This document shows positions 1 through 64,000 of a DNA stretch of 64,000 bases, piece by piece. The DNA lies in the sequence record ON528737; one strand, 5' to 3'. The position numbers and the translations under genes were made by a program. Positions within the stretch are counted from its first letter, which is position 1; each line of letters starts with the position of its first letter. The stretch is from Shigella phage ESh27. Below the pieces are notes generated by a model that saw nothing but the letters and a program-made list of their open reading frames with translations, did not search any database and was not told the origin of the DNA.

Positions 1-3000
1 TACCAGGATATTTAATTTCTTGGTCACGGTTACCTTTGTTATCACGCGTCCAATATCCAGGGAATTGGCTATATACGGCAGAATCGTTAATGTCAATAGA
101 CCAAAAACCTACAGTAGAAGCTGTTGGTTTATCGGTATAAACCGTAGCAGTTTTAACGCCGTTAGAAATAATCCTGTTATTTACAGTTAACCCACCAGTA
201 GTTATTGTTGCACCACTTGTGATTTGAACACCATTGTCAAGACGAACTAATCCTGTGGCATTGTTAATCGTGATCGGGCGTAAGTTATTAAACGTCCCGG
301 TCTGGTCACCTGAGTTAGTTAATGCAATATAAGAACTGTTACCGGCATTATAAAGCATAACACCATAGTTACCGTTAATAGCTCTGAATGCAATAGGAGA
401 ACTAGAAACAATTTCGCCTGTAGCACTAATAGGCCCGGTAAAGGTAGAAACACCTGTAACATTTAATCCATTTGTAGAAACAATGCCTGTTGAATAAAGT
501 GTTCCATTAATATTAAACGATACTTTATTATCAGAAGCGCGCTGAGAATAGAAATGGTATCCTGTTTCGTCACCAGCTTCAAATATTGTATCACGGGCAC
601 CATCTGTAGCGCTATTACCCCATGCTCTAACAACGAAATTCTCTTTATTACTAAGAGATTGGGTTCCTTTAGTGAAAACTATTTCAGAACCGCTAGAGTC
701 ATTAAGAGTTAATCTACGAGTAACAGATGCTTCGGACCCAAAAGAAGCAGTGCTTGTAGATACTAAAGGAGCACTCAGGTTGGTCTGTTTAGTAAGACTT
801 AAAGAACCATTAACCGTCTGGTCGATGTCTCTACGGATGAACTGAAGAGAATCTAGACCATCTAACAGATTACTATCTACGGCTTTAGCTTTCAATGGCA
901 AATAGTTAGCAAGTACACGGTTTAATTCATATGGAGATATAGCATAGCTATTTTTTTCATATGATTCTAAAGGTTGTGTTGAACCAACTGTATCATTACC
1001 AACGAATGTAATTGAACCAGATGAAGTTTTAACAAAACCTCTTATTGCAGTAGTAGCAGCCCATGTTGGTTCATTCTGGACAATCCATTTTAAATTCTTA
1101 GGAGATACAGCAGTATTAGCAGAAGTTCCTGTTACAGTTTCAGCCTGAGTAGCAACCTTAATCACGCCTTCAGAAGTTTCAGTGGACTTAGTCCCTAAAA
1201 GCTTTTTAGGAGTAATAAGAACATCATCTAAAGTTCCTGCATTAGATTCAGCTTGGGTCGCTACACGAAGTGTACCACGTTGTGTTTCATTTGCTTTAGA
1301 AATATCAAGAGTATAATGGTTCCACAAGGTTCCTTCTTCAATAAGTCCGGAATCAGAATTAACACTGGTACGGTCAGAAGAATCAAAATGAGTTTTAATT
1401 TTCAGTGGAGACGAGATACGAGTATCGTCAGTTCCAGTATCAAATTCAACTTGCGTAGCAATTTCGGCTATGCCGGATAATCCTTCCGTAGCTTTCCTAT
1501 CATTTAACGTCTTAGGCGTTACTGCTCTAGTATAATCAGTTCCAGTGTTAGTTTCTGCTTGCGTAGCAATTTCAATTAAACCAATACGCCCATCAGTAGA
1601 AGTTTTCTTATGCAGAGTTTCAGGAGTCACTACAGCATTAGCCCAACCGGCTTGTGATTCGCCAGCGATAACTTCACTTTCAATAGCAAGAATTACTGCG
1701 CCCTGTTGAGTAGGGGTAGCTTTATACTGGTCAAGAGCCTTTGGAGAAATAGTTAAATTATCTACGGCTTTGTTATAAACGTTAGTCCCAGCATTACCAC
1801 GAATAGTAGCAGCTGTAGTACCAGACGTAGATGTGTATTTTACAATACCAGATAAAACTTCAGAACCTTGACGGGCATCCAATTTCTTAGGAGTAATAAT
1901 AGTGGTATCATCTGTGCCAGCATTAGTTTCAGCCTGAGTTGCAACTTCAGCAACACCTCTACGGGTTTCAGTTGCTGTACGTTCGTTCAATTTCTTAGGA
2001 GAAATAATCAAGTCGTCTTGGAATGCAAAATCAGTATTCTGGTTAACTTGTGCAGTTGTTGCAATACGAGCAATACCACGACGAGTTTCAGTTGCTGTAC
2101 GATTTGCTAATGTTTCCGGAGTAATAGCCAGTTCTTTACCAGGAGCATTTTCTAAATCAACATTTGCTTGCGCTTGAGAAGCAAGAGCAATAACACCTAA
2201 ACGAGCTCGAGTGGTATTGCTCGATGCATCGACTCGTTCGACGGTTACGGTGTTTTGTTGAACTACCCAATATTTTGTTTCAGATGAATAATCTTCTATA
2301 TAAGCTAACTCAAGTACAGGTACATACGAAGTATCACCATTAAATTCCAACTCACTAACAGAAACCCATTGTGCATCAGGTGGATACTCCGAACGTTTTG
2401 GGAACTGTAATAAAGAAATACTGCTAGCAATTGTATCGCCTTCAGCAGCTTTAATTTTTACAGTTTGCCCTTTACGCATATAATTCAACGATATTTTAAC
2501 AGTATCGCCAGACAAAATATCTGTAGGCAAAGTAAGATTTACCGTCGAGATTGTATCATTATTAGTTCCAAAAACAAGAACTTCTTCATTAGGGTGTAAA
2601 TCAGTATCATTACGAACTATACGTAAACGAGATTTCTGGTCACCTTCCCAAACACGCCATAAGCTATTAGCAGAATCATAAACAAAGAATGCTTCCGCAG
2701 TATTACGTCCTTCTGCTACATGAACACCAGCTTCTCGTATAGAAGTTGTATCATCGTAAGTTTTGACAATTGTGTGATATAATGGGTTTAATTTGTCTAA
2801 ATCAACTAAATTAATAATATCGCCATTATTAGCATTACGAGGCAATGTAATATTAATAGGAGCGGCTGATGTAAAACGTCGAATGATAAAATCATTAGGT
2901 TGCGCCTGATATGGCTTAGCAGGAGTTACTGTGACTGCATTACGTTCGTAATCAGAAACATACATTTGCCATAGGCGGTTGCTAAAAATGAAGACCATTT

Positions 3001-3533
3001 TAGATTTTGGGTGCGTCATTAAAACTGAACGAACCTGTTGTCCTCTAAAGTTTACAATACTTTGAGCCTCTGCAGTAATTTGAACTTTTACATAGCCTAC
3101 TCTACCGCCAATATCAGACAAAATAACTGTATCGCCATCTAAAGGATTTTGAGGCAAAGTGAAATTAATATCAGTGCCAGCTGAAGTATCAACCGCGATA
3201 GAGTTACCTACTGATAATTGGAAATCTCCGCCTTGAACTGTAATCCATTCTGCATCTGTACGAGTTGCCTTCCATTTAGCCAAAGAGAAAGGGCCCGCCG
3301 GAGCTGGAATATCGTTTAAAGCTTGATAAAAACGATTATCATAAAGAACAATAAAATCTTTTGTATACGCGCGCGTCTCGTCATAATTCTGTACGGTGTT
3401 TTCTTGCACCAAAAAGTCAACGTTCACGCCATCGGTGCCAACTGTGCGGTCAGCAAGCGCAACGTTAACTATCTTATCACCGCCTGCGTCAAGACCATCT
3501 TCGGCCCTGAACTTACGTTTGATGTCAACCATG
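1..3533 (-). CDS. 34: Long tail fiber proximal subunit gp34, N-terminal ~1177 codons; C-terminus lies beyond window start
   Basis: Minus-strand ATG at 3531-3533 gives MVDIKRKFRAEDGLDAGGDK, matching T4 gp34 N-terminus; frame spot-checked at window start (SIDINDSAVYSQFPGYW); not in ORF track because no stop in window. Confidence 0.88.
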
Positions 3534-3566
3534 GTAGTCCTCTTATCATTATGTGTTCTATTTTAC

Positions 3567-3574
3567 TATTTATA
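3567..3574 (-). promoter_or_regulatory. T4-type late promoter (TATAAATA) for gene 34
   Basis: Plus-strand tatttata = minus TATAAATA, ~35 nt upstream of gp34 ATG. Confidence 0.6.
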
Positions 3575-3652
3575 AATGAGTAAAAGACTATTTACGCTTT
3601 CGAACTAGTATGTTACTATAGTCCAAGTTGACTAACTGAACAAGAGGTTCAT

Positions 3653-4570
3653 ATGGATTTAGAAATGATGTTGGATGAGGATTACAAAGAAGGTATTGCA
3701 CTTGCAGACTTTAGTAACATTGCATTAGCAGCTGCATTAAACAACTTTGAAGACGGTGATAAAATTACTGTTCCGATGGTTCGCCATGTAATCTTGAATT
3801 CAATTCGTAAAAACGTAGTGATGTTCCGTAAGCAAGGTTATACAAAATTTGTATTGTGCATGGATAACGCTACTTCCGGGTATTGGCGACGCGACTTTGC
3901 TTACTATTACAAGAAAAATCGTAAAACTGATCGTGAAGCTTCAAAGTGGGATTGGGAAGGATATTTTACTGCACTCCATCAAGTCGTTGATGAGATTAAG
4001 AAATATATGCCATACGTTGTAATGGATATTGACAAATACGAAGCGGATGACCATATCGGTGTATTAACTAAATATTTGTCATTAGCTGGTCATAAGGTGT
4101 GTATTGTTGCATCAGATGGTGACTTTACACAATTACACAAATACCCTAACGTTAAACAGTGGTCGCCACCGCAGAAAAAATGGGTTAAAATTAAGAATGG
4201 TTCTGCCGAAATTGATTGCATGACTAAAATTCTTAAAGGCGACCGTAAAGATGGTGTTGCGTCTGTTCGAGTTCGTGGTGATTTCTGGTTTACTCGAGTT
4301 GAAGGCGAACGAACTCCGAGTATGAAAACAACGATTATTGAAGCAATTGCTAATGACCGTTCTCAAGCTGAAGTATTATTAAGTGCAGAAGAATATAAAC
4401 GGTATCAAGAAAATTTGGTTCTCATTGATTTTGATTATATCCCTGATAATATTGCTTCAACCATTATAGAGTATTATAACTCATATAAACAACAACCTAA
4501 AGGCAAGATTTATTCATACTTTGTAAAATCCGGCCTTTCTAAATTAACAAGTGTAATTAACGAATTCTGA
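3653..4570 (+). CDS. rnh: RNase H (5'-3' exonuclease / flap endonuclease)
   Basis: 305 aa; MDLEMMLDEDYKEG N-terminus as in T4 RNase H; SD aagagg; divergent from gene 34 as in T4. Confidence 0.93.
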   Translation: MDLEMMLDEDYKEGIALADFSNIALAAALNNFEDGDKITVPMVRHVILNSIRKNVVMFRKQGYTKFVLCMDNATSGYWRRDFAYYYKKNRKTDREASKWDWEGYFTALHQVVDEIKKYMPYVVMDIDKYEADDHIGVLTKYLSLAGHKVCIVASDGDFTQLHKYPNVKQWSPPQKKWVKIKNGSAEIDCMTKILKGDRKDGVASVRVRGDFWFTRVEGERTPSMKTTIIEAIANDRSQAEVLLSAEEYKRYQENLVLIDFDYIPDNIASTIIEYYNSYKQQPKGKIYSYFVKSGLSKLTSVINEF

Positions 4571-4577
4571 GGTAAAC

Positions 4578-4847
4578 ATGGCTAAGAAAGAAGCAGTTGA
4601 ATTTAATCAAGATGTGCATGGTGAAGAACTGGCTAAACTAGTCAAGGAAGCTTCCGATAACAAACTTAAAATTTCTGGTTATAATGAACTGATTAAAGAC
4701 ATTCGTACTCGTGCTAAAGAAGAGCTTGGCGTTGATGGAAAAATGTTTAATCGTTTGTTAGCTCTTTATCATAAAGATGCTCGTGACCAATTTGAAGCTG
4801 AAAACGAAGAGGTAGTCGAGCTTTATGACACAGTTTTCACTAAGTGA
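4578..4847 (+). CDS. dsbA: dsDNA-binding protein DsbA (late transcription enhancer)
   Basis: 89 aa, T4 DsbA length and rnh-dsbA-33-59-32 synteny. Confidence 0.88.
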   Translation: MAKKEAVEFNQDVHGEELAKLVKEASDNKLKISGYNELIKDIRTRAKEELGVDGKMFNRLLALYHKDARDQFEAENEEVVELYDTVFTK

Positions 4848-5163
4848 TATTAAACCGGTTGATGAGGCCGGTTTATCTGAACAAGAGTTAGCAGTAAAAC
4901 ACGATAAAGATGATATCGCTAAATTGCTTGACCGTCAAGAAAACGGATTCATTATCGAATCCATGGTTGAACAATTTGGTATGTCTTATTTAGAAGCAAC
5001 AACTGCTTTCTTGGAAGAAAATTCTATTCCAGAAACACAATTTGCTAAATTTATTCCTACAGGAATTGTTGAAAAAATTACAAGTGAAGCAATTGACGAA
5101 AACATGCTTCGCCCATCAGTTGCTCGTGGTGAAAAAACTAATACGTTAGATTTCTTATTATGA
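4825..5163 (+). CDS. 33: Late transcription co-activator gp33
   Basis: 112 aa (T4 gp33 is 112 aa); synteny. Confidence 0.88.
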   Translation: MTQFSLSDIKPVDEAGLSEQELAVKHDKDDIAKLLDRQENGFIIESMVEQFGMSYLEATTAFLEENSIPETQFAKFIPTGIVEKITSEAIDENMLRPSVARGEKTNTLDFLL

Positions 5164-5813
5164 TTAAAATACGCATGCCTCCTGATGGAGAACGTTATAT
5201 TAATGGAAAATCGGTATACAAACTATACTTGATGTGCAAACAACATTTTAATGGTCGGTATGACGTAATCAAATATAACTGGTGCATGCGTGTTTCGGAT
5301 AATGCGTATCAAAAACGCCGAGATAAATATTTCTTTGAGAAACTAGCAGAGAAATATAAGTTAAAGGAACTCACTTTGATATTCATCAGTAACTTAGTTG
5401 CTAACCAAGATGCATGGATTGGTGAGATATCAGACGCTGATGCATTAGTTTTCTATAGGGAATATATTGGACGTCTCAAACAGGCCAAGGAGACATTTGC
5501 TGAAGATGTACGTAACATCTACTATTTCAGTAAGAAAGTGGAAGTTAGTGCGCTTCAAGAGATATTTGATTATAATAATAAAGTTCAGTCGAGCTACATA
5601 TTTAAATTGCTACAAAGCAATATAATTTCGTTTGAAACCTTCTTGTTGTTGGATTCATTCTTGAATATTATAGATAAGCATGACGAACTTACTGACAATT
5701 TAGTCTGGCAAAATTATTCTACCAAATTAAAGGCATATCGAAAAATACTTCAAATCGATGGAAATGCTGCTAAGAAATTGTTCATAGAAACAATCAAATC
5801 ATGTAAGTATTAA
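5160..5813 (+). CDS. 59: gp59 helicase (gp41) loader
   Basis: 217 aa, matches T4 gp59 length and sequence; ATGA overlap with gene 33. Confidence 0.9.
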   Translation: MIKIRMPPDGERYINGKSVYKLYLMCKQHFNGRYDVIKYNWCMRVSDNAYQKRRDKYFFEKLAEKYKLKELTLIFISNLVANQDAWIGEISDADALVFYREYIGRLKQAKETFAEDVRNIYYFSKKVEVSALQEIFDYNNKVQSSYIFKLLQSNIISFETFLLLDSFLNIIDKHDELTDNLVWQNYSTKLKAYRKILQIDGNAAKKLFIETIKSCKY

Positions 5814-5929
5814 GCTTTATTTCTTGTGTGTTAAAATTACTTTATAAATAAATCATACCAGCTACGAGGTATAAGTGTCGTAGCAACCAACTGTAAATAA
5901 ATTAAATAATCTAAATAAAGGTAAATATA
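5814..5929 (+). promoter_or_regulatory. Gene 32 5' leader: translational operator region (autoregulation) with embedded late promoter TATAAATA at 5843-5850
   Basis: AT-rich unstructured leader upstream of gene 32 ATG; tataaata at 5843-5850; T4 gene 32 is autoregulated at this leader. Confidence 0.6.
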
Positions 5930-6832
5930 ATGTTTAAACGTAAATCTACTGCTGACCTCGCTGCTCAAATGGCTAAACTGAACGGTAACAAAGGTTTCTC
6001 TTCAGAAGATAAAGGCGAATGGAAGCTGAAGCTAGATGCATCAGGTAATGGTCAAGCGGTAATTCGTTTCTTGCCAGCAAAAACTGATGACGCACTACCA
6101 TTTGCAATTCTTGTTAACCACGGTTTCAAGAAAAATGGTAAATGGTATATTGAAAATTGCTCTTCTACACATGGTGATTACGACTCTTGTCCTGTATGTC
6201 AGTACATTAGTAAAAATGACCTGTACAATACCAACAAAACTGAATATTCTCAACTGAAACGTAAAACTTCTTATTGGGCTAATATTCTGGTTGTTAAAGA
6301 CCCTCAAGCTCCAGATAACGAAGGTAAAGTATTTAAATATCGTTTCGGTAAAAAGATTTGGGACAAAATCAATGCAATGATTGCAGTTGATACCGAAATG
6401 GGTGAAACTCCAGTTGATGTTACTTGCCCGTTTGAAGGTGCTAACTTCGTTCTGAAAGCTAAGCAGGTTTCTGGTTTTAGCAACTATGATGAATCTAAAT
6501 TCTTGGGTCAATCTGAAATTCCTCGTATTAATGACGAAGCATTCCAGAAAGAACTGTATGACCAGATGGTAGACCTTACTACTTTGACGGCTAAAGACCA
6601 GTTCAAATCCTTCGAAAAATTAAATGAATCTTTCGCTAAGGTTCTTGGTACTGCGGCTCTTGGTGGTGCAGCAGCCGCAGCAGCTTCTGTTGCAGATAAA
6701 GTTGCTTCTGACCTTGATGATTTTGATAAAGACATGGAAGCCTTTAGTTCTGCAAAAACTGAAGATGACTTCATGAGCTCTACCTCATCCTCTGATGATG
6801 GCGACCTTGATGACCTGTTAGCTGGTCTATAA
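5930..6832 (+). CDS. 32: ssDNA-binding protein gp32
   Basis: 300 aa; [36 protein letters not shown], acidic C-terminal tail, Zn-binding C/H cluster; near identical to T4 gp32. Confidence 0.96.
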
Positions 6833-6838
6833 TAAATC

Positions 6839-6860
6839 GGGAGACTTCGGTCTCCCTTTT
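6839..6860 (+). terminator. Intrinsic terminator after gene 32 (GGGAGACTTCGGTCTCCC + TTTT)
   Basis: 7-bp GC stem, UUCG tetraloop, T-run. Confidence 0.8.
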
Positions 6861-6887
6861 GAGTATCTGTAAATTACCGAAAAGGTT

Positions 6888-6918
6888 GTTTACTTCTTCC
6901 CTGGATGTGTTAGTATAG
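6888..6918 (+). promoter_or_regulatory. T4-type early promoter (-35 GTTTAC ... -10 TAGTATAG)
   Basis: gtttac at 6888-6893, gtgttagtatagac 22 nt downstream; same architecture recurs upstream of several early ORFs. Confidence 0.6.
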
Positions 6919-6945
6919 ACTTATCAACAACATGAGGAAATCAAA

Positions 6946-7338
6946 ATGGAAATCGGAAAATCTTATATCATTAACCCTTTATTTAAAGACGACTTTGTTC
7001 AAGAAGCACCACACAATAACGCTAAGATGTTAAAATTGATTGAACTCCATGGGCCTAGTTTTGTTGTAAACGGAATGGAACCTGATTATGATAGCGATAC
7101 GCCAAACGTAGTAAGTGTAACTATGGAAGATGGTACTGTATGTTCTGCCGCTGGTGAAATTGAAACTTATTTTGAGATTTATCCTGACGAGTTCAAATAC
7201 TTTACTGAGGTAGATTTAGTAAAGCCTCAACCTACTAACGAAGGTATAACTTTAGGTGTAACAAAAATCCATTGTATCGTAGATGAAACCAACGTCGACG
7301 AAATCATCGAACTTTTGCAAAAAACTTTTAAAAAGTAG
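6946..7338 (+). CDS. Hypothetical early protein (frd.3/frd.2 position)
   Basis: 130 aa ORF, SD gaggaaa, own early promoter. Confidence 0.6.
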   Translation: MEIGKSYIINPLFKDDFVQEAPHNNAKMLKLIELHGPSFVVNGMEPDYDSDTPNVVSVTMEDGTVCSAAGEIETYFEIYPDEFKYFTEVDLVKPQPTNEGITLGVTKIHCIVDETNVDEIIELLQKTFKK

Positions 7339-7400
7339 TGTATAATCAGATAGGGTTATGTTATAGTAGCCCTATCAAATCAAAAGTGAAGGAGAATAAA

Positions 7401-7649
7401 ATGAGATTACAACGTCAGAGCATCAAAGATTCTGAAGTTAAAGGTAAATGGTATTTCAACATCGTTGGTAAAGACGCTGAACTCCTTGAACAAGCTGAAG
7501 AAGCTTTACGTGAAATGGGTTGGAATGAAGAATGTGATGGATGTCCACTCTACGAAGACGGCGAAAGTGCAGGATTCTGGATTCACCACTCTGACGTTGA
7601 ATCGTTTAAAGCCGATTGGAAAGTTGTTAAGAAAAATCTGAGGAAATAA
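7401..7649 (+). CDS. Hypothetical small early protein (frd.1 position)
   Basis: Track ORF 7338-7649; internal ATG at 7401 has strong SD aaggaga and TGTATAAT -10 at ~7338-7345 upstream. Confidence 0.5.
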   Translation: MRLQRQSIKDSEVKGKWYFNIVGKDAELLEQAEEALREMGWNEECDGCPLYEDGESAGFWIHHSDVESFKADWKVVKKNLRK

Positions 7650-7651
7650 AA

Positions 7652-8239
7652 ATGCTTAAATTAGTATTCGCGTGTGCTCCGACTAAAACAGTTGATGATA
7701 AACTGGAATATGCTTTTGGATTAGGTGATGGGCTGCCATGGAAGCATATCAAACAAGATATGAGTAACTTTGTTGCTCGCACTAAAAACACTGTAATGGT
7801 TATGGGTGCTAAGACTTTTGCATCATTACCTCGTCTACTCCCAGATCGTACTCATGTGGTTGTCACTGATATGGCCAGAAAACTGCCTAGGACTAAAACT
7901 GATGAACTTGCACGGTTCTATATCACCCAAGCAGAATTTATTACCTTGGTAATGGGTAGTGAAATTAACTTGTTAAGCCCTTCAACCGACGTACCGTTTA
8001 AACTTTCTACTGAACATGTCGATGTCTCGGTTATCGGCGGTCCTGCTCTACTTAAACAAGCATTGCCTTATGCTGATGAAATTGTTATGACTAAAATCAT
8101 TAAGAAATGTCGTGTTAATTCAGACGTTCAACTTGATAAAGATTTCATCCAAGATATTATGCTTCAACGTTCTATGGTAGAATCTCATTACTACAGAATC
8201 GATGAACTCACCGAAATTACTGAGAGCGTATATAAATGA
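7652..8239 (+). CDS. frd: Dihydrofolate reductase
   Basis: 195 aa; FGLGDGLPW, VIGGPALL, C-terminal TESVYK as in T4 DHFR. Confidence 0.95.
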   Translation: MLKLVFACAPTKTVDDKLEYAFGLGDGLPWKHIKQDMSNFVARTKNTVMVMGAKTFASLPRLLPDRTHVVVTDMARKLPRTKTDELARFYITQAEFITLVMGSEINLLSPSTDVPFKLSTEHVDVSVIGGPALLKQALPYADEIVMTKIIKKCRVNSDVQLDKDFIQDIMLQRSMVESHYYRIDELTEITESVYK

Positions 8240-9096
8240 AACAATACCAATACCTGATTAATGATATCCTAGAAAATGGCTACGAAACAGACGACCGTAC
8301 AGGCACAGGAACAATTGCCCTGTTCGGAACTAAATTACGTTGGGATCTGACTAAAGGATTCCCTGCAGTAACAACTAAGAAATTAGCATGGAAAGCTTGT
8401 ATTGCCGAGTTACTGTGGTTCATGTCAGGTTCTACTAATGTTAATGAATTACGTCTTCGTACTCATGGTAGTCTAATTGAAGGTAAAACTATTTGGGACG
8501 ATAATTACGAAAATCAGGCAAAAGACCTTGGTTATCATAGTGGTGAACTTGGTCCTATATATGGTAAACAATGGCGTGATTTCGGTGGTGTGGACCAATT
8601 AGTTGAAACAATCGACCGTATTAAAAAATTACCAACTGATCGCCGTCAAATTGTTTCTGCCTGGAATCCGGCCGAAATAAATCAAATGGCTCTTCCTCCT
8701 TGCCATATGTTCTATCAGTTCAATGTGCGTAATGGTCATCTTGATTTACAATGGTATCAACGCAGTGTAGATGTTTTCTTGGGCCTGCCGTTCAACATTG
8801 CCTCGTACGCTGCCTTGACGCATATTGTGGCTAAGATGTGTAATCTTATCCCGGGTGATTTAGTGTTCTCAGGCGGCAATACGCATATCTACAGCAACCA
8901 CGTAGAGCAATGCAAAGAAGTTTTACGTCGTGAACCTAAAGAGTTGTGTTCTCTTGAAATTAATTGGCCTAGTAATTTTGAGAATTGGCCTACAAAAATC
9001 CAAATGGACTGGGTTACTGGAACGATGACACATTCTGATTTCGTTCTTAAAAATTACGAATCACATCCAGCTATCAAAGCTAAAATGGCGGTATAA
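8236..9096 (+). CDS. td: Thymidylate synthase (uninterrupted, no group I intron)
   Basis: 286 aa continuous ORF; active-site PPCH motif; T4 TS is 286 aa. Confidence 0.95.
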   Translation: MKQYQYLINDILENGYETDDRTGTGTIALFGTKLRWDLTKGFPAVTTKKLAWKACIAELLWFMSGSTNVNELRLRTHGSLIEGKTIWDDNYENQAKDLGYHSGELGPIYGKQWRDFGGVDQLVETIDRIKKLPTDRRQIVSAWNPAEINQMALPPCHMFYQFNVRNGHLDLQWYQRSVDVFLGLPFNIASYAALTHIVAKMCNLIPGDLVFSGGNTHIYSNHVEQCKEVLRREPKELCSLEINWPSNFENWPTKIQMDWVTGTMTHSDFVLKNYESHPAIKAKMAV

Positions 9097-9097
9097 A

Positions 9098-9352
9098 ATG
9101 ATTTTACGTTTTATTAATTCATATGGCACCACAATTTTTGAAATGAAAAATCCAAGTGAACTGGATATCCCTTCACCAAATAGTGAAATCACAGTTAAAG
9201 GTGAACGATTCGTTTGTTATTCACATGAACGAATTTATGAATATCGTGAATTTTGTGGTGGATTCGGTATGGAAAAAGAACCATTGGTTTATTTCGATAT
9301 CACGGTCTTGACTCCTAAAGAATACAAAGAAATTATTGCTAAGAATAATTAA
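9098..9352 (+). CDS. Hypothetical protein
   Basis: 84 aa ORF between td and nrdA. Confidence 0.5.
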   Translation: MILRFINSYGTTIFEMKNPSELDIPSPNSEITVKGERFVCYSHERIYEYREFCGGFGMEKEPLVYFDITVLTPKEYKEIIAKNN

Positions 9353-9378
9353 CGCTTCAGTTTAAAAGTGTATAATAA
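9350..9378 (+). promoter_or_regulatory. Putative promoter with extended -10 (TGTATAAT) upstream of nrdA
   Basis: gtgtataat at ~9368-9376. Confidence 0.4.
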
Positions 9379-9439
9379 ATTAACGGGATAAATACTATCC
9401 CGTTTGGAGTAATGTCTATCAACCTATACCGAGGAATAT

Positions 9440-11695
9440 ATGCAAGTAACTAAGAGCAGTGGGGTATCCCAAAATTTTGATGCACAGAAAATTATTCAAG
9501 TATTAACTTGGCAATGTGAAGGAACACAAATCGACCCATATGAATTGTACGAAGAAATTAAGACCCATCTTGTTGACGGGATGAGCACCAAAGATATTCA
9601 GAAGATTTGTATTAAAGTTGCAGCCAACTCGATTTCTGTCGAAGAACCTGATTATCAATATGTTGCCGCTAAAGGATTAATGTTTGCACTTCGTAAAGAT
9701 GTGTACGGACAGTTTGAACCTCCTGCTTTTATCGACCATATCTCGTATTGTGTTAATGAAGGCAAATACGACCCTGAGTTGTTGTCTAGATATTCTGCAG
9801 AAGAAATCATTTATCTCGATTCTCAGATTAAACATGAACGAGATTTTGATCTGACTTATGCTGGTGCTATGCAGCTTAAAGAAAAATACCTGGTTAAAGA
9901 TAAAACAACTGGGAAGATTTATGAAACTCCACAGTTTGCTATCATGGCTATTGGTATGGCCTTACATCAAGACGAAACTCATGACCGTTTGAAACATATT
10001 ATTCGTTTTTATGATGCTGTTTCTACTCATCAAGTTTCATTGCCTACCCCAATTATGGCAGGTGCTCGTACTCCAACTCGCCAGTTCTCTAGTTGTGTAG
10101 TTATTGAAGCCGGTGATTCGTTAAAATCTATTAACAAAACTTCAGCATCAATTATTGAATATATTTCTAAACGAGCTGGTATTGGTATCAACGTTGGTAT
10201 GCTTCGTGCAGAAGGTTCTAAGATCGGTACGGGTGAAGTTCGACATACGGGTGTTATTCCGTTCTGGAAACATTTCCAAACTGCAGTAAAATCTTGTTCT
10301 CAAGGTGGTATTCGTGGTGGTGCTGCTACGGCGTATTATCCGATGTGGCACTTAGAAGTAGAGAACCTGTTGGTTCTGAAAAATAACAAAGGTGTGGATG
10401 AAAACCGTATTCGACATATGGACTACGGAATTCAGATTAATGACCTTATGATGGAACGCCTTGGTAAAAATGATTATATTACTTTATTTAGCCCTCACGA
10501 AATGTCAGGCGAACTATATTACTCATTCTTTGAAGATCAAGATAAATTCCGTGAGCTTTATGAGAAAGCTGAAAAAGACCCAACAATCAGAAAGAAAAGA
10601 ATCAAAGCACTAGAACTCTTTGAATTGTTCATGACTGAACGTTCTGGTACTGCTCGAATTTATCCACAGTTTGTTGATAACACGAATAACTACACTCCGT
10701 TTATTCGTGAAAAAGCTCCAATTCGTCAGAGTAACTTATGCTGTGAAATCGCTATTCCAACTAATGATGTGAATGGTCCTGATGCTGAAATTGGTTTATG
10801 TACGCTGTCTGCATTCGTGCTAGATAACTTTGATTGGCAAGACCAAGACAAAATTAATGAGCTCGCTGAAGTCCAGGTACGTGCATTGGATAATCTATTA
10901 GATTATCAAAGCTATCCTGTTCCTGAAGCTCTGAAGGCTAAGAAACGTCGTAACTTGGGTGTCGGTGTGACGAACTATGCTGCATGGTTAGCTTCTAACT
11001 TTGCTTCATATGAAGACGCTAACGATTTGACTCATGAATTGTTTGAGAGATTGCAATATGGCCTTATCAAAGCTTCAATCAAACTCGCCAAAGAAAAAGG
11101 ACCTTGTGAGTATTATTCAGACACTAAATGGTCTAGAGGCGAATTACCTATCGACTGGTACAATAAAAAGATTGACCAAATCGCAGCCCCGAACTACGTC
11201 TGTGACTGGGAAGAACTTCGAGCTGAACTCAAAGAACATGGAATTCGTAACAGTACACTTAGTGCTCTCATGCCATGCGAATCAAGCAGTCAAGTCTCAA
11301 ATAGCACAAACGGTATAGAACCACCTCGTGGACCTGTAAGTATTAAAGAATCTAAAGAAGGCAACTTCCGTCAGGTTGTTCCTAATATCGAACATAACAT
11401 GAGTCTTTACGACTACGCGTGGAAACTTGCTAAGAAAGGTAATAAACCTTATTTGACCCAAGTTGCTATCATGTTGAAATGGGTGTGCCAATCTGCTTCT
11501 GCTAATACTTACTATGACCCGGCAGTATTTGAGAAAGGTAAAGTGCCAATGTCAGTAATGCTTGACGATCTGCTTTACTTCTGGTACTTTGGCGGAAAAA
11601 ATCTCTACTATCATAACACTCGTGATGGGTCAGGTACAGATGACTATGAATTAGAAACACCTAAAGCCGAAGATTGCTCTGCTTGTAAGCTTTAA
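9440..11695 (+). CDS. nrdA: Aerobic ribonucleoside-diphosphate reductase large subunit
   Basis: 751 aa; ATP-cone N-terminus, catalytic NLCCEI and C-terminal CxxC; T4 NrdA ~754 aa. Confidence 0.95.
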   Translation: MQVTKSSGVSQNFDAQKIIQVLTWQCEGTQIDPYELYEEIKTHLVDGMSTKDIQKICIKVAANSISVEEPDYQYVAAKGLMFALRKDVYGQFEPPAFIDHISYCVNEGKYDPELLSRYSAEEIIYLDSQIKHERDFDLTYAGAMQLKEKYLVKDKTTGKIYETPQFAIMAIGMALHQDETHDRLKHIIRFYDAVSTHQVSLPTPIMAGARTPTRQFSSCVVIEAGDSLKSINKTSASIIEYISKRAGIGINVGMLRAEGSKIGTGEVRHTGVIPFWKHFQTAVKSCSQGGIRGGAATAYYPMWHLEVENLLVLKNNKGVDENRIRHMDYGIQINDLMMERLGKNDYITLFSPHEMSGELYYSFFEDQDKFRELYEKAEKDPTIRKKRIKALELFELFMTERSGTARIYPQFVDNTNNYTPFIREKAPIRQSNLCCEIAIPTNDVNGPDAEIGLCTLSAFVLDNFDWQDQDKINELAEVQVRALDNLLDYQSYPVPEALKAKKRRNLGVGVTNYAAWLASNFASYEDANDLTHELFERLQYGLIKASIKLAKEKGPCEYYSDTKWSRGELPIDWYNKKIDQIAAPNYVCDWEELRAELKEHGIRNSTLSALMPCESSSQVSNSTNGIEPPRGPVSIKESKEGNFRQVVPNIEHNMSLYDYAWKLAKKGNKPYLTQVAIMLKWVCQSASANTYYDPAVFEKGKVPMSVMLDDLLYFWYFGGKNLYYHNTRDGSGTDDYELETPKAEDCSACKL

Positions 11696-11750
11696 GACTT
11701 TTGATTATAATTTACTCATGGATGAGTTAATAACTAAGTGAGAAAATATA

Positions 11751-12926
11751 ATGAGTACAGTTTTTAACACGCAACAAGTCGATGTTTTGAATGAACCGAT
11801 GTTCTTTGGTTCTGGTCTTGGCCTCGCACGGTATGATATTCAGCGTCATAAAGTTTTCGAAGAACTTATTGAAAAGCAATTGTCGTTTTTCTGGCGCCCA
11901 GAAGAGGTAAACTTGATGTTGGACTCTGCGCAGTTCAATAAGCTTCCTCAGTTCCAACAGGACATCTTTACAAACAATCTTAAGTATCAATCATTATTAG
12001 ATTCTATACAAGGCAGGGCCCCATCTGCGGTACTTATGGCACTTATTTCTGACCCTTCATTAGATACATGGGTTGCAACATGGACATTCAGTGAAACTAT
12101 TCACTCTCGTTCATATACTCATATTATGCGAAATCTTTATACCGATCCATCTAAGGTATTTGATGAAATTGTATTAGACGAAGCAATCATGAAACGAGCT
12201 GAATCAATAGGTAAATATTATGATGATGTTCTAGTCAAGACTCGCCATTGGGAAAATGCTAAGGAAAATTATGAGTATTCACTAGGCTCATGCCAGCAGA
12301 ATGATATTGAGATGTACGAAGAAATAATGTTTAACGCCAAGCGTGAGCTAATGAAATCTCTTTATCTCTGTTTGCACGTTATCAACTCCTTAGAAGCTAT
12401 TCGTTTTTACGTATCATTTGCATGTACTTTCAACTTCCATAAAAATATGGAAATTATGGAAGGCAATGCAAAGATTATGAAGTTCATTGCTCGTGACGAA
12501 CAACTCCACCTTAAGGGTACTCAGTACATTATCCGTCAACTTCAATCTGGTACTGACGGCGATGAGTGGGTTCAAATTGCTAAAGAATGTGAACAAGAAG
12601 CAGTTGACATTTTTATGGAAGTAAATAGTCAAGAGAAGGAATGGGCTGCGCACCTCTTTAAAGACGGTACATGTCCAGGTATAAATACACAGAGTATGTG
12701 TGCTTTTGTTGATTACTTGACTGTGTCTCGTATGAAACAGTGTGGTTTGCCGTGTCCAATTACTGATGCTCCGACCAAACATCCGTATCCTTGGATTCGT
12801 GAATATCTGAACTCTGATTTAGTTCAAGCAGCTCCTCAGGAAGTTGAAATCAGTTCTTATCTTGTTGCACAAATTGATAATGATGTAGACCAAAATGTAA
12901 TCAATTCATACAAAAAATATTTCTAA
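11751..12926 (+). CDS. nrdB: Ribonucleoside-diphosphate reductase small subunit (uninterrupted, no intron)
   Basis: 391 aa continuous ORF; di-iron ligand motifs (ExxH). Confidence 0.95.
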   Translation: MSTVFNTQQVDVLNEPMFFGSGLGLARYDIQRHKVFEELIEKQLSFFWRPEEVNLMLDSAQFNKLPQFQQDIFTNNLKYQSLLDSIQGRAPSAVLMALISDPSLDTWVATWTFSETIHSRSYTHIMRNLYTDPSKVFDEIVLDEAIMKRAESIGKYYDDVLVKTRHWENAKENYEYSLGSCQQNDIEMYEEIMFNAKRELMKSLYLCLHVINSLEAIRFYVSFACTFNFHKNMEIMEGNAKIMKFIARDEQLHLKGTQYIIRQLQSGTDGDEWVQIAKECEQEAVDIFMEVNSQEKEWAAHLFKDGTCPGINTQSMCAFVDYLTVSRMKQCGLPCPITDAPTKHPYPWIREYLNSDLVQAAPQEVEISSYLVAQIDNDVDQNVINSYKKYF

Positions 12927-12930
12927 GGAC

Positions 12931-12950
12931 GGGACTTCGGTCCCACTTTA
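12931..12950 (+). terminator. Hairpin GGGACTTCGGTCCC with weak T-tract between nrdB and denA
   Basis: UUCG tetraloop hairpin, followed by actttatt. Confidence 0.45.
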
Positions 12951-12952
12951 TT

Positions 12953-13363
12953 ATGAAAGATATTGCCGCCGAATATTCCTTTATTAAATATATAGAATTG
13001 GAGCTATTAGAAGATGCAACAATTAAAACCATTGATGCCCCTAATAAGAAAAATGTCATATACGCTATTGCTATAGATGACGAACTTGTGTATATTGGTA
13101 AAACCAAGAATTTAAAGAAACGCATTAACTATTATCGAACAGCCATAAATCGAAAAGACCAGACTTCAGATTCAAGAAAATCACTTATGATTTTGGATGC
13201 CTTAATGCAAGGCAAAAAGGTTGAATTCTGGGCCCGCCAATGTTTTGACCTTTCAGTCACTAACGAACTCGGTTCAATGACCATTGCAACAATGGACCTT
13301 GAAGAACCGCTTTTTATCAAAAAGTTCAACCCGCCTTGGAATATCCAACATAAGAAAAAGTAG
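12953..13363 (+). CDS. denA: Endonuclease II (GIY-YIG family, host DNA degradation)
   Basis: 136 aa; YAIAIDDELVYIGKT...RINYY motif; C-terminus PLFIKKFNPPWNIQHKKK as in T4 DenA. Confidence 0.92.
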   Translation: MKDIAAEYSFIKYIELELLEDATIKTIDAPNKKNVIYAIAIDDELVYIGKTKNLKKRINYYRTAINRKDQTSDSRKSLMILDALMQGKKVEFWARQCFDLSVTNELGSMTIATMDLEEPLFIKKFNPPWNIQHKKK

Positions 13364-13392
13364 TTTACATACCACAAGGATTGTGGTACAAT
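13363..13392 (+). promoter_or_regulatory. T4-type early promoter (GTTTAC ... TACAAT)
   Basis: gtttac 13363-13368, tacaat 13387-13392. Confidence 0.55.
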
Positions 13393-13408
13393 TTAAAAAA
13401 CTAACTGA

Positions 13409-14542
<1,134 letters not shown>

Positions 14543-14544
14543 TG

Positions 14545-14574
14545 GTTTACAAACACCAAGGAAGGTGTTACTAT
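14545..14574 (+). promoter_or_regulatory. T4-type early promoter (GTTTAC ... TACTAT) upstream of alc
   Basis: gtttac 14545-14550, gtgttactat ~14566-14574. Confidence 0.55.
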
Positions 14575-14604
14575 GGCTTTTATCAACAACACGAGGAGAA
14601 AATT

Positions 14605-15105
14605 ATGAATATGCAATTGATTACTAACGATATGGTCGTAACCGCTTTTGGAGACACAACTGACGGAATCCGAGTCTTTAAGAAAGGACGTCCAGTTGGT
14701 TATCTTACTGACCTCCGTGTTACACTGGCCAAAAATCTTAAAAAGAAAGTAAAACAAAAAGAGTATTCCACCCGATACGCCGAAGAGAAACGCGAAGCGA
14801 TGCCGGAAGCAGTTAATGCCATGGTAGAATTTCTTCAAAACAATTTGACTAAATATGACGCTAATGTGTTCATTAATATTAGTCAACCAAACGTACATAT
14901 CGCAGGTATAAAATTCTACATTATTTGCGACCCTCTTACCGACAAATTCAACCGCCTCGGAATTTCAAGCCCGTATCATACAGCAGAAGAGTTGTGTGTA
15001 TTGTTTGAATCGTACAAAATCCAGTGTGATGGTTTGAAAACCGTTCTTATCAATGGATTATCCCGAGATGAAATCATTGAGATTATTAAAACATGCTTAA
15101 AGTAA
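14605..15105 (+). CDS. alc: Alc (blocks transcription of cytosine-containing DNA)
   Basis: Internal ATG with SD gaggag gives ~166 aa MNMQLITNDMVVTAFGDTT; T4 Alc ~167 aa; longest-ORF start 14542 contains the promoter. Confidence 0.8.
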   Translation: MNMQLITNDMVVTAFGDTTDGIRVFKKGRPVGYLTDLRVTLAKNLKKKVKQKEYSTRYAEEKREAMPEAVNAMVEFLQNNLTKYDANVFINISQPNVHIAGIKFYIICDPLTDKFNRLGISSPYHTAEELCVLFESYKIQCDGLKTVLINGLSRDEIIEIIKTCLK

Positions 15106-15449
15106 ATCCGATTTATGCTATAGTAGCAGCTTTTGCTCTAGCTTCTACGGTAACAATAGTTGTCTTAAACAACAAAGTTGATTCGTTGAATACTGAATTA
15201 GCTTCTGTCAAAGAGACCGCTAAAAACAATGCTAAAGTATTAGACGACTTCAAAGTTCAATATCAGTCAATCGAAGAAATGACTTATAAGAACCGTGTTT
15301 TAGTTGACCAACTTAAGGCTGAAAATGAAAAGCTCCGTAAGGATTCGAAGAAGAAGAACGTGGTGGCAAGTAAACCAGGATTGGTTGAAAAACAAATCAA
15401 CAGGTCCTTCGATTCCTTTGCAGAAGACCTCAGGAAGCTCTCAGAATGA
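15093..15449 (+). CDS. Putative i-spanin (inner-membrane spanin, pseT.3 position)
   Basis: 118 aa; N-terminal TM helix IYAIVAAFALASTVTIVVL then coiled-coil-like charged region. Confidence 0.65.
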   Translation: MLKVNPIYAIVAAFALASTVTIVVLNNKVDSLNTELASVKETAKNNAKVLDDFKVQYQSIEEMTYKNRVLVDQLKAENEKLRKDSKKKNVVASKPGLVEKQINRSFDSFAEDLRKLSE

Positions 15450-15736
15450 TTAAATTAACCGCAGTTGTATTATCTATTGGCATTTTGGCTGGATGTGCCC
15501 AAGATGTGCCCTTAAGCCCTAAAGAAACTTTACATCCGCAATGGCCTGAATCTATTGTTGAATATAACCAGAAATGGCAGGTAAAGGTTATTGATGGTAA
15601 TCCATGGGTTGGAATGCCATTTGAAGACTCTCAAGAATTTCGTATCTGGTTAAACGACGTAAAAAGATATGTACATGACCAGAAGACTATGTTATGTTAT
15701 TATCGTAGTGGTTTAAAAGAGGAAAAATGCCAATGA
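15446..15736 (+). CDS. Putative o-spanin (outer-membrane lipoprotein, pseT.2 position)
   Basis: 96 aa; signal peptide plus lipobox LAGC; ATGA overlap with preceding gene. Confidence 0.65.
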   Translation: MIKLTAVVLSIGILAGCAQDVPLSPKETLHPQWPESIVEYNQKWQVKVIDGNPWVGMPFEDSQEFRIWLNDVKRYVHDQKTMLCYYRSGLKEEKCQ

Positions 15737-15951
15737 CTAAAGAACAGCATGAATACATTAAAGGGCTTATCTATGAATCTGAAATGGCGGCTATGATTTA
15801 TGGCCGTCTGATTCAACGATTAGAATCTTTGCCTCCGACTAATGACCGCTTGTTAGTTCAGTCTCGTGCTAATCTGAAAAATGAATATCAGAACAAGTGG
15901 GCAGTAGCGACTAAAGCTCTTCATGAGTATATCGAATCTTTAGTAAAATAG
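15727..15951 (+). CDS. Hypothetical protein (pseT.1 position)
   Basis: 74 aa ORF; SD aagagga. Confidence 0.5.
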   Translation: MPMTKEQHEYIKGLIYESEMAAMIYGRLIQRLESLPPTNDRLLVQSRANLKNEYQNKWAVATKALHEYIESLVK

Positions 15952-15980
15952 TTTACAAACTCTCGGGAGCAGAGTATAAT
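15951..15980 (+). promoter_or_regulatory. T4-type early promoter (GTTTAC ... TATAAT)
   Basis: gtttac 15951-15956, tataat 15975-15980. Confidence 0.55.
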
Positions 15981-16008
15981 GCTCCTATGGATAATTGAGG
16001 AAATCTAA

Positions 16009-16307
16009 ATGAAAACATTACTAGAGAATTATATCAAACGGTCAGATGAGTATATTGATATCTGCCGTGGAATGTCACTTGTCAATTATGATAAAGATGC
16101 AGCAAAGGCCATAGATGAAGCAGGTAAAGCTCTTCGTAAAGCTGCTAAAGAAAAAGGGTTGGATTTGCAACAACTCAAAAGTCATATGATTAAATTTATT
16201 TCTTCAAACGTTAGAAGTACGTCAATTAATAAAAACGTTGCTGAAATTAATAAAGACCGGCGCGAACATAACATTCGTATTCTTGAAGCTTTCTTAGGAA
16301 TAAAATA

Positions 16308-16308
<1 letters not shown>
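16009..16308 (+). CDS. Hypothetical protein
   Basis: 99 aa ORF, SD gagg. Confidence 0.5.
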
Positions 16309-17394
<1,086 letters not shown>

Positions 17395-17395
<1 letters not shown>

Positions 17396-17586
17396 TGAAA
17401 CGATTATATGAAGTGATTGAGGCCATCGAACAGCATAAAGAATATTTGTTTGTAGCCTGGCCTTTAGTAAATGGACAGTTCGGTATTGATGTGCTGGACT
17501 ATGAGCATGAAGAACGTTTGGACGGTGGTATATTTGATAACGTCGACCAGGCAATTGAATGGTTAAATGAAAATTATGTACGATAA
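17395..17586 (+). CDS. Hypothetical protein (cd.x-type small ORF)
   Basis: 63 aa ORF. Confidence 0.45.
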
Positions 17587-17791
17587 ACATCATGAAATCG
17601 AAGATGAAGCATACAAAATGCTTCGTAAACTAGTAGGACTTAATATGAGTTCTACATTAATCAACAAGCTTACCGAAATTCGTAACGACCTGAATACTCG
17701 TTACAAAGGCGAATATCATGTAGAGTTTGTTCCTGTAGGCGAACCGACCGAGCAATTTGTTGTTCGAGTTAAAGTAAATACTGTACACTGA
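17567..17791 (+). CDS. Hypothetical protein (cd.x-type small ORF)
   Basis: 74 aa ORF. Confidence 0.45.
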   Translation: MKIMYDKHHEIEDEAYKMLRKLVGLNMSSTLINKLTEIRNDLNTRYKGEYHVEFVPVGEPTEQFVVRVKVNTVH

Positions 17792-17798
17792 GGTAATT

Positions 17799-18074
17799 AT
17801 GTTCCCTAAATATTCTGAAATTGTAAAGGTCGTTTTTAGTCAGATTATCGCAAATCATTTCTTTGATAAGCTGGATACTGCTACCGAGCTTAAGGTCCAC
17901 TCTGAACTACTCTACGTTTTGAATACACTAGTGCCTGACCAAGTGGATTCTGTGTCTGTTACGTTGTTGCCCAGCTCGGCTCATGTGATTGTTGTGTTTG
18001 GTCTTGATGCTGAACTAGTAATTCAGTGTGAAGTTGATTTCGATTCACAAGAAATTAAATGTTTTGCAATTTAA
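17799..18074 (+). CDS. Hypothetical protein (cd.x-type small ORF)
   Basis: 91 aa ORF, SD gaggtaatt. Confidence 0.45.
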   Translation: MFPKYSEIVKVVFSQIIANHFFDKLDTATELKVHSELLYVLNTLVPDQVDSVSVTLLPSSAHVIVVFGLDAELVIQCEVDFDSQEIKCFAI

Positions 18075-18104
18075 GTTTACAACACCGTAGAGTTGTGATA
18101 TGAT
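18075..18104 (+). promoter_or_regulatory. T4-type early promoter (GTTTAC ... TATGAT)
   Basis: gtttac 18075-18080, gtgatatgat. Confidence 0.5.
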
Positions 18105-18131
18105 GACTCTACCAACAATGAGGAAATTGAA

Positions 18132-18368
18132 ATGCTAAGTGAAAATCCAATTACAGTACACGAATTTCAGATTAAAGTAAAAGAATTTGCTCAAGCACTC
18201 ATCAATAAAGTGTCTGAACGTTTCCAGGATGCAACATTACGAGTTATTCAAGAATCTCCACGTTCTTTTCTCATAATCGTTAATCCTAAAGATGGTGACC
18301 AAATTACTAATCTTAAATTAGGCAGTGATGGTCTTGTTGAAGCAACTCGAGTATATGGAACACTATAA
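18132..18368 (+). CDS. Hypothetical protein (cd.x-type small ORF)
   Basis: 78 aa ORF, SD gaggaaa. Confidence 0.5.
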   Translation: MLSENPITVHEFQIKVKEFAQALINKVSERFQDATLRVIQESPRSFLIIVNPKDGDQITNLKLGSDGLVEATRVYGTL

Positions 18369-18488
18369 TGAGAGCTATCTCATTACTATCGAGAATGGTC
18401 ATAAATCTGAGCACTACCAACTTAACCTGTCTAATCCGGTTAAAGGTATTGTTGAATCAGAATCTGTTTATATCTCCTAAGGATTGTT

Positions 18489-19481
18489 ATGTTACCTGTC
18501 GTCGGAAAACTTATTTCTCCAAAAGAACTGGCTGAGATTATTCCTTTGTCGGAAGCTTACGCATCACAAGTGGCTTCTCATCGCGAACAAGTTAATTCGA
18601 TTATGAATGGTGAAGACCCACGCAAACTTATTGTTGTAGGTCCTTGTTCAATTCATGACCCTATTGCTGCTGTTGAATACGGCAAACGTCTGGCTGAACT
18701 TCAAACTCGTCTTCCTAATGTTCTGTTAGTGATGCGCGTTTATTTTGAAAAGCCTCGAACTACCGTAGGTTGGAAAGGTCTTGTAAATGATCCATATCTT
18801 GACGGAAGTTTTGATATGAACCACGGTCTTATAGTTGCACGAACATTGTGTCGTAAACTTCTACGTATGGGACTTCCATTAGCAACTGAAGTATTAGACC
18901 CATTCACGATTAAGTATCTTTCTGGTATTTTCTCATGGGTTGCTATTGGCGCCCGTACGACTGAAAGTCAGACACATCGTGAAATTGCTTCAGGTCTACC
19001 GATGTGCGTAGGCTTTAAGAACGCAACCAATGGTTCTATTAAAGTAGCTACAGACGCGATGTATAGTGCCGCCTGGCCTCATCGGTATATGGGTATGGAC
19101 GTCGATGGTACTGTAGGCATTGTTGAAGCTGAAGGTAATCAGAATACGCATATCGTATTGCGTGGCGGGACCAACGGCCCGAACTATCATTCTTCTGATA
19201 TTCAAGAAGCTTCTAACAAAGCAAGGGCAGTAGGTCTGAATCATTATGTAATGGTTGACTGTAGCCATGCAAACGCTGATGGGCATTATAGCAATCAAAT
19301 TGGTATTGGTAAAAATTTAGCAGCTAATGATTTGGTCAAAGGAATTATGATAGAATCGTTCCTACATGAAGGAAATCAAAAAATTTCTGATAATATGTCC
19401 TATGGCGTTTCCGTTACCGATGCGTGCATCAGTTGGGAACAAACTAAAGAGCTGTTAACTTATATTAATAAGGTTCAATAA
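18489..19481 (+). CDS. 3-deoxy-D-arabino-heptulosonate-7-phosphate (DAHP) synthase, class I (AroG/AroF/AroH-like)
   Basis: 330 aa; GPCSIHD, RVYFEKPRTTVGWKGLVNDP, IGARTTESQTHRE, GFKN, DCSHAN, IESFLHEGNQ match the E. coli AroG family including metal ligands (Cys, His, Glu, Asp); stop overlaps cd start (TAATG). Confidence 0.85.
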   Translation: MLPVVGKLISPKELAEIIPLSEAYASQVASHREQVNSIMNGEDPRKLIVVGPCSIHDPIAAVEYGKRLAELQTRLPNVLLVMRVYFEKPRTTVGWKGLVNDPYLDGSFDMNHGLIVARTLCRKLLRMGLPLATEVLDPFTIKYLSGIFSWVAIGARTTESQTHREIASGLPMCVGFKNATNGSIKVATDAMYSAAWPHRYMGMDVDGTVGIVEAEGNQNTHIVLRGGTNGPNYHSSDIQEASNKARAVGLNHYVMVDCSHANADGHYSNQIGIGKNLAANDLVKGIMIESFLHEGNQKISDNMSYGVSVTDACISWEQTKELLTYINKVQ

Positions 19482-20062
19482 TGAAAGCTAGCACATACCT
19501 TCAGATTGCATATCTGATTTCTCAAGAATCAAAATGTTGTTCATGGAAAGTAGGTGCCGTCATTGAAAAAGATGGACGTATCATTTCTACTGGGTATAAC
19601 GGTAGCCCGGCAGGTGGTATAAACTGTTGTGACCATGCTACTGAACAAGGTTGGTTGAAGAATAAACCAAGCCCGGTCATCGTTGCTGGGCATAAAGAAG
19701 GCACTACAGCATTTGGACGGGCCGATAATTTTGTTTTGGCTAAAGAACATCGGGCTGCTCATAGTGCATGGTCTGCTAATAACGAAATCCATGCGGAACT
19801 GAACGCAATTTTGTTTGCAGCTCGTAAAGGTAATTCTATTGAAGGTGCTACGTTATATACGACGCTTTCTCCGTGTCCTGATTGCACTAAAGCTATTACG
19901 CAGTCAGGTATTAAAAAGGTTGTATATGCAGAATTATATGACCGATCTCCTGAAAATTGGGCAGACATTCTAAAACAAGCTGGTATTGAAGTAATTCAGT
20001 ACTCTCGTAATAATCTTCGTTCTCTGAATTGGGAACAAATCCGAAACTTTTGTGGTGAATAA
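19481..20062 (+). CDS. cd: dCMP deaminase
   Basis: 193 aa; MKASTYLQIAYLISQESKCCSWKVGAV, HAELNAI, SPCPDC zinc motif; matches T4 Cd. Confidence 0.95.
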   Translation: MKASTYLQIAYLISQESKCCSWKVGAVIEKDGRIISTGYNGSPAGGINCCDHATEQGWLKNKPSPVIVAGHKEGTTAFGRADNFVLAKEHRAAHSAWSANNEIHAELNAILFAARKGNSIEGATLYTTLSPCPDCTKAITQSGIKKVVYAELYDRSPENWADILKQAGIEVIQYSRNNLRSLNWEQIRNFCGE

Positions 20063-20063
20063 T

Positions 20064-20360
20064 ATGATTTTAACTGAACAAGAAACTGTGGTTCTTCGTG
20101 AACGTATTAAAACTATTCTGTCTGTAGGCGTTCATTGTGTTGTATTTGAAAAGGCTAACGGTGATGTTCGTACGATGTTTGCTTCGCGCGACGAACTTGA
20201 AGTCAAATACGAAAATAACAATCCGGCAACAGAAGTTCGTTATGAACCTCGTGAATCAGTTCGAGCATTCGATACCAAGTTAGGTCAGTGGCGTTCTTTC
20301 CGCCTTGATAAAGTAATTTCGGTTGATGGTACTCCGGTGGAACGTTTGCTTCTTATGTAA
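20064..20360 (+). CDS. Hypothetical protein (31.x position)
   Basis: ATG at 20064 immediately after cd stop; ~98 aa. Confidence 0.5.
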   Translation: MILTEQETVVLRERIKTILSVGVHCVVFEKANGDVRTMFASRDELEVKYENNNPATEVRYEPRESVRAFDTKLGQWRSFRLDKVISVDGTPVERLLLM

Positions 20361-20387
20361 TATGCTTTACGAATAGTATGGTATTAT
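20360..20387 (+). promoter_or_regulatory. Putative MotA-dependent middle promoter upstream of gene 31
   Basis: MotA-box-like aTGCTTtA at ~20363-20370, -10-like tattat ~20 nt downstream. Confidence 0.45.
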
Positions 20388-20417
20388 TAATCTATCGTCA
20401 AACAACAAGGAAATAAG

Positions 20418-20750
20418 ATGTCTGAAGTACAACTCCCAATTCGTGCTGTTGGTGAATATGTCATTCTGGTTTCTGAACCCGCTCAAGCAGGTGATGAAGA
20501 AGTTACCGAATCAGGACTTGTGATTGGTAAACGTGTTCAAGGTGAAGTTCCTGAACTATGTGTAGTTCATTCTGTAGGTCCTGATGTTCCTGAAGGTTTT
20601 GTTGAAGTCGGTGATTTGACTCCACTACCAGTTGGACAAATTCGAAATGTTCCACATCCATTTGTGGCTTTAGGTCTTAAACAACCTAAAGAAATTAAAC
20701 AGAAATTCGTAACATGCCACTATAAAGCTATTCCGTGTCTTTATAAGTGA
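20418..20750 (+). CDS. 31: Co-chaperonin gp31 (GroES analogue for capsid protein folding)
   Basis: 110 aa; [35 protein letters not shown]-terminal [15 protein letters not shown] as in T4 gp31. Confidence 0.92.
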
Positions 20751-20758
20751 TATAAATA
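20751..20758 (+). promoter_or_regulatory. T4-type late promoter (TATAAATA) upstream of rIII
   Basis: tataaata directly after gene 31 stop, followed by hairpin gaagag-aaca-ctcttc at 20766-20781. Confidence 0.5.
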
Positions 20759-20874
20759 ACTATATGAAGAGAACACTCTTCTAAGCGGTAGCCTACAACT
20801 GAGAGACTTGTCGAAAGAAGGTGAAATTCAGACGAACGTGGCTACTAAATATTATCTCGAATTGAGAATTTAAA

Positions 20875-21123
20875 ATGATTAAACAATTACAACACGCTCT
20901 TGAACTGCAACGCAACGCATGGAATAATGGCCACGAAAACTACGGCGCGTCAATTGATGTTGAAGCCGAAGCACTGGAAATCCTGCGATATTTCAAACAT
21001 CTGAATCCAGCACAGGCCGATCTTCGTGATATCCTGGCTCAGAAAGATGAATTGAAATATGCTAAGCCTCTGGCTTCAGCAGCTCGTAAAGCAGTTCGTC
21101 ATTTTGTTATTACCCTGAAGTAA
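20875..21123 (+). CDS. rIII: rIII lysis-inhibition accessory protein
   Basis: 82 aa; MIKQLQHALELQRNAWNNGHENYGASIDVEAEALEILRYFKHLNP as in T4 rIII. Confidence 0.88.
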   Translation: MIKQLQHALELQRNAWNNGHENYGASIDVEAEALEILRYFKHLNPAQADLRDILAQKDELKYAKPLASAARKAVRHFVITLK

Positions 21124-21493
21124 GTTAAATCGAGGAGCCGTCGAATTGTCTGATTATCGATTTGCGAATCGGTATGTTTTAGAAGTACCGCCCCGACAAT
21201 TTTACGGTGTACCTCTTGAATGTTGTTCTTATAACGGTAAGTGCATGCTACCCCGAGGTGATGGCTAATCGGGAGTACGCCTCAAGGCCTATATATCCAT
21301 CAGTATATATCTTATCCTCGAGAAATCGAACCCGGAACCTTTAAGCTAACGGTGTGCAACAGATAAGAGTTATAAGGTATGATGACGGGTTTATGGTTAT
21401 CCTGTCGTTAAATATCCAAAACCTATGTTCCCCTTGAGGGCTTGAGCAGGCAATGTCAATAAGTCCTGCATTTTCATTTAAAGAGAATTTATA

Positions 21494-21670
21494 ATGGCAA
21501 AACAAACTAAAGCAAAGAAAGCAGTTGAAAAGAAAGTCGGTGATTCTAAACGCGCTGGATACAAGCGTGGGTCGAACTCTCGTATTAATCAAACAGTTGA
21601 GAAGATCATGCGCAGAGCACGTGCAGTTCTTCGAGATGATGCTTCTCGTTTTGGAAAGGTTGTTGCATAA
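21494..21670 (+). CDS. Small lysine-rich hypothetical protein (58 aa, below the ORF-track cutoff)
   Basis: ATG at 21494 with upstream aaagag; MAKQTKAKKAVEKKVGDSKRAGYKRGS...; followed directly by strong terminator. Confidence 0.4.
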   Translation: MAKQTKAKKAVEKKVGDSKRAGYKRGSNSRINQTVEKIMRRARAVLRDDASRFGKVVA

Positions 21671-21675
21671 TTTTA

Positions 21676-21699
21676 GGGAGACTTCGGTCTCCCTTTTGT
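21676..21699 (+). terminator. Intrinsic terminator (GGGAGACTTCGGTCTCCC + TTTT), identical hairpin to the gene 32 terminator
   Basis: 18-nt hairpin with UUCG loop followed by T-run. Confidence 0.8.
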
Positions 21700-21729
21700 G
21701 TGTTTAGGGCAGAAAAAGTTTAAAAAGAT

Positions 21730-21758
21730 GTTTACTCTCCTGTAGGATGTGTTACTAT
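21730..21758 (+). promoter_or_regulatory. T4-type early promoter (GTTTAC ... GTGTTACTATAGAC)
   Basis: gtttac 21730-21735; tactat 21753-21758. Confidence 0.6.
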
Positions 21759-21800
21759 AGACTTGTACCACCTAATCAATAAAACAAACTGGAGAATAAA

Positions 21801-22169
21801 ATGAAAATCAATCTGAACTCATACATCGAATGTAAAGACCACGACGGTTATAAAGCTATCGAAATTAAAGAATTCCAGTGGATGTTATACAAAGAGCAAT
21901 TTGAGATCGTAGGTTGTATGACCCCTGAAGGTCCTTCAAATGATTTCTCTTGGAAAATTGTGTTAGCAAACTTTTTCACAGGTGACACATACGAATTAAA
22001 AACTATTATTACCGGTAAAATTCGTTCAGAAACATATGTTGACGAAGAAACTGGTTACTCTGAAGATGTTACATGGTATCAAAATGGACGCATTACAGCA
22101 GATAACCTTATCGAAAAAATGAAAGCCAAAGGTGTTTTAAATTTAGACAATTGGATTAAAGTTGCATAA
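21801..22169 (+). CDS. Hypothetical early protein (30.x region)
   Basis: 122 aa; SD ggagaataaaatg; own promoter. Confidence 0.5.
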   Translation: MKINLNSYIECKDHDGYKAIEIKEFQWMLYKEQFEIVGCMTPEGPSNDFSWKIVLANFFTGDTYELKTIITGKIRSETYVDEETGYSEDVTWYQNGRITADNLIEKMKAKGVLNLDNWIKVA

Positions 22170-22173
22170 AACA

Positions 22174-22202
22174 GTTTACTTTGGTACAGGTTATGTTATT
22201 AT
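22174..22202 (+). promoter_or_regulatory. T4-type early promoter (GTTTAC ... TATTATAGAC)
   Basis: gtttac 22174-22179; tattat 22197-22202. Confidence 0.6.
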
Positions 22203-22243
22203 AGACCTGTACCAACAAACAACTTAAACATCCGGAGAATAAA

Positions 22244-22609
22244 ATGAACTACATCAACTTCGAACGTAAATATGTTTCTAACGGTATCGCTGGTTCTTCT
22301 GAAGTTATTTGCTTATGGAAACACAAAAACGGTACAGTTTGTGAAATCGAACAGTGCATGACTCCTAATTACGTTTATATGCGATTTGAAAATGGCATCA
22401 CGGTTTCAATCACGATGGAAGGTTCTACTTTTAAAATCGCTTTAGATGATGATTTCCGTCAACGTGATTTAGGTACTCATCCTTGCTGGAATGGTGTTAA
22501 TCGTAAACTTCTGGTTAAAACTTGGATTCGTCATATCCTGAGTAACCGAGCTAAACCTGAACATCTCGAAGCAATCTTTGATGTAGTTCTTAATGAATTC
22601 GATATCTAA
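22244..22609 (+). CDS. Hypothetical early protein (30.x region)
   Basis: 121 aa; SD ggagaataaaatg identical to the upstream gene. Confidence 0.5.
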   Translation: MNYINFERKYVSNGIAGSSEVICLWKHKNGTVCEIEQCMTPNYVYMRFENGITVSITMEGSTFKIALDDDFRQRDLGTHPCWNGVNRKLLVKTWIRHILSNRAKPEHLEAIFDVVLNEFDI

Positions 22610-22615
22610 TTTAAC

Positions 22616-22633
22616 TGGGAGCTTCGGCTCCCA
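22616..22633 (+). terminator. Hairpin TGGGAGCTTCGGCTCCCA (UUCG loop); weak or no T-tract
   Basis: Perfect 7-bp stem; followed by attgagg then ATG at 22649. Confidence 0.35.
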
Positions 22634-22648
22634 ATTGAGGAAAATATT

Positions 22649-22936
22649 ATGTTTATGACCACTTATTTTGATACCCGCAAAAACTTTTGTGAAGTTGTTT
22701 TCTCTAAAGCACCTAAAGACCTTCCGGCCCATTTGCAACCTACTAGCGAGTCAATTAAACACTATGTCAACGTAGTATGTCCTTTGGAGTTTCGTACAGT
22801 AAATGGGCATGATACTTTAGCTATCACTAAACTTAATCGTGAAATTGACATCGATCCTTCGATCGCAAGTGAAATTAACATTTCTGATATTGGCGGCGGT
22901 AATGTTAAATCACATGGCTTTCAGATGAGGTTCTAA
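22649..22936 (+). CDS. Hypothetical protein (30.x region)
   Basis: 95 aa ORF. Confidence 0.45.
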   Translation: MFMTTYFDTRKNFCEVVFSKAPKDLPAHLQPTSESIKHYVNVVCPLEFRTVNGHDTLAITKLNREIDIDPSIASEINISDIGGGNVKSHGFQMRF

Positions 22937-22940
22937 TAAA

Positions 22941-23159
22941 ATGCTTAAAAAATTAATCAAGAAATTGTTTGGTACGGAAATGATTGAAGTTACTTATCGT
23001 GTAACAGACGTTTTTCCATATTATGCAGAAAACCGTTTAGAACCATACGTTACGTCAATTAAAATGCCTAAAAATGACGGAAATTTATCTATCGAAGACC
23101 GTATACCTGGTTATGGTCATTGGGCTGATGTTGAAATTATAAGTGTTAAAGATGTCTGA
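22941..23159 (+). CDS. Hypothetical protein (30.x region)
   Basis: 72 aa ORF. Confidence 0.45.
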   Translation: MLKKLIKKLFGTEMIEVTYRVTDVFPYYAENRLEPYVTSIKMPKNDGNLSIEDRIPGYGHWADVEIISVKDV

Positions 23160-23610
23160 ATTAGAAATAAGAAGTAATTTCAAATGGCCGTCATGTGCAT
23201 TAAGTAATTTCGCCCAATGGCCTTTTGTCATGGATGGTATTCAATTCGGAGGTCTTGAAGGATTTCTCCAAGGATGTAAGGTGAAAAATGTTGAACATCA
23301 AAGACGTATATTTGGGTTGTCTGGATTGGCTGCACAGCAAGCTGGAAGGTCTTATGCAAGAGCTCAGGGCCATGGGACTCTCTTCTGGTTAGGAGTTCCA
23401 TTTTCAAGATACTCTGAAGCGTGGAAAGAATTATACACAAATGCATATTTTGAAGCAGCGATCCAAAACAAGGGGTTTCGCGATGCCTTACAAGCCTCTA
23501 AAGGAAAAATTTTGAAGCATAGCATGGCCAGCCACCTAACAAAAGATGATACAATACTAACTGAAGCTGAATTTATTGATGTGTTAAACCTATTAAGAGA
23601 CTCTTTATGA
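23152..23610 (+). CDS. NADAR / YbiA-like (DUF1768) domain protein
   Basis: ATG at 23152 overlapping upstream stop; LSNFAQWPFVMDGIQFGGLEGFLQGCK resembles the YbiA/NADAR core (FSNFAAWP..DG..W.TSEHYFQAQKF). Confidence 0.55.
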   Translation: MSELEIRSNFKWPSCALSNFAQWPFVMDGIQFGGLEGFLQGCKVKNVEHQRRIFGLSGLAAQQAGRSYARAQGHGTLFWLGVPFSRYSEAWKELYTNAYFEAAIQNKGFRDALQASKGKILKHSMASHLTKDDTILTEAEFIDVLNLLRDSL

Positions 23611-24425
23611 AGCCTACTATTTTGACTGATATTGATGGTGTATGTTTAAGCTGGCAATCTGGACTTCCTTATTTTGCCCAAAAATATAATCTTCCATTAG
23701 AACATATTTTAAAAATGATTCAGGACGAAAAATTTATTTCTCCTGGTAAACTATTCAATACCGACGATAACCTCGGTAAACAATTAATAGAAAAATATAA
23801 TCGCTCTGATTTTATTCGTTACTTAGCGCCTTATTCGGATGCTCTTCGAGTTATCAATAAACTAAAAGAAGACTATAATTTTGTAGCCGTAACGGCGTTA
23901 GGTGATTCAATTGATGCTCGATTGAATAGACAATTTAATTTGAATGCTTTGTTCCCAGGCGCTTTCTCTGAAGTAATGATGTGTGGTCATGATTCTTCAA
24001 AGGAACAATTATTCGAACTAGCTAAAACAAAATATAACGTAATTTGTTACGTTGACGATTTAGCTCATCATTGTGACCATGCGGCAGAAATTCTTAATGT
24101 ACCGATTTATTGGTTGGCCCGTGGTGAACGTGATGATATTCCTCGTACTGCACAACGTGTACACACGTGGGATGATATTGAATCTCGTTTGGTTCCACCC
24201 GAGCATAATTCAGATTCAGATCGTGAAGACCTTTTAAAACGATTGGCGGATTTGCTTAAAGAATCTGGTGCAACAAGTCCAGGTGCATGGCCTAATCAAA
24301 TTGGTGGCCCCTCGACAACACGTACTCCATATACCTGGCGAACCCCAGGACCAACCGATATGCAGCCATGGTGGACGATTCAAAACTTTCCTTTAGATTC
24401 GTCTAAATGGACTATAAATTGTTAA
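23607..24425 (+). CDS. HAD-superfamily hydrolase-like protein (possible nucleotidase/phosphatase) with unusual Pro/Thr/Trp-rich C-terminal tail
   Basis: 272 aa; N-terminal HAD motif I ILTDIDGV, downstream YVDD; ATGA-coupled to the NADAR gene. Confidence 0.5.
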   Translation: MKPTILTDIDGVCLSWQSGLPYFAQKYNLPLEHILKMIQDEKFISPGKLFNTDDNLGKQLIEKYNRSDFIRYLAPYSDALRVINKLKEDYNFVAVTALGDSIDARLNRQFNLNALFPGAFSEVMMCGHDSSKEQLFELAKTKYNVICYVDDLAHHCDHAAEILNVPIYWLARGERDDIPRTAQRVHTWDDIESRLVPPEHNSDSDREDLLKRLADLLKESGATSPGAWPNQIGGPSTTRTPYTWRTPGPTDMQPWWTIQNFPLDSSKWTINC

Positions 24426-24434
24426 GGGTTAATT

Positions 24435-24704
24435 ATGTTTGTAGTTCATGATATTACAGATGGCAAAAATACCACACGTGACTACGGTCACGTTAACATG
24501 TTCTTTCGAGACTGGCCGTTGTTTCGTTCAGTAAAAGACGCAGAAATATTTAAAGAGTGTGTTGAACAAGGGTTCATCTACATTTCAGAATATTATGTTG
24601 AAGGACTCGGTAAACGGGTTACCACTTATCAGAAAACGCTGAAATCGCTTCTAGATGAAGTGGCTTATAATAGAACCGTAACCAAAATCGAGGATATCAA
24701 ATGA
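24435..24704 (+). CDS. Hypothetical protein (30.1 position)
   Basis: 89 aa ORF. Confidence 0.5.
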   Translation: MFVVHDITDGKNTTRDYGHVNMFFRDWPLFRSVKDAEIFKECVEQGFIYISEYYVEGLGKRVTTYQKTLKSLLDEVAYNRTVTKIEDIK

Positions 24705-26194
24705 TTTTAGATATTTTAAACCAAATAGCTGCGATCGGTTCTACTAAAACAAAACAGGAAATCCTTAAGAAAAATAAGGACAACAAATTACTTGAACGTG
24801 TGTATCGTTTAACATATGCACGTGGTATCCAGTATTATATTAAGAAATGGCCAGGACCAGGTGAAAGGTCCCAAGCATATGGTCTTCTTGAATTAGATGA
24901 CATGTTGGATTTTATTGAGTTCACATTAGCCACTCGTAAACTCACTGGTAATGCTGCAATTAAAGAGCTCATGGGTTATATCGCTGATGGTAAACCTGAT
25001 GATGTAGAAGTCCTTCGTCGTGTAATGATGCGCGACCTTGAAGTAGGTGCTTCAGTGTCTATCGCGAATAAGGTGTGGCCTGGTCTTATTCAATTGCAAC
25101 CACAGATGTTAGCATCTGCATATGATGAGAAATTGATTACTAAAAATATTAAATGGCCCGCATTTGCCCAATTAAAAGCAGATGGTGCTCGTTGTTTCGC
25201 TGAAGTTCGCGATGATGGTGTTCAATTCTTTTCTCGCGCCGGTAACGAATACCATGGTCTTACCCTATTAGCAGATGAACTAATGGAAATGACTAAAGAA
25301 GCTCGTGAAAGACACCCTAATGGGGTTTTAATTGATGGTGAATTAGTTTATCATTCATTTGATATTAAAAAGGCTGTGAGCTCAGGAAATGACCTGTCGT
25401 TCTTATTTGGCGATAATGAAGAATCCGAAGAAGTACAAGTTGCAGACCGTAGCACTTCAAACGGTTTAGCAAATAAATCTCTTCAAGGGACTATTTCTCC
25501 TAAAGAAGCTGAAGGTATGGTTCTTCAAGCCTGGGACTATGTTCCTTTAGATGAAGTCTATTCTGATGGCAAAATTAAAGGTCAGAAATACGATGTTCGT
25601 TTTGCTGCTCTTGAAAATATGGCTGAAGGCTTTAAACGAATTGAGCCAATTGAAAATCAGTTAGTTCGTAATCTTGACGAAGCTAAAGTGGTTTATAAAA
25701 AATATGTTGACCAAGGTCTTGAAGGTATTATCCTTAAAAACCGTGATTCATATTGGGAAAACAAACGCTCTAAGAACCTAATTAAATTTAAAGAAGTTAT
25801 TGATATCGCTTTAGAAGTTGTAGGATACTATGAACACTCTAAAGACCCTAACAAATTGGGTGGTGTCGAACTCGTATCACGTTGTCGTCGTATTACAACT
25901 GATTGTGGTTCAGGTTTTAAAGATACAACTCATAAAACAGTTGACGGTGTAAAGGTTCTTATTCCTTTAGACGAGCGTCATGATTTAGACCGTGAACGAT
26001 TAATGACCGAAGCTCGTGAAGGTAAATTGATCGGACGTATCGCTGATTGCGAATGTAATGGTTGGGTTCATTCTAAAGGCCGTGAAGGTACTGTAGGTAT
26101 TTTCCTTCCAATTATTAAAGGGTTCCGTTTTGATAAAACAGAAGCGGATTCATTTGAAGACGTATTTGGACCGTGGTCCCAGACAGGTTTATAA
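24701..26194 (+). CDS. 30: ATP-dependent DNA ligase
   Basis: 497 aa; adenylation motif KADGAR, EGIILK, C-terminal FEDVFG; matches T4 DNA ligase. Confidence 0.95.
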   Translation: MILDILNQIAAIGSTKTKQEILKKNKDNKLLERVYRLTYARGIQYYIKKWPGPGERSQAYGLLELDDMLDFIEFTLATRKLTGNAAIKELMGYIADGKPDDVEVLRRVMMRDLEVGASVSIANKVWPGLIQLQPQMLASAYDEKLITKNIKWPAFAQLKADGARCFAEVRDDGVQFFSRAGNEYHGLTLLADELMEMTKEARERHPNGVLIDGELVYHSFDIKKAVSSGNDLSFLFGDNEESEEVQVADRSTSNGLANKSLQGTISPKEAEGMVLQAWDYVPLDEVYSDGKIKGQKYDVRFAALENMAEGFKRIEPIENQLVRNLDEAKVVYKKYVDQGLEGIILKNRDSYWENKRSKNLIKFKEVIDIALEVVGYYEHSKDPNKLGGVELVSRCRRITTDCGSGFKDTTHKTVDGVKVLIPLDERHDLDRERLMTEAREGKLIGRIADCECNGWVHSKGREGTVGIFLPIIKGFRFDKTEADSFEDVFGPWSQTGL

Positions 26195-26382
26195 TGAAAG
26201 CTTATTTAGAAACAGTTATTGTAGCTAAGAAGGATGGTGGAGATGTTTCCACCTCTTGCTCTCAGATTATATTAGATTTTCCTAATGAAAATTCGTATCG
26301 GGTTTTTGTAGATAACGTTAATGGGTACGAAAAAGGCCCTAATTTTGAAGTTTATCGTACTTTGCTCCCGATTGTGGATTAA
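26194..26382 (+). CDS. Hypothetical protein (alt.1 position)
   Basis: ATG overlapping ligase stop (TAATG); ~62 aa. Confidence 0.45.
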   Translation: MKAYLETVIVAKKDGGDVSTSCSQIILDFPNENSYRVFVDNVNGYEKGPNFEVYRTLLPIVD

Positions 26383-26401
26383 GAGCCTTCGGGCTCTTTT
26401 T
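26382..26401 (+). terminator. Intrinsic terminator (GAGCCTTCGGGCTC + TTTTT)
   Basis: UUCG-loop hairpin followed by T5. Confidence 0.75.
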
Positions 26402-26437
26402 GGCATAAATATAAATTATTACTAAAAGGAAAACACT

Positions 26438-28525
26438 ATGTCTGAACAATTAAATGAAGTGTTTGAATCTGAAGGCAGTCTTCCTGTCGTCAATTTGAAC
26501 CCTAAAGCTAAAGTTCCACAAGTCTGGAAAATTGGTGATATCGATACAAATATTGTAGTTCGTTTATTCTCTTACCTTTCTGAAGGCGATGCTGTAAAAC
26601 AAGTTAAACTTGGTGACAAATACGCTCATGTCGTTATTATGAGTCTGTCTGAAAAGGGTAATCTCGCTGAATTGAAAAATGGCCTTGGTCCTGCTCCTAT
26701 TGATGCAATCAACACCATTTTCAATACAGTGTATGAACAGGTTAAAGCTCTTCGTATGGATGCAGTTCTGTTTCGATTCCCTACCAAGAAATTGAAAGGA
26801 CGTGGACAGCAGCTTCAAACTCTTCTTGCTCGTTTAGTTTCTACTAAAACCGGTGGTCGTTTTAAAGTATTGTCTGCAATGTATCAATTCACAGGTAAAC
26901 ACACATATGTGATGATGGTTCGTAAAAATGCCAACATTGAAGATATTAAAGGCATCCCTAACATTAACACAGAGTTGTACACGAAAGTAGATTCTGATGT
27001 TGGCGAAGTTTATGTGAGTAAAAAGACCGGCGAAAAAGTCACCAAAGAAACGGCTATCGCTGGTTCTATTGCTGCTGTAGAAGAAAAACGTAAAGATAAG
27101 CCTGTTATTGCTCGTACTAAAATTTCTCGTCGTGCTATTGCAGCAAGCCAATCTTTAGAAGCAGATCGCCAAGAAGGTGAGCTATTCCAGAAATACGAAA
27201 ATTCTGCTAAAGAAGTTAGTGGCCCAGCTACAGCCGAATTACTTCCTGAAGCATATGAAATCGTACTAGCCCAAGCATCGTCCACAGCAAAAGGCACTTT
27301 AGTTGCTGATATCGAAAATAAGATTTATAATCGTATTGATGAATCCTTTAGATTTGCTGATGAAGTTTCTTATGGTAGTGTTATTAAGCCGACTTTAGAA
27401 AAGTTTGCTAAGAAAATTAAAACCGAAAAAACAACATCTGTTAAAGCATTAGCTGCTTTTGTTGAAGCTGCAAATGAAATTGCAGACTCTATTAAAGACG
27501 AATGGTTTGAAGATTTTAGACGAGATAATTTCCAACTGGCTGACGACGTTTTAGCTGAAGTATCTGAAAAAACTTGGAAACAACGTAAATCAGCGTTCTT
27601 GTCTAATGTGATGTATACTTATGCACGAGAATCGGCCAGAGGCACCTTTAATATAACAATGAATCGGGACCCTAAACAATACTCTGTTGCTGAAAAACGA
27701 GCTATTCGTGAATATGCCTCTTCTGCGTATACCGATATCAATAATATGTTGTTAGGTCGTTATAAACCGGATTTTTATGATGTTGCAGATGAAGATGAAG
27801 TTAAACGCGCTATTGATGGTCTTGATTCGGCGTTTTTAAATGGAGACCGTTTACCTGAAGGACTAACGTTATATAGAGCCCAGTCTATCAGAATGCCTAT
27901 TTACGAAGCAATGGTTAAAAATAAGGTATTCTACTTCAGAAACTATGTTTCTACTTCATTAGCTCCTATTATTTTCGGCGGGTTTAAAGAGAACGTTGCC
28001 CTTGGACTTGCTCCTGAAGAAGTTCGCAAAGAGCTTAACATTGACAATAATGACGAAGGTGTTACTATTTCTCCTAGTCAAGTAAGAACAGCTATGCATG
28101 CACCAGAACAAATCCGTGTTAACGTTGGATGGGCTATTGATGGCGCTCATAAAGTTAACGTGATTTACCCAGGACAGTTGAGTAATCACCCTAATGAGCA
28201 AGAAATTATTTTGCCTAGAGGCATTCTCTTGCAGATAAATAAAATTACAGATGCGTCATCTGATACCGGTGCAGGTTTAGAATCAAACCTTAAATTTATT
28301 CAAGCTGAAGTTATGTCCTCAGACCAGTTGGATGAAGCTGTCATTTACGATGGTGATGTTCTCATGGAAACAGGCGAGGTGGTTGCTATGACGGGTGAAA
28401 TCGAATCAGATGAGCCGGTATCTTTTGCCTCATTCGTAGAAATAAACAGTGCACCTAAAGGATTGAAACTGTTAGCATCTTTAATGGATTTGGAATCGGT
28501 TCCATTTAAATTTGTTCAAGGATAG
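26438..28525 (+). CDS. alt: Alt mono-ADP-ribosyltransferase (packaged; modifies host RNA polymerase)
   Basis: 695 aa (T4 Alt ~682 aa); C-terminal ART motifs R (LYRAQS), STS (YVSTSLAP), Q/ExE (NEQEIILPRG); position between gene 30 and gene 54. Confidence 0.85.
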   Translation: MSEQLNEVFESEGSLPVVNLNPKAKVPQVWKIGDIDTNIVVRLFSYLSEGDAVKQVKLGDKYAHVVIMSLSEKGNLAELKNGLGPAPIDAINTIFNTVYEQVKALRMDAVLFRFPTKKLKGRGQQLQTLLARLVSTKTGGRFKVLSAMYQFTGKHTYVMMVRKNANIEDIKGIPNINTELYTKVDSDVGEVYVSKKTGEKVTKETAIAGSIAAVEEKRKDKPVIARTKISRRAIAASQSLEADRQEGELFQKYENSAKEVSGPATAELLPEAYEIVLAQASSTAKGTLVADIENKIYNRIDESFRFADEVSYGSVIKPTLEKFAKKIKTEKTTSVKALAAFVEAANEIADSIKDEWFEDFRRDNFQLADDVLAEVSEKTWKQRKSAFLSNVMYTYARESARGTFNITMNRDPKQYSVAEKRAIREYASSAYTDINNMLLGRYKPDFYDVADEDEVKRAIDGLDSAFLNGDRLPEGLTLYRAQSIRMPIYEAMVKNKVFYFRNYVSTSLAPIIFGGFKENVALGLAPEEVRKELNIDNNDEGVTISPSQVRTAMHAPEQIRVNVGWAIDGAHKVNVIYPGQLSNHPNEQEIILPRGILLQINKITDASSDTGAGLESNLKFIQAEVMSSDQLDEAVIYDGDVLMETGEVVAMTGEIESDEPVSFASFVEINSAPKGLKLLASLMDLESVPFKFVQG

Positions 28526-28554
28526 TTTACAAGCACATGGATGTGTGATACTAT
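28525..28554 (+). promoter_or_regulatory. T4-type early promoter (GTTTAC ... TGATACTAT)
   Basis: gtttac 28525-28530; tactat 28549-28554. Confidence 0.55.
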
Positions 28555-28583
28555 CATCCCATCAACAACATGAGGAAAACGTT

Positions 28584-28877
28584 ATGAAATCTATGCTTCG
28601 CTTTAATGGTCAAGAACTAGTAGTTGAAGATGTTATCCCAGCGGATGATGCTTTTAACGAAGCCGTGATTGACGAATTGAATCGAGTATTCCCAGGTGCA
28701 TTCCATATTGCTATGGAACCTCTTAAAAACTTTCGTGACCCTGAGCACACCGACCAAATTTTTATCGGTGTGGTGACAGGTCATTTAGAAACAGAGGTAC
28801 CAATGGTTGTATTAGTTAAATACTCTAAAGATGATACTCCATTCCGAGCACCAGCATTCCTTTCATTCCGTAAATAA
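28584..28877 (+). CDS. Hypothetical protein (alt.-1 position)
   Basis: ATG at 28584 with SD gagga; ~97 aa. Confidence 0.5.
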   Translation: MKSMLRFNGQELVVEDVIPADDAFNEAVIDELNRVFPGAFHIAMEPLKNFRDPEHTDQIFIGVVTGHLETEVPMVVLVKYSKDDTPFRAPAFLSFRK

Positions 28878-28886
28878 ACCCCTAAA

Positions 28887-28908
28887 GGGAGACAACGTCT
28901 CCCTTTTT
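28887..28908 (+). terminator. Intrinsic terminator (GGGAGACAACGTCTCCC + TTTTT) at early/late convergence point
   Basis: 7-bp stem hairpin plus T5 between plus-strand early genes and minus-strand gene 54. Confidence 0.75.
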
Positions 28909-28909
28909 C

Positions 28910-29872
28910 TTATAGTCCTAAAACTCTTGATGCAGAATTCACCACACCTGTCAATGTGTTTATATTAGACACACCTCCAGCAGTCCCACCTAATCTAGAA
29001 AGTCTTGATACCGCACTTCCTAGCCCAGAATCATTCTGGTTATTTCCAAACATTCCTGAAACGCTACTAATAAGTCCTGATTCCAGCCATTCTAAAGCGG
29101 CCTGCCTATTTACAGCACCTGATTGCATAACGCGATAAGCAAATGTTACATCAAAAACTGTTATCTGATTATCACCATCATACGTTAACTCAGGAGAAGA
29201 GACACTAACAGGAATACATCCGGTGAACATGACAGCTGTATGTGGTAAACCATTTCGTGCGTGTAAATTAACCTGAATATCTGCTTCGACGTCTTGTGGT
29301 AAAGCACGAAGACCTGTTACAGGGTCTTGGACAGAGTTTACCCAGTCTTGCATTGCTCTAAAGTTAGATGCTTCGGAATCCATTCTAAAGCTTATTACTA
29401 ACGGGTCCATTTCACGACCGGTAATTCGGATGTTCGGTGAGTTATAGTTGAAATCTGTTTCATAAGATAATCGGTTCTCAGGCATTTTTACAGAATAAAT
29501 CATTAAACCTGTATTATTATATGCCATATTGAAGAAGTCTATCAGATAAGCTCCTACTGTGAATTCACCTAACAAGCTTTGTACCGTACGTTGACTCATT
29601 GCTCCAATCAGATATTTACTTACACCTGATTTTCGAATTAATTTCTGTGTTCCTGCTGTAATCAGGGTTGTTACGCCCTGATTGATATCACCTTGAGTCA
29701 ATCCTAGCCAATCTGAATCCAACCCTAAGTTATTATAAGCAAAACTGCCAATTGACGAAATTAGTGAAGACGATTTGGTCGACGGTGTAGTAGCAAATAC
29801 ACAACTAAACATATTGTTTCGTTGGAAATCTGCATTTATAGCTTGGTTATTAAATTCTTCTAAAGAGTACAT
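28910..29872 (-). CDS. 54: Baseplate tail-tube initiator gp54
   Basis: 320 aa, T4 gp54 length and synteny 54-48-29. Confidence 0.9.
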   Translation of the reverse strand: MYSLEEFNNQAINADFQRNNMFSCVFATTPSTKSSSLISSIGSFAYNNLGLDSDWLGLTQGDINQGVTTLITAGTQKLIRKSGVSKYLIGAMSQRTVQSLLGEFTVGAYLIDFFNMAYNNTGLMIYSVKMPENRLSYETDFNYNSPNIRITGREMDPLVISFRMDSEASNFRAMQDWVNSVQDPVTGLRALPQDVEADIQVNLHARNGLPHTAVMFTGCIPVSVSSPELTYDGDNQITVFDVTFAYRVMQSGAVNRQAALEWLESGLISSVSGMFGNNQNDSGLGSAVSRLSRLGGTAGGVSNINTLTGVVNSASRVLGL

Positions 29873-30981
29873 TAGAAAGTCCCCGCATAAAGTGAAGAAC
29901 GGTTTAATGTAATAATTTCTCGCATTGTTATCTCTAACGTAAATGTTGATGGTAAGTTAGGAGCAACAGCGAGACCATTAAATTGTCCATTTGGAGTTTT
30001 ATCAAAACGTACGCTTTGAATTTGACATGGGCCAAATACATCAGTTAACCCGTCAAATTTAGACGTGTGTCCAAAGTTTTTAACCATCCAAATTGTAGGG
30101 TTGCTTACAACTAATACGTTTGTTAATGACGCAGTAATCTTTTCAAACAATGTCTTATTTTTTACAGCATCGTCTGGTGTCATAGGCTCAATAAACGTTG
30201 AACGGTACCATTCGTCTAAATAACTTTTAATCTCTTGGGCGTATTGTGATTTACCAGTCTCGCCATATGAGAAATAGTTAAAATATTGGTAAATGTTTAT
30301 AATAGCCATAAGGTCTTCAGTTGAACGTGGAGTTAAATCCCATGTAAAGACTTTAGTACGGTTCTCAGCACCGCCGTACATACTACGAGAAGTCGTATAA
30401 ATCTGTTCGTTATTATCAGCCATAAGCCCTTGAGTAATAGAATCTAATGCACCAAAGACTGCAGTAGAAGCAATGTTACTTAAAACACCTGTAGCAGTAC
30501 CTCCACCTTTAGTAATAAGGCTATCACCGATATCATTAAAACGATGCGAAGTTGTATCAACGTCAGATTTAGAACGCGGCAAAAGGATATTAGCAACAGG
30601 AGTTTTATTTATAGTAGATTTATTAGCTCCGGCAGGAAGCAATCCATTTGAGAATTTAGTCACTGCATCTTTCACATTATCAGTTAAATCTGATATGATA
30701 CCATTAGATGAAGTCCCGGCGTATGCCGGACGTAAATTCCTGAGGGATCCTGAATCGCGTGCAGACATATTGTACGCGGTAAATAATAATCCATTCTTAT
30801 AAAGGTCTGTTACCTGGAAGTCTCCTGTGGAGTCATTTCCGGCTGCTCTTCCTGTAGGAAATTGAGCAACATAAGTTTTAGTAGTTGTTTCGGTTTTAGT
30901 GCTTTGCCCAGCACTTTCTGAGACTGGGATTGCTTTATTTAAATCCTTTGCATCTACTACTATTTCTTTTACACTAATCAT
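29872..30981 (-). CDS. 48: Baseplate tail-tube cap gp48
   Basis: 369 aa; T4 gp48 ~364 aa; synteny. Confidence 0.9.
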   Translation of the reverse strand: MISVKEIVVDAKDLNKAIPVSESAGQSTKTETTTKTYVAQFPTGRAAGNDSTGDFQVTDLYKNGLLFTAYNMSARDSGSLRNLRPAYAGTSSNGIISDLTDNVKDAVTKFSNGLLPAGANKSTINKTPVANILLPRSKSDVDTTSHRFNDIGDSLITKGGGTATGVLSNIASTAVFGALDSITQGLMADNNEQIYTTSRSMYGGAENRTKVFTWDLTPRSTEDLMAIINIYQYFNYFSYGETGKSQYAQEIKSYLDEWYRSTFIEPMTPDDAVKNKTLFEKITASLTNVLVVSNPTIWMVKNFGHTSKFDGLTDVFGPCQIQSVRFDKTPNGQFNGLAVAPNLPSTFTLEITMREIITLNRSSLYAGTF

Positions 30982-30989
30982 AATAATCC

Positions 30990-32762
30990 TTAATTAACAC
31001 CGGTGGCATGGAAAATTCCAGGAGCCGTTGTACTTGTTACAGGGGTCATATTCTGGACTACGGTATTCTTTTTGACGACATTATTTGTGTTACTAATCGT
31101 CGCTACCGGTTGCTGTTGTTTAGATTCAGAAGCACGTCCTTTCTCTATTGACTGAACTTGTTTTGCTTCCGGAGATTTAGTTGAAGATTCAGGCTTAACT
31201 GTTGTCTGAGCTTTTTTGGCTTCAGCCATTTTATTATTTAGCTTTTCAAATCTAGCATCTAATTCCTTTTTAACGACAGGAGTTTTATTAAGTTCAGGGT
31301 CTTTAATAAGTTTACTTAAATCAGCATAAGACTTCTCAACGTTTTTAGCATTTTCCGGATTAGTCATATCGATTTTATCGATATAATCCTCAAATCTAAC
31401 TAAGGCTGCCCGAGTTTCATTAGCTTTTATATATGCCTCTTTACGTTCCTCTTCAGGTAACTCTTTTAATTTTGCCGATTCCGCAGCACGCTCATCGCTT
31501 GTACTAAACTCTTCTTTATTGTCATTACCACGAACCCAGTTAGTAACGAATGTTTTGCCGCGTTGTAACATATCAAGACCTTTAGAAACGGTTCCTAATT
31601 CCCCGTCGTCACGCTTCATTTGATATTTAGCGACTTTCTCTTGGTCTTCTTTCTTTAATTTGTTCCCAGTAGTTTCTTGGAATCCTTCTAAAGCACGTCC
31701 TTCTATTTCGTCCGCGGTATCACCAAAACCTATAGCACGCAATATAGACGCGGAGAGTTTAGCCATTCCTAATTGAATTAGTTCACCTAAGTTCATTAAT
31801 GCTGTTCCTACACCTTTGACAATAGCAACAGTTAAACCACCCCAGTCTCCAGCTTCCCACAATTGTTTTATCGAGTCAATAGAAGTGAATATATCGCTTA
31901 AGAATTTACCCCACTCTTTAGCTTCATCGGAGAATTTAGTAAAGTTTTCATCAAATAAATCCCAGGCAGAAGTGAACTTGTCTGTCCAATATTTGAAATG
32001 GACTATCAATAAATCAATACCGATAACAATACCGAGAATAAGTGCGGCCATTTTTGCTGCTTCAATAGCAGCCGTTATAGTGTATTTGAAAAGCATTCCG
32101 GCAATTCTGTCTGAAATTGATATTGATTTATTAAACCCGGTTTGAACTGTTTTGGTGAGCATTGCAATTTTATCGCTCAATTTAAAGCTAATTCCGCCTT
32201 TAGAATCAGAAGTAGAATTAGCACTTTCTTGAACCGGGGCCGGGAAGAAATCTTCGTCTGGCTTATTATCAATCTTTTCAGGTGTAGGGAATGCTTTAAA
32301 CAACTCATCAGAAGTTTCATTCTCAACCACTTTAACAGGTATTGCGTTCTCAATTACTTCAAGAGAGGTGCCTCCTGTATTTTGAATAGCGGTAGATGTT
32401 TGTAATTTTTGCTCTAATAATGTAGCTAATCGGTCTAACTTAGAGCTTATTGCACTAGAAACTTCGTTTATACTTTTAGTGACTTCAGTTTGTTTTTCAA
32501 TAACTTCTGCGATAAGCTCTGTGCCTTCAGCAGTATTATCCGTCGAATTCTTTAAGTCTCCAATTGATTCAATAATTCCATTGCCTTTATCTTCTACACT
32601 TTGTGATGTGAGTTCAGACGCGGCTTGGACATCGTCTAGTTTTGATGAAATGTTATTCAATGCTTCTAATGAATCGGTAGCTGCTGTTGCAGCTACTTTT
32701 TGTGGTTTATTATCGGCAATGACCTTATTTCTACGCATGGATTTCATTTCTTCAGGTTTCAT
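30990..32762 (-). CDS. 29: Tail length tape-measure protein gp29
   Basis: 590 aa, same as T4 gp29; coiled-coil-rich. Confidence 0.9.
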   Translation of the reverse strand: MKPEEMKSMRRNKVIADNKPQKVAATAATDSLEALNNISSKLDDVQAASELTSQSVEDKGNGIIESIGDLKNSTDNTAEGTELIAEVIEKQTEVTKSINEVSSAISSKLDRLATLLEQKLQTSTAIQNTGGTSLEVIENAIPVKVVENETSDELFKAFPTPEKIDNKPDEDFFPAPVQESANSTSDSKGGISFKLSDKIAMLTKTVQTGFNKSISISDRIAGMLFKYTITAAIEAAKMAALILGIVIGIDLLIVHFKYWTDKFTSAWDLFDENFTKFSDEAKEWGKFLSDIFTSIDSIKQLWEAGDWGGLTVAIVKGVGTALMNLGELIQLGMAKLSASILRAIGFGDTADEIEGRALEGFQETTGNKLKKEDQEKVAKYQMKRDDGELGTVSKGLDMLQRGKTFVTNWVRGNDNKEEFSTSDERAAESAKLKELPEEERKEAYIKANETRAALVRFEDYIDKIDMTNPENAKNVEKSYADLSKLIKDPELNKTPVVKKELDARFEKLNNKMAEAKKAQTTVKPESSTKSPEAKQVQSIEKGRASESKQQQPVATISNTNNVVKKNTVVQNMTPVTSTTAPGIFHATGVN

Positions 32763-33292
32763 TCAAGCAATCCAATAATTTCTGCTATACCCTTAATAGG
32801 TCCATTAGGACCTGGAATAGCAATGGTTGTCGAAAGGTCTTCTGCCCATTTGATTACAAAAGCAGGCATCTCAAGGAAAGAAATTTCTTTCTCTTCGTCA
32901 TTAACTTTTATTAAGCAACTTGATAACATTTCACTGATTGTAGCGAATTGTTCAAATTTGCCTGGAGGTCTAAAATAAAAAGTATTGCCTTGGAATTGGA
33001 ATTCTGTTCGTTGGCATACATAGACGTCATCTAGTTTATAAGTGAATCCGTCTTTTTCAACTTCAGACTTAAGTTTGTTATTAAATTCCAATATGTGTAG
33101 ACATGCAAAATCAAAATCTGCGGGACTCATATTTTTACAAATAGAATCAGCTAAGATTTTCATGTTTTCATCAGGGCCTTTAACGTCCTTTAAAAGATTA
33201 TAATGTTTGAGCCCTAATTTAGGAATCATTACCTTTTTATTAGACTGTGGTAGAATTATTTTCTTTAGAGGTAGAATCAGATTTAAGTTCAT
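32759..33292 (-). CDS. 28: Baseplate distal hub subunit gp28
   Basis: 177 aa (T4 gp28 177 aa); 5' end overlaps 3' end of gene 27 by ~50 nt, start uncertain. Confidence 0.8.
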
Positions 33293-34412
33293 TTTTAACC
33301 TTAACTGGGTTAACAGGTTCTAACACCATTGAGTTGGTAAACATGTATAGATGAGTTTGTGAGTTGTTATTTGATAACTCATGAATAACTTCATCTACGT
33401 AAAATTCGGATTTGAATTGGTTCTTTTGGTCAACAAATATAATTTTAGTAGCAGGCGTTATGTTAAAATTACCTGTAGTAGTGCATTTAGCATATCCGTC
33501 ATATTGAGCCATTGTCTGAAGACGACTTGCTTCTTCAAATCCATTACGATAGGTCATTTCGGAATATCCGCCGGATCTTGACACAAGAATAGCATTATCA
33601 CCATCACCTGTAACAATAACCGGAATAGATGTATCTAAAAATGAATGGGCGAATATCGTGGCGTTTTTAATAGGGTCTCTTGTAAATTGGTTGGCTTTAG
33701 TCATCCAGGTAAAATCCCATACTAATGGATACTCAAGCTCTTGAATATACTGACCTACAGTATTTGGCTCACCTACAATCATCTTAATGCCTTCCTGGCC
33801 AATAAGAGTATCGTAGTCAATCATGTTTACGCCTAAAATATCTTGCCATACGAATACGAACTTATCACTCGCTGTAGCAAGTCCTAATTCTCTGACATAT
33901 GCCAAATAATCATCAAATGTGCTTGTCCAAGGAATATCAGGAACATAAGCATTAATAGTGTTTATTGGCGGAGTAATTAACGTACGGTCTTTGTATATGA
34001 CACCTAACATTTCACGTATAGATTCTCCTGCGTCCGGGAAGAATGGACGCCCAAATTTAAGGTTCTCTATAGAATGTATTGTTCCAAGCTCAATTGCAAT
34101 AATATTGTCACCTTTTGAGTCCACAGACACAGAATAATGTCTACATCCGTAAATTCGAGTTCTAACTTGAAGAGGTGTGTTTGAATTTGAAACAGAGATT
34201 TGAACTATCTGTCTACCATCCATTTTAGTGTGGATGTTTTTAGTGTCATAAAATTGAAGAATCCCTTCATTTCTTCCATATAGTGAATCTCGCATGGTTA
34301 AAGTTGTTATTGTTGCTGCGAGTTCAACATATCTATTTTCTTGCCAAGCCGAATAATCTTGGTATAATTTAACGCTTAAGTTAGGATATCCTGGACGTTG
34401 GAATACTGTCAT
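33240..34412 (-). CDS. 27: Baseplate hub subunit gp27
   Basis: 390 aa (T4 gp27 391 aa). Confidence 0.9.
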
Positions 34413-35161
34413 TTTTTATGGTCCTTTTCTACTAATGTTAAAGCAATACCACGTTCAACAGGAATCATTTGCATAATAGAATCCAATGTGTATTGACTCT
34501 TTACTAGTGAATGGTTTATCTGATAGAATGTAAAAATCTCATCAGGGTTAACTAACAATTTAAAAACCTCTAAGATATCAGTATATGTTTTAACATGACG
34601 TTCACAACAACCTAATCTAAGGGTCAAATTAATAGGATTCATAGAAGCAATAACCTTCTCGAGAGAGTCAATGTCTATTGCTTCTATTACTTGGATTTGG
34701 TTCTCTTCAGTCAAATCATTCCATGGGTACCATTCATCGTTATAATATATTTCTTTTATGTTTTCACTTATCATTAATGCTTTGTTGTCATAAAACTTTT
34801 CAGGGAAAGAAAAACGTATTTTTATACCAGCAACATCAAGTTCAGGTTCGACTAGTTCTTTTTGATATATCTCAAATGGTGCAGTTTTTTCTTTAGAGCA
34901 TTTAGGACAAGTGAAAATAACGGGAACTTTTGTTTTGCCTATAGAGCCTGCAAAAACTTGCAGGAATATAAATGGTTGCCATGTTTTAGGGTACTCGCCA
35001 AAATAATCATCAATCAGATCAGCAATTATTTCTTTTTGTTCTTGCGGCGAACGATGTTCGATATCATTTCTAACTAGTAAAAAGTCTCTATAATCCGCCA
35101 CAGTGAACGGCTTAAAACGATGAACACCATCCGGTAATTTACAACGAATTATATTAGCCAT
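34409..35161 (-). CDS. 51: Baseplate hub assembly catalyst gp51
   Basis: 250 aa (T4 gp51 249 aa); CPKCSKEK zinc-ribbon-like motif. Confidence 0.85.
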
Positions 35162-35178
35162 AATTACTCCTTTTCTAT

Positions 35179-35186
35179 TATTTATA
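35179..35186 (-). promoter_or_regulatory. T4-type late promoter (TATAAATA) for gene 51
   Basis: Plus tatttata = minus TATAAATA, 18 nt upstream of gp51 ATG. Confidence 0.65.
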
Positions 35187-35190
35187 AATA
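35183..35190 (+). promoter_or_regulatory. T4-type late promoter (TATAAATA) for gene 26; overlaps the divergent gene 51 promoter
   Basis: tataaata 19 nt upstream of gp26 ATG; palindromic tatttataaata core. Confidence 0.65.
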
Positions 35191-35208
35191 CACAATAAAG
35201 GAGTTAAC

Positions 35209-35835
35209 ATGTACAAATATACGTTTACCGTACGTTTAGGCGATAAAGAAGTGAATTGTAGAGCCTTTACTTTAAAAGAATATTTAGGGCTCATAGGTGC
35301 TCGTGCTACTGGTACTATTGAATCAGCAGTGAACAATATTATCACTAATTGCTCTAATGCTAAAAACTTGTCTAAACAAGAAGCCGAGTTATTGTTGGTA
35401 AATCTGTGGGCACATTCATTAGGTGAAGTGAATCAAGAACACACCTGGAATTGTTCCTGTGGGCATTCATTTCAAGTCTATATGAATTTATTGCACACTC
35501 AATTAGATGAACAGGCCGATCCCTGGTATTCGTTCAGTGGTATTAAAATTAAGTTCCGTCAACCTAAATTATTTGACGATAAAAATATCGCATTAATGAT
35601 TGCTTCATGTATTGAGACTGTTTTTGTCAATGGAGAGTCCATCCCTGTTGAAGATTTAACTGAAGCAGAAATAAACGACCTTTACGGCCTTATAACAGAA
35701 GATGACATGATCAATATTAAAAATCTTTTGGTATCGCCATCAATTTATCTGGCAACCCCTATTAAATGTCCCAAATGTGGGGCGTCACATGTTCACACAA
35801 TACGAGGCCTCAAAGAATTCTTTGAGTTATTATAA
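35209..35835 (+). CDS. 26: Baseplate hub subunit gp26
   Basis: 208 aa (T4 gp26 208 aa). Confidence 0.85.
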   Translation: MYKYTFTVRLGDKEVNCRAFTLKEYLGLIGARATGTIESAVNNIITNCSNAKNLSKQEAELLLVNLWAHSLGEVNQEHTWNCSCGHSFQVYMNLLHTQLDEQADPWYSFSGIKIKFRQPKLFDDKNIALMIASCIETVFVNGESIPVEDLTEAEINDLYGLITEDDMINIKNLLVSPSIYLATPIKCPKCGASHVHTIRGLKEFFELL

Positions 35836-36233
35836 TGTCTAATATCAATAAACTTTATTCAGATATCGACCCAGAAATGCGTATGGATTGGAATAAGGAC
35901 GTTGCTCGTTCTGTAGGACTTCGTTCTATTAAAAATAGTCTTCTTGGCATAGTGACAACCAGAAAAGGCTCACGCCCATTCGACCCTGAATTTGGATGCG
36001 ATTTGGTTGATGAACTTTTCGAGAACATGACACCACTTACAGCCGATACTATTGAGCGTAATATCCAGGCAGCTGTCCGTAACTATGAGCCTCGCATCGA
36101 CAAACTTTCTGTAAGTGTAACGCCAGTATATGATGACTATACGGTTATAGTAGAGATTAGATTTTCGGTCGTAGACAACCCTGACGATATTGAACAAATT
36201 AAACTTCAGTTAGCGTCAAGCAATAGAGTGTAA
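35835..36233 (+). CDS. 25: Baseplate wedge subunit gp25
   Basis: 132 aa (T4 gp25 132 aa); MSNINKLYSDIDPEMRMDWNKDVARSVGL. Confidence 0.9.
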   Translation: MSNINKLYSDIDPEMRMDWNKDVARSVGLRSIKNSLLGIVTTRKGSRPFDPEFGCDLVDELFENMTPLTADTIERNIQAAVRNYEPRIDKLSVSVTPVYDDYTVIVEIRFSVVDNPDDIEQIKLQLASSNRV

Positions 36234-36258
36234 TGCTTCAAGGCAACCTATGTATAAT
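36231..36258 (+). promoter_or_regulatory. MotA-dependent middle promoter for uvsY (MotA box TAATGCTTCA + TATAAT)
   Basis: tgcttca at 36234-36240, tataat at 36253-36258. Confidence 0.6.
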
Positions 36259-36313
36259 GGTTTTAGGTCCTTCCGATACAGCCGGGAGATTATTAGTTAA
36301 AAGAGAGAACATT

Positions 36314-36727
36314 ATGAAGCTGGAAGATTTACAGGAAGAGTTAGACGCAGACTTAGCTATTGATACGACAAAGTTGCAATATGAGACGGCGAATAATGTT
36401 AAGTTATACAGCAAATGGCTGCGTAAACACTCATTTATTCGTAAAGAAATGTTGCGTATAGAGACTCAGAAGAAAACTGCTCTAAAAGCAAGATTAGACT
36501 ACTACTCGGGACGAGGTGATGGTGATGAATTCAGTATGGACCGATACGAGAAATCTGAAATGAAAACTGTCCTGGCCGCAGATAAAGATGTGCTTAAAAT
36601 AGAGACTACTTTACAATACTGGGGGATTTTACTTGAGTTCTGTAGTGGTGCACTTGATGCAGTTAAGTCTCGTAGTTTTGCACTTAAACATATTCAAGAT
36701 ATGCGAGAATTTGAAGCGGGGCAATAA
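36314..36727 (+). CDS. uvsY: UvsY recombination mediator protein
   Basis: ATG at 36314 with upstream agagag gives 137 aa MKLEDLQEEL... matching T4 UvsY length; track start 36233 would read through the promoter. Confidence 0.9.
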   Translation: MKLEDLQEELDADLAIDTTKLQYETANNVKLYSKWLRKHSFIRKEMLRIETQKKTALKARLDYYSGRGDGDEFSMDRYEKSEMKTVLAADKDVLKIETTLQYWGILLEFCSGALDAVKSRSFALKHIQDMREFEAGQ

Positions 36728-36951
36728 TGCGTTATTCAATTGAAGATGCATTTAATAATGATGAAGAATTTGAAACTGAAATTAAATTCTTAATGGAAAA
36801 GTATCGTCTACGACGTCAGGATATTCGTATTCTGGCCGACCACCCTTGTGGTGAAGACGTCCTTTATATTAAAGGGAAGTTTGCCGGGTACATCGACGAG
36901 TATTTTTATACAAAAGATATGGGTATCGATATGTGCATGCGAGTGGTATAA
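36727..36951 (+). CDS. Hypothetical protein (uvsY.-1 position)
   Basis: 74 aa ORF, ATGA-coupled to uvsY. Confidence 0.5.
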   Translation: MRYSIEDAFNNDEEFETEIKFLMEKYRLRRQDIRILADHPCGEDVLYIKGKFAGYIDEYFYTKDMGIDMCMRVV

Positions 36952-36954
36952 ATA
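36947..36954 (+). promoter_or_regulatory. Putative late promoter (TATAAATA) upstream of the uvsY.-2-type ORF
   Basis: tataaata 30 nt upstream of ATG 36984. Confidence 0.4.
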
Positions 36955-36983
36955 GATATGTAATTTCAACTTAGGAGGCAATC

Positions 36984-37151
36984 ATGTCAGATAAGATTTG
37001 TGTTGTCTGTAAAACTCCAATCGATTCTGCATTGGTTGTTGAAACAGACAAAGGTCCAGCACATCCTGGTCCTTGTTATAATTATGTACAACAATTGCCG
37101 GTTTCAGAAAGTTCAGAAGAGCAATTGAACGAAACCCAACTTTTACTATAG
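36984..37151 (+). CDS. Small Cys-containing hypothetical protein (uvsY.-2 position, 55 aa)
   Basis: SD aggagg; MSDKICVVCKTPIDS... with CxxC; below track cutoff. Confidence 0.4.
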   Translation: MSDKICVVCKTPIDSALVVETDKGPAHPGPCYNYVQQLPVSESSEEQLNETQLLL

Positions 37152-37159
37152 TGTTACCT

Positions 37160-37206
37160 TTTTTGCCTATGGTTTTGGCCCTTCCAAAAAGGTCGGGCCT
37201 TTTTTA
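37160..37206. terminator. Bidirectional terminator region between convergent uvsY operon and uvsW.1
   Basis: ccttttttgcc ... ggcccttccaaaaaggtcgggcctttttt: GC stems flanked by A- and T-runs on both sides. Confidence 0.55.
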
Positions 37207-37207
37207 A

Positions 37208-37438
37208 TTAGAAATCTTCTTCCGCATCCTCATCGTCGCCTTCAAGTTCGGCACGCTTACCTGCTAAGGCATCCCTGACAGAAATATCATCTGTATCTTT
37301 TAATTCCGTTTCTTTTATACGTTTCTTATAATAAGCTTCCAATTCTTCAAGCCCTTCTAGTGTATGACAACTAGCAATTTTACCCATGAATTCGTCAATA
37401 GATGCTTCGTATAAAAATTGTTTAAATTCAAGTACCAT
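37208..37438 (-). CDS. UvsW.1 (small protein encoded downstream of UvsW helicase)
   Basis: 76 aa acidic ORF directly downstream of uvsW, as for T4 uvsW.1. Confidence 0.65.
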   Translation of the reverse strand: MVLEFKQFLYEASIDEFMGKIASCHTLEGLEELEAYYKKRIKETELKDTDDISVRDALAGKRAELEGDDEDAEEDF

Positions 37439-37463
37439 TTTTATCTCCTAAGGGCCGAAGCCC

Positions 37464-38978
37464 TTATAAATTAATTGTTTTCATTACATAGTTAAATTTC
37501 TCATCAGCGTAACGTTGGATACGATCAATACCGTGTTTTAACAAGTAATTAAGATGAGTATACTTCTTTTTAGTATTTAATGATTTAGGTTTTACACCTG
37601 CGTCATCGATGAGATCCCAAACTGTAGCAACAGCTTTAGAACCATGCTTACGAAGCACGCGACCTACGGTTTGAAGTACGATAATTTTTGATTTAACACC
37701 ATGGGCAAAAATAACATGATGAAGATTCTTGACTGAAATACCGGTAGAGAATACTCCATATGATGCGACAATAATAATGCCTTTACCATTTTCTGCCATG
37801 ACTTTAAGCGCGTTACGTGTTTCAGTATCAACTTCACCTGATACGTAATAAACTTTTTCGTATCCAAGCTCTTTAATAGCTTCAAATATTTCTTTACCGT
37901 GTGTAACGTGTTTAAACATTACAAAGGCGTTCTCGTCTTTCTTAGCCAATTTGACTGAAAGTTGAGCAATCCACTTTGTGCGTCGTTTTAGTCCGGTAAT
38001 AATTTTAACTTCTTCTTGGTATGTTTTACCTTTTAATTTGGTGGCGAATTCGTCCGGATAACGAAGGAAAATACTATTAATCTTAAGCTCAGTTACCTGT
38101 CCGTCTTCCATTAATTTAGACGTGCTAACAGGACGGAAGATTTCGCCGAACATACCTACGTACTGCATTACATTGGCTTTTCCGTCTCTTAATGAGCCGG
38201 ATAAACCGAATTTAAACATGCAATTATTTAATCCTGAGATGATTGAAGAAATACTTTTGCCTGTTGCTAAGTGGCATTCATCGTTCATCATCATACCGAA
38301 CTGAGAGAACCATTCTTTAGGCTGCTTAACTACCGTTTGCCATGTGCCAACAATAATTGGAGCGTCGTTTTTAGATTTGTCCGCTTTATCAGCACCACCG
38401 CCAATTTTCTTAATCATCGAATGACTAAACAAGCGATAATCAACAAAATCATTAGCCATCTGGGTTGTCAATGCTGTTGTAGGGACGATAATGAGAATTT
38501 TACCTTCATAGTTCTCTAGATAATATCGAGCTAAAAGTGCTTGGATTAGTGATTTACCTGCTGATGTCGGAAGGTTTAAAATTCGACGACGATTAACTAG
38601 TCCTTCATATACTGCATCTTTTTGATACCAATGTGGTTCGATTTTGGCATTGCCTGAATAAATTTCTTGTTTAGAAAGCCATGCGTCAAAATCTTCCCTG
38701 GTAAGGTCTTCGGTCTCAAAGATTTTAGGGTCAATCCATACAGAATAACTCATATTGTTACAGAACTTTTTTATTTGTCCTACAAGTCCATATGGTAACA
38801 AACGATTGTAATCTAAAAGTCGAATTCTACCATCCCAGTTCCCATATTTGTAACGCGGGTTGAATTTGTACCCATCGGCTTCAAAGCTAAAAAAGTCGCG
38901 TAATTCATAGAACACGCTTTCGTCGCATTCAATTCTTACATGGCTAAAATCATAAAAATGTACTTTAATATCTGTCAT
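37464..38978 (-). CDS. uvsW: UvsW DNA helicase (SF2)
   Basis: 504 aa; Walker A PTSAGKS, DECH box (NDECHLATG); matches T4 UvsW. Confidence 0.95.
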   Translation of the reverse strand: MTDIKVHFYDFSHVRIECDESVFYELRDFFSFEADGYKFNPRYKYGNWDGRIRLLDYNRLLPYGLVGQIKKFCNNMSYSVWIDPKIFETEDLTREDFDAWLSKQEIYSGNAKIEPHWYQKDAVYEGLVNRRRILNLPTSAGKSLIQALLARYYLENYEGKILIIVPTTALTTQMANDFVDYRLFSHSMIKKIGGGADKADKSKNDAPIIVGTWQTVVKQPKEWFSQFGMMMNDECHLATGKSISSIISGLNNCMFKFGLSGSLRDGKANVMQYVGMFGEIFRPVSTSKLMEDGQVTELKINSIFLRYPDEFATKLKGKTYQEEVKIITGLKRRTKWIAQLSVKLAKKDENAFVMFKHVTHGKEIFEAIKELGYEKVYYVSGEVDTETRNALKVMAENGKGIIIVASYGVFSTGISVKNLHHVIFAHGVKSKIIVLQTVGRVLRKHGSKAVATVWDLIDDAGVKPKSLNTKKKYTHLNYLLKHGIDRIQRYADEKFNYVMKTINL

Positions 38979-38983
38979 AATAA

Positions 38984-39727
38984 TTACCTTAAACGGCCTT
39001 TAACATATCCATCTGGGATGGATAACGGATTTACTAATTTATTTATAGCCCCGTTATTTACCCATATTCTGCCGGTGGTCGTAGGTTTTACTTCACAACC
39101 CTTTCTAGATTTTCTATTAAGTTGGACCATTCCTTTTACAAATCCTTCAGGCATCGGGTCCTCGGCTGATATAAATCTGTTTTCTTTACCGTTGTTAACA
39201 CAAATTTTATTTAGAGTTGTAGGATTTTTAGGACCTTTAATTTTATCAATCTTTGGCTTTCCTGTACCATACCGCCCGTGGCATGTTGGGTCTTCAGAGT
39301 ATCGACGTTTATTTGTTTCAGATAGTTTTCTTTTTGTTTCTTCCGATCTGTGTTTTCCTAAAAGATTATGACCAAGCCTCTTTATTCGTTCTTTAGCACT
39401 ATTAGACATTTTAGTCTTATCAGCTTCGGTGTACTTATACCTTCCACCTTCACCGCCTTGGCGCATATTATAATACTCGTTAGATTTGACCAAATCCTCT
39501 GTTACTAACTGAGCTTCGTATTCTAAAGCTTCAGCGGAAGTTTCAAATTGTTTAATTATTGAACGTTTAAATGATTCTTCTCCGTATTTTTTGATAGCGC
39601 GATTTAAGGCAACACCTGACCCTAGATACGAATCATTTAAATTTTCTGTAGAATGTTTGCCAATGTACTTTTTACCATTGATTAAATTTACGGTCTCATA
39701 AACAAAGTGATACATACTCTTTTCCAT
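38984..39727 (-). CDS. GIY-YIG family homing endonuclease (SegE-like)
   Basis: GIY-YIG N-terminal module (FVYETVNLINGKKYIGKHST...YLGSGV...N...E) and basic DNA-binding C-terminus; start taken at ATG 39725-39727 (alternative 39713-39715, MYHFVYET); track start 39766 lies upstream of the late promoter. Confidence 0.7.
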   Translation of the reverse strand: MEKSMYHFVYETVNLINGKKYIGKHSTENLNDSYLGSGVALNRAIKKYGEESFKRSIIKQFETSAEALEYEAQLVTEDLVKSNEYYNMRQGGEGGRYKYTEADKTKMSNSAKERIKRLGHNLLGKHRSEETKRKLSETNKRRYSEDPTCHGRYGTGKPKIDKIKGPKNPTTLNKICVNNGKENRFISAEDPMPEGFVKGMVQLNRKSRKGCEVKPTTTGRIWVNNGAINKLVNPLSIPDGYVKGRLR

Positions 39728-39743
39728 GTAATAAATATAGTTA

Positions 39744-39751
39744 TATTTATA
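39744..39751 (-). promoter_or_regulatory. T4-type late promoter (TATAAATA) for the GIY-YIG endonuclease gene
   Basis: Plus tatttata = minus TATAAATA, ~17 nt upstream of the endonuclease ATG. Confidence 0.55.
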
Positions 39752-39764
39752 ATGAGGAAATATC

Positions 39765-40433
39765 ATGATCGATAAAGACTATATTGAAGAGTTACGTGCT
39801 CTTTCTGATAAAAAGGAAGCCAAAGCTAAACTGTTCGAATATGCGAAACAATTTGGCATTAGTGTTAAGAAAACAAAATCATTCGATAATATTGTTATTG
39901 ATATCGAAGAAGCTCTTAACGCACTGGCTGATGAACCGTTACCTGAAACTGATGGATTATCTATTACTGATTTAATTACTGCCGCAGATGATGTGGACGG
40001 TGTTAATTTCACCAACGAAGAAGTTAAAGAAGAAGCTATTCTGTTGTTTGATTCTCCAACAGAACAAGTTGAAGTATTAGAAGTTGTCGAACAAGAAAAA
40101 GAATTCGACCATGATAAATTTGAAGAAGCAATTACTCAGGTTGTTGAATCTGAAAAGGAGCCTGAGACAGAGGTAAATAAAGAAGTAAAATTTGTTCTGC
40201 CTGAAAATTTTAGTCCTACACTCATTAAATTAGGCAAAGGCCTAGGATATGTTACTGTTCCTTGGTGGATTTATCAATGGATAGCCGAAACACCTGATTG
40301 GAAATCTCGCCCAACCAGTTTTGTGCACGCTTCTGCTCACCAAACATTATTTAGCTTAATTTATTATATTAATCGCGATGGATCAGTTCTAATTCGTGAA
40401 ACTCGTAATTCTTCTTTCATAACATTAAAATAA
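39765..40433 (+). CDS. inh: Inh, inhibitor of prohead protease gp21
   Basis: 222 aa acidic protein immediately upstream of hoc, as T4 inh. Confidence 0.7.
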   Translation: MIDKDYIEELRALSDKKEAKAKLFEYAKQFGISVKKTKSFDNIVIDIEEALNALADEPLPETDGLSITDLITAADDVDGVNFTNEEVKEEAILLFDSPTEQVEVLEVVEQEKEFDHDKFEEAITQVVESEKEPETEVNKEVKFVLPENFSPTLIKLGKGLGYVTVPWWIYQWIAETPDWKSRPTSFVHASAHQTLFSLIYYINRDGSVLIRETRNSSFITLK

Positions 40434-40442
40434 GGATAACTT

Positions 40443-41858
40443 ATGACATTCACTGTCACGTTATCTCCTTTAACTCCTACAGGGGTTATTGGAGGTTCAC
40501 AAACATTCACTGCTACACCTGCAGGTGAAACTCCAGATGGTACTATTACATATGTCTGGACTGTAGATGATATAGCACAGGAGTCTACGGCTGCTACAAT
40601 GGATTATACTCTTGCTTCTCCGGCAGGAACAAAAAAAATTAAAGTGGTTGCAACTAATACACTTTCCGCAGGAGATCCGGAAATAGCTGAAGCGTCAACA
40701 ACTATCACTGTTAATAAGAAAGAAAATAATTCTACCGTCGCTGTTACTCCGGCTTCTCCGGCGGCAGTAGAAATTGGAACAGCAACAACATTCACTGCTA
40801 ATGTAAGCAATCAACCTAGTGGTGCTGCTATTGCTTATACATGGAAAGTTGATGGGGTCGCTGTTGATGGTCAAAAGCAATCAACCTTTGAATATACACC
40901 AACAACTGAAGGAACTAAGTCTATAACTTGCTCTGTCACAGTGACTGCAACTGATTACGTTGATAAAACAGTAGAATCATCAGCGGTTTCTTTGACTGTA
41001 AATAAAAAGGCTAATTCTTCAACACTAAAAATTACGCCTGAGTCTCCGACTACAGTCTTTGGTGTTCCTATTACTTTAACTGCAAATGTCTCCGGTGCAC
41101 CTTCAGGTGCTACTACATCATTCCAGTGGTCAATGGATGACAGTAATATTCCAGATGCAACTTCTGCTACGTATAAATTCACTCCAACCGAGGTCGGAAG
41201 TAAAACTCTTAAATGCACCGTATCTGTTTCTGCATCAAATTATGTTACAAAAGAAATTTCAGCAGAAGCAACAGTAGTAACTAATAATGCTACATTTAAT
41301 AGTGCCACCATTTCTTTATCTCCCCCATCAGTTAATACTACTGTTGGTGGAACTGCAACTTTAACAGCATCTGTTACTGGTGCTCCAGGTGATACTAATA
41401 TTGTGTATTCTTGGAAGAAAGACAACGTAGCAGAAAGTAATTCTACTAATACTTACAGTATTGATACCTCCTCAGCTGGTACTCATACAATTAAAGTTGA
41501 AGCAGTATTAACTAAAGATAACTATACTTCAAAGACAATTAGTTCAACCGCTGAAGTTGTTATTGCTGAACGGACTCCAATTGAACCAGAAGGTGAACTA
41601 CCTTATGTTCATCCTCTTCCACACCGTACTTCAGCTTACATCTGGTGTGGTTGGTGGGTTATGGATGAAATCCAAAAAATGACTGAAGAAGGTAAAGATT
41701 GGAAAATTGACGATCCAGGTAGTAAGTATTACTTGCATCGTTATACGCTTCAGAAGATGATGAAAGACTATCCAGAAGTTGATGTTCAAGAATCACGTAA
41801 TGGATACATCATCCATAAAACTGCGCTAGAAACTGGTATCATTTATACATATCCATAA
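40443..41858 (+). CDS. hoc: Hoc, highly immunogenic outer capsid protein, with four tandem Ig-like repeats
   Basis: 471 aa; four ~95-aa repeats each with TFTA/TLTA..(S/T)G...Y.W...D pattern, plus C-terminal capsid-binding region; T4 Hoc is 376 aa. Confidence 0.85.
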   Translation: MTFTVTLSPLTPTGVIGGSQTFTATPAGETPDGTITYVWTVDDIAQESTAATMDYTLASPAGTKKIKVVATNTLSAGDPEIAEASTTITVNKKENNSTVAVTPASPAAVEIGTATTFTANVSNQPSGAAIAYTWKVDGVAVDGQKQSTFEYTPTTEGTKSITCSVTVTATDYVDKTVESSAVSLTVNKKANSSTLKITPESPTTVFGVPITLTANVSGAPSGATTSFQWSMDDSNIPDATSATYKFTPTEVGSKTLKCTVSVSASNYVTKEISAEATVVTNNATFNSATISLSPPSVNTTVGGTATLTASVTGAPGDTNIVYSWKKDNVAESNSTNTYSIDTSSAGTHTIKVEAVLTKDNYTSKTISSTAEVVIAERTPIEPEGELPYVHPLPHRTSAYIWCGWWVMDEIQKMTEEGKDWKIDDPGSKYYLHRYTLQKMMKDYPEVDVQESRNGYIIHKTALETGIIYTYP

Positions 41859-41864
41859 TCGTAA

Positions 41865-41890
41865 GGGGCTTCGGCCCCTTTCTTCGTTTT
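41865..41890 (+). terminator. Intrinsic terminator after hoc (GGGGCTTCGGCCCC + T-rich)
   Basis: UUCG-loop GC hairpin followed by tttcttcgtttt. Confidence 0.75.
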
Positions 41891-41958
41891 AAAGCATATA
41901 AAACACAACTTGAGATTGATGTATATAATGGCACAAACCAAATAACACTGGATTGATT

Positions 41959-42153
41959 ATGAGAGCTGAAGTTGAAGTTTATACATTACATGAGGCGGGA
42001 TTTTCATTCGTAGAAATTGCTCAAAAAATCGGTTTACAACCTAAAGAAGTTGGATTACTATGGACTAAAGCCGAGACAGCTCGGTCAAAGTTTAAAGCAA
42101 AAGAAAAAGTTGTATACCGTAAACGTTTGATTAACAAAAAGGTGAAGAAATGA
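41959..42153 (+). CDS. Small basic protein with possible helix-turn-helix (24.3 position)
   Basis: ATG at 41959; ~64 aa; GFSFVEIAQKIGLQPKEVGLLWTKA HTH-like, Lys/Arg-rich C-terminus. Confidence 0.45.
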   Translation: MRAEVEVYTLHEAGFSFVEIAQKIGLQPKEVGLLWTKAETARSKFKAKEKVVYRKRLINKKVKK

Positions 42154-42401
42154 GTTTTGCACAGGAATTAAGAGAAAGGGCCCTGGCCACTAAAGCCAAT
42201 TTGTTGAGTGATTTTATTACTAACTTCTCTGTGATGGCAGAGAAAGCCGCTGACAAAGGCCAGACACAATTCACGTACTATCCGTCAAAGAATGATTTAA
42301 CTATAACTGAACAAGTCGGTCAATGGCTTCGTGATAATGGCTTTCAGTACAAAATTAATCATGACCAGCGTGATGGTCATTGGATAGAAATCAAGTTCTA
42401 A
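42150..42401 (+). CDS. Hypothetical protein (24.2 position)
   Basis: 83 aa ORF, ATGA-coupled. Confidence 0.5.
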   Translation: MSFAQELRERALATKANLLSDFITNFSVMAEKAADKGQTQFTYYPSKNDLTITEQVGQWLRDNGFQYKINHDQRDGHWIEIKF

Positions 42402-42429
42402 TATGCTTTACATTTTTTGATGGTATAAT
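42402..42429 (+). promoter_or_regulatory. Putative MotA-dependent middle promoter upstream of rnlB (ATATGCTTTA + TATAAT)
   Basis: tgcttta at 42405-42411; tataat 42424-42429. Confidence 0.55.
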
Positions 42430-42520
42430 GAATCTAGGTTCTATCCATTCAAATTAAACATCGGGTCGGAGATAGAGTCTCTGCTAATTATTTTGATATT
42501 ATTATTTATAATGGTGATTT

Positions 42521-43528
42521 ATGTTTAAGAAATACAGCAGTCTTGAAAACCACTACAATAGCAAGTTTATTGAGAAAATTCGTTCACAAGGACTTGATGT
42601 AGGCGTTTGGGTAGCACGTGAGAAAATCCATGGGACCAACTTCTCGTTAATAATTGAACGTGACAACGTCACATGCGCCAAGCGCACAGGCCCTATTCTT
42701 CCAGCAGAAGATTTTTATGGTTATGAAATAGTACTCAAAAAGTATGATAAAGCTATTAAAGGCGTTCAAGAAGTCATGGGCAGTATTTCAACTTCAGTGC
42801 CGGTGACATATCAAGTCTTTGGTGAATTCGCTGGTGGTGGAATTCAGAAAGGTGTTGACTACGGTGAAAAAGATTTCTATGTATTCGATATCATCATAAA
42901 CACTGAAAGCGGTGATACTTATTACATGAGTGATTACGAAATGCAAGATTTCTGTAATACGTTTGGTTTTAAAATGGCACCAATGCTTGGACGTGGAACA
43001 TTTGATGCTCTTATCATGATTCCAAACGACCTTGATTCCGTCTTAGCCGCTTATAACGCTACTGCATCAGAAGACCTTGTCGAAGCAAATAATTGCGTAT
43101 TTGATGCTAATGTTATTGGCGATAATACGGCAGAAGGTTATGTTCTGAAGCCTTGTTTCCCTAAATGGCTGCCAAACGGTACTCGTGTAGCGATTAAGTG
43201 CAAGAACTCTAAATTCAGTGAAAAGAAAAAGTCTGATAAGCCTATTAAAACTCAGGTTCCATTAACTGAAATTGACAAAAACTTGCTTGATGTTCTAGCT
43301 TGTTATGTTACATTAAATCGTGTTAATAATGTTATTTCTAAGATTGGGACTGTAACGCCAAAAGATTTTGGCAAAGTGATGGGATTGACTGTTCAAGATA
43401 TTCTGGAAGAAACTTCTCGTGAAGGTATTGTATTAACATCATCTGATAATCCGAATCTTGTTAAGAAAGAATTAGTCCGAATGGTGCAAGATGTTCTGCG
43501 TCCTGCATGGATTGAATTAGTATCATAA
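42521..43528 (+). CDS. rnlB: RNA ligase 2
   Basis: 335 aa; [19 protein letters not shown], active-site KIHGTNFS (KxHG), C-terminal [11 protein letters not shown] as in T4 Rnl2. Confidence 0.92.
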
Positions 43529-43530
43529 CA

Positions 43531-43560
43531 AAAAAAAAAGGGACCGTAAGGTCCCTTTTT
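43531..43560. terminator. Bidirectional intrinsic terminator (A9-GGGACCGTAAGGTCCC-T5) between rnlB and gene 24
   Basis: Perfect hairpin flanked by A-run and T-run; convergent genes. Confidence 0.85.
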
Positions 43561-43563
43561 CGT

Positions 43564-44847
43564 TTATTCATCTATAATAATTTTAGGCAATTTAACACCA
43601 AGTAAAACAGACAAGTCTGAACGTCCTGCCATTTTATCCATGTCCCCGCCATCAATTACTCTCGCTTCTTTTTCATCTTTTGCTACTGTGTAAGGATTTG
43701 CTGATAAAGCATATCTAACCAATAAACCTATAGATGGTTGTAAGCTTTCCGGATCAACTACAACTTTAAATGCACCGACATGTTCCGGGTCGTCTAAATC
43801 CATTCCTTCAGTGTATGGAGCATAAAAGATGGACCCTACAATTTCTTTTTCGCCGATATTTTCTACAACACCCACAATAACATAATCTAACGGACTGTTA
43901 GTATCGCAATAAAGCGGTAAACCATTAGCTAAGAACCCGTAAGCATTTTGTGAAAGATACTTATCATCTTCTGGTTTATGTTTTAACCAACCGGAAGCAG
44001 CAAGAATAGCAGCTGCACGAGCTGAAGCTACACAAAACGTCGCAGTATAAGTTGACTCTTTTTGAATGTGGGATACCATTTCACACACCATTCGATATAA
44101 CGAACGACCTGCTTCCGGAGCGGATGCATAGCTCAAGTCAATAAATCCAGTGTCAGTAATTCCAGTAACTTTATAACGTTTCGATACAGTAATTAAAGAC
44201 TGAAGAATATCTTTATTAATTTCATCAGCCATTTCAGTAGCAAGCAAATCTTCTAAGAAGTTAGGGGCATCAAATCCATTCGCTTCCAAATCTTGCGCTA
44301 ATTCAACCGTGAGACCGGTTTTAAGTTTACGAGATTTGACTGAAGTTTGCCATTTATTAATCTGGAATCTTGCATCAGAAATTTCGCTACCAGAGCTTTC
44401 AAATTTGCTTGTCACCGCTGCATCTGAAAATAACCGTACCTTTAAATGAACGACTGCAATCTGAAGAGCCAATTCTAGATCACTTTCTTGAATATCTGCA
44501 AATGGCGTATCTTCTAACACTTTATAGACGATATTATTATATTTGAAAAAATCGCCTTTATTTAGTGTGACTTTTGATTCTTCTGTGAGCTCGGTAATTT
44601 TTTCTCGGTCTACATATCCAGCTTCACCTGCATAAGTAGCACCAGTTTTAAACGTTAATTCGTTGTCTGGGTTAAGATATTTGATACCATAAAAAGCAGC
44701 AACAGGTTGATTAGTTCTTTGTGTTGCTACAATGTCAGAATATATTAATTTAGTCGTAGCGCGAGTCAAAGCAACGAGATTTGGGCGACCAATTGAGTTG
44801 CTAGTAGACGTTGTAGATTCACGCAATAATTTTTGGATTTTACTCAT
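43564..44847 (-). CDS. 24: Capsid vertex protein gp24
   Basis: 427 aa; near identical over long stretches to T4 gp24 (LRESTT...SIGRPNLVALTRATTKLIYSDIVATQRTNQPVAAFYGIKYLNPDNE). Confidence 0.96.
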   Translation of the reverse strand: MSKIQKLLRESTTSTSNSIGRPNLVALTRATTKLIYSDIVATQRTNQPVAAFYGIKYLNPDNELTFKTGATYAGEAGYVDREKITELTEESKVTLNKGDFFKYNNIVYKVLEDTPFADIQESDLELALQIAVVHLKVRLFSDAAVTSKFESSGSEISDARFQINKWQTSVKSRKLKTGLTVELAQDLEANGFDAPNFLEDLLATEMADEINKDILQSLITVSKRYKVTGITDTGFIDLSYASAPEAGRSLYRMVCEMVSHIQKESTYTATFCVASARAAAILAASGWLKHKPEDDKYLSQNAYGFLANGLPLYCDTNSPLDYVIVGVVENIGEKEIVGSIFYAPYTEGMDLDDPEHVGAFKVVVDPESLQPSIGLLVRYALSANPYTVAKDEKEARVIDGGDMDKMAGRSDLSVLLGVKLPKIIIDE

Positions 44848-44873
44848 TGCATTTTTCCTTATGTGATATAGAT

Positions 44874-44881
44874 TATTTATA
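44874..44881 (-). promoter_or_regulatory. T4-type late promoter (TATAAATA) for gene 24
   Basis: Plus tatttata = minus TATAAATA, ~27 nt upstream of gp24 ATG. Confidence 0.65.
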
Positions 44882-44887
44882 AAGATT

Positions 44888-44917
44888 GTTTACAACGTAT
44901 TTGGTATGTGATACTAT
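44888..44917 (+). promoter_or_regulatory. T4-type early promoter (GTTTAC ... TGATACTATAGAC) between late genes 24 and 23
   Basis: gtttac 44888-44893; tactat 44912-44917. Confidence 0.6.
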
Positions 44918-44947
44918 AGACTTATTAACTACAGAGGAGTAAACAAA

Positions 44948-45217
44948 ATGACTAAAGCACGTTTCTTACGAGATACTTTAAAAGTTCTGGAAGCTGAAGC
45001 GGTTAAGTTAGTAGAAAAATATGGTGCAAAAGTTAATGGTAATGCCTTCAACAAAGTATGGATGAAAGTTGATTCTGAAGCTCGAGCTAAAGGCTATTGG
45101 GCCACCGATAAACTTGCATCATTCAAAAACAAAGACGGTTCTCCAGCATATGTCCAAGAAGGTATGCCTAATTGGCAAAATATTTTGAAAACTTACATCG
45201 AAATTGCACAGAAATAA
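44948..45217 (+). CDS. Hypothetical early protein embedded between capsid genes 24 and 23
   Basis: 89 aa; strong SD gaggagtaaacaaaatg; own early promoter. Confidence 0.6.
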   Translation: MTKARFLRDTLKVLEAEAVKLVEKYGAKVNGNAFNKVWMKVDSEARAKGYWATDKLASFKNKDGSPAYVQEGMPNWQNILKTYIEIAQK

Positions 45218-45245
45218 AACCAAAAATGGGAGACCGAAGTCTCCC
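45218..45245 (-). terminator. Intrinsic terminator after gene 23 (minus-strand GGGAGACTTCGGTCTCCC + T-run)
   Basis: Third copy of the same 18-nt hairpin; on the minus strand followed by atttttg. Confidence 0.75.
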
Positions 45246-45269
45246 AAAATAAGATTTAATCAATTAAGA

Positions 45270-46838
45270 TTAGATGCCTTTTACATATACACGGCGGAAG
45301 TAAGCGTTCTTACCAAGGCTGTTCAGGATAGACGGCATACCGGACTGGATGCGAGCACCTGGAGCCTGCAGGGAACTTTCAGCAAACGGGTTAACACCGA
45401 TACCGTAACGAGTTTTAAAGCCCATTACCGGCTGGAAGTTCTTAGGATCGGAACCACGCAGTGGGGTAAGTGCAACGTAAGGAGCATAGTAAATACCTGC
45501 ATCCATTTCGTTAGCGCCTTTGTAACCAACGGTGAAGTAATCCTGTTTAGCATATTGGTCGATGTATACGCGGTATTTACCACCAAGTACACCGGCAAAT
45601 ACGGACTTAGTAGTGTCGGTATTAAAACCAGAAGCCAGACCCTGTGCAGCATAAGAAATGCCAGTATCAACTGAAGCCAGTACGTTAACTACGTTACGGG
45701 AAGCGATAATGAAGTTACCTTCACCACGACCGGTTTGACGAGCAATTTCAACTGCTTCTTTATCAATCTGGAACAACAGAGATTTAAAGCTTTCACCAGC
45801 CCAACGAGCACCACGGATATCAATCGGGTCCTGGAAGTCAAATACACCAGCTTTAGAACCCGGAGTCAGGGTCATACCAGATTTACCAACCTGAGCGGAG
45901 TAGTTAATCCAGTCAACAACTTCACGGTTGATTTCTAGCATAATTTCTGTAGCCAGGATACCGCTCAGTTCAGCATCAGCATCCATACCGTGTACTGCAC
46001 GGAGGTCTTGTGCCAATTCGATGGAGTAAGCTGCTTTCAGCTGACGAGATTTAGCTTCAATAACTTGTTTGTCGATACGGAAGCCCATTTCGTTCCATGG
46101 GTTATCAGTAGAACCGTTGAAACCTTCCTGGAGTTCAGCGATAGAAGTAGCCATACCTTCAGCGATTTCTACCAGTGCACCAGCTTCCATTTGTTTCTTA
46201 ATTTCAGCATCTAATTTAGTTGCATCGTTAGCACTAGCATCGATTGTTACTACAGCGGAAGCTTGCAGATATACAGTACCAGTTTCCTGGAAGAAGTGAG
46301 TATAGATATCACCTACAACGGTTTGTGTGCTAGCAGCCAACGCCGGGAATTTCTTAGCAGCGCCCTGACCAGAGAACATTGCATCCGGAGCATACATCGG
46401 ATGGAAAGCTTCTTTAGCGCCAGCAGCGATAGGGTCTTTACCATATACTGCACGGAGAGCAAATACCTGACCGGTAGGGCTGTTCATAGGCTGAACACCA
46501 CAAATATCAAAAGCGATCAGATTAGGAATAGCACGACGAACCATACCCATAACTGCTGGCCCAATCTGGGTTACTGCACCAGAGGTTTGACCTGCTGCGA
46601 TGTTCTGAGCATTATAACCGTGGTCACCACCAATTTCAGCTTCGGTCAAGAAAGAACCAAATGCCTGAGCGATTTTCTCGTCTTTATATTCAGGGGATAC
46701 TTCGAAATCTTTTTCCTGGTTTTCGAAGATTTTAGCGATAATAGCCTGCTTGCTATTAGCGATTTCCGGCAGGCCTTCACCTTCCAGCAGTTCTTTCCAT
46801 TTGTCTACGAGCTGAGCTTTAGTTTTGATAGTAGTCAT
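45270..46838 (-). CDS. 23: Major capsid protein gp23
   Basis: 522 aa; near identical to T4 gp23 (MTIKTKAQLVDKWKELLEGEGLPEIANSKQAIIAKIFENQEKDF...). Confidence 0.97.
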   Translation of the reverse strand: MTTIKTKAQLVDKWKELLEGEGLPEIANSKQAIIAKIFENQEKDFEVSPEYKDEKIAQAFGSFLTEAEIGGDHGYNAQNIAAGQTSGAVTQIGPAVMGMVRRAIPNLIAFDICGVQPMNSPTGQVFALRAVYGKDPIAAGAKEAFHPMYAPDAMFSGQGAAKKFPALAASTQTVVGDIYTHFFQETGTVYLQASAVVTIDASANDATKLDAEIKKQMEAGALVEIAEGMATSIAELQEGFNGSTDNPWNEMGFRIDKQVIEAKSRQLKAAYSIELAQDLRAVHGMDADAELSGILATEIMLEINREVVDWINYSAQVGKSGMTLTPGSKAGVFDFQDPIDIRGARWAGESFKSLLFQIDKEAVEIARQTGRGEGNFIIASRNVVNVLASVDTGISYAAQGLASGFNTDTTKSVFAGVLGGKYRVYIDQYAKQDYFTVGYKGANEMDAGIYYAPYVALTPLRGSDPKNFQPVMGFKTRYGIGVNPFAESSLQAPGARIQSGMPSILNSLGKNAYFRRVYVKGI

Positions 46839-46855
46839 TTGTGTTAACCTTTAAA

Positions 46856-47668
46856 TTAGAAACGAGATGCGACTTTCGCATATAAACTTACATTAGAATT
46901 CTGTTCTACCTGAGTTGTGGTAGTGTCAACTGCTTCGGCAACAAAATTAAGACCGGCAGCGTCATTGTCAACTGTATTTATACTTTCGGTAATAGCGGCT
47001 TCTTCTTTAGTAGAACCTTTAACCATTTCTACAATAGCAGTTAACTTAGTACCAAATGCGTCAGAATAATCCATACCTTCAACCAGGCCAATAACTTTTT
47101 CTTTCTGAGATTCAGTCAGGTCTTTTACGCTTTCATTAATAGCAGTTTCACGCTGAACGTAATTGATATATGCATCACGTTTGGTAACTTCTTCGAACAA
47201 ACGAGCGGTTTCTTCTTTATGTTCGGCCAGCTCTTCTTCCATTTCTGCTACAACATCTACAGATTCTTCTGGAACAACAACGTTATGTTCAACAAACAGT
47301 TCTTTCAGACCACCAAGCATGGATTCAAACAAATCAGCTTTAATGCCTTTATCAACTGCGATTTGGTTTTCTGCGAGCCATTCTTTTGCAAGATGGTCCA
47401 GGAATTTAGAAGCTTGTTCAGCCAATTTTTTATCAGCTTTCTCTTCAGCATCTTCTTTAGCCTTTTCAACTTCTTCTTCGGCTTTTTCGGCGATGGCTTT
47501 GATATGAGATTCAGCAAGTTTGACTGCTTCCTGCTTAACGGTGGCTTCGAATACAGTGCTGAAATTAGCTTTAACGTCCGGAGACAGTTCTACTGATTCG
47601 AAAACACTATTAAGAGCAACTGAAGTCTCGATATTCTGAGCTTCTTTCAAAAGTTGTTCTTTGATCAT
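46856..47668 (-). CDS. 22: Prohead core scaffold protein gp22
   Basis: 270 aa, acidic coiled-coil; T4 gp22 269 aa; synteny. Confidence 0.9.
   Translation of the reverse strand: MIKEQLLKEAQNIETSVALNSVFESVELSPDVKANFSTVFEATVKQEAVKLAESHIKAIAEKAEEEVEKAKEDAEEKADKKLAEQASKFLDHLAKEWLAENQIAVDKGIKADLFESMLGGLKELFVEHNVVVPEESVDVVAEMEEELAEHKEETARLFEEVTKRDAYINYVQRETAINESVKDLTESQKEKVIGLVEGMDYSDAFGTKLTAIVEMVKGSTKEEAAITESINTVDNDAAGLNFVAEAVDTTTTQVEQNSNVSLYAKVASRF
46975..46982 (-). promoter_or_regulatory. Putative late promoter (TATAAATA) for gene 23, inside the 3' end of gene 22
   Basis: Plus tatttata; ~137 nt upstream of gp23 ATG. Confidence 0.4.
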
Positions 47669-47698
47669 TTTAGTGTCCTGTGGTTTAGATTACATTAT

Positions 47699-47706
47699 TA
47701 TTTATA
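47699..47706 (-). promoter_or_regulatory. T4-type late promoter (TATAAATA) for gene 22, overlapping the gene 21 stop codon
   Basis: Plus tatttata 47699-47706; ~31 nt upstream of gp22 ATG. Confidence 0.6.
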
Positions 47707-48343
47707 ATGCTTTTAAACTCTCTGCGAGAGCTTTAAATGCTTCATCAGCACTGTTTTTGGTGATTTCCACCGAATTTTCTGATTCTGATATTTGTTTAGG
47801 AGTAACCCAAGCATCTGGAGCAGAAGGTCCCCATACGGCATCTACGCCGACGGTTAATTTAAATCCTTCGTTCACGATACGGTACCCTTTATTGGTGTCG
47901 GTTAAAGAACCAAGACCACGAGAGGAAACACCTGGAATCCAACCAGCTCGTATATTAGCAGCTAATTTATCGCCGGGACCATGGTCGCCTTCAATAATTC
48001 TAGCGCGTCCATATACATCGTTTCCTTTCCACCACATATCTTCAATAATGATAGCGGCTTGCATAGGGTCAACATTTGCGCGAGGTGGATGGTTTAATTC
48101 TCCAAGGGCTTGTTTAGTTGCGACTTGTTCTTTAATATAGTCACTTACTGCTTTTTCCAAAACGCGTTTAGGATATAAACGTTTATTTCGGTTAACAACC
48201 TCTGCCTGAAGAAAAATACCTTCTATATAAAGCCCTGGTTTTAAGCCAGAATCTTTTCCATCATGAGATTCCAACATTGGAACGCCATCAATAATCTCAC
48301 CGGGTTGACCCCAAGTTTCAATAAGTAACTCGGGTTTATTCAT
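47702..48343 (-). CDS. 21: Prohead core protease gp21
   Basis: 213 aa (T4 gp21 212 aa); synteny. Confidence 0.9.
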   Translation of the reverse strand: MNKPELLIETWGQPGEIIDGVPMLESHDGKDSGLKPGLYIEGIFLQAEVVNRNKRLYPKRVLEKAVSDYIKEQVATKQALGELNHPPRANVDPMQAAIIIEDMWWKGNDVYGRARIIEGDHGPGDKLAANIRAGWIPGVSSRGLGSLTDTNKGYRIVNEGFKLTVGVDAVWGPSAPDAWVTPKQISESENSVEITKNSADEAFKALAESLKAL

Positions 48344-48768
48344 TAGCTTAATCCTAATGCTTTACGACGTTTAAGAGCTTTTTTACGCTTACGCAAGCCT
48401 TTAACTTGGCCTGAAGGGTTAGCTTTTTTAGCTTTAACGACCTTACGAGCGATTTGTCTACGTTTTGCTTTAGAAAGACCGGTTGTTTGGAACGCGTTAC
48501 GTTCACGAGTTTTACGGTCTTTAGTGCGGGTGACTTCACCGCGAGAAGAAACATGTTTAACGATAAACTCATTTAACTGTTCTTCATTAATAATGGAAGC
48601 CATTGCAACAGCTAAATCCGTTTCAGTTTCAAGCATGTTCTCGATAATAGTATTTATATCGTCAATATCGAGAGCAGAAGACAATGCATCGATTCGGCCC
48701 TGTGCTTCAGGAATAAGTGCTTCGACATTTTCGAGTACCAATTCATAAGATTCAGGGATAAGATACAT
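48343..48768 (-). CDS. 68: Prohead core protein gp68
   Basis: 141 aa (T4 gp68 141 aa); synteny. Confidence 0.8.
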
Positions 48769-48998
48769 TATTCATCGTCCTCATCATCTTCGTCGTCATC
48801 GTCTTCATCAGCGTCGTCTTCCGAAGCTTTAGCTTTCTTTTCTTCTTCAGGTTCTTCGCCTTCAATCAAAAATTGAGAAGCGATTTCTGCTTTGCGTGCT
48901 TCAATCAAATGAACCGTTTTTTCTGCCATTGCACTTTCAAAAAACTTTCGAGTAGCAACGAGGTCGTTTGATTTAATAGCTTGAATTAAATCGTCCAT
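48768..48998 (-). CDS. 67: Prohead core protein gp67 (acidic C-terminus)
   Basis: 76 aa with poly-acidic tail [16 protein letters not shown]; synteny. Confidence 0.8.
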
Positions 48999-50569
48999 TA
49001 AAAATCCTCTTGTTCTTGGTCGGGGTCTTGGAAACGAGCCTCTTTCGACTCTTCTTCAATTTGCTTAGCCTCTTGTTCAATTTCCTCGTCAGACATCTGA
49101 AGAATATCTTTCATAGCTGTTCTGTGAGAAATATATTTACCAATAAATGGTTCGGCCATCTGAAGCATATTAATGCGACGCTCCAGAATCTCAGCATCCT
49201 TTAATTCCGAGAAATAACTATCCCGATGAAATTTTATCTTAATATTATTTATTTCATCATTCCACTCATCTTCTGTAATAATTCCTTTAAGAATTAAATT
49301 GGTTTTAAGCGGATCTAGGAATATCTCTTCAAATTTATGTTGCAGCTCACGAATAAATTTACCAAATGTCAATTCATCTCGTGTAATAGAAGTACCGGCA
49401 TCAAACTGTATACCGCCTTGGTCGCTTGGAATACGGGTAATTGGAATACGTAAAGCCATATAAAGCGCATTACGGAACCAACGTACATCTTCCATATTTC
49501 CAGTATTATCTGCACCCGGTAATGTATCAACTTCTGTTACTGCTTTACCATCACGTCGTTGTAACCAATAATCTTCGGTCATCGACATAATATGCTGCTG
49601 GTTTTTAATCTTGCCTGTAGTAGCATCATATGCAATACGGTTTTTCATCGTATTCATAACATGTTGCATATGTTCTGCTGCTTTTCTTGAAGGCATATTA
49701 CCTGTATCAACGTACCATACACGACGATCAGGAGCACGAGTAATACGATAAATTACGACGGCATCTTCAAGAAGTTTTAATTGGTTCGCCGGCTTAATAG
49801 CCCGATGCAAATAACCAATGATATTTTTACCACAACAATCAACTAAACCAGAATGGGCATAAACAATCGCGGCTTTAGGGATTTTTATTTTTGTGCCAGC
49901 TTCATATATGCGACCGTCACAAGCATAAGATTCGTGTGATGTGTCATAAATGAAATATTCTTTATAACCCTTGACTATTTTAACACCGGCTTCAGTGGTT
50001 GTAATAACTTCACGGACATATTGAACTTGACGTGGGTCTAAACGACGAAGCTCTTTAATACCTTCTTTAGGGCGTTTAGGGTCAATAATTTTATGGAAGA
50101 AAATTCGAGAATCCACATACCAACGTCTAAAATGGTCTGAACCTTTACGTTGGAAAGATAAATGATTTAACACTTCGTTAAATTCATCCAACATCATTGA
50201 TTTGATATTTGGACTAAATTTTGTGTTGTCTAAATTTATAGAAACGACTTCTGTATCATCTTCATATACGATAGCATCGGAAACTATTTCAGAGACTGCA
50301 TTGTCTACTTCATAGTTCGTCATCAAATTTCGGTATGTATCGATTAATTCACGGGTTGATTTGAGCCCTGGTTCTTGGCTACCAAACATTCTCTGAAACA
50401 TAGCATTATATGTTTGCTGTGCTTCATTTTCAGATACTTCGTATTCTTTAGCACCATCATCTAATTTTGGTGTGGTAATCGATTCTAAATTTTCTTTTTC
50501 TTGGTCTTTGTAATCACGTTCGTCCATTTTTGCCCATGGAGCAAACAAACTTAAGATATTAAATTTCAT
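48998..50569 (-). CDS. 20: Portal vertex protein gp20
   Basis: 523 aa (T4 gp20 524 aa); synteny. Confidence 0.95.
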
Positions 50570-50596
50570 TGTATTCTCCGAATGGGAATTATAGTT

Positions 50597-50604
50597 ATAT
50601 TTAT
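50597..50604 (-). promoter_or_regulatory. T4-type late promoter (TATAAATA) for gene 20
   Basis: Plus tatttata; ~28 nt upstream of gp20 ATG; preceded on the minus strand by hairpin TTGGGGAGAAATCCCCAA (50630-50647). Confidence 0.65.
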
Positions 50605-50653
50605 ATGGACTTCTCCGTCATCACGGGAAGTTGGGGAGAAATCCCCAACCAGA

Positions 50654-51145
50654 TTATTCCCACCAATCAAGAGCAAGAGTTACTTCGAACGTTTCAATCT
50701 CGTTATTGCTGTCCCAGTCAAGAGATACTTCACCAACGTTAGTAGGCCACAAGCCAACAATTTCAACTTCTTTAGTGACCGTTTTAGCATCACGAGCAAA
50801 TTGACGAACGATAGCAGTCTTTTTATATTCAGCAGGTTTACCACCGGTAATTTCATTGCCTTGTCCTGCTGCAATACCTTGCCAATCAACAAATTTCTGA
50901 CGAATACTATGAGCATCGTCGTTCATTACTGTAATAGTCCAATCATCGAATGTACGGTCACCGGCCACGTTAATTTTACGGTTCATATAAGAAACAGGAA
51001 CCTTTTCAACGATCGCAGCAGGAAGAGCAGTAGCACGACACTGGAAGCTAAAGTTTTGCCCAAGATAAGAGATTTCTACTTCGAACAGGTTAGGGCGAGC
51101 GAAATCACCAGATTCGAAGGCACGAGTTACGTCATCTACAAACAT
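50654..51145 (-). CDS. 19: Tail tube protein gp19
   Basis: 163 aa (T4 gp19 163 aa). Confidence 0.95.
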   Translation of the reverse strand: MFVDDVTRAFESGDFARPNLFEVEISYLGQNFSFQCRATALPAAIVEKVPVSYMNRKINVAGDRTFDDWTITVMNDDAHSIRQKFVDWQGIAAGQGNEITGGKPAEYKKTAIVRQFARDAKTVTKEVEIVGLWPTNVGEVSLDWDSNNEIETFEVTLALDWWE

Positions 51146-51217
51146 ATTAGCCTCTGTAGTAATATGGGCTTAGGATTAACCGGATGCCCATAGAATTAAT
51201 TTTTAAACGATATAGTA

Positions 51218-51225
51218 TATTTATA
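51218..51225 (-). promoter_or_regulatory. Putative late promoter (TATAAATA) for gene 19
   Basis: Plus tatttata; directly downstream (minus sense) of hairpin GGGCTACCGAAATAGCCC at 51227-51244. Confidence 0.5.
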
Positions 51226-51257
51226 TGGGCTACCGAAATAGCCCATCAGGCGTCTTA

Positions 51258-53240
51258 TTAGCCACCTACAGCACCAATCAGTTCGTCGAAATCAGCACCA
51301 GTTGCTGTTGCTACAAAGTTCAACGTAATATAATTTATCGAGCGGGCAGGTTGTAAGTAGAAAGTAGCTACAAATTCATTACGGTCGATAACTGCTGGGG
51401 TGTTATTGGTAGTATCACAAACAACTTTAAAGTTATATACACCACCGAGAGCTTTAATACCCTGTAGATATTGAGAAGTCTCTGTACGGAAAGAAGAACG
51501 GGTGAATGCGTTATTCAATTCAAACAGGCGATATTTGGATGCCGAACCAATGTTCGTTTTAACCATGTTAAACAAACGACGTACGTTAATACGGTCAAAT
51601 GGCGAAGGAACAGAAGTGGCAGTTTTATCACCATACAGAACATATCCATCACCACCGGTACCAGTAACAGGGTTAATAGCTTCCTGATACAAACGATCTC
51701 GTTGTGCTTGACGAGTTTCAATTGCAAGCTTAATAACGTTAAGAATTTGTCCACGGTTATAACCGGCTGGAGACATCCAAGGCTGAGAAATATTGTCTGT
51801 TCGAGCACAAAGACCGGCGATATCAGCAGCTAATGGAACCCAACGATTCACATCGTTATATTTGTCATATTGATATTTATAGTTACCATCAATAGCAGCA
51901 TAAGTAGAACTTATATTAAAGTTATTATCAGTGTAAGTTCCTGACGCTGTACGCCAATCAACCAGATTATCAACTGCACGATTAACAGGAATACCAACTA
52001 CAGCTGCACGTGGAGGCGAGCAAAGAACCAAGCAATCTTGACGAGAATCACCAATTGCTACAACGTGTTTCTGAACTGTAGAAGCAACTTCTAAAGATTC
52101 ACCAGCACAAGAACCAGCAATAAACAGCTGTGCATTAACCGATTCACGGTCAGCAAACAAATCCCAAGCTTCCATTAAATCACCGGCTTCAACCGTTTCA
52201 TTAGATGATAAGCCACCATTCAGTTTGATTACGCCAGAGAAACCTTTTGGCCAACCTTGTGCCGTAGCGAAAATATAATTGCTTGCGCCTTTAGCAAAGA
52301 AATCGTCAATGAAGATATTGCTACCATAAATATCTCGTTCACCACGTTTAGTAGAAAGAACTACGCTCTGGACTACCGCGTCGTTGCGACGAACGATAAT
52401 TGCATATTGGTCGTCAGTCTGTGGACCGTACCCAAAGATTGCTTTAGCAGTAGAATAACGAGTGCCACCATCAGGATAAATTTTTAACTGGGCTGAAGCA
52501 CCTTTGTCATAGTCTGCTTTAGATACGATTTCAATTTCGAGCTGGTCTCCAAGTTCACCTGGATAAAGAGCAACTACACCCGGGACACCATATTTTTTAA
52601 TAGATTCTTGGAAAGTTAGAGAAGTAATAGCTTCTTCTGAAGTTTCAACTTCAGTCAACAGAATACCAGAATCCATTACAACTGAATCAATAGTAATTAC
52701 TGCAGACAGACCAGAAGAAGACCCAGACATTTCGGCAGTCCAGTTTGAACCTAATTCAGGATATTCGCCGATTTCTTTCGCTTTAGCGATAATTTTACCT
52801 GAAGGAATAAAGATATTCAAAATTTTACCGTCAGAATCAACTGAAGTAACTTCACCGTCTGGTTCGATAACATCTGTAGAATATTTAACTACAACTTTAT
52901 CACCGACTCTGTAGTTGGTGCCAGCCGAAGAAATAGTAAAATTAATGTTTCCTGCCACAGGAGATGAGTTCTTAGCAGTATCACGATCAACAGCGCGTAC
53001 AACACGAAGGTCATTACCATATTGAAGGAAGTTCATAGCAGACATGAAATAATCTGCGGTGTCTGTGTTAGGAGTACCAAACATATCAACCAACGCAACT
53101 TCATCGGTGATTTGTTTAATCTGGAATGCAGGTCCCCATTGGAATTTTCCAGCCAGGGCAGCAGTACCAGTGGAGTTATTAACTACAGTACTCTGTACGG
53201 TAGTTTCTTTGAGCTCAACGCCCGGAGAGAGAAGTGCCAT
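51258..53240 (-). CDS. 18: Tail sheath protein gp18
   Basis: 660 aa (T4 gp18 659 aa); MALLSPGVELKETTVQSTVVNNSTGTAALAGKFQWGPAFQIKQ. Confidence 0.95.
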   Translation of the reverse strand: MALLSPGVELKETTVQSTVVNNSTGTAALAGKFQWGPAFQIKQITDEVALVDMFGTPNTDTADYFMSAMNFLQYGNDLRVVRAVDRDTAKNSSPVAGNINFTISSAGTNYRVGDKVVVKYSTDVIEPDGEVTSVDSDGKILNIFIPSGKIIAKAKEIGEYPELGSNWTAEMSGSSSGLSAVITIDSVVMDSGILLTEVETSEEAITSLTFQESIKKYGVPGVVALYPGELGDQLEIEIVSKADYDKGASAQLKIYPDGGTRYSTAKAIFGYGPQTDDQYAIIVRRNDAVVQSVVLSTKRGERDIYGSNIFIDDFFAKGASNYIFATAQGWPKGFSGVIKLNGGLSSNETVEAGDLMEAWDLFADRESVNAQLFIAGSCAGESLEVASTVQKHVVAIGDSRQDCLVLCSPPRAAVVGIPVNRAVDNLVDWRTASGTYTDNNFNISSTYAAIDGNYKYQYDKYNDVNRWVPLAADIAGLCARTDNISQPWMSPAGYNRGQILNVIKLAIETRQAQRDRLYQEAINPVTGTGGDGYVLYGDKTATSVPSPFDRINVRRLFNMVKTNIGSASKYRLFELNNAFTRSSFRTETSQYLQGIKALGGVYNFKVVCDTTNNTPAVIDRNEFVATFYLQPARSINYITLNFVATATGADFDELIGAVGG

Positions 53241-53267
53241 TTTAATTCCTCTTAATTTGCTTTATTT

Positions 53268-55593
<2,326 letters not shown>

Positions 55594-56418
55594 TTATTGT
55601 TTTCTAGGACCAGGAGGGGTTGGTGGAGTCGGGATTGGAATATCATGAGTATAAGTTTGTTCAACTTCACCATTCCAATCTTGTGCTTCAACGTCTCTCG
55701 GTTTAATTTCTGTATCAACTGATTCAAAAACACTGGCGGCTGTTTGAAGGTCTCGTTCATTAGCATGAAAATCAAGATAAGTCGTTTTAATAAGGCCTTC
55801 GGCTGCGCCTACCGGAGGATACATCCATCCATTTACTTCAAATGTTAATGACCACTCTAAACGTCGACGGGATAAATTATCACCATCTATTTGTTCATCC
55901 ATTGCTGCTGACATCCATACGACTTTAATATCCCTTTCAAATGGAATATCCTGTCCATACTGCTCAATCATAGTCGTATTAAAATGCGGCTGAAAATATG
56001 GAATAATTTGCTCAACGATTTGAAACATATCATCTTCATAACGAGTAAAGATGCTCAGTTCAAAAATCATTTTAATTGGTGATGGGTTGTATTGGTCTAC
56101 AATATCCTTAGTCGATTTACTCAAAAGAGAGTTATTCAATATATTCGTTTTAAAAGTCGGGTTATAAACGAAATCTACCATTTGGAGATTTATACGTGGT
56201 AGAATAGTTTCGACTTTAGCCACATCTTCTTGTGAGTTTATAGAGGTCCATTTATTAAGTTTCATCATAAAGTGCTCTTTAGATGCATACGTAATAGGAA
56301 CTCTAATTAATTTATTGCCTGTAGACAATTGACGGTTAACTTGGATATTTGAAAACAAATCGCCCATCATTGTGATATATCGCCTGAACGACGAGTTGTA
56401 AAAATAACCAAACATCAT
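55594..56418 (-). CDS. 15: Tail sheath stabilizer / tail completion protein gp15
   Basis: 274 aa (T4 gp15 272 aa); synteny. Confidence 0.9.
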   Translation of the reverse strand: MMFGYFYNSSFRRYITMMGDLFSNIQVNRQLSTGNKLIRVPITYASKEHFMMKLNKWTSINSQEDVAKVETILPRINLQMVDFVYNPTFKTNILNNSLLSKSTKDIVDQYNPSPIKMIFELSIFTRYEDDMFQIVEQIIPYFQPHFNTTMIEQYGQDIPFERDIKVVWMSAAMDEQIDGDNLSRRRLEWSLTFEVNGWMYPPVGAAEGLIKTTYLDFHANERDLQTAASVFESVDTEIKPRDVEAQDWNGEVEQTYTHDIPIPTPPTPPGPRKQ

Positions 56419-56467
56419 TTCTCCTAACCGGCCTTTCGACCGGTGTTTGCTTTATCTTATTTATTTA

Positions 56468-57232
56468 TTAATTCATAAACCCATCGTCAAATGGTGAATT
56501 TTGTCTACCGCGGTTGTTAACTACTACATATGGTTCAACGTATTCACTTGCCTCTGAATTGATTTGCTCAACTTCAGAATATTCATCGATATTAATGTCA
56601 TGGATACCGTCAAGATTTCTAACAGGGTTAAGTTCCAAGTCACTAAATTCAGGTATATTGATACCTTCATTTTTCTGAAGCACCGGATTGATTTCTTCAC
56701 CGGAGTAAATAAACTTGCCTGCAGTAATTTTACGAATCGCATTTTTACCTACTTGATAGAACGGGTCATATGGTTCAACCCAGTTAATCTCAAACAAACT
56801 GTTGTCCATTGGGAAGTATATTAAATCACCTTCCTTAGGCTCCTGATTGTTAACCTGGTGTTTGAAAAGACCTGGGTTAATAGATAATGTAACTTCATCT
56901 TGAACTTGCATTCCGAAGTTGCTGAAGAACGATTTCGCTCCTTCATAACCTTCAAATGAGTTCAGATATGCTGCAAATTTCCATGCTTTAGTAAATTTAT
57001 TTTTAAGGTCCTCACCAAAGATAAGATCCACTGCAACATATTCACGTGGAACATAAAAACATTCAATACCGCGCATTTGTATGCTTTCTGCCACTAGAAC
57101 ATCAGCTAATGTCTGACTATTCTCATAGTTATTAAAATTGACAAATGGATTGAGGATTTCGGTCTCATTTGTCTGAGAATACCCGCCGCGATTTTCTAGT
57201 TTGGCGAAAAGATTTTTATCATAAGTCGCCAT
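56468..57232 (-). CDS. 14: Neck protein gp14
   Basis: 254 aa (T4 gp14 256 aa); synteny. Confidence 0.9.
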
Positions 57233-57233
57233 A

Positions 57234-58160
57234 TTAACCTACCAAAATACCTGCAGGAGGGTCCAGTAAATATAACTCTTCTCGTAAAGCTTCTTTCTCT
57301 AAACGGGCTTCTTCAATTAATCGAACACCATCAACAGTGACACCGCCTGGTAACATCATACCTTGATGTTTAGCAAGAATTTGTCCATTAAGCTCTTTAG
57401 CTAATGCAGTTGCATAATCTTTAACCCAGCGGTTGTTATATGCGCCTTGTTTAGTTGCAGGATCTTCACCAACTCGACGTCCGACTAAATTATGGTCTGG
57501 GTTGTCATACCGCTCAGAAATAGACCATGAATCACGAGGACCGACCTGTCCGTAACCTACTGTATTTCCTACCATCTTATGTGTCTCAATATAAGAGCGA
57601 ACATACGATTCAACGATAATAACATCTTTCTGTCTAAAGTTACCCATTACTTTTAATTGCTCGTTTGCAGAGTTAAACCAAAAATCTGGAAGAGGAGCAA
57701 TCATATCTTGAAGCATACCCATATAAGATACTAATTGAGAATAATACCCGAGGTCGGCACCAAAAGCGTTCGGACCGTAGAATTTACCACAATTACTACC
57801 CATACCACCAGAAACGCCTGCCATTCCTAAAAGGAAATCAGTGAACCATGGATAAGTTGCGTTACCATCCATTGAAGTAATAGAGCCAACGTTTGTTCTT
57901 ATAATTCTTGTTACAGCAAATACATTAGAACCACGCATATCAAATACGCCGTGACGGTATTTTTCTTCGTCATCAACAAAAAATACATGGAAACCTTTAT
58001 TCAACCCGTCAAAATGGTATTCGCCATAAAGTTCTAACGCTCGTGAAATACAATCATAAATTTGGTCTGTAGTTAATTCGACATTTACAATAGGAGCGCC
58101 TAAACGACGTAATATTACATCCTTTAATTCTTTAGGGTTTTGTGCATTATAACCTGACAT
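57234..58160 (-). CDS. 13: Neck protein gp13
   Basis: 308 aa (T4 gp13 309 aa); synteny. Confidence 0.9.
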
Positions 58161-58192
58161 ATAAATCCTTTAGGGCCCGAAGGCCCTTTTCA

Positions 58193-59635
58193 TTAAGCTG
58201 TAGGAAGTTCAACCCAAGCACCATCTTTGCGAACATAGAATTTACCGTCCGAAGGAGCATCTTCGATATATCCAGCCTCTTTAAGGGCCTGAATTTCTGC
58301 TTCTGCTGCAGCAAGGTCGGTTTCTAAAGTGGTAACACGCGTAGTTAAAGCCATAATTGTTGTGTCATGGTTTTTAACTGTTGGCAATATACCACGTTCT
58401 TCTATGGTTTGACCATTTGGGTTAGTGCCGCTTATAAGTTTATTTAAACTAGTTACTTGTCCTTTAATACCTGACGAATTAGTTCCCAATTCGGTTTGAA
58501 CGTTTTGAATGTTATTGCCTAGGTCAGTAACACCAGTTTCAAGAATACGAGTCCTATATAAAAGTGAACCAGCCGGTTCGGGTTGTCCACCATTTGAATC
58601 AACGCCAACCACCTGATTAAGCCATGCTACATTAAAACGTAAACCACTAGAAGAATCAACACCTAAAACTGTGTTAATACCTGAAATGGAATCGGTATTT
58701 AATTTGATCTTACCCTGAAGAGTAGTTGGTAAATCTGGAGAGCCTATAGTAGTTTCTAACGTTGTCAAACGTGGTTTAATACCGCCAGGCGAGTTAATGT
58801 CTGAATTTATTGTTGATATAGAAAGACGATTGGCCTCGACTTGAGTTTTAATAGCGGTTGAATTAGGATATCCAACAAAATCTTTTAATGCCGCAATATC
58901 TCTAGTTTGGATAGAAATGGATGAATCAATACCGGATAAACGAGTGTAAACTGGTACTGTTAACGATGGTCTAGGACCTATTTCTTGACGGAGGTTTTCA
59001 ACTTCGGTTGTCAGAGCCCCAACATCAGAATCGGCAAATTTATTTTCTAACTCGGTTAAACGAACGCCTTGGTCAACCAACACCGAGCTGTTAGTAATAA
59101 TACGTCGTTTCATCCCGGTGCTTTCATTACCTTCGGTTGGGACACCATTAATATCTTGCCCAGTATATTGCCCTAATTCGGTTTTAATCCAAAGAAGGTC
59201 GTTACGCACCGTACGATACACTGAATCTGTTTCTGGATTAACTACTCCGATATTAGCAATAGTATCATCTAGTTTTTCTTCAGTGTTTAAAATATCAACA
59301 CCGTGTGAATTTACAGTGTGTTTTAATACTTCAATATCATCAGTGTTATGTCCAATTTGTGCTAAAGCATCTACGTCACCAGAAACATCCAAGATACTTT
59401 TAATTGTGACAATATCAGCATTAGCGGTATCTAAAGATTCTGCGATAGTCTTAACGTTATCGTTAATTGTTTCTACATTTCGTTGAACTTCTGTTATTGG
59501 ACGGTTCATTACTCCTTCAGAACCGTATAACGTATCAGCGCCAGTTATTTCTTCTGAATTTTTAATCCAGTTTAAACGTTTTTGACCCTCATCAGGAGGG
59601 CCATCAACGTATGGTAGACTTTTTAATTCGATCAT
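58193..59635 (-). CDS. wac: Fibritin (whisker antigen control) with C-terminal foldon
   Basis: 480 aa coiled-coil protein; C-terminal foldon GYIEDAPSDGKFYVRKDGAWVELPTA. Confidence 0.93.
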   Translation of the reverse strand: MIELKSLPYVDGPPDEGQKRLNWIKNSEEITGADTLYGSEGVMNRPITEVQRNVETINDNVKTIAESLDTANADIVTIKSILDVSGDVDALAQIGHNTDDIEVLKHTVNSHGVDILNTEEKLDDTIANIGVVNPETDSVYRTVRNDLLWIKTELGQYTGQDINGVPTEGNESTGMKRRIITNSSVLVDQGVRLTELENKFADSDVGALTTEVENLRQEIGPRPSLTVPVYTRLSGIDSSISIQTRDIAALKDFVGYPNSTAIKTQVEANRLSISTINSDINSPGGIKPRLTTLETTIGSPDLPTTLQGKIKLNTDSISGINTVLGVDSSSGLRFNVAWLNQVVGVDSNGGQPEPAGSLLYRTRILETGVTDLGNNIQNVQTELGTNSSGIKGQVTSLNKLISGTNPNGQTIEERGILPTVKNHDTTIMALTTRVTTLETDLAAAEAEIQALKEAGYIEDAPSDGKFYVRKDGAWVELPTA

Positions 59636-59644
59636 TTTTTACCC

Positions 59645-61195
59645 TTAGTAATGGACTTTAATAATATAATTTAAAGATATATTCCATGGACGAGTCTCAT
59701 ATCCGATAAGTCCTTCACGGTTAAGAGTGCCTGTTGCGTCGCGGTGACCGCCTAATTCGAAGCCGTCATTTGTGAAATATGATGCGTTATCCCAATCAGC
59801 GTATTTTCTAGTACCCAAATAACCTTGATATACGGATGCTCCGAATGGTGCCTCATGACGTTGATATTCGCCCCATCCACCGGCGTGTTTATGATATGAC
59901 ATTTGCTGTGCTTGGACACCACCAACATGCATACCGTCACATCCTACACCTAATCTATCCTTTCCATAGCCGTCTTGACCGCGATTATTTAAAATATGGC
60001 TGCCTGTACCAGCTCCTCTAACAAAAAGACCGCGCATGTCTGGAATTCCAGGATTATTCCAATCACCGCCAAATCTCGTTCCAACCACATTTCGATAGTC
60101 CGGAAATTGGTTCCCAGAAACGGTCCCGCCATGACATAAAACCCAACCTGGAGGAGCGCTATCACCTGCGAACATTTGAATTGTTCCAACAGGAACACGT
60201 TCAGATGCGTATCGCTCTGTTGCAACCGGCTGGTCACCGTTTTTCCACATTCCACCACGTGACCAAATTCCGTTTGCTGTGAGATGGTCTAAATTTAAAG
60301 AACCATTAATAGTTTGCCCACCGCGTGTATTAATTACATCTGCGTTCCATGCTAATGCTCCAGAGCTATCGCCTTCGGGTGCAACACCGGCCTGTGTCGT
60401 TAATTTTACGACTCCACGCATAGAACCGGTAGCTCCTCTACCATTTAGCGTTTCACCTGTTACAGCAACATCTCCTAAATTACTATTAATTTCCGTTTGT
60501 GTTCCTAGACGTATAACACCTTTATATTCTTGTGTTGCAACAGAATTCATAAAGGTATACGGGGAAATTGCATATCCTTCGCGAAGAGTTCCTTGACGTG
60601 TTTGAGCCACCGTAGCTAAACGCACAACACCGGTAATAGATTCTGAAGCCGGGTCGTTATTAGGAGCTATTTGAGAAATTAATTTTATTGCTAATTGCTG
60701 AGTTTTAAGCGGTGTCATTGCTGTGGTATCATCAGACCCGGCAAGTGCAGCGGTTTGAGTTGCAATTTTAATAACACCATTAGTTGTTTCGGTGGAATAA
60801 CGAGTAGAGAACGTGTTATCAATAGTTTGGTTTAATTTAAGCGGAGTAATAGAAACAGTGTCTAAAGTGCCGGCAATGGCTTCCTCTTGTGTTGCATATT
60901 TAGTTACACCGTATTGTGTTTCTGACGCGTTCGGATACTGAAGTCTTGCATTTAATGTGGCGGGTGTAACAGCTTTAGTACTATTAAATCCATCAAGAAC
61001 TTCTTGTTCTGTCGCTAATTGAATTACACCTTTTTCTGCTTCACTTGCGTCCGGAACACCTTTAACACCGTATGCGCTAATTGAGGCTAAGGCTGCCTGG
61101 ACATTGGTTATTGAACTATCAAAATTTGACCCTACCGGGTCAAATTCAACATATACAGATTCGTTCGAAACGTGTTGATATGTATTGTTACTCAT
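59645..61195 (-). CDS. 12: Short tail fiber gp12
   Basis: 516 aa (T4 gp12 527 aa); N-terminal ATQ..GT...ITP repeats shared with gp34; synteny. Confidence 0.9.
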
Positions 61196-61869
61196 GCGGT
61201 TCTCACAAAATAATAAAAGGTTGTAGGTGAAATATGGTTGTCAAGAGTAATGGTTTGCGCACCTAGTAAATTCCAAGTGCCGTACCCGGACTTAGCCTGA
61301 GACACTATTTCTTGAGAAACCGTGATACCATAAGAGGAATACGTTGGGAGTACGTGTCTTTGGTTATCTAAATATGTTATTTGTAATTTAGTCCCAACAG
61401 TAGGGTCATCTTTATACTCTGCAATAGCCAATTGGTCGGAAATCGCATTCCGGAGAGTAGTACGTAATTGTACAACAAATTCGTCGGCGGTCATACCTAC
61501 AGTAGCATTAACAGGAAGTCCATAAACTTTTACAATAACAGGGCTTCCATCGGGCAAACTAGGGTCAGTTACACTTCCACTAAAGGACCAATAATCTACC
61601 TGTGAAGTTCCTTCAGGAGATACACCTGAGGTGTTAATTGTAACTGTTCCTACATCTGCTCTAGCAATATTATGAACATCGTTTATTGCAGATTCTACGT
61701 TATCATCATAGAATCCTTTTGCCAATTGAGAAATAGTTACAGAACCTACGCCTTGGTTGTTTAAAATATCAATTTGAGTAGGATTTTTTCTAAATCCTAA
61801 AAAATCTGCTTCGCGGGATATTACTCCCGCTTTAGTACTAAGTATGGTCATTATGCAATCCTTACCCAA
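61192..61869 (-). CDS. 11: Baseplate wedge subunit gp11 (short tail fiber connector)
   Basis: 225 aa (T4 gp11 219 aa); synteny. Confidence 0.88.
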
Positions 61870-63665
61870 CGGTATACGGTAATTGACGGTTGAATATTAT
61901 TTACAGCTTGAGGCGGTACGTGTGTACTATTCGTTGTGGCGTGGCCTTCACGGTATTTGGTGTATATAGGACCTTCTGCATCAGGGTCGTATTGACAACC
62001 ACCAATAATAATTGTGCCGTTCTCATCGGAAATAAGAACTTTCTCGTCAGTTTGAGTAGGAGGTAAATCAGAATTAGTTAGTGTGTTAGACGTTGTTCCG
62101 ACTGTTCCACCGGCGGTATGTGTAGGATTCCCGCTAGAATCAAGGTCGTTATTATTTAATGCAAAATTAGGATCGCTAATATCGTCGTTCCATCCAACTA
62201 ATACTTTTCCTTGTCCCCATAATTTCCAAGAGCCAAATCCTAAATATGTGGCTGGGTTATTAGGGTTCACTGCATTTTCGTAAATAGTACCGACAGGGTA
62301 AATAGTGTTAAAAATATTTGCAATAGATGAGAATTCCCTGCTATATGTCGGAACAGGTTCTACATTAGGCCATCCGATATTATTGAAATCGGTCAAAGCC
62401 ACATCGCCTGTCACATTTACGGTTGCACCTTGTGCGACATACCTTTCATCAGTTGTATCTAAAATGTCATCGATACTTAATAAAGTGCCTAAATCGTTAT
62501 TAAACCATGTAATATCAATAATGTCTTGGTCTTCAAACTTACGGTCAAAGACTAAAGCACGTGCGATAGTTGCATCGTTATCATCATATTCAATAGAATA
62601 ATCTGTGTTAGATGTAACCCAAGTCCCACCTAAAGCTGAACACTCAGTAGAAGTTTCTGCGTCAGCTCCTTCACATCTGAACATAGGTAAACCAACAGTA
62701 CCAGCTAATTCTTGAAGAATACCGTTAAAACGAACTTCTAAAGAATTGGTATTGACCGGTTCTGAAGGATTAACTCCAAATGCGGAAAAAGGAATAGATT
62801 TCAAAGTTGACAAATCAGCAACATATACACTTCCTTCTAAGGAAGGACGGGTTGTTAATTTCGAATCTAAAATACGTATTTGGCGGCGAGAATAAGAACT
62901 ACGTAATTGTGTAATCCCATCTAAAAAGGTTTCAATTTGTACAGTGTCGCCGATATTACATGGTTGTCTTAAACGGATGTTTTTACCGTCTAATGCAACG
63001 ATTTCACCAGGATTAGCTCCTGGAGAACCAAAGTCACTATTGTCACTGAACACATCACCGTAGTATAATTCGTTACCACGATGTTTTACACGGATATTAT
63101 TCACATTATAAGAAACAGACCCAAATACATCAAGAAAATCAGTTTGACCTTGAACTTCGACTAAAAATTCTTTACGAGCTACACTACTAATATCAGAACT
63201 AGTAATTTTGTCTATTTGTTTATTTTTAACATATTCCCAGCGTCCAGGAGAACAGTAAACTAATTCTAAGTCTGAAAACTGCACATTGATTTCTACTGGG
63301 CTGGAAGAACCTTTAATAGTATCACCGCTGGCAGCAATTAATGTTACAGGGTTAATATTCCACGTGGCGAATACATCACGGGCTCTAATTACTTTATTAT
63401 AATCTTCCACTGTTCCTTTAGGTAAATTTATAGAAACACGCCCTGTTGAAGTATCAATTGCGTATGATTTACCCCATTCAGCAGCTAAATTAAGTCCATC
63501 TGAAGAATGGTATGTTTTCCAGGCACCAGCGGAATATGGAACTTCGCCATCGCCTAATTCATAATACAACTCATCAAAGTTTTCATTAATTTTTGCACCA
63601 CCACGACGAAGGTAATCGCCTTGTCCGTCATCAACGACGTTCCCAATTTTAATATTTTGTTTCAT
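61851..63665 (-). CDS. 10: Baseplate wedge subunit and tail pin gp10
   Basis: 604 aa (T4 gp10 602 aa); synteny. Confidence 0.9.
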
Positions 63666-64000
63666 TATTGAGCGACCCTAATTTTCTGAGTTGAAATAAC
63701 TTTAGCTGCCACTCGAAGACCATTTATACGTGAAGAAACTGTCATAGTGGCAAAATTGTTAATTATCGAAAAACTAATATTCGCAATTTCATCTTCTTCG
63801 TTATCATTACCAACGCGCATCACTGCGTATTCGGTTGAAATAACTCTTGAATTAATTGTATCTATTAGAATATTTATTTCGCATGATTTAATTTTTCTGC
63901 CGTTGGCAGATTGGCATGTAACCAAAAGTTTAGCAGCATTATATTCAGTTTTATAAAATAGAGGAATATTGACATAGTCTGAAATAATATTCCATGTCCC
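63665..64000 (-). CDS. 9: Baseplate wedge protein gp9 (long tail fiber connector), 3' part only; start lies beyond window end
   Basis: Minus-strand ORF open to the window edge; position upstream of gene 10 as in T4. Confidence 0.75.
   Translation of the reverse strand, partial: GTWNIISDYVNIPLFYKTEYNAAKLLVTCQSANGRKIKSCEINILIDTINSRVISTEYAVMRVGNDNEEDEIANISFSIINNFATMTVSSRINGLRVAAKVISTQKIRVAQ

Follow-up and report, generated by a model that had tools for sequence, protein, structure and literature searches.

The RB69-type Hoc of Shigella phage ESh27 carries four Ig-like modules on a T4-like C-terminal domain

Introduction

In phage T4, the C-terminal domain of the head outer capsid decoration protein Hoc, whose structure and contacts with gp23* have been described, occupies the centre of every gp23* hexamer, with one monomer per hexamer, while the Ig string forms a flexible, acidic, projecting fibre (PMC10385173). 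The Ig modules bind weakly and reversibly to bacterial surfaces and to mucin glycans, and they influence virion dispersion (PMC10385173). Hoc proteins are acidic in general, with pI values of ∼4-5, and the value given for RB69 Hoc is 4.72 (Table S1 of PMC10385173).

T4 Hoc (376 aa; PDB 5VF3 and 8T1X) has three Ig modules. The sole crystal structure of Hoc Ig domains, that of RB49 Hoc (PDB 3SHS), covers three N-terminal Ig domains, and the Hoc of phiPNJ-6 is of the three-Ig T4 type, not four-Ig (PMC13248984). Across Hoc homologs, the number of Ig domains ranges from 1 to 10, with great variability even among close relatives of T4 (Fokine et al. 2023, PMC10385173); the Hoc of Serratia phage Muldoon has 1174 aa and 10 Ig domains, and short Hocs have one or two (PMC10385173). 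In the literature that we searched, outside which lie the primary Hoc papers of 2010/2011, we found no specific account of a four-Ig Hoc from Mosigvirus.

Here, we analyzed hoc in a 64,000-nt stretch of Shigella phage ESh27 DNA (record ON528737; hereafter, the window), and we compared the results with an earlier reading made from the letters of the window without database searches (the sequence-only reading).

Results

The ORF list of the window places hoc at 40443..41858 on the plus strand, with an ATG start and 471 codons followed by a stop; the sequence-only reading had set this length against the 376 aa of T4 Hoc, and both lengths are correct. The product matches PHROG 1149 ("Hoc-like head decoration"; E=1.9e-136) and is 100% identical in amino acid sequence to the Shigella phage ESh27 entry (cluster P0001), and the gene shares 97.7% nucleotide identity with RB69 hoc and 98.1% with phiC120 hoc. 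The order of genes in the window (uvsW, a seg-like ORF, inh, hoc, 24.3, 24.2, rnlB, and gp24) is also the order annotated in RB69, the seg-like ORF excepted, and its inh-hoc-24.3-24.2-rnlB portion is a conserved one. The nucleotide identity to RB69, the ESh27 and PHROG 1149 matches, and the gene order together identify the gene as hoc and its source as an RB69-like (Mosigvirus-type) T4-like phage. By these sequence criteria, 40443..41858 is assigned as the RB69-type allele of hoc, encoding the predicted head outer capsid decoration protein of a Mosigvirus-like genome. RB69 Hoc itself (AAP76093.1, GenBank AY303349) also comprises 471 aa, with four modules and a C-terminal domain, occupies the equivalent genomic position, and differs from the window protein by nine amino acids (T2A, T155S, P237L, S265T, A375T, R377Q, I422T, D423E, and G426D). 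The window Hoc has a computed pI of 4.80; it is acidic, as is T4 Hoc, and the two phages have inh-hoc synteny in common.

Directly 5' of hoc and co-oriented with it lies inh (39765..40433, +; ORF list and RB69 annotation), which encodes the inhibitor of the prohead protease gp21, and hoc begins 9 nt downstream of its end. Inspection of the sequence revealed an AAGGA motif at 40432..40436 (+), 6 nt before the hoc ATG and overlapping the inh stop codon, which would be a putative Shine-Dalgarno element. Five nucleotides past the hoc stop, at 41863..41890 (+), is an intrinsic-terminator-like hairpin (AAGGGGC-TTCG-GCCCCTT) with a T-rich tail. A perfect T4 late promoter (TATAAATA) was not found on the plus strand directly upstream of inh/hoc; a candidate with one mismatch, AATAAATA, is present at 39730-39737 (+), within a 50-nt stretch that is conserved in other phages, and its end is 27 nt upstream of the inh ATG. 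Across the window as a whole, TATAAATA is enriched, with 19 occurrences observed versus 7.6 expected. Antisense ORFs of 61-87 aa within hoc were considered and set aside.

The 260-aa ORF between uvsW and inh (38984..39766, −) resembles seg-like homing endonucleases, with domain matches to SegE_GIY-YIG (E=8.4e-7), GIY-YIG, and NUMOD3. RB69 lacks this endonuclease upstream of inh and has only a 50-nt spacer at the site, whereas in T4 GT7 the corresponding position is occupied by segE. Of 50,697 phage records, only 10 contain a full-length copy with at least 99% identity, and such a scattered distribution is what mobile homing endonuclease genes typically show. The listed start of the ORF overlaps the inh start by 2 nt; translation probably begins at M14 or M18, which lie downstream of a TATAAATA on the minus strand at 39751-39744.

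When cut at its recurring ...TVNKK... junctions, Hoc resolves into four modules, D1-D4, and a C-terminal domain. The first module, D1 (aa 1-93; 40443..40721, +), is the distal tip of the fibre, and it is delimited as an Ig-like module by its first-module class in a module tree, by its AlphaFold2 (AF2) fold, and by its alignments to D2-D4 (z∼11). It is followed by D2 (aa 94-189; 40722..41009, +), an Ig/PKD-like module supported by a Pfam PKD match, by orthology to T4 domain 2, and by AF2; by D3 (aa 190-286; 41010..41300, +), an Ig-like module marked by a gap in the T4 alignment, by AF2, and by Foldseek; and by the capsid-proximal Ig-like D4 (aa 287-380; 41301..41582, +), supported by orthology to T4 domain 3, by the module tree, and by Pfam. 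The remainder (aa 381-471; 41583..41855, +) is the capsid-binding domain at the C terminus.

The sequence-only reading had proposed four Ig-like repeats of ∼95 residues, and three lines of evidence bear this out, namely (i) pairwise alignments, (ii) motif periodicity, and (iii) predicted folds. All six pairwise local alignments among D1-D4 (∼95 aa each) gave z=10.7-22.7, with none of 300 shuffles reaching the observed score, whereas alignments of the repeats with the C-terminal domain gave z=0.2-3.1 in the same shuffle test. These module-wise comparisons were used because a self-BLASTP of the whole protein returned the diagonal HSP only, probably through HSP culling. The motif T[FL]TA recurs at residues 21, 116, 211, and 306, and [YF]xWxxD recurs at residues 37, 132, 227, and 322, with a period of exactly 95 residues in both cases. 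While this periodicity agrees with the T(F/L)TA... pattern that had been proposed, a literal regular expression of that pattern yielded 0 matches and a relaxed form matched D2, D3, and D4, but not D1, so the pattern as written is approximate.

An AF2 model of the whole protein, built on a 20-sequence alignment, contains four confident beta-sandwich blocks at residues 4-91, 98-187, 194-281, and 289-375, with pLDDT values of about 88-96 (87-95 for D1, 88-96 for D2, and 91-96 for D3, all in context). Confidence is low in the C-terminal domain (pLDDT 32-60), since the alignment is nearly invariant in that region. In a Foldseek search of the PDB, the whole model matched four-Ig strings, including Dscam1 Ig1-4, ICAM-5 D1-D4, and Sidekick-2 Ig1-4, as well as RB49 Hoc (3SHS; Foldseek E=9.4e-11, phmmer E=6.7e-5, about 16% identity).

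In the domain prediction that had been proposed as a check, the whole Hoc scored above the Pfam gathering cut-offs of Ig_3, I-set, PKD, and Ig_2, the best stretches for Ig_3 and I-set being residues 290-360, within D4. Scanned singly, D2 passed the cut-off for PKD (25.3 versus 23.5 bits), whereas the best match of D3, Big_7, remained below it (21.7 versus 24.1 bits), as did those of D4 to Ig_3 (25.6 versus 30) and I-set (21.8 versus 23.7), and D1 had no Pfam match. Because D1, D3, and D4 fail the cut-offs singly, we assign them as Ig modules from the fold models and from their paralogy to D2. Taken with the alignments and models, these data confirm that Hoc carries four Ig-like beta-sandwich modules plus a capsid-binding C-terminal domain.

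To locate the module that is extra relative to T4, we used phmmer against PDB sequences, which aligned residues 1-191 of the window Hoc with T4 Hoc 1-191 and residues 289-471 with T4 194-376 (5VF3 chain Z). The internal block of ∼97 residues left unmatched is D3, for which T4 Hoc has no counterpart. Amino acid identity between the matched segments is 62% for D1 with T4 domain 1, 56% for D2 with T4 domain 2, 44% for D4 with T4 domain 3, and 97% for the C-terminal domains; at the DNA level, blastn finds no T4 match for 40781-41582, a stretch that covers most of D2 and continues through D4.

Could the additional ∼95 residues be linker sequence, a spacer of low complexity, or an extension of the N terminus, which would leave three domains, as the sequence-only reading had itself asked? 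The composition of the D3 region, rich in T, S, A, and V, and the failure of D3 alone to reach any Pfam gathering score would fit such a view. However, the T4 alignment shows the inserted block to be internal and of module size, its TLTA and FxWxxD motifs keep the register of the other modules, and its alignment to D2 has the highest z value of all module pairs (z=22.7). The block is also confidently modelled, both in context and alone (pLDDT 88.7, pTM 0.76), in the latter case as an eight-strand sandwich, which in Foldseek matched Ig/PKD-like domains with query-normalised TM scores of 0.6-0.81, among them the phi29 capsid Ig-like insertion, an N4 capsid chain, and ColG PKD domains. Given the alignment gap in T4, the confident AF2 model, and the TM scores of up to 0.81, the extra length is a real domain, a whole internal module that folds as an Ig-like sandwich, and we consider it almost inconceivable that it is a linker or an extension.

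The sequence-only reading had further attributed the fourth repeat to a domain duplication. This holds in the sense of deep paralogy, but not in the sense of a recent copy. Within these proteins, D3 is at most 38% identical to any other module (to D2; 34% to T4 domain 2), and direct DNA repeats in hoc reach at most 30 nt, at 64-79% identity. A bootstrapped neighbor-joining tree of Hoc modules separates three classes, for the first, middle, and last positions; D3 is sister to the whole of the middle class, with 54% bootstrap support, and falls outside the clade that unites T4 D2 with RB69 D2. The low identity, the lack of long DNA repeats, and the position in the tree point to D3 as an ancient paralogue of the middle module, and on this evidence D3 is best described as an old, strongly diverged member of the middle (D2-type) class rather than a fresh copy. 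A recent, phage-specific, and possibly unstable tandem duplication of D2 would account for D2 being the closest paralogue of D3 within the window Hoc, and young duplications of middle modules do occur in other lineages, in T4-type Hocs of 472 and 568 aa (74-80% identity). Set against this are the D2/D3 divergence, the placement of D3 apart from the D2 clade, and the sharing of the four-module architecture by RB69 and about 30 sequenced phages with 95-98% nucleotide identity, which together make a recent duplication highly improbable.

Searches with D3 alone addressed its distribution. By tblastn, matches with at least 90% identity occur in only 30 phage records, with all others below 60% and the best listed at ∼44%. 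A HMMER search of 1.84 billion representatives returned 3171 proteins at E≤0.001, a ranking dominated by giant multi-repeat proteins, many of which contain 10-37 similar repeats, and among the 150 matches listed none exceeded 45% identity to D3. Such proteins are plentiful as potential donors, and D3 could have been imported horizontally from an Ig-repeat protein other than Hoc, for instance an adhesin of a bacterium or some other surface protein of a phage. Yet the 150 listed matches are no closer to D3 than are its sister Hoc modules, all of the tblastn matches in phages fall within hoc genes or capsid-protein annotations, and D3 has the Hoc-specific junction and motif register, so that we regard an import of this kind as very improbable. 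The preferred origin of D3 remains within the middle class of Hoc modules.

In contrast with D3, the C-terminal domain has a close T4 counterpart. Residues 381-471 share 97% identity with residues 286-376 of T4 Hoc and match PHROG 21694 (E=2.6e-40), in agreement with the capsid-binding C-terminal region that the sequence-only reading had placed after the repeats. We infer the capsid-binding role purely from this identity, and by the same analogy the protein would occupy gp23* hexamer centres as one monomer each and would be dispensable for growth. The genes that flank hoc share only 76-83% DNA identity with T4. Comparison of 41583-41858 with Tequatrovirus records (LF82-1, LH01, and others) suggests either intergeneric exchange or very strong constraint, including constraint on synonymous sites.

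The comparison of repeat number across T4-like phages, which had also been proposed, was made on the 120 closest clusters at 90% identity, 119 of which could be parsed into modules. By length, the proteins form three classes, of about 376, 471/472, and 567-570 aa, and the parsed clusters have three (79 clusters), four (31), or five (9) Ig modules. The extra repeat had been described as one more than expected; this is true relative to T4, but not for the RB69 lineage, where four is the norm. Muldoon-type long Hocs and the short Hocs, which we compared by description only, resemble the window protein in combining a conserved capsid-binding domain with a variable number of Ig domains and differ from it in the number and sequence of their modules.

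Several of these Hocs are mosaics of window-type and T4-type modules. The 567-aa proteins of CCU7 (PV806175) and cluster P0002 have the composition T4D1-T4D2-wD2-wD3-wD4 (w, window); they hold window D2, D3, D4, and C-terminal domain at 94-100% amino acid identity and, unlike the window, start with a T4-type D1 and an added T4-type D2, which brings their Ig modules to five. The 472-aa proteins of pEB20 and P0013 read T4D1-T4D2-wD2-T4D3, and the 376-aa P0010 reads wD1-wD2-T4D3. In DNA, CCU7 is 96.7% identical to the window hoc from nt 265 to the end, but only 64% before, which places its breakpoint exactly at the D1/D2 junction, and pEB20 is 87% identical over nt 265-567 and then has no match until the C-terminal domain. 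These breakpoints, nt 265 and nt 567 of hoc (window 40707 and 41009; codons 89 and 189), correspond to the D1/D2 and D2/D3 junctions, and they suggest exchange of whole modules at ...TVNKK... junctions. The repeated middle modules of P0019 (472 aa) and P0004 (568 aa), T4-type Hocs with four and five modules, respectively, are 74-80% identical to each other, and the corresponding duplications are much younger than the D2/D3 pair of the window (38%).

In two Mosigvirus records, a20 (OQ067374; 1420-2835) and OLB35 (MH992122, UNVERIFIED; 1495-2625), hoc is annotated as two or three CDS fragments, which reflect either frameshifting sequence errors or natural pseudogenes.

The module counts and mosaics also bear on the direction of change, for which a gain of D3 in the RB69 lineage and a loss in T4 are equally possible. 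In its full form, the loss scenario would have four Ig modules as the ancestral state, with the 376-aa T4-type Hocs having lost a D3-type module and no gain in the window. The basal position of D3 to all middle modules would make it older than the split of T4 D2 and RB69 D2; P0010, in which an RB69-like D1-D2 is joined straight to a T4-type last module, indicates that precise deletion or replacement of modules happens; and Hoc is non-essential, with fragmented genes in a20 and OLB35. However, most clusters (79 of 119) have Hocs with three modules, three is also the number of Ig domains in the more distantly related RB49 Hoc (PMC10385173), and the basal position of D3 is weakly supported (54%) and could reflect fast evolution. 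We therefore consider this scenario unlikely overall, although it is the rival that we take most seriously.

Discussion

Our analyses very probably describe an RB69-type Hoc in which four Ig modules stand on a T4-like anchor, with D3 an old paralogue of the middle class and the Ig string of a cassette-like nature. By homology with T4, Hoc would be a monomeric fibre whose C-terminal alpha/beta domain docks at the centre of a gp23* hexamer, and from there D1-D4 would project outward from the capsid as a string of beta-sandwiches, with D3 inserted between D2 and D4, which are orthologous to T4 domains 2 and 3, respectively. Since the T4 fibre measures about 180 Å for four domains, an extra module would add roughly 45 Å, for a total of about 225 Å. 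D3 may thus lengthen the fibre by roughly one domain, and, by analogy with the T4 modules, it may add one weak-adhesion surface for glycans or bacterial surfaces. The longer fibre and the changed adhesion that the sequence-only reading had put forward are thus reasonable expectations.

The finding of a four-domain Hoc is correct but already known. A protein identical to that of the window is already public and variable numbers of Hoc domains have already been published, so a four-Ig Hoc is ordinary. The most interesting by-product is the pattern of cassette exchange, with its junction breakpoints and its discrete classes of three, four, and five modules. The mosaics, these classes, and the DNA divergence from T4 characterize the Ig string as a hypervariable modular region on a near-invariant capsid-binding domain. 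We read the string as a cassette array in which whole modules have probably undergone duplication, loss, or exchange through in-frame recombination at ...TVNKK... junctions. In a stronger version, the Hoc Ig string of co-circulating E. coli/Shigella Mosigvirus and Tequatrovirus phages would be a true cassette system, whose ∼96-aa modules are duplicated, deleted, and exchanged between genera in-frame at the junctions, and in which D3 is a lineage-restricted module with a ligand specificity of its own, possibly ancestral and lost by T4. We advance this version tentatively, as a plausible proposal that falls slightly short of being the probable one.

For work on RB69-like phages in display, mucus adherence, or pharmacokinetics, the practical consequence is an additional fibre module, D3, at aa 190-286. 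Because D3 has no T4 counterpart, T4 residue numbering and T4 glycan-binding data do not transfer to this segment. The three-, four-, and five-module classes, together with the junction breakpoints, provide a compact natural dataset on how fibre length and module identity relate to adhesion. If the cassette reading is true, the length and module content of Hoc would be a selectable, rapidly reassorting trait for adherence to surfaces and mucus.

Follow-up and report, generated by a model that had tools for sequence, protein, structure and literature searches.

Autonomous promoter-gene-terminator units lying between late genes are known as the morons of lambdoid phages, and are typically expressed from the prophage. 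In T4-type phages, cassette exchange is mediated by PeSLs (promoter-early stem-loops), which flank ORFans; the mapped crossovers fall in the stretch that separates the −10 element from the ATG (Arbiol et al. 2010, PMC2839356; Comeau et al. 2014, PMC4122927). For phage RB69, the supplements of Nolan et al. (2006) list an early promoter, Pe:109605 (HMM score 29.9), a late promoter, Pl:109573, and a terminator designated '23-><-RB69ORF188c' (PMC1524935). T4 carries the segD gene between genes 23 and 24, and the review of Edgell et al. (2010) states that a promoter specific to segD could not be found there.

We analyzed a stretch of 64 000 nucleotides from Shigella phage ESh27 (sequence record ON528737), referred to below as the window. 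Its source is a Mosigvirus, an RB69-like T-even phage (Tevenvirinae). The minus strand of the window carries late structural genes and the plus strand carries early-type genes; in PhAPEC2 the corresponding stretch is annotated as Hoc, 24.3, 24.2, RnlB, gp24, 'hypothetical protein similar to RB69ORF188c', gp23, gp22 and gp21. The 501 nt around an 89-aa ORF between genes 24 and 23 were 98–99% identical to more than 100 Mosigvirus genomes (OLB35, phiC120, PhAPEC2 and APCEc01 among them), and the gene 24 product matched Mosigvirus and Tequatrovirus capsid vertex proteins at 95–100% identity (tblastn). Because gene 24 starts at position 44847 and gene 23 stops at 45270, both on the minus strand, positions 44848–45269 constitute the exact intergenic interval. 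The features of the locus are as follows.

43564–44847, minus strand: gene 24 (capsid vertex protein), left flank; a 427-aa ORF, gp24 in the PhAPEC2 annotation.
44874–44881, minus strand: T4-type late promoter of gene 24, TATAAATA, an exact match located 26 nt upstream of the gene 24 ATG.
44888–44917, plus strand: predicted early sigma-70-type promoter with −35 GTTTAC(A) and TG-extended −10 TGATACTAT, called from its elements, enrichment and conservation.
44934–44939, plus strand: Shine-Dalgarno sequence GAGGAG, with the ATG 8 nt downstream.
44948–45217, plus strand: 89-aa basic protein starting MTKARFLRDTLKVLEAEAVK, a homologue of RB69ORF188c/189c, from the ORF list and a match to phrog_6003.
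45227–45246, minus strand: hairpin GGGAGAC-UUCG-GUCUCCC, which serves gene 23 as its intrinsic terminator and bounds the cassette on the 3′ side, from the terminator scan.
45270–46838, minus strand: gene 23 (major capsid protein), right flank; a 522-aa ORF, gp23 in the PhAPEC2 and RB69 annotations.

The divergent ATGs of gene 24 and the 89-aa ORF are separated by exactly 100 nt. An earlier note on this DNA had described a Lys-rich plus-strand ORF inside the minus-strand late block, with a strong Shine-Dalgarno sequence and an early promoter sharing this gap with the gene 24 late promoter. The description was accurate: the ORF occupies 44948–45217, its product contains 13 Lys among 89 residues (pI 9.6), GAGGAG stands 8 nt before the ATG in a 5′ leader without significant RNA structure (z = 0.84), and T-even early-type elements at 44888–44917 adjoin the late box at 44874–44881.

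The predicted early promoter is composed of GTTTAC at 44888–44893 (TTTACA at 44889–44894), TG at 44909–44910 and TACTAT at 44912–44917, with a spacer of 17 nt counted from TTTACA, or 18 nt between GTTTAC and TACTAT. Its −35 element lies 7 nt from the late box, and the two promoters are thus arranged back-to-back. Compared with the T-even early promoter consensus as described in PMC1524935, the site has the −35 GTTTAC, a spacer of approximately 17 nt, a −10 of the form TAnnnT, an AT-rich upstream region and an early-strand ORF downstream. A generic sigma-70 scan was uninformative in the AT-rich window (4 sites, compared with 6.7 expected). The phage-specific pattern GTTTAC-N17-19-TANNNT, however, occurred 12 times in the window compared with 3.0 expected, a number reached by none of 100 shuffles, and 11 of the 12 copies were on the plus (early) strand. 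The extended −10 with the initial transcribed motif, TABTATAGAC (TAnTATAGAC), was found 5 times (0.47 expected), and the late motif TATAAATA 19 times (7.6 expected).

The window's early promoter corresponds to RB69 Pe:109605, and the gene 24 late promoter to RB69 Pl:109573 (supplementary file 5). An alignment of six lineages, spanning the DNA between the gene 24 ATG and that of the gene downstream, showed that the late box, the −35 element and the TG-extended −10 element keep their positions and that the spacer is unconserved. The gene 24 late promoter is kept in all six, and the −35 element reads GTTTACA, or ATTTACA in T4 upstream of segD. Transcription would start near 44924, and the early timing of the predicted promoter is assigned from its sequence class only. 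Searches of the literature found no transcript, expression or phenotype data for any Mosigvirus and no transcriptome for segD, and nothing under 'anti-late RNA'.

In T4, the region upstream of segD (L004, 1231–1300, minus strand) contains ATTTACA-17-TATTAT with TG, at a position homologous to RB69 Pe:109605. This suggests that T4 has a homologue of the RB69 early promoter ahead of segD, a reading of the homologous T4 block with which the statement of Edgell et al. (2010) sits uneasily. The conserved promoter block of the 23/24 interval would then also front T4 segD, a gene reported to be promoterless.

The boundary on the other side of the ORF is formed by the hairpin at 45227–45246. In the terminator scan a T-run was present on the minus strand only, which identifies the hairpin as the gene 23 terminator. 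The plus-strand hairpin also folds (−13.5 kcal/mol, z = −5.1), but it is followed by AAAAUAAG, without a U-tract; read-through antisense to gene 23 is therefore plausible. No Rfam family matched near threshold in the 23/24 interval. The 18-nt UUCG-loop hairpin GGGAGACTTCGGTCTCCC has three exact copies in the window, at 6839–6856, 21676–21693 and 45228–45245. The first two are plus-strand terminators located approximately 35 nt upstream of early promoters that have the same −10/TAGAC motif, and these are PeSL-type composites; the third is the minus-strand gene 23 terminator.

The 89-aa unit resembles a PeSL + ORFan cassette in its strong sigma-70-type early promoter, its ORFan cargo at an exchange point and its association with a GC-rich stem-loop, but it fails two defining PeSL features. 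No stem-loop adjoins the promoter on its upstream side, where the gene 24 late promoter stands instead; the stem-loop is 3′ of the ORF and is oriented as the convergent gene 23 terminator. In addition, PeSL cassettes are located in hyperplastic regions, whereas this unit sits within the conserved late structural block, flanked by core genes 23 and 24.

We next consider the encoded protein. Its match to phrog_6003 covers the full length (E = 2.1e-45, residues 1–89 against profile positions 1–90 of 90), and homologues of 84–93 aa share the invariant core M1, K3, F6, L21, N30-G-N-A-x-N35, A45, W51 and Q70. The dN/dS ratio was 0.04–0.25 within subfamilies, and all differences from PhAPEC2 were synonymous (dN = 0, dS = 0.056); the gene is under purifying selection. 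AlphaFold gave confident and concordant models for two subfamilies, with pLDDT values of 88 for the 89-aa protein and 94 for the Dhaka-type allele, although their mutual identity is only 33%. Both models have the order H-H-E-E-H, with helices at 3–25 and 31–48, a β-hairpin and a C-terminal helix. The pI was 9.2–9.9 in 13 of the 14 members computed, and 8.0 in the distant member P0021. From the profile match, conservation, dN/dS, fold models and basic pI, the 89-aa ORF is a genuine gene encoding a real protein. The protein is 30–38% identical between Mosigvirus and the Dhaka/Gapriver genera, compared with approximately 70% for gp24 against Dhakavirus, and the small gene evolves far more rapidly than the genes beside it.

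For this protein, neither sequence nor fold comparison revealed a relative with a known function, in agreement with the earlier note, which had called its function unknown. The sole Pfam match, DUF4859, fell short of its threshold (17.9 bits; cut-off 22.6), NCBIfam and PADLOC searches returned nothing credible, PDB sequence profiles matched at E = 0.025 or worse, and phrog_6003, the sole PHROGs family matched, has no assigned function. No paper mentioning RB69ORF188c was found in the literature. The earlier note had named, as what would refute it, a conserved and already characterized T-even gene at this position. Half of this applies: the gene is conserved here, as described below, but it is not characterized. 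Two structural identities were considered and rejected. Membership of the Big_2/DUF4859 repeat domain had no individually significant domain match, and an HU/IHF-type fold, considered from the size, charge and α-α-β-β-α order, was supported by neither a Bac_DNA_binding profile match nor an HU-fold match.

Using tblastn, we found the small gene in 239 phage records, approximately 120 at ≥80% identity and 119 at <60%. In Gaprivervirus VR20, Dhakavirus WG01 and metagenomic T4-like contigs, the divergent copies share both slot and strand with the window's gene, and all Tevenvirinae carriers that were inspected have it between genes 23 and 24. It is a conserved resident of the 23/24 slot in Mosigvirus, Dhakavirus, Gaprivervirus and related metagenomic phages. 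The family is also portable, with members at other loci: one in an array of small genes without assigned function in the Vequintavirinae phage ABPH49, and one at the head of a small-gene array beside tail genes in a metagenomic contig (L024). Among the inspected neighbours of these two, none had a known function.

The closest described counterpart, RB69ORF188c/189c, is the same gene in the same place, with an interval 97% identical in DNA. Gene, early promoter, late promoter and terminator had already been annotated or predicted for RB69, and the layout is not new. The gene is, however, split in the RB69 reference, whereas it is intact here and in approximately 120 other records. In the reference (L015, 5292–5532), a +1 and a −1 indel with a mismatch cluster divide it into ORF188c (41 aa) and ORF189c (29 aa), which means either that the laboratory strain has a true pseudogene or that the old sequence contains errors. 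The small gene is also frameshifted in mogra and truncated in 310Ecol104PP. Since it is broken in these three, it is dispensable for propagation.

We compared the occupants of the 23/24 interval across T4-like genomes. T4 and RB18 carry segD on the strand opposite to genes 23 and 24, and segD is present in 53 of approximately 500 Tequatrovirus records (~10%), the rest having an empty interval of approximately 83 bp. In the short interval of fPS-90, the late promoter is directly followed by the terminator, with no early promoter. Among the phages inspected, Moonvirus Merlin, an Enterobacter phage, Klebsiella phages and Aeromonas UP87 likewise have no gene in the interval. In Tegunavirus phiR1-RT it holds an opposite-strand 504-aa ORF, g177, with a weak, sub-threshold REase_MTES_1575 match (L016, 604–2118), and the Acinetobacter phage KARL-1 (Lazarusvirus) has an opposite-strand 513-aa ORF annotated as a Hef-like homing endonuclease, without a Pfam match (L017, 557–2098). 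Krischvirus JK32 has a same-strand 50-aa ORF. Different endonuclease families may have colonized the interval. These varied occupants across genera indicate that the slot is genuinely variable and that nucleases have settled in it repeatedly.

SegD homologues were found in the interval of T4/RB18, ATK48, IME341 and PhiKpNIH-6. Mosigvirus ATK48 (L025, 1949–3035) carries a Dhaka-type allele of the small gene, approximately 31% identical to that of the window, followed 3 nt later on the same strand by a SegD homologue that is 58% identical to T4 SegD. SegD of the ATK48 type at ≥95% identity was found in 33 records. Dhakavirus IME341 has the same two-gene order, and in these two phages SegD begins 3–6 nt downstream of the small gene. 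The ATK48 alignment begins at residue 4 of T4 SegD, so that translation in T4 may start at the second ATG, which follows the annotated one by 9 nt. The ATK48 flanks are 97–100% identical to the window up to approximately 44926, past the −10 element, and again from approximately 45300; between these points, the right one of which is approximately 30 nt inside gene 23, ATK48 is WG01-like. ATK48 thus represents a block replacement of the cassette, a clean natural swap beside essential capsid genes, and its left crossover lies between the −10 element and the ATG, as in PeSL cassettes. Either co-conversion driven by the endonuclease or recombination at the conserved promoter would account for the swap, as would the two together.

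The T4 segD locus is similar to the present one in interval and strand, in a unit that ends at the gene 23 terminator hairpin, and in the succession of late TATAAATA and (G/A)TTTACA-17-TAnnAT with TG. The encoded proteins are unrelated, however, and the small one lacks a GIY-YIG domain; moreover, where Mosigvirus and Dhakavirus have segD, it follows the small gene as an addition and does not take its place. The earlier note was correct that T4 carries segD at this place and on this strand, and its term 'cargo slot' is borne out by an interval that may be empty or hold the small gene, segD or opposite-strand ORFs of approximately 500 aa. Its proposal that the small gene replaces segD is no more than half correct, as the gene is resident in at least three genera and SegD follows it in ATK48 and IME341. 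At least four states are seen at the 23/24 interval, a defined exchange point: no gene, the small gene, the small gene with SegD, and an endonuclease alone. Natural mosaics such as ATK48 offer clean material for the analysis of SegD homing and co-conversion beside essential capsid genes.

On the whole, we regard it as probable that the feature is a self-contained, single-gene early transcription unit, a resident accessory cassette between late capsid genes that is exchanged as a block. Host sigma-70 RNA polymerase would fire the early promoter at 44888–44917 in the first minutes of infection, a timing that follows from the promoter's class, and the open leader and strong ribosome-binding site would allow efficient translation of the 89-aa basic protein. 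The unit would end at the gene 23 terminator hairpin, with some transcripts probably running antisense into the 3′ end of gene 23. Block exchange would place its left crossover within the conserved promoter or directly behind it, and its right crossover in the last ~30 nt of gene 23; SegD-type endonucleases, when present in these genera, lie immediately downstream of the small gene. The protein is dispensable for laboratory growth and is kept by selection in nature. Such a cassette is similar to lambdoid morons in being an independent unit with a non-essential gene between conserved structural genes, present or absent among relatives; unlike them, it belongs to a strictly lytic phage and has a promoter of the lytic early type. 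Among the early ORFan cassettes of T-even phages the feature is an ordinary one that had already been annotated, located in an instructive exchange hot spot.

The product is a selected, foldable, basic 10-kDa protein, dispensable and encoded behind an early-class promoter. We infer that its target, which may be a nucleic acid, belongs to the host or a competitor and is engaged within the first minutes. More specifically, it might be an accessory of host takeover or counter-defence that binds, at an early stage of infection, a nucleic acid or an acidic host factor, although we put this forward only tentatively. It is doubtful that it is the founder of an unrecognized early-effector family, lacking detectable structural relatives and directed against a host defence or nucleic-acid-associated factor specific to Mosig-, Dhaka- and Gaprivervirus hosts, with alleles that reflect conflict. 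If it were, the two ~30%-identical allele types swapped with SegD would mark a diversifying conflict, host-phage or phage-phage, at a capsid-linked hot spot. Being small, early, dispensable, fast-evolving and maintained in nature, the protein is a reasonable candidate for anti-defence or host-takeover screens. Its practical value is modest, since it is one among many T-even early ORFans, and the result on the locus is more useful.

An alternative is that the unit acts mainly at the level of RNA or transcription, silencing the capsid genes early, either because early read-through of the hairpin yields RNA antisense to the gene 23 3′ end or through occupancy of DNA overlapping the gene 24 late promoter, and that the ORF is secondary. 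The plus-direction hairpin lacks a U-tract, as the antisense route would have it, but in VR20 the terminator at this place is bidirectional, so that read-through would be prevented. Likewise, the short distance between the early −35 element and the late TATAAATA box would suit promoter occupancy, and T4 retains the promoter block without the small ORF, yet most T4-like phages do without any promoter here. Purifying selection on the protein sequence, the strong ribosome-binding site with its open leader, the confidently predicted and conserved fold, and the occurrence of family members at loci unrelated to capsid genes all argue for a function of the protein. We therefore consider an RNA-level role improbable.

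A connection with homing-endonuclease biology, in which the protein would be a degenerate remnant or DNA-binding module of such an enzyme, or an accessory or immunity factor for SegD-type enzymes that target this interval, is suggested by the recurrence of SegD and of other large opposite-strand ORFs in the interval, and in particular by the close succession of the two genes in ATK48 and IME341. However, each also occurs without the other. The gene is present without an endonuclease in VR20, WG01 and approximately 120 Mosigvirus records with the window's allele, where the lack of any insertion between ORF and terminator means that segD is absent, and Tequatroviruses and a Klebsiella phage have SegD without the small gene. 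We examined the identity directly and rejected it. The small protein has no GIY-YIG or other nuclease domain and gave 1.2% in hhalign against T4 SegD, which itself does match SegE_GIY-YIG (Pfam); kinship to SegD, phiR1-RT g177 and the KARL-1 Hef-like protein received hhalign probabilities of approximately 1% or less. This connection is very unlikely.

The location between the genes for the major capsid and vertex proteins, invariable among the Tevenvirinae carriers inspected, could mean that the protein is a capsid-assembly accessory factor, sited there because it works with them. This is extremely unlikely, because the gene lies on the opposite strand behind an early-type promoter with no late TATAAATA upstream in its own direction, is absent from most T4-like phages with near-identical capsid genes, is broken in viable isolates, and has relatives away from capsid genes in ABPH49 and L024. 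Finally, a chance ORF in an intergenic spacer, which a short sequence annotated only as a hypothetical protein might suggest, is refuted, with practically no likelihood left, by a full-length family of 84–93 aa conserved to ~30% identity, dN/dS well below 1, pLDDT of 88–94 and the strong ribosome-binding site.

Several minor observations were made in the course of these searches. A word-indexed protein search gave 8 and then 20 family proteins, and an exhaustive HMM search of 1.84 billion representatives gave only 10 matches. Two of these 10, large repeat proteins of the Big_2 type (P0022 and P0024), were rejected as relatives: their scores are sums over 9–11 repeats of 2–12 bits each, and they were discarded because no repeat was significant alone and the matched region is predicted to be helical. 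In another metagenomic protein, P0020 (160 aa, from a 701-nt ENA contig), the C-terminal part equals that of a Dhaka-type member exactly but is joined to an unrelated N-terminal part, and the protein is most likely an assembly chimera. Beside the slot, Mosigvirus and T4 have a single gp24, and Dhakavirus, Gaprivervirus and two metagenomic relatives (L002, L003, L010 and L013) have two tandem gp24 paralogues. In many Mosigvirus records, the 501-nt query (44800–45300) also matched a second place by megablast; as the 64-kb window contains no second match, these genomes carry a repeat elsewhere.
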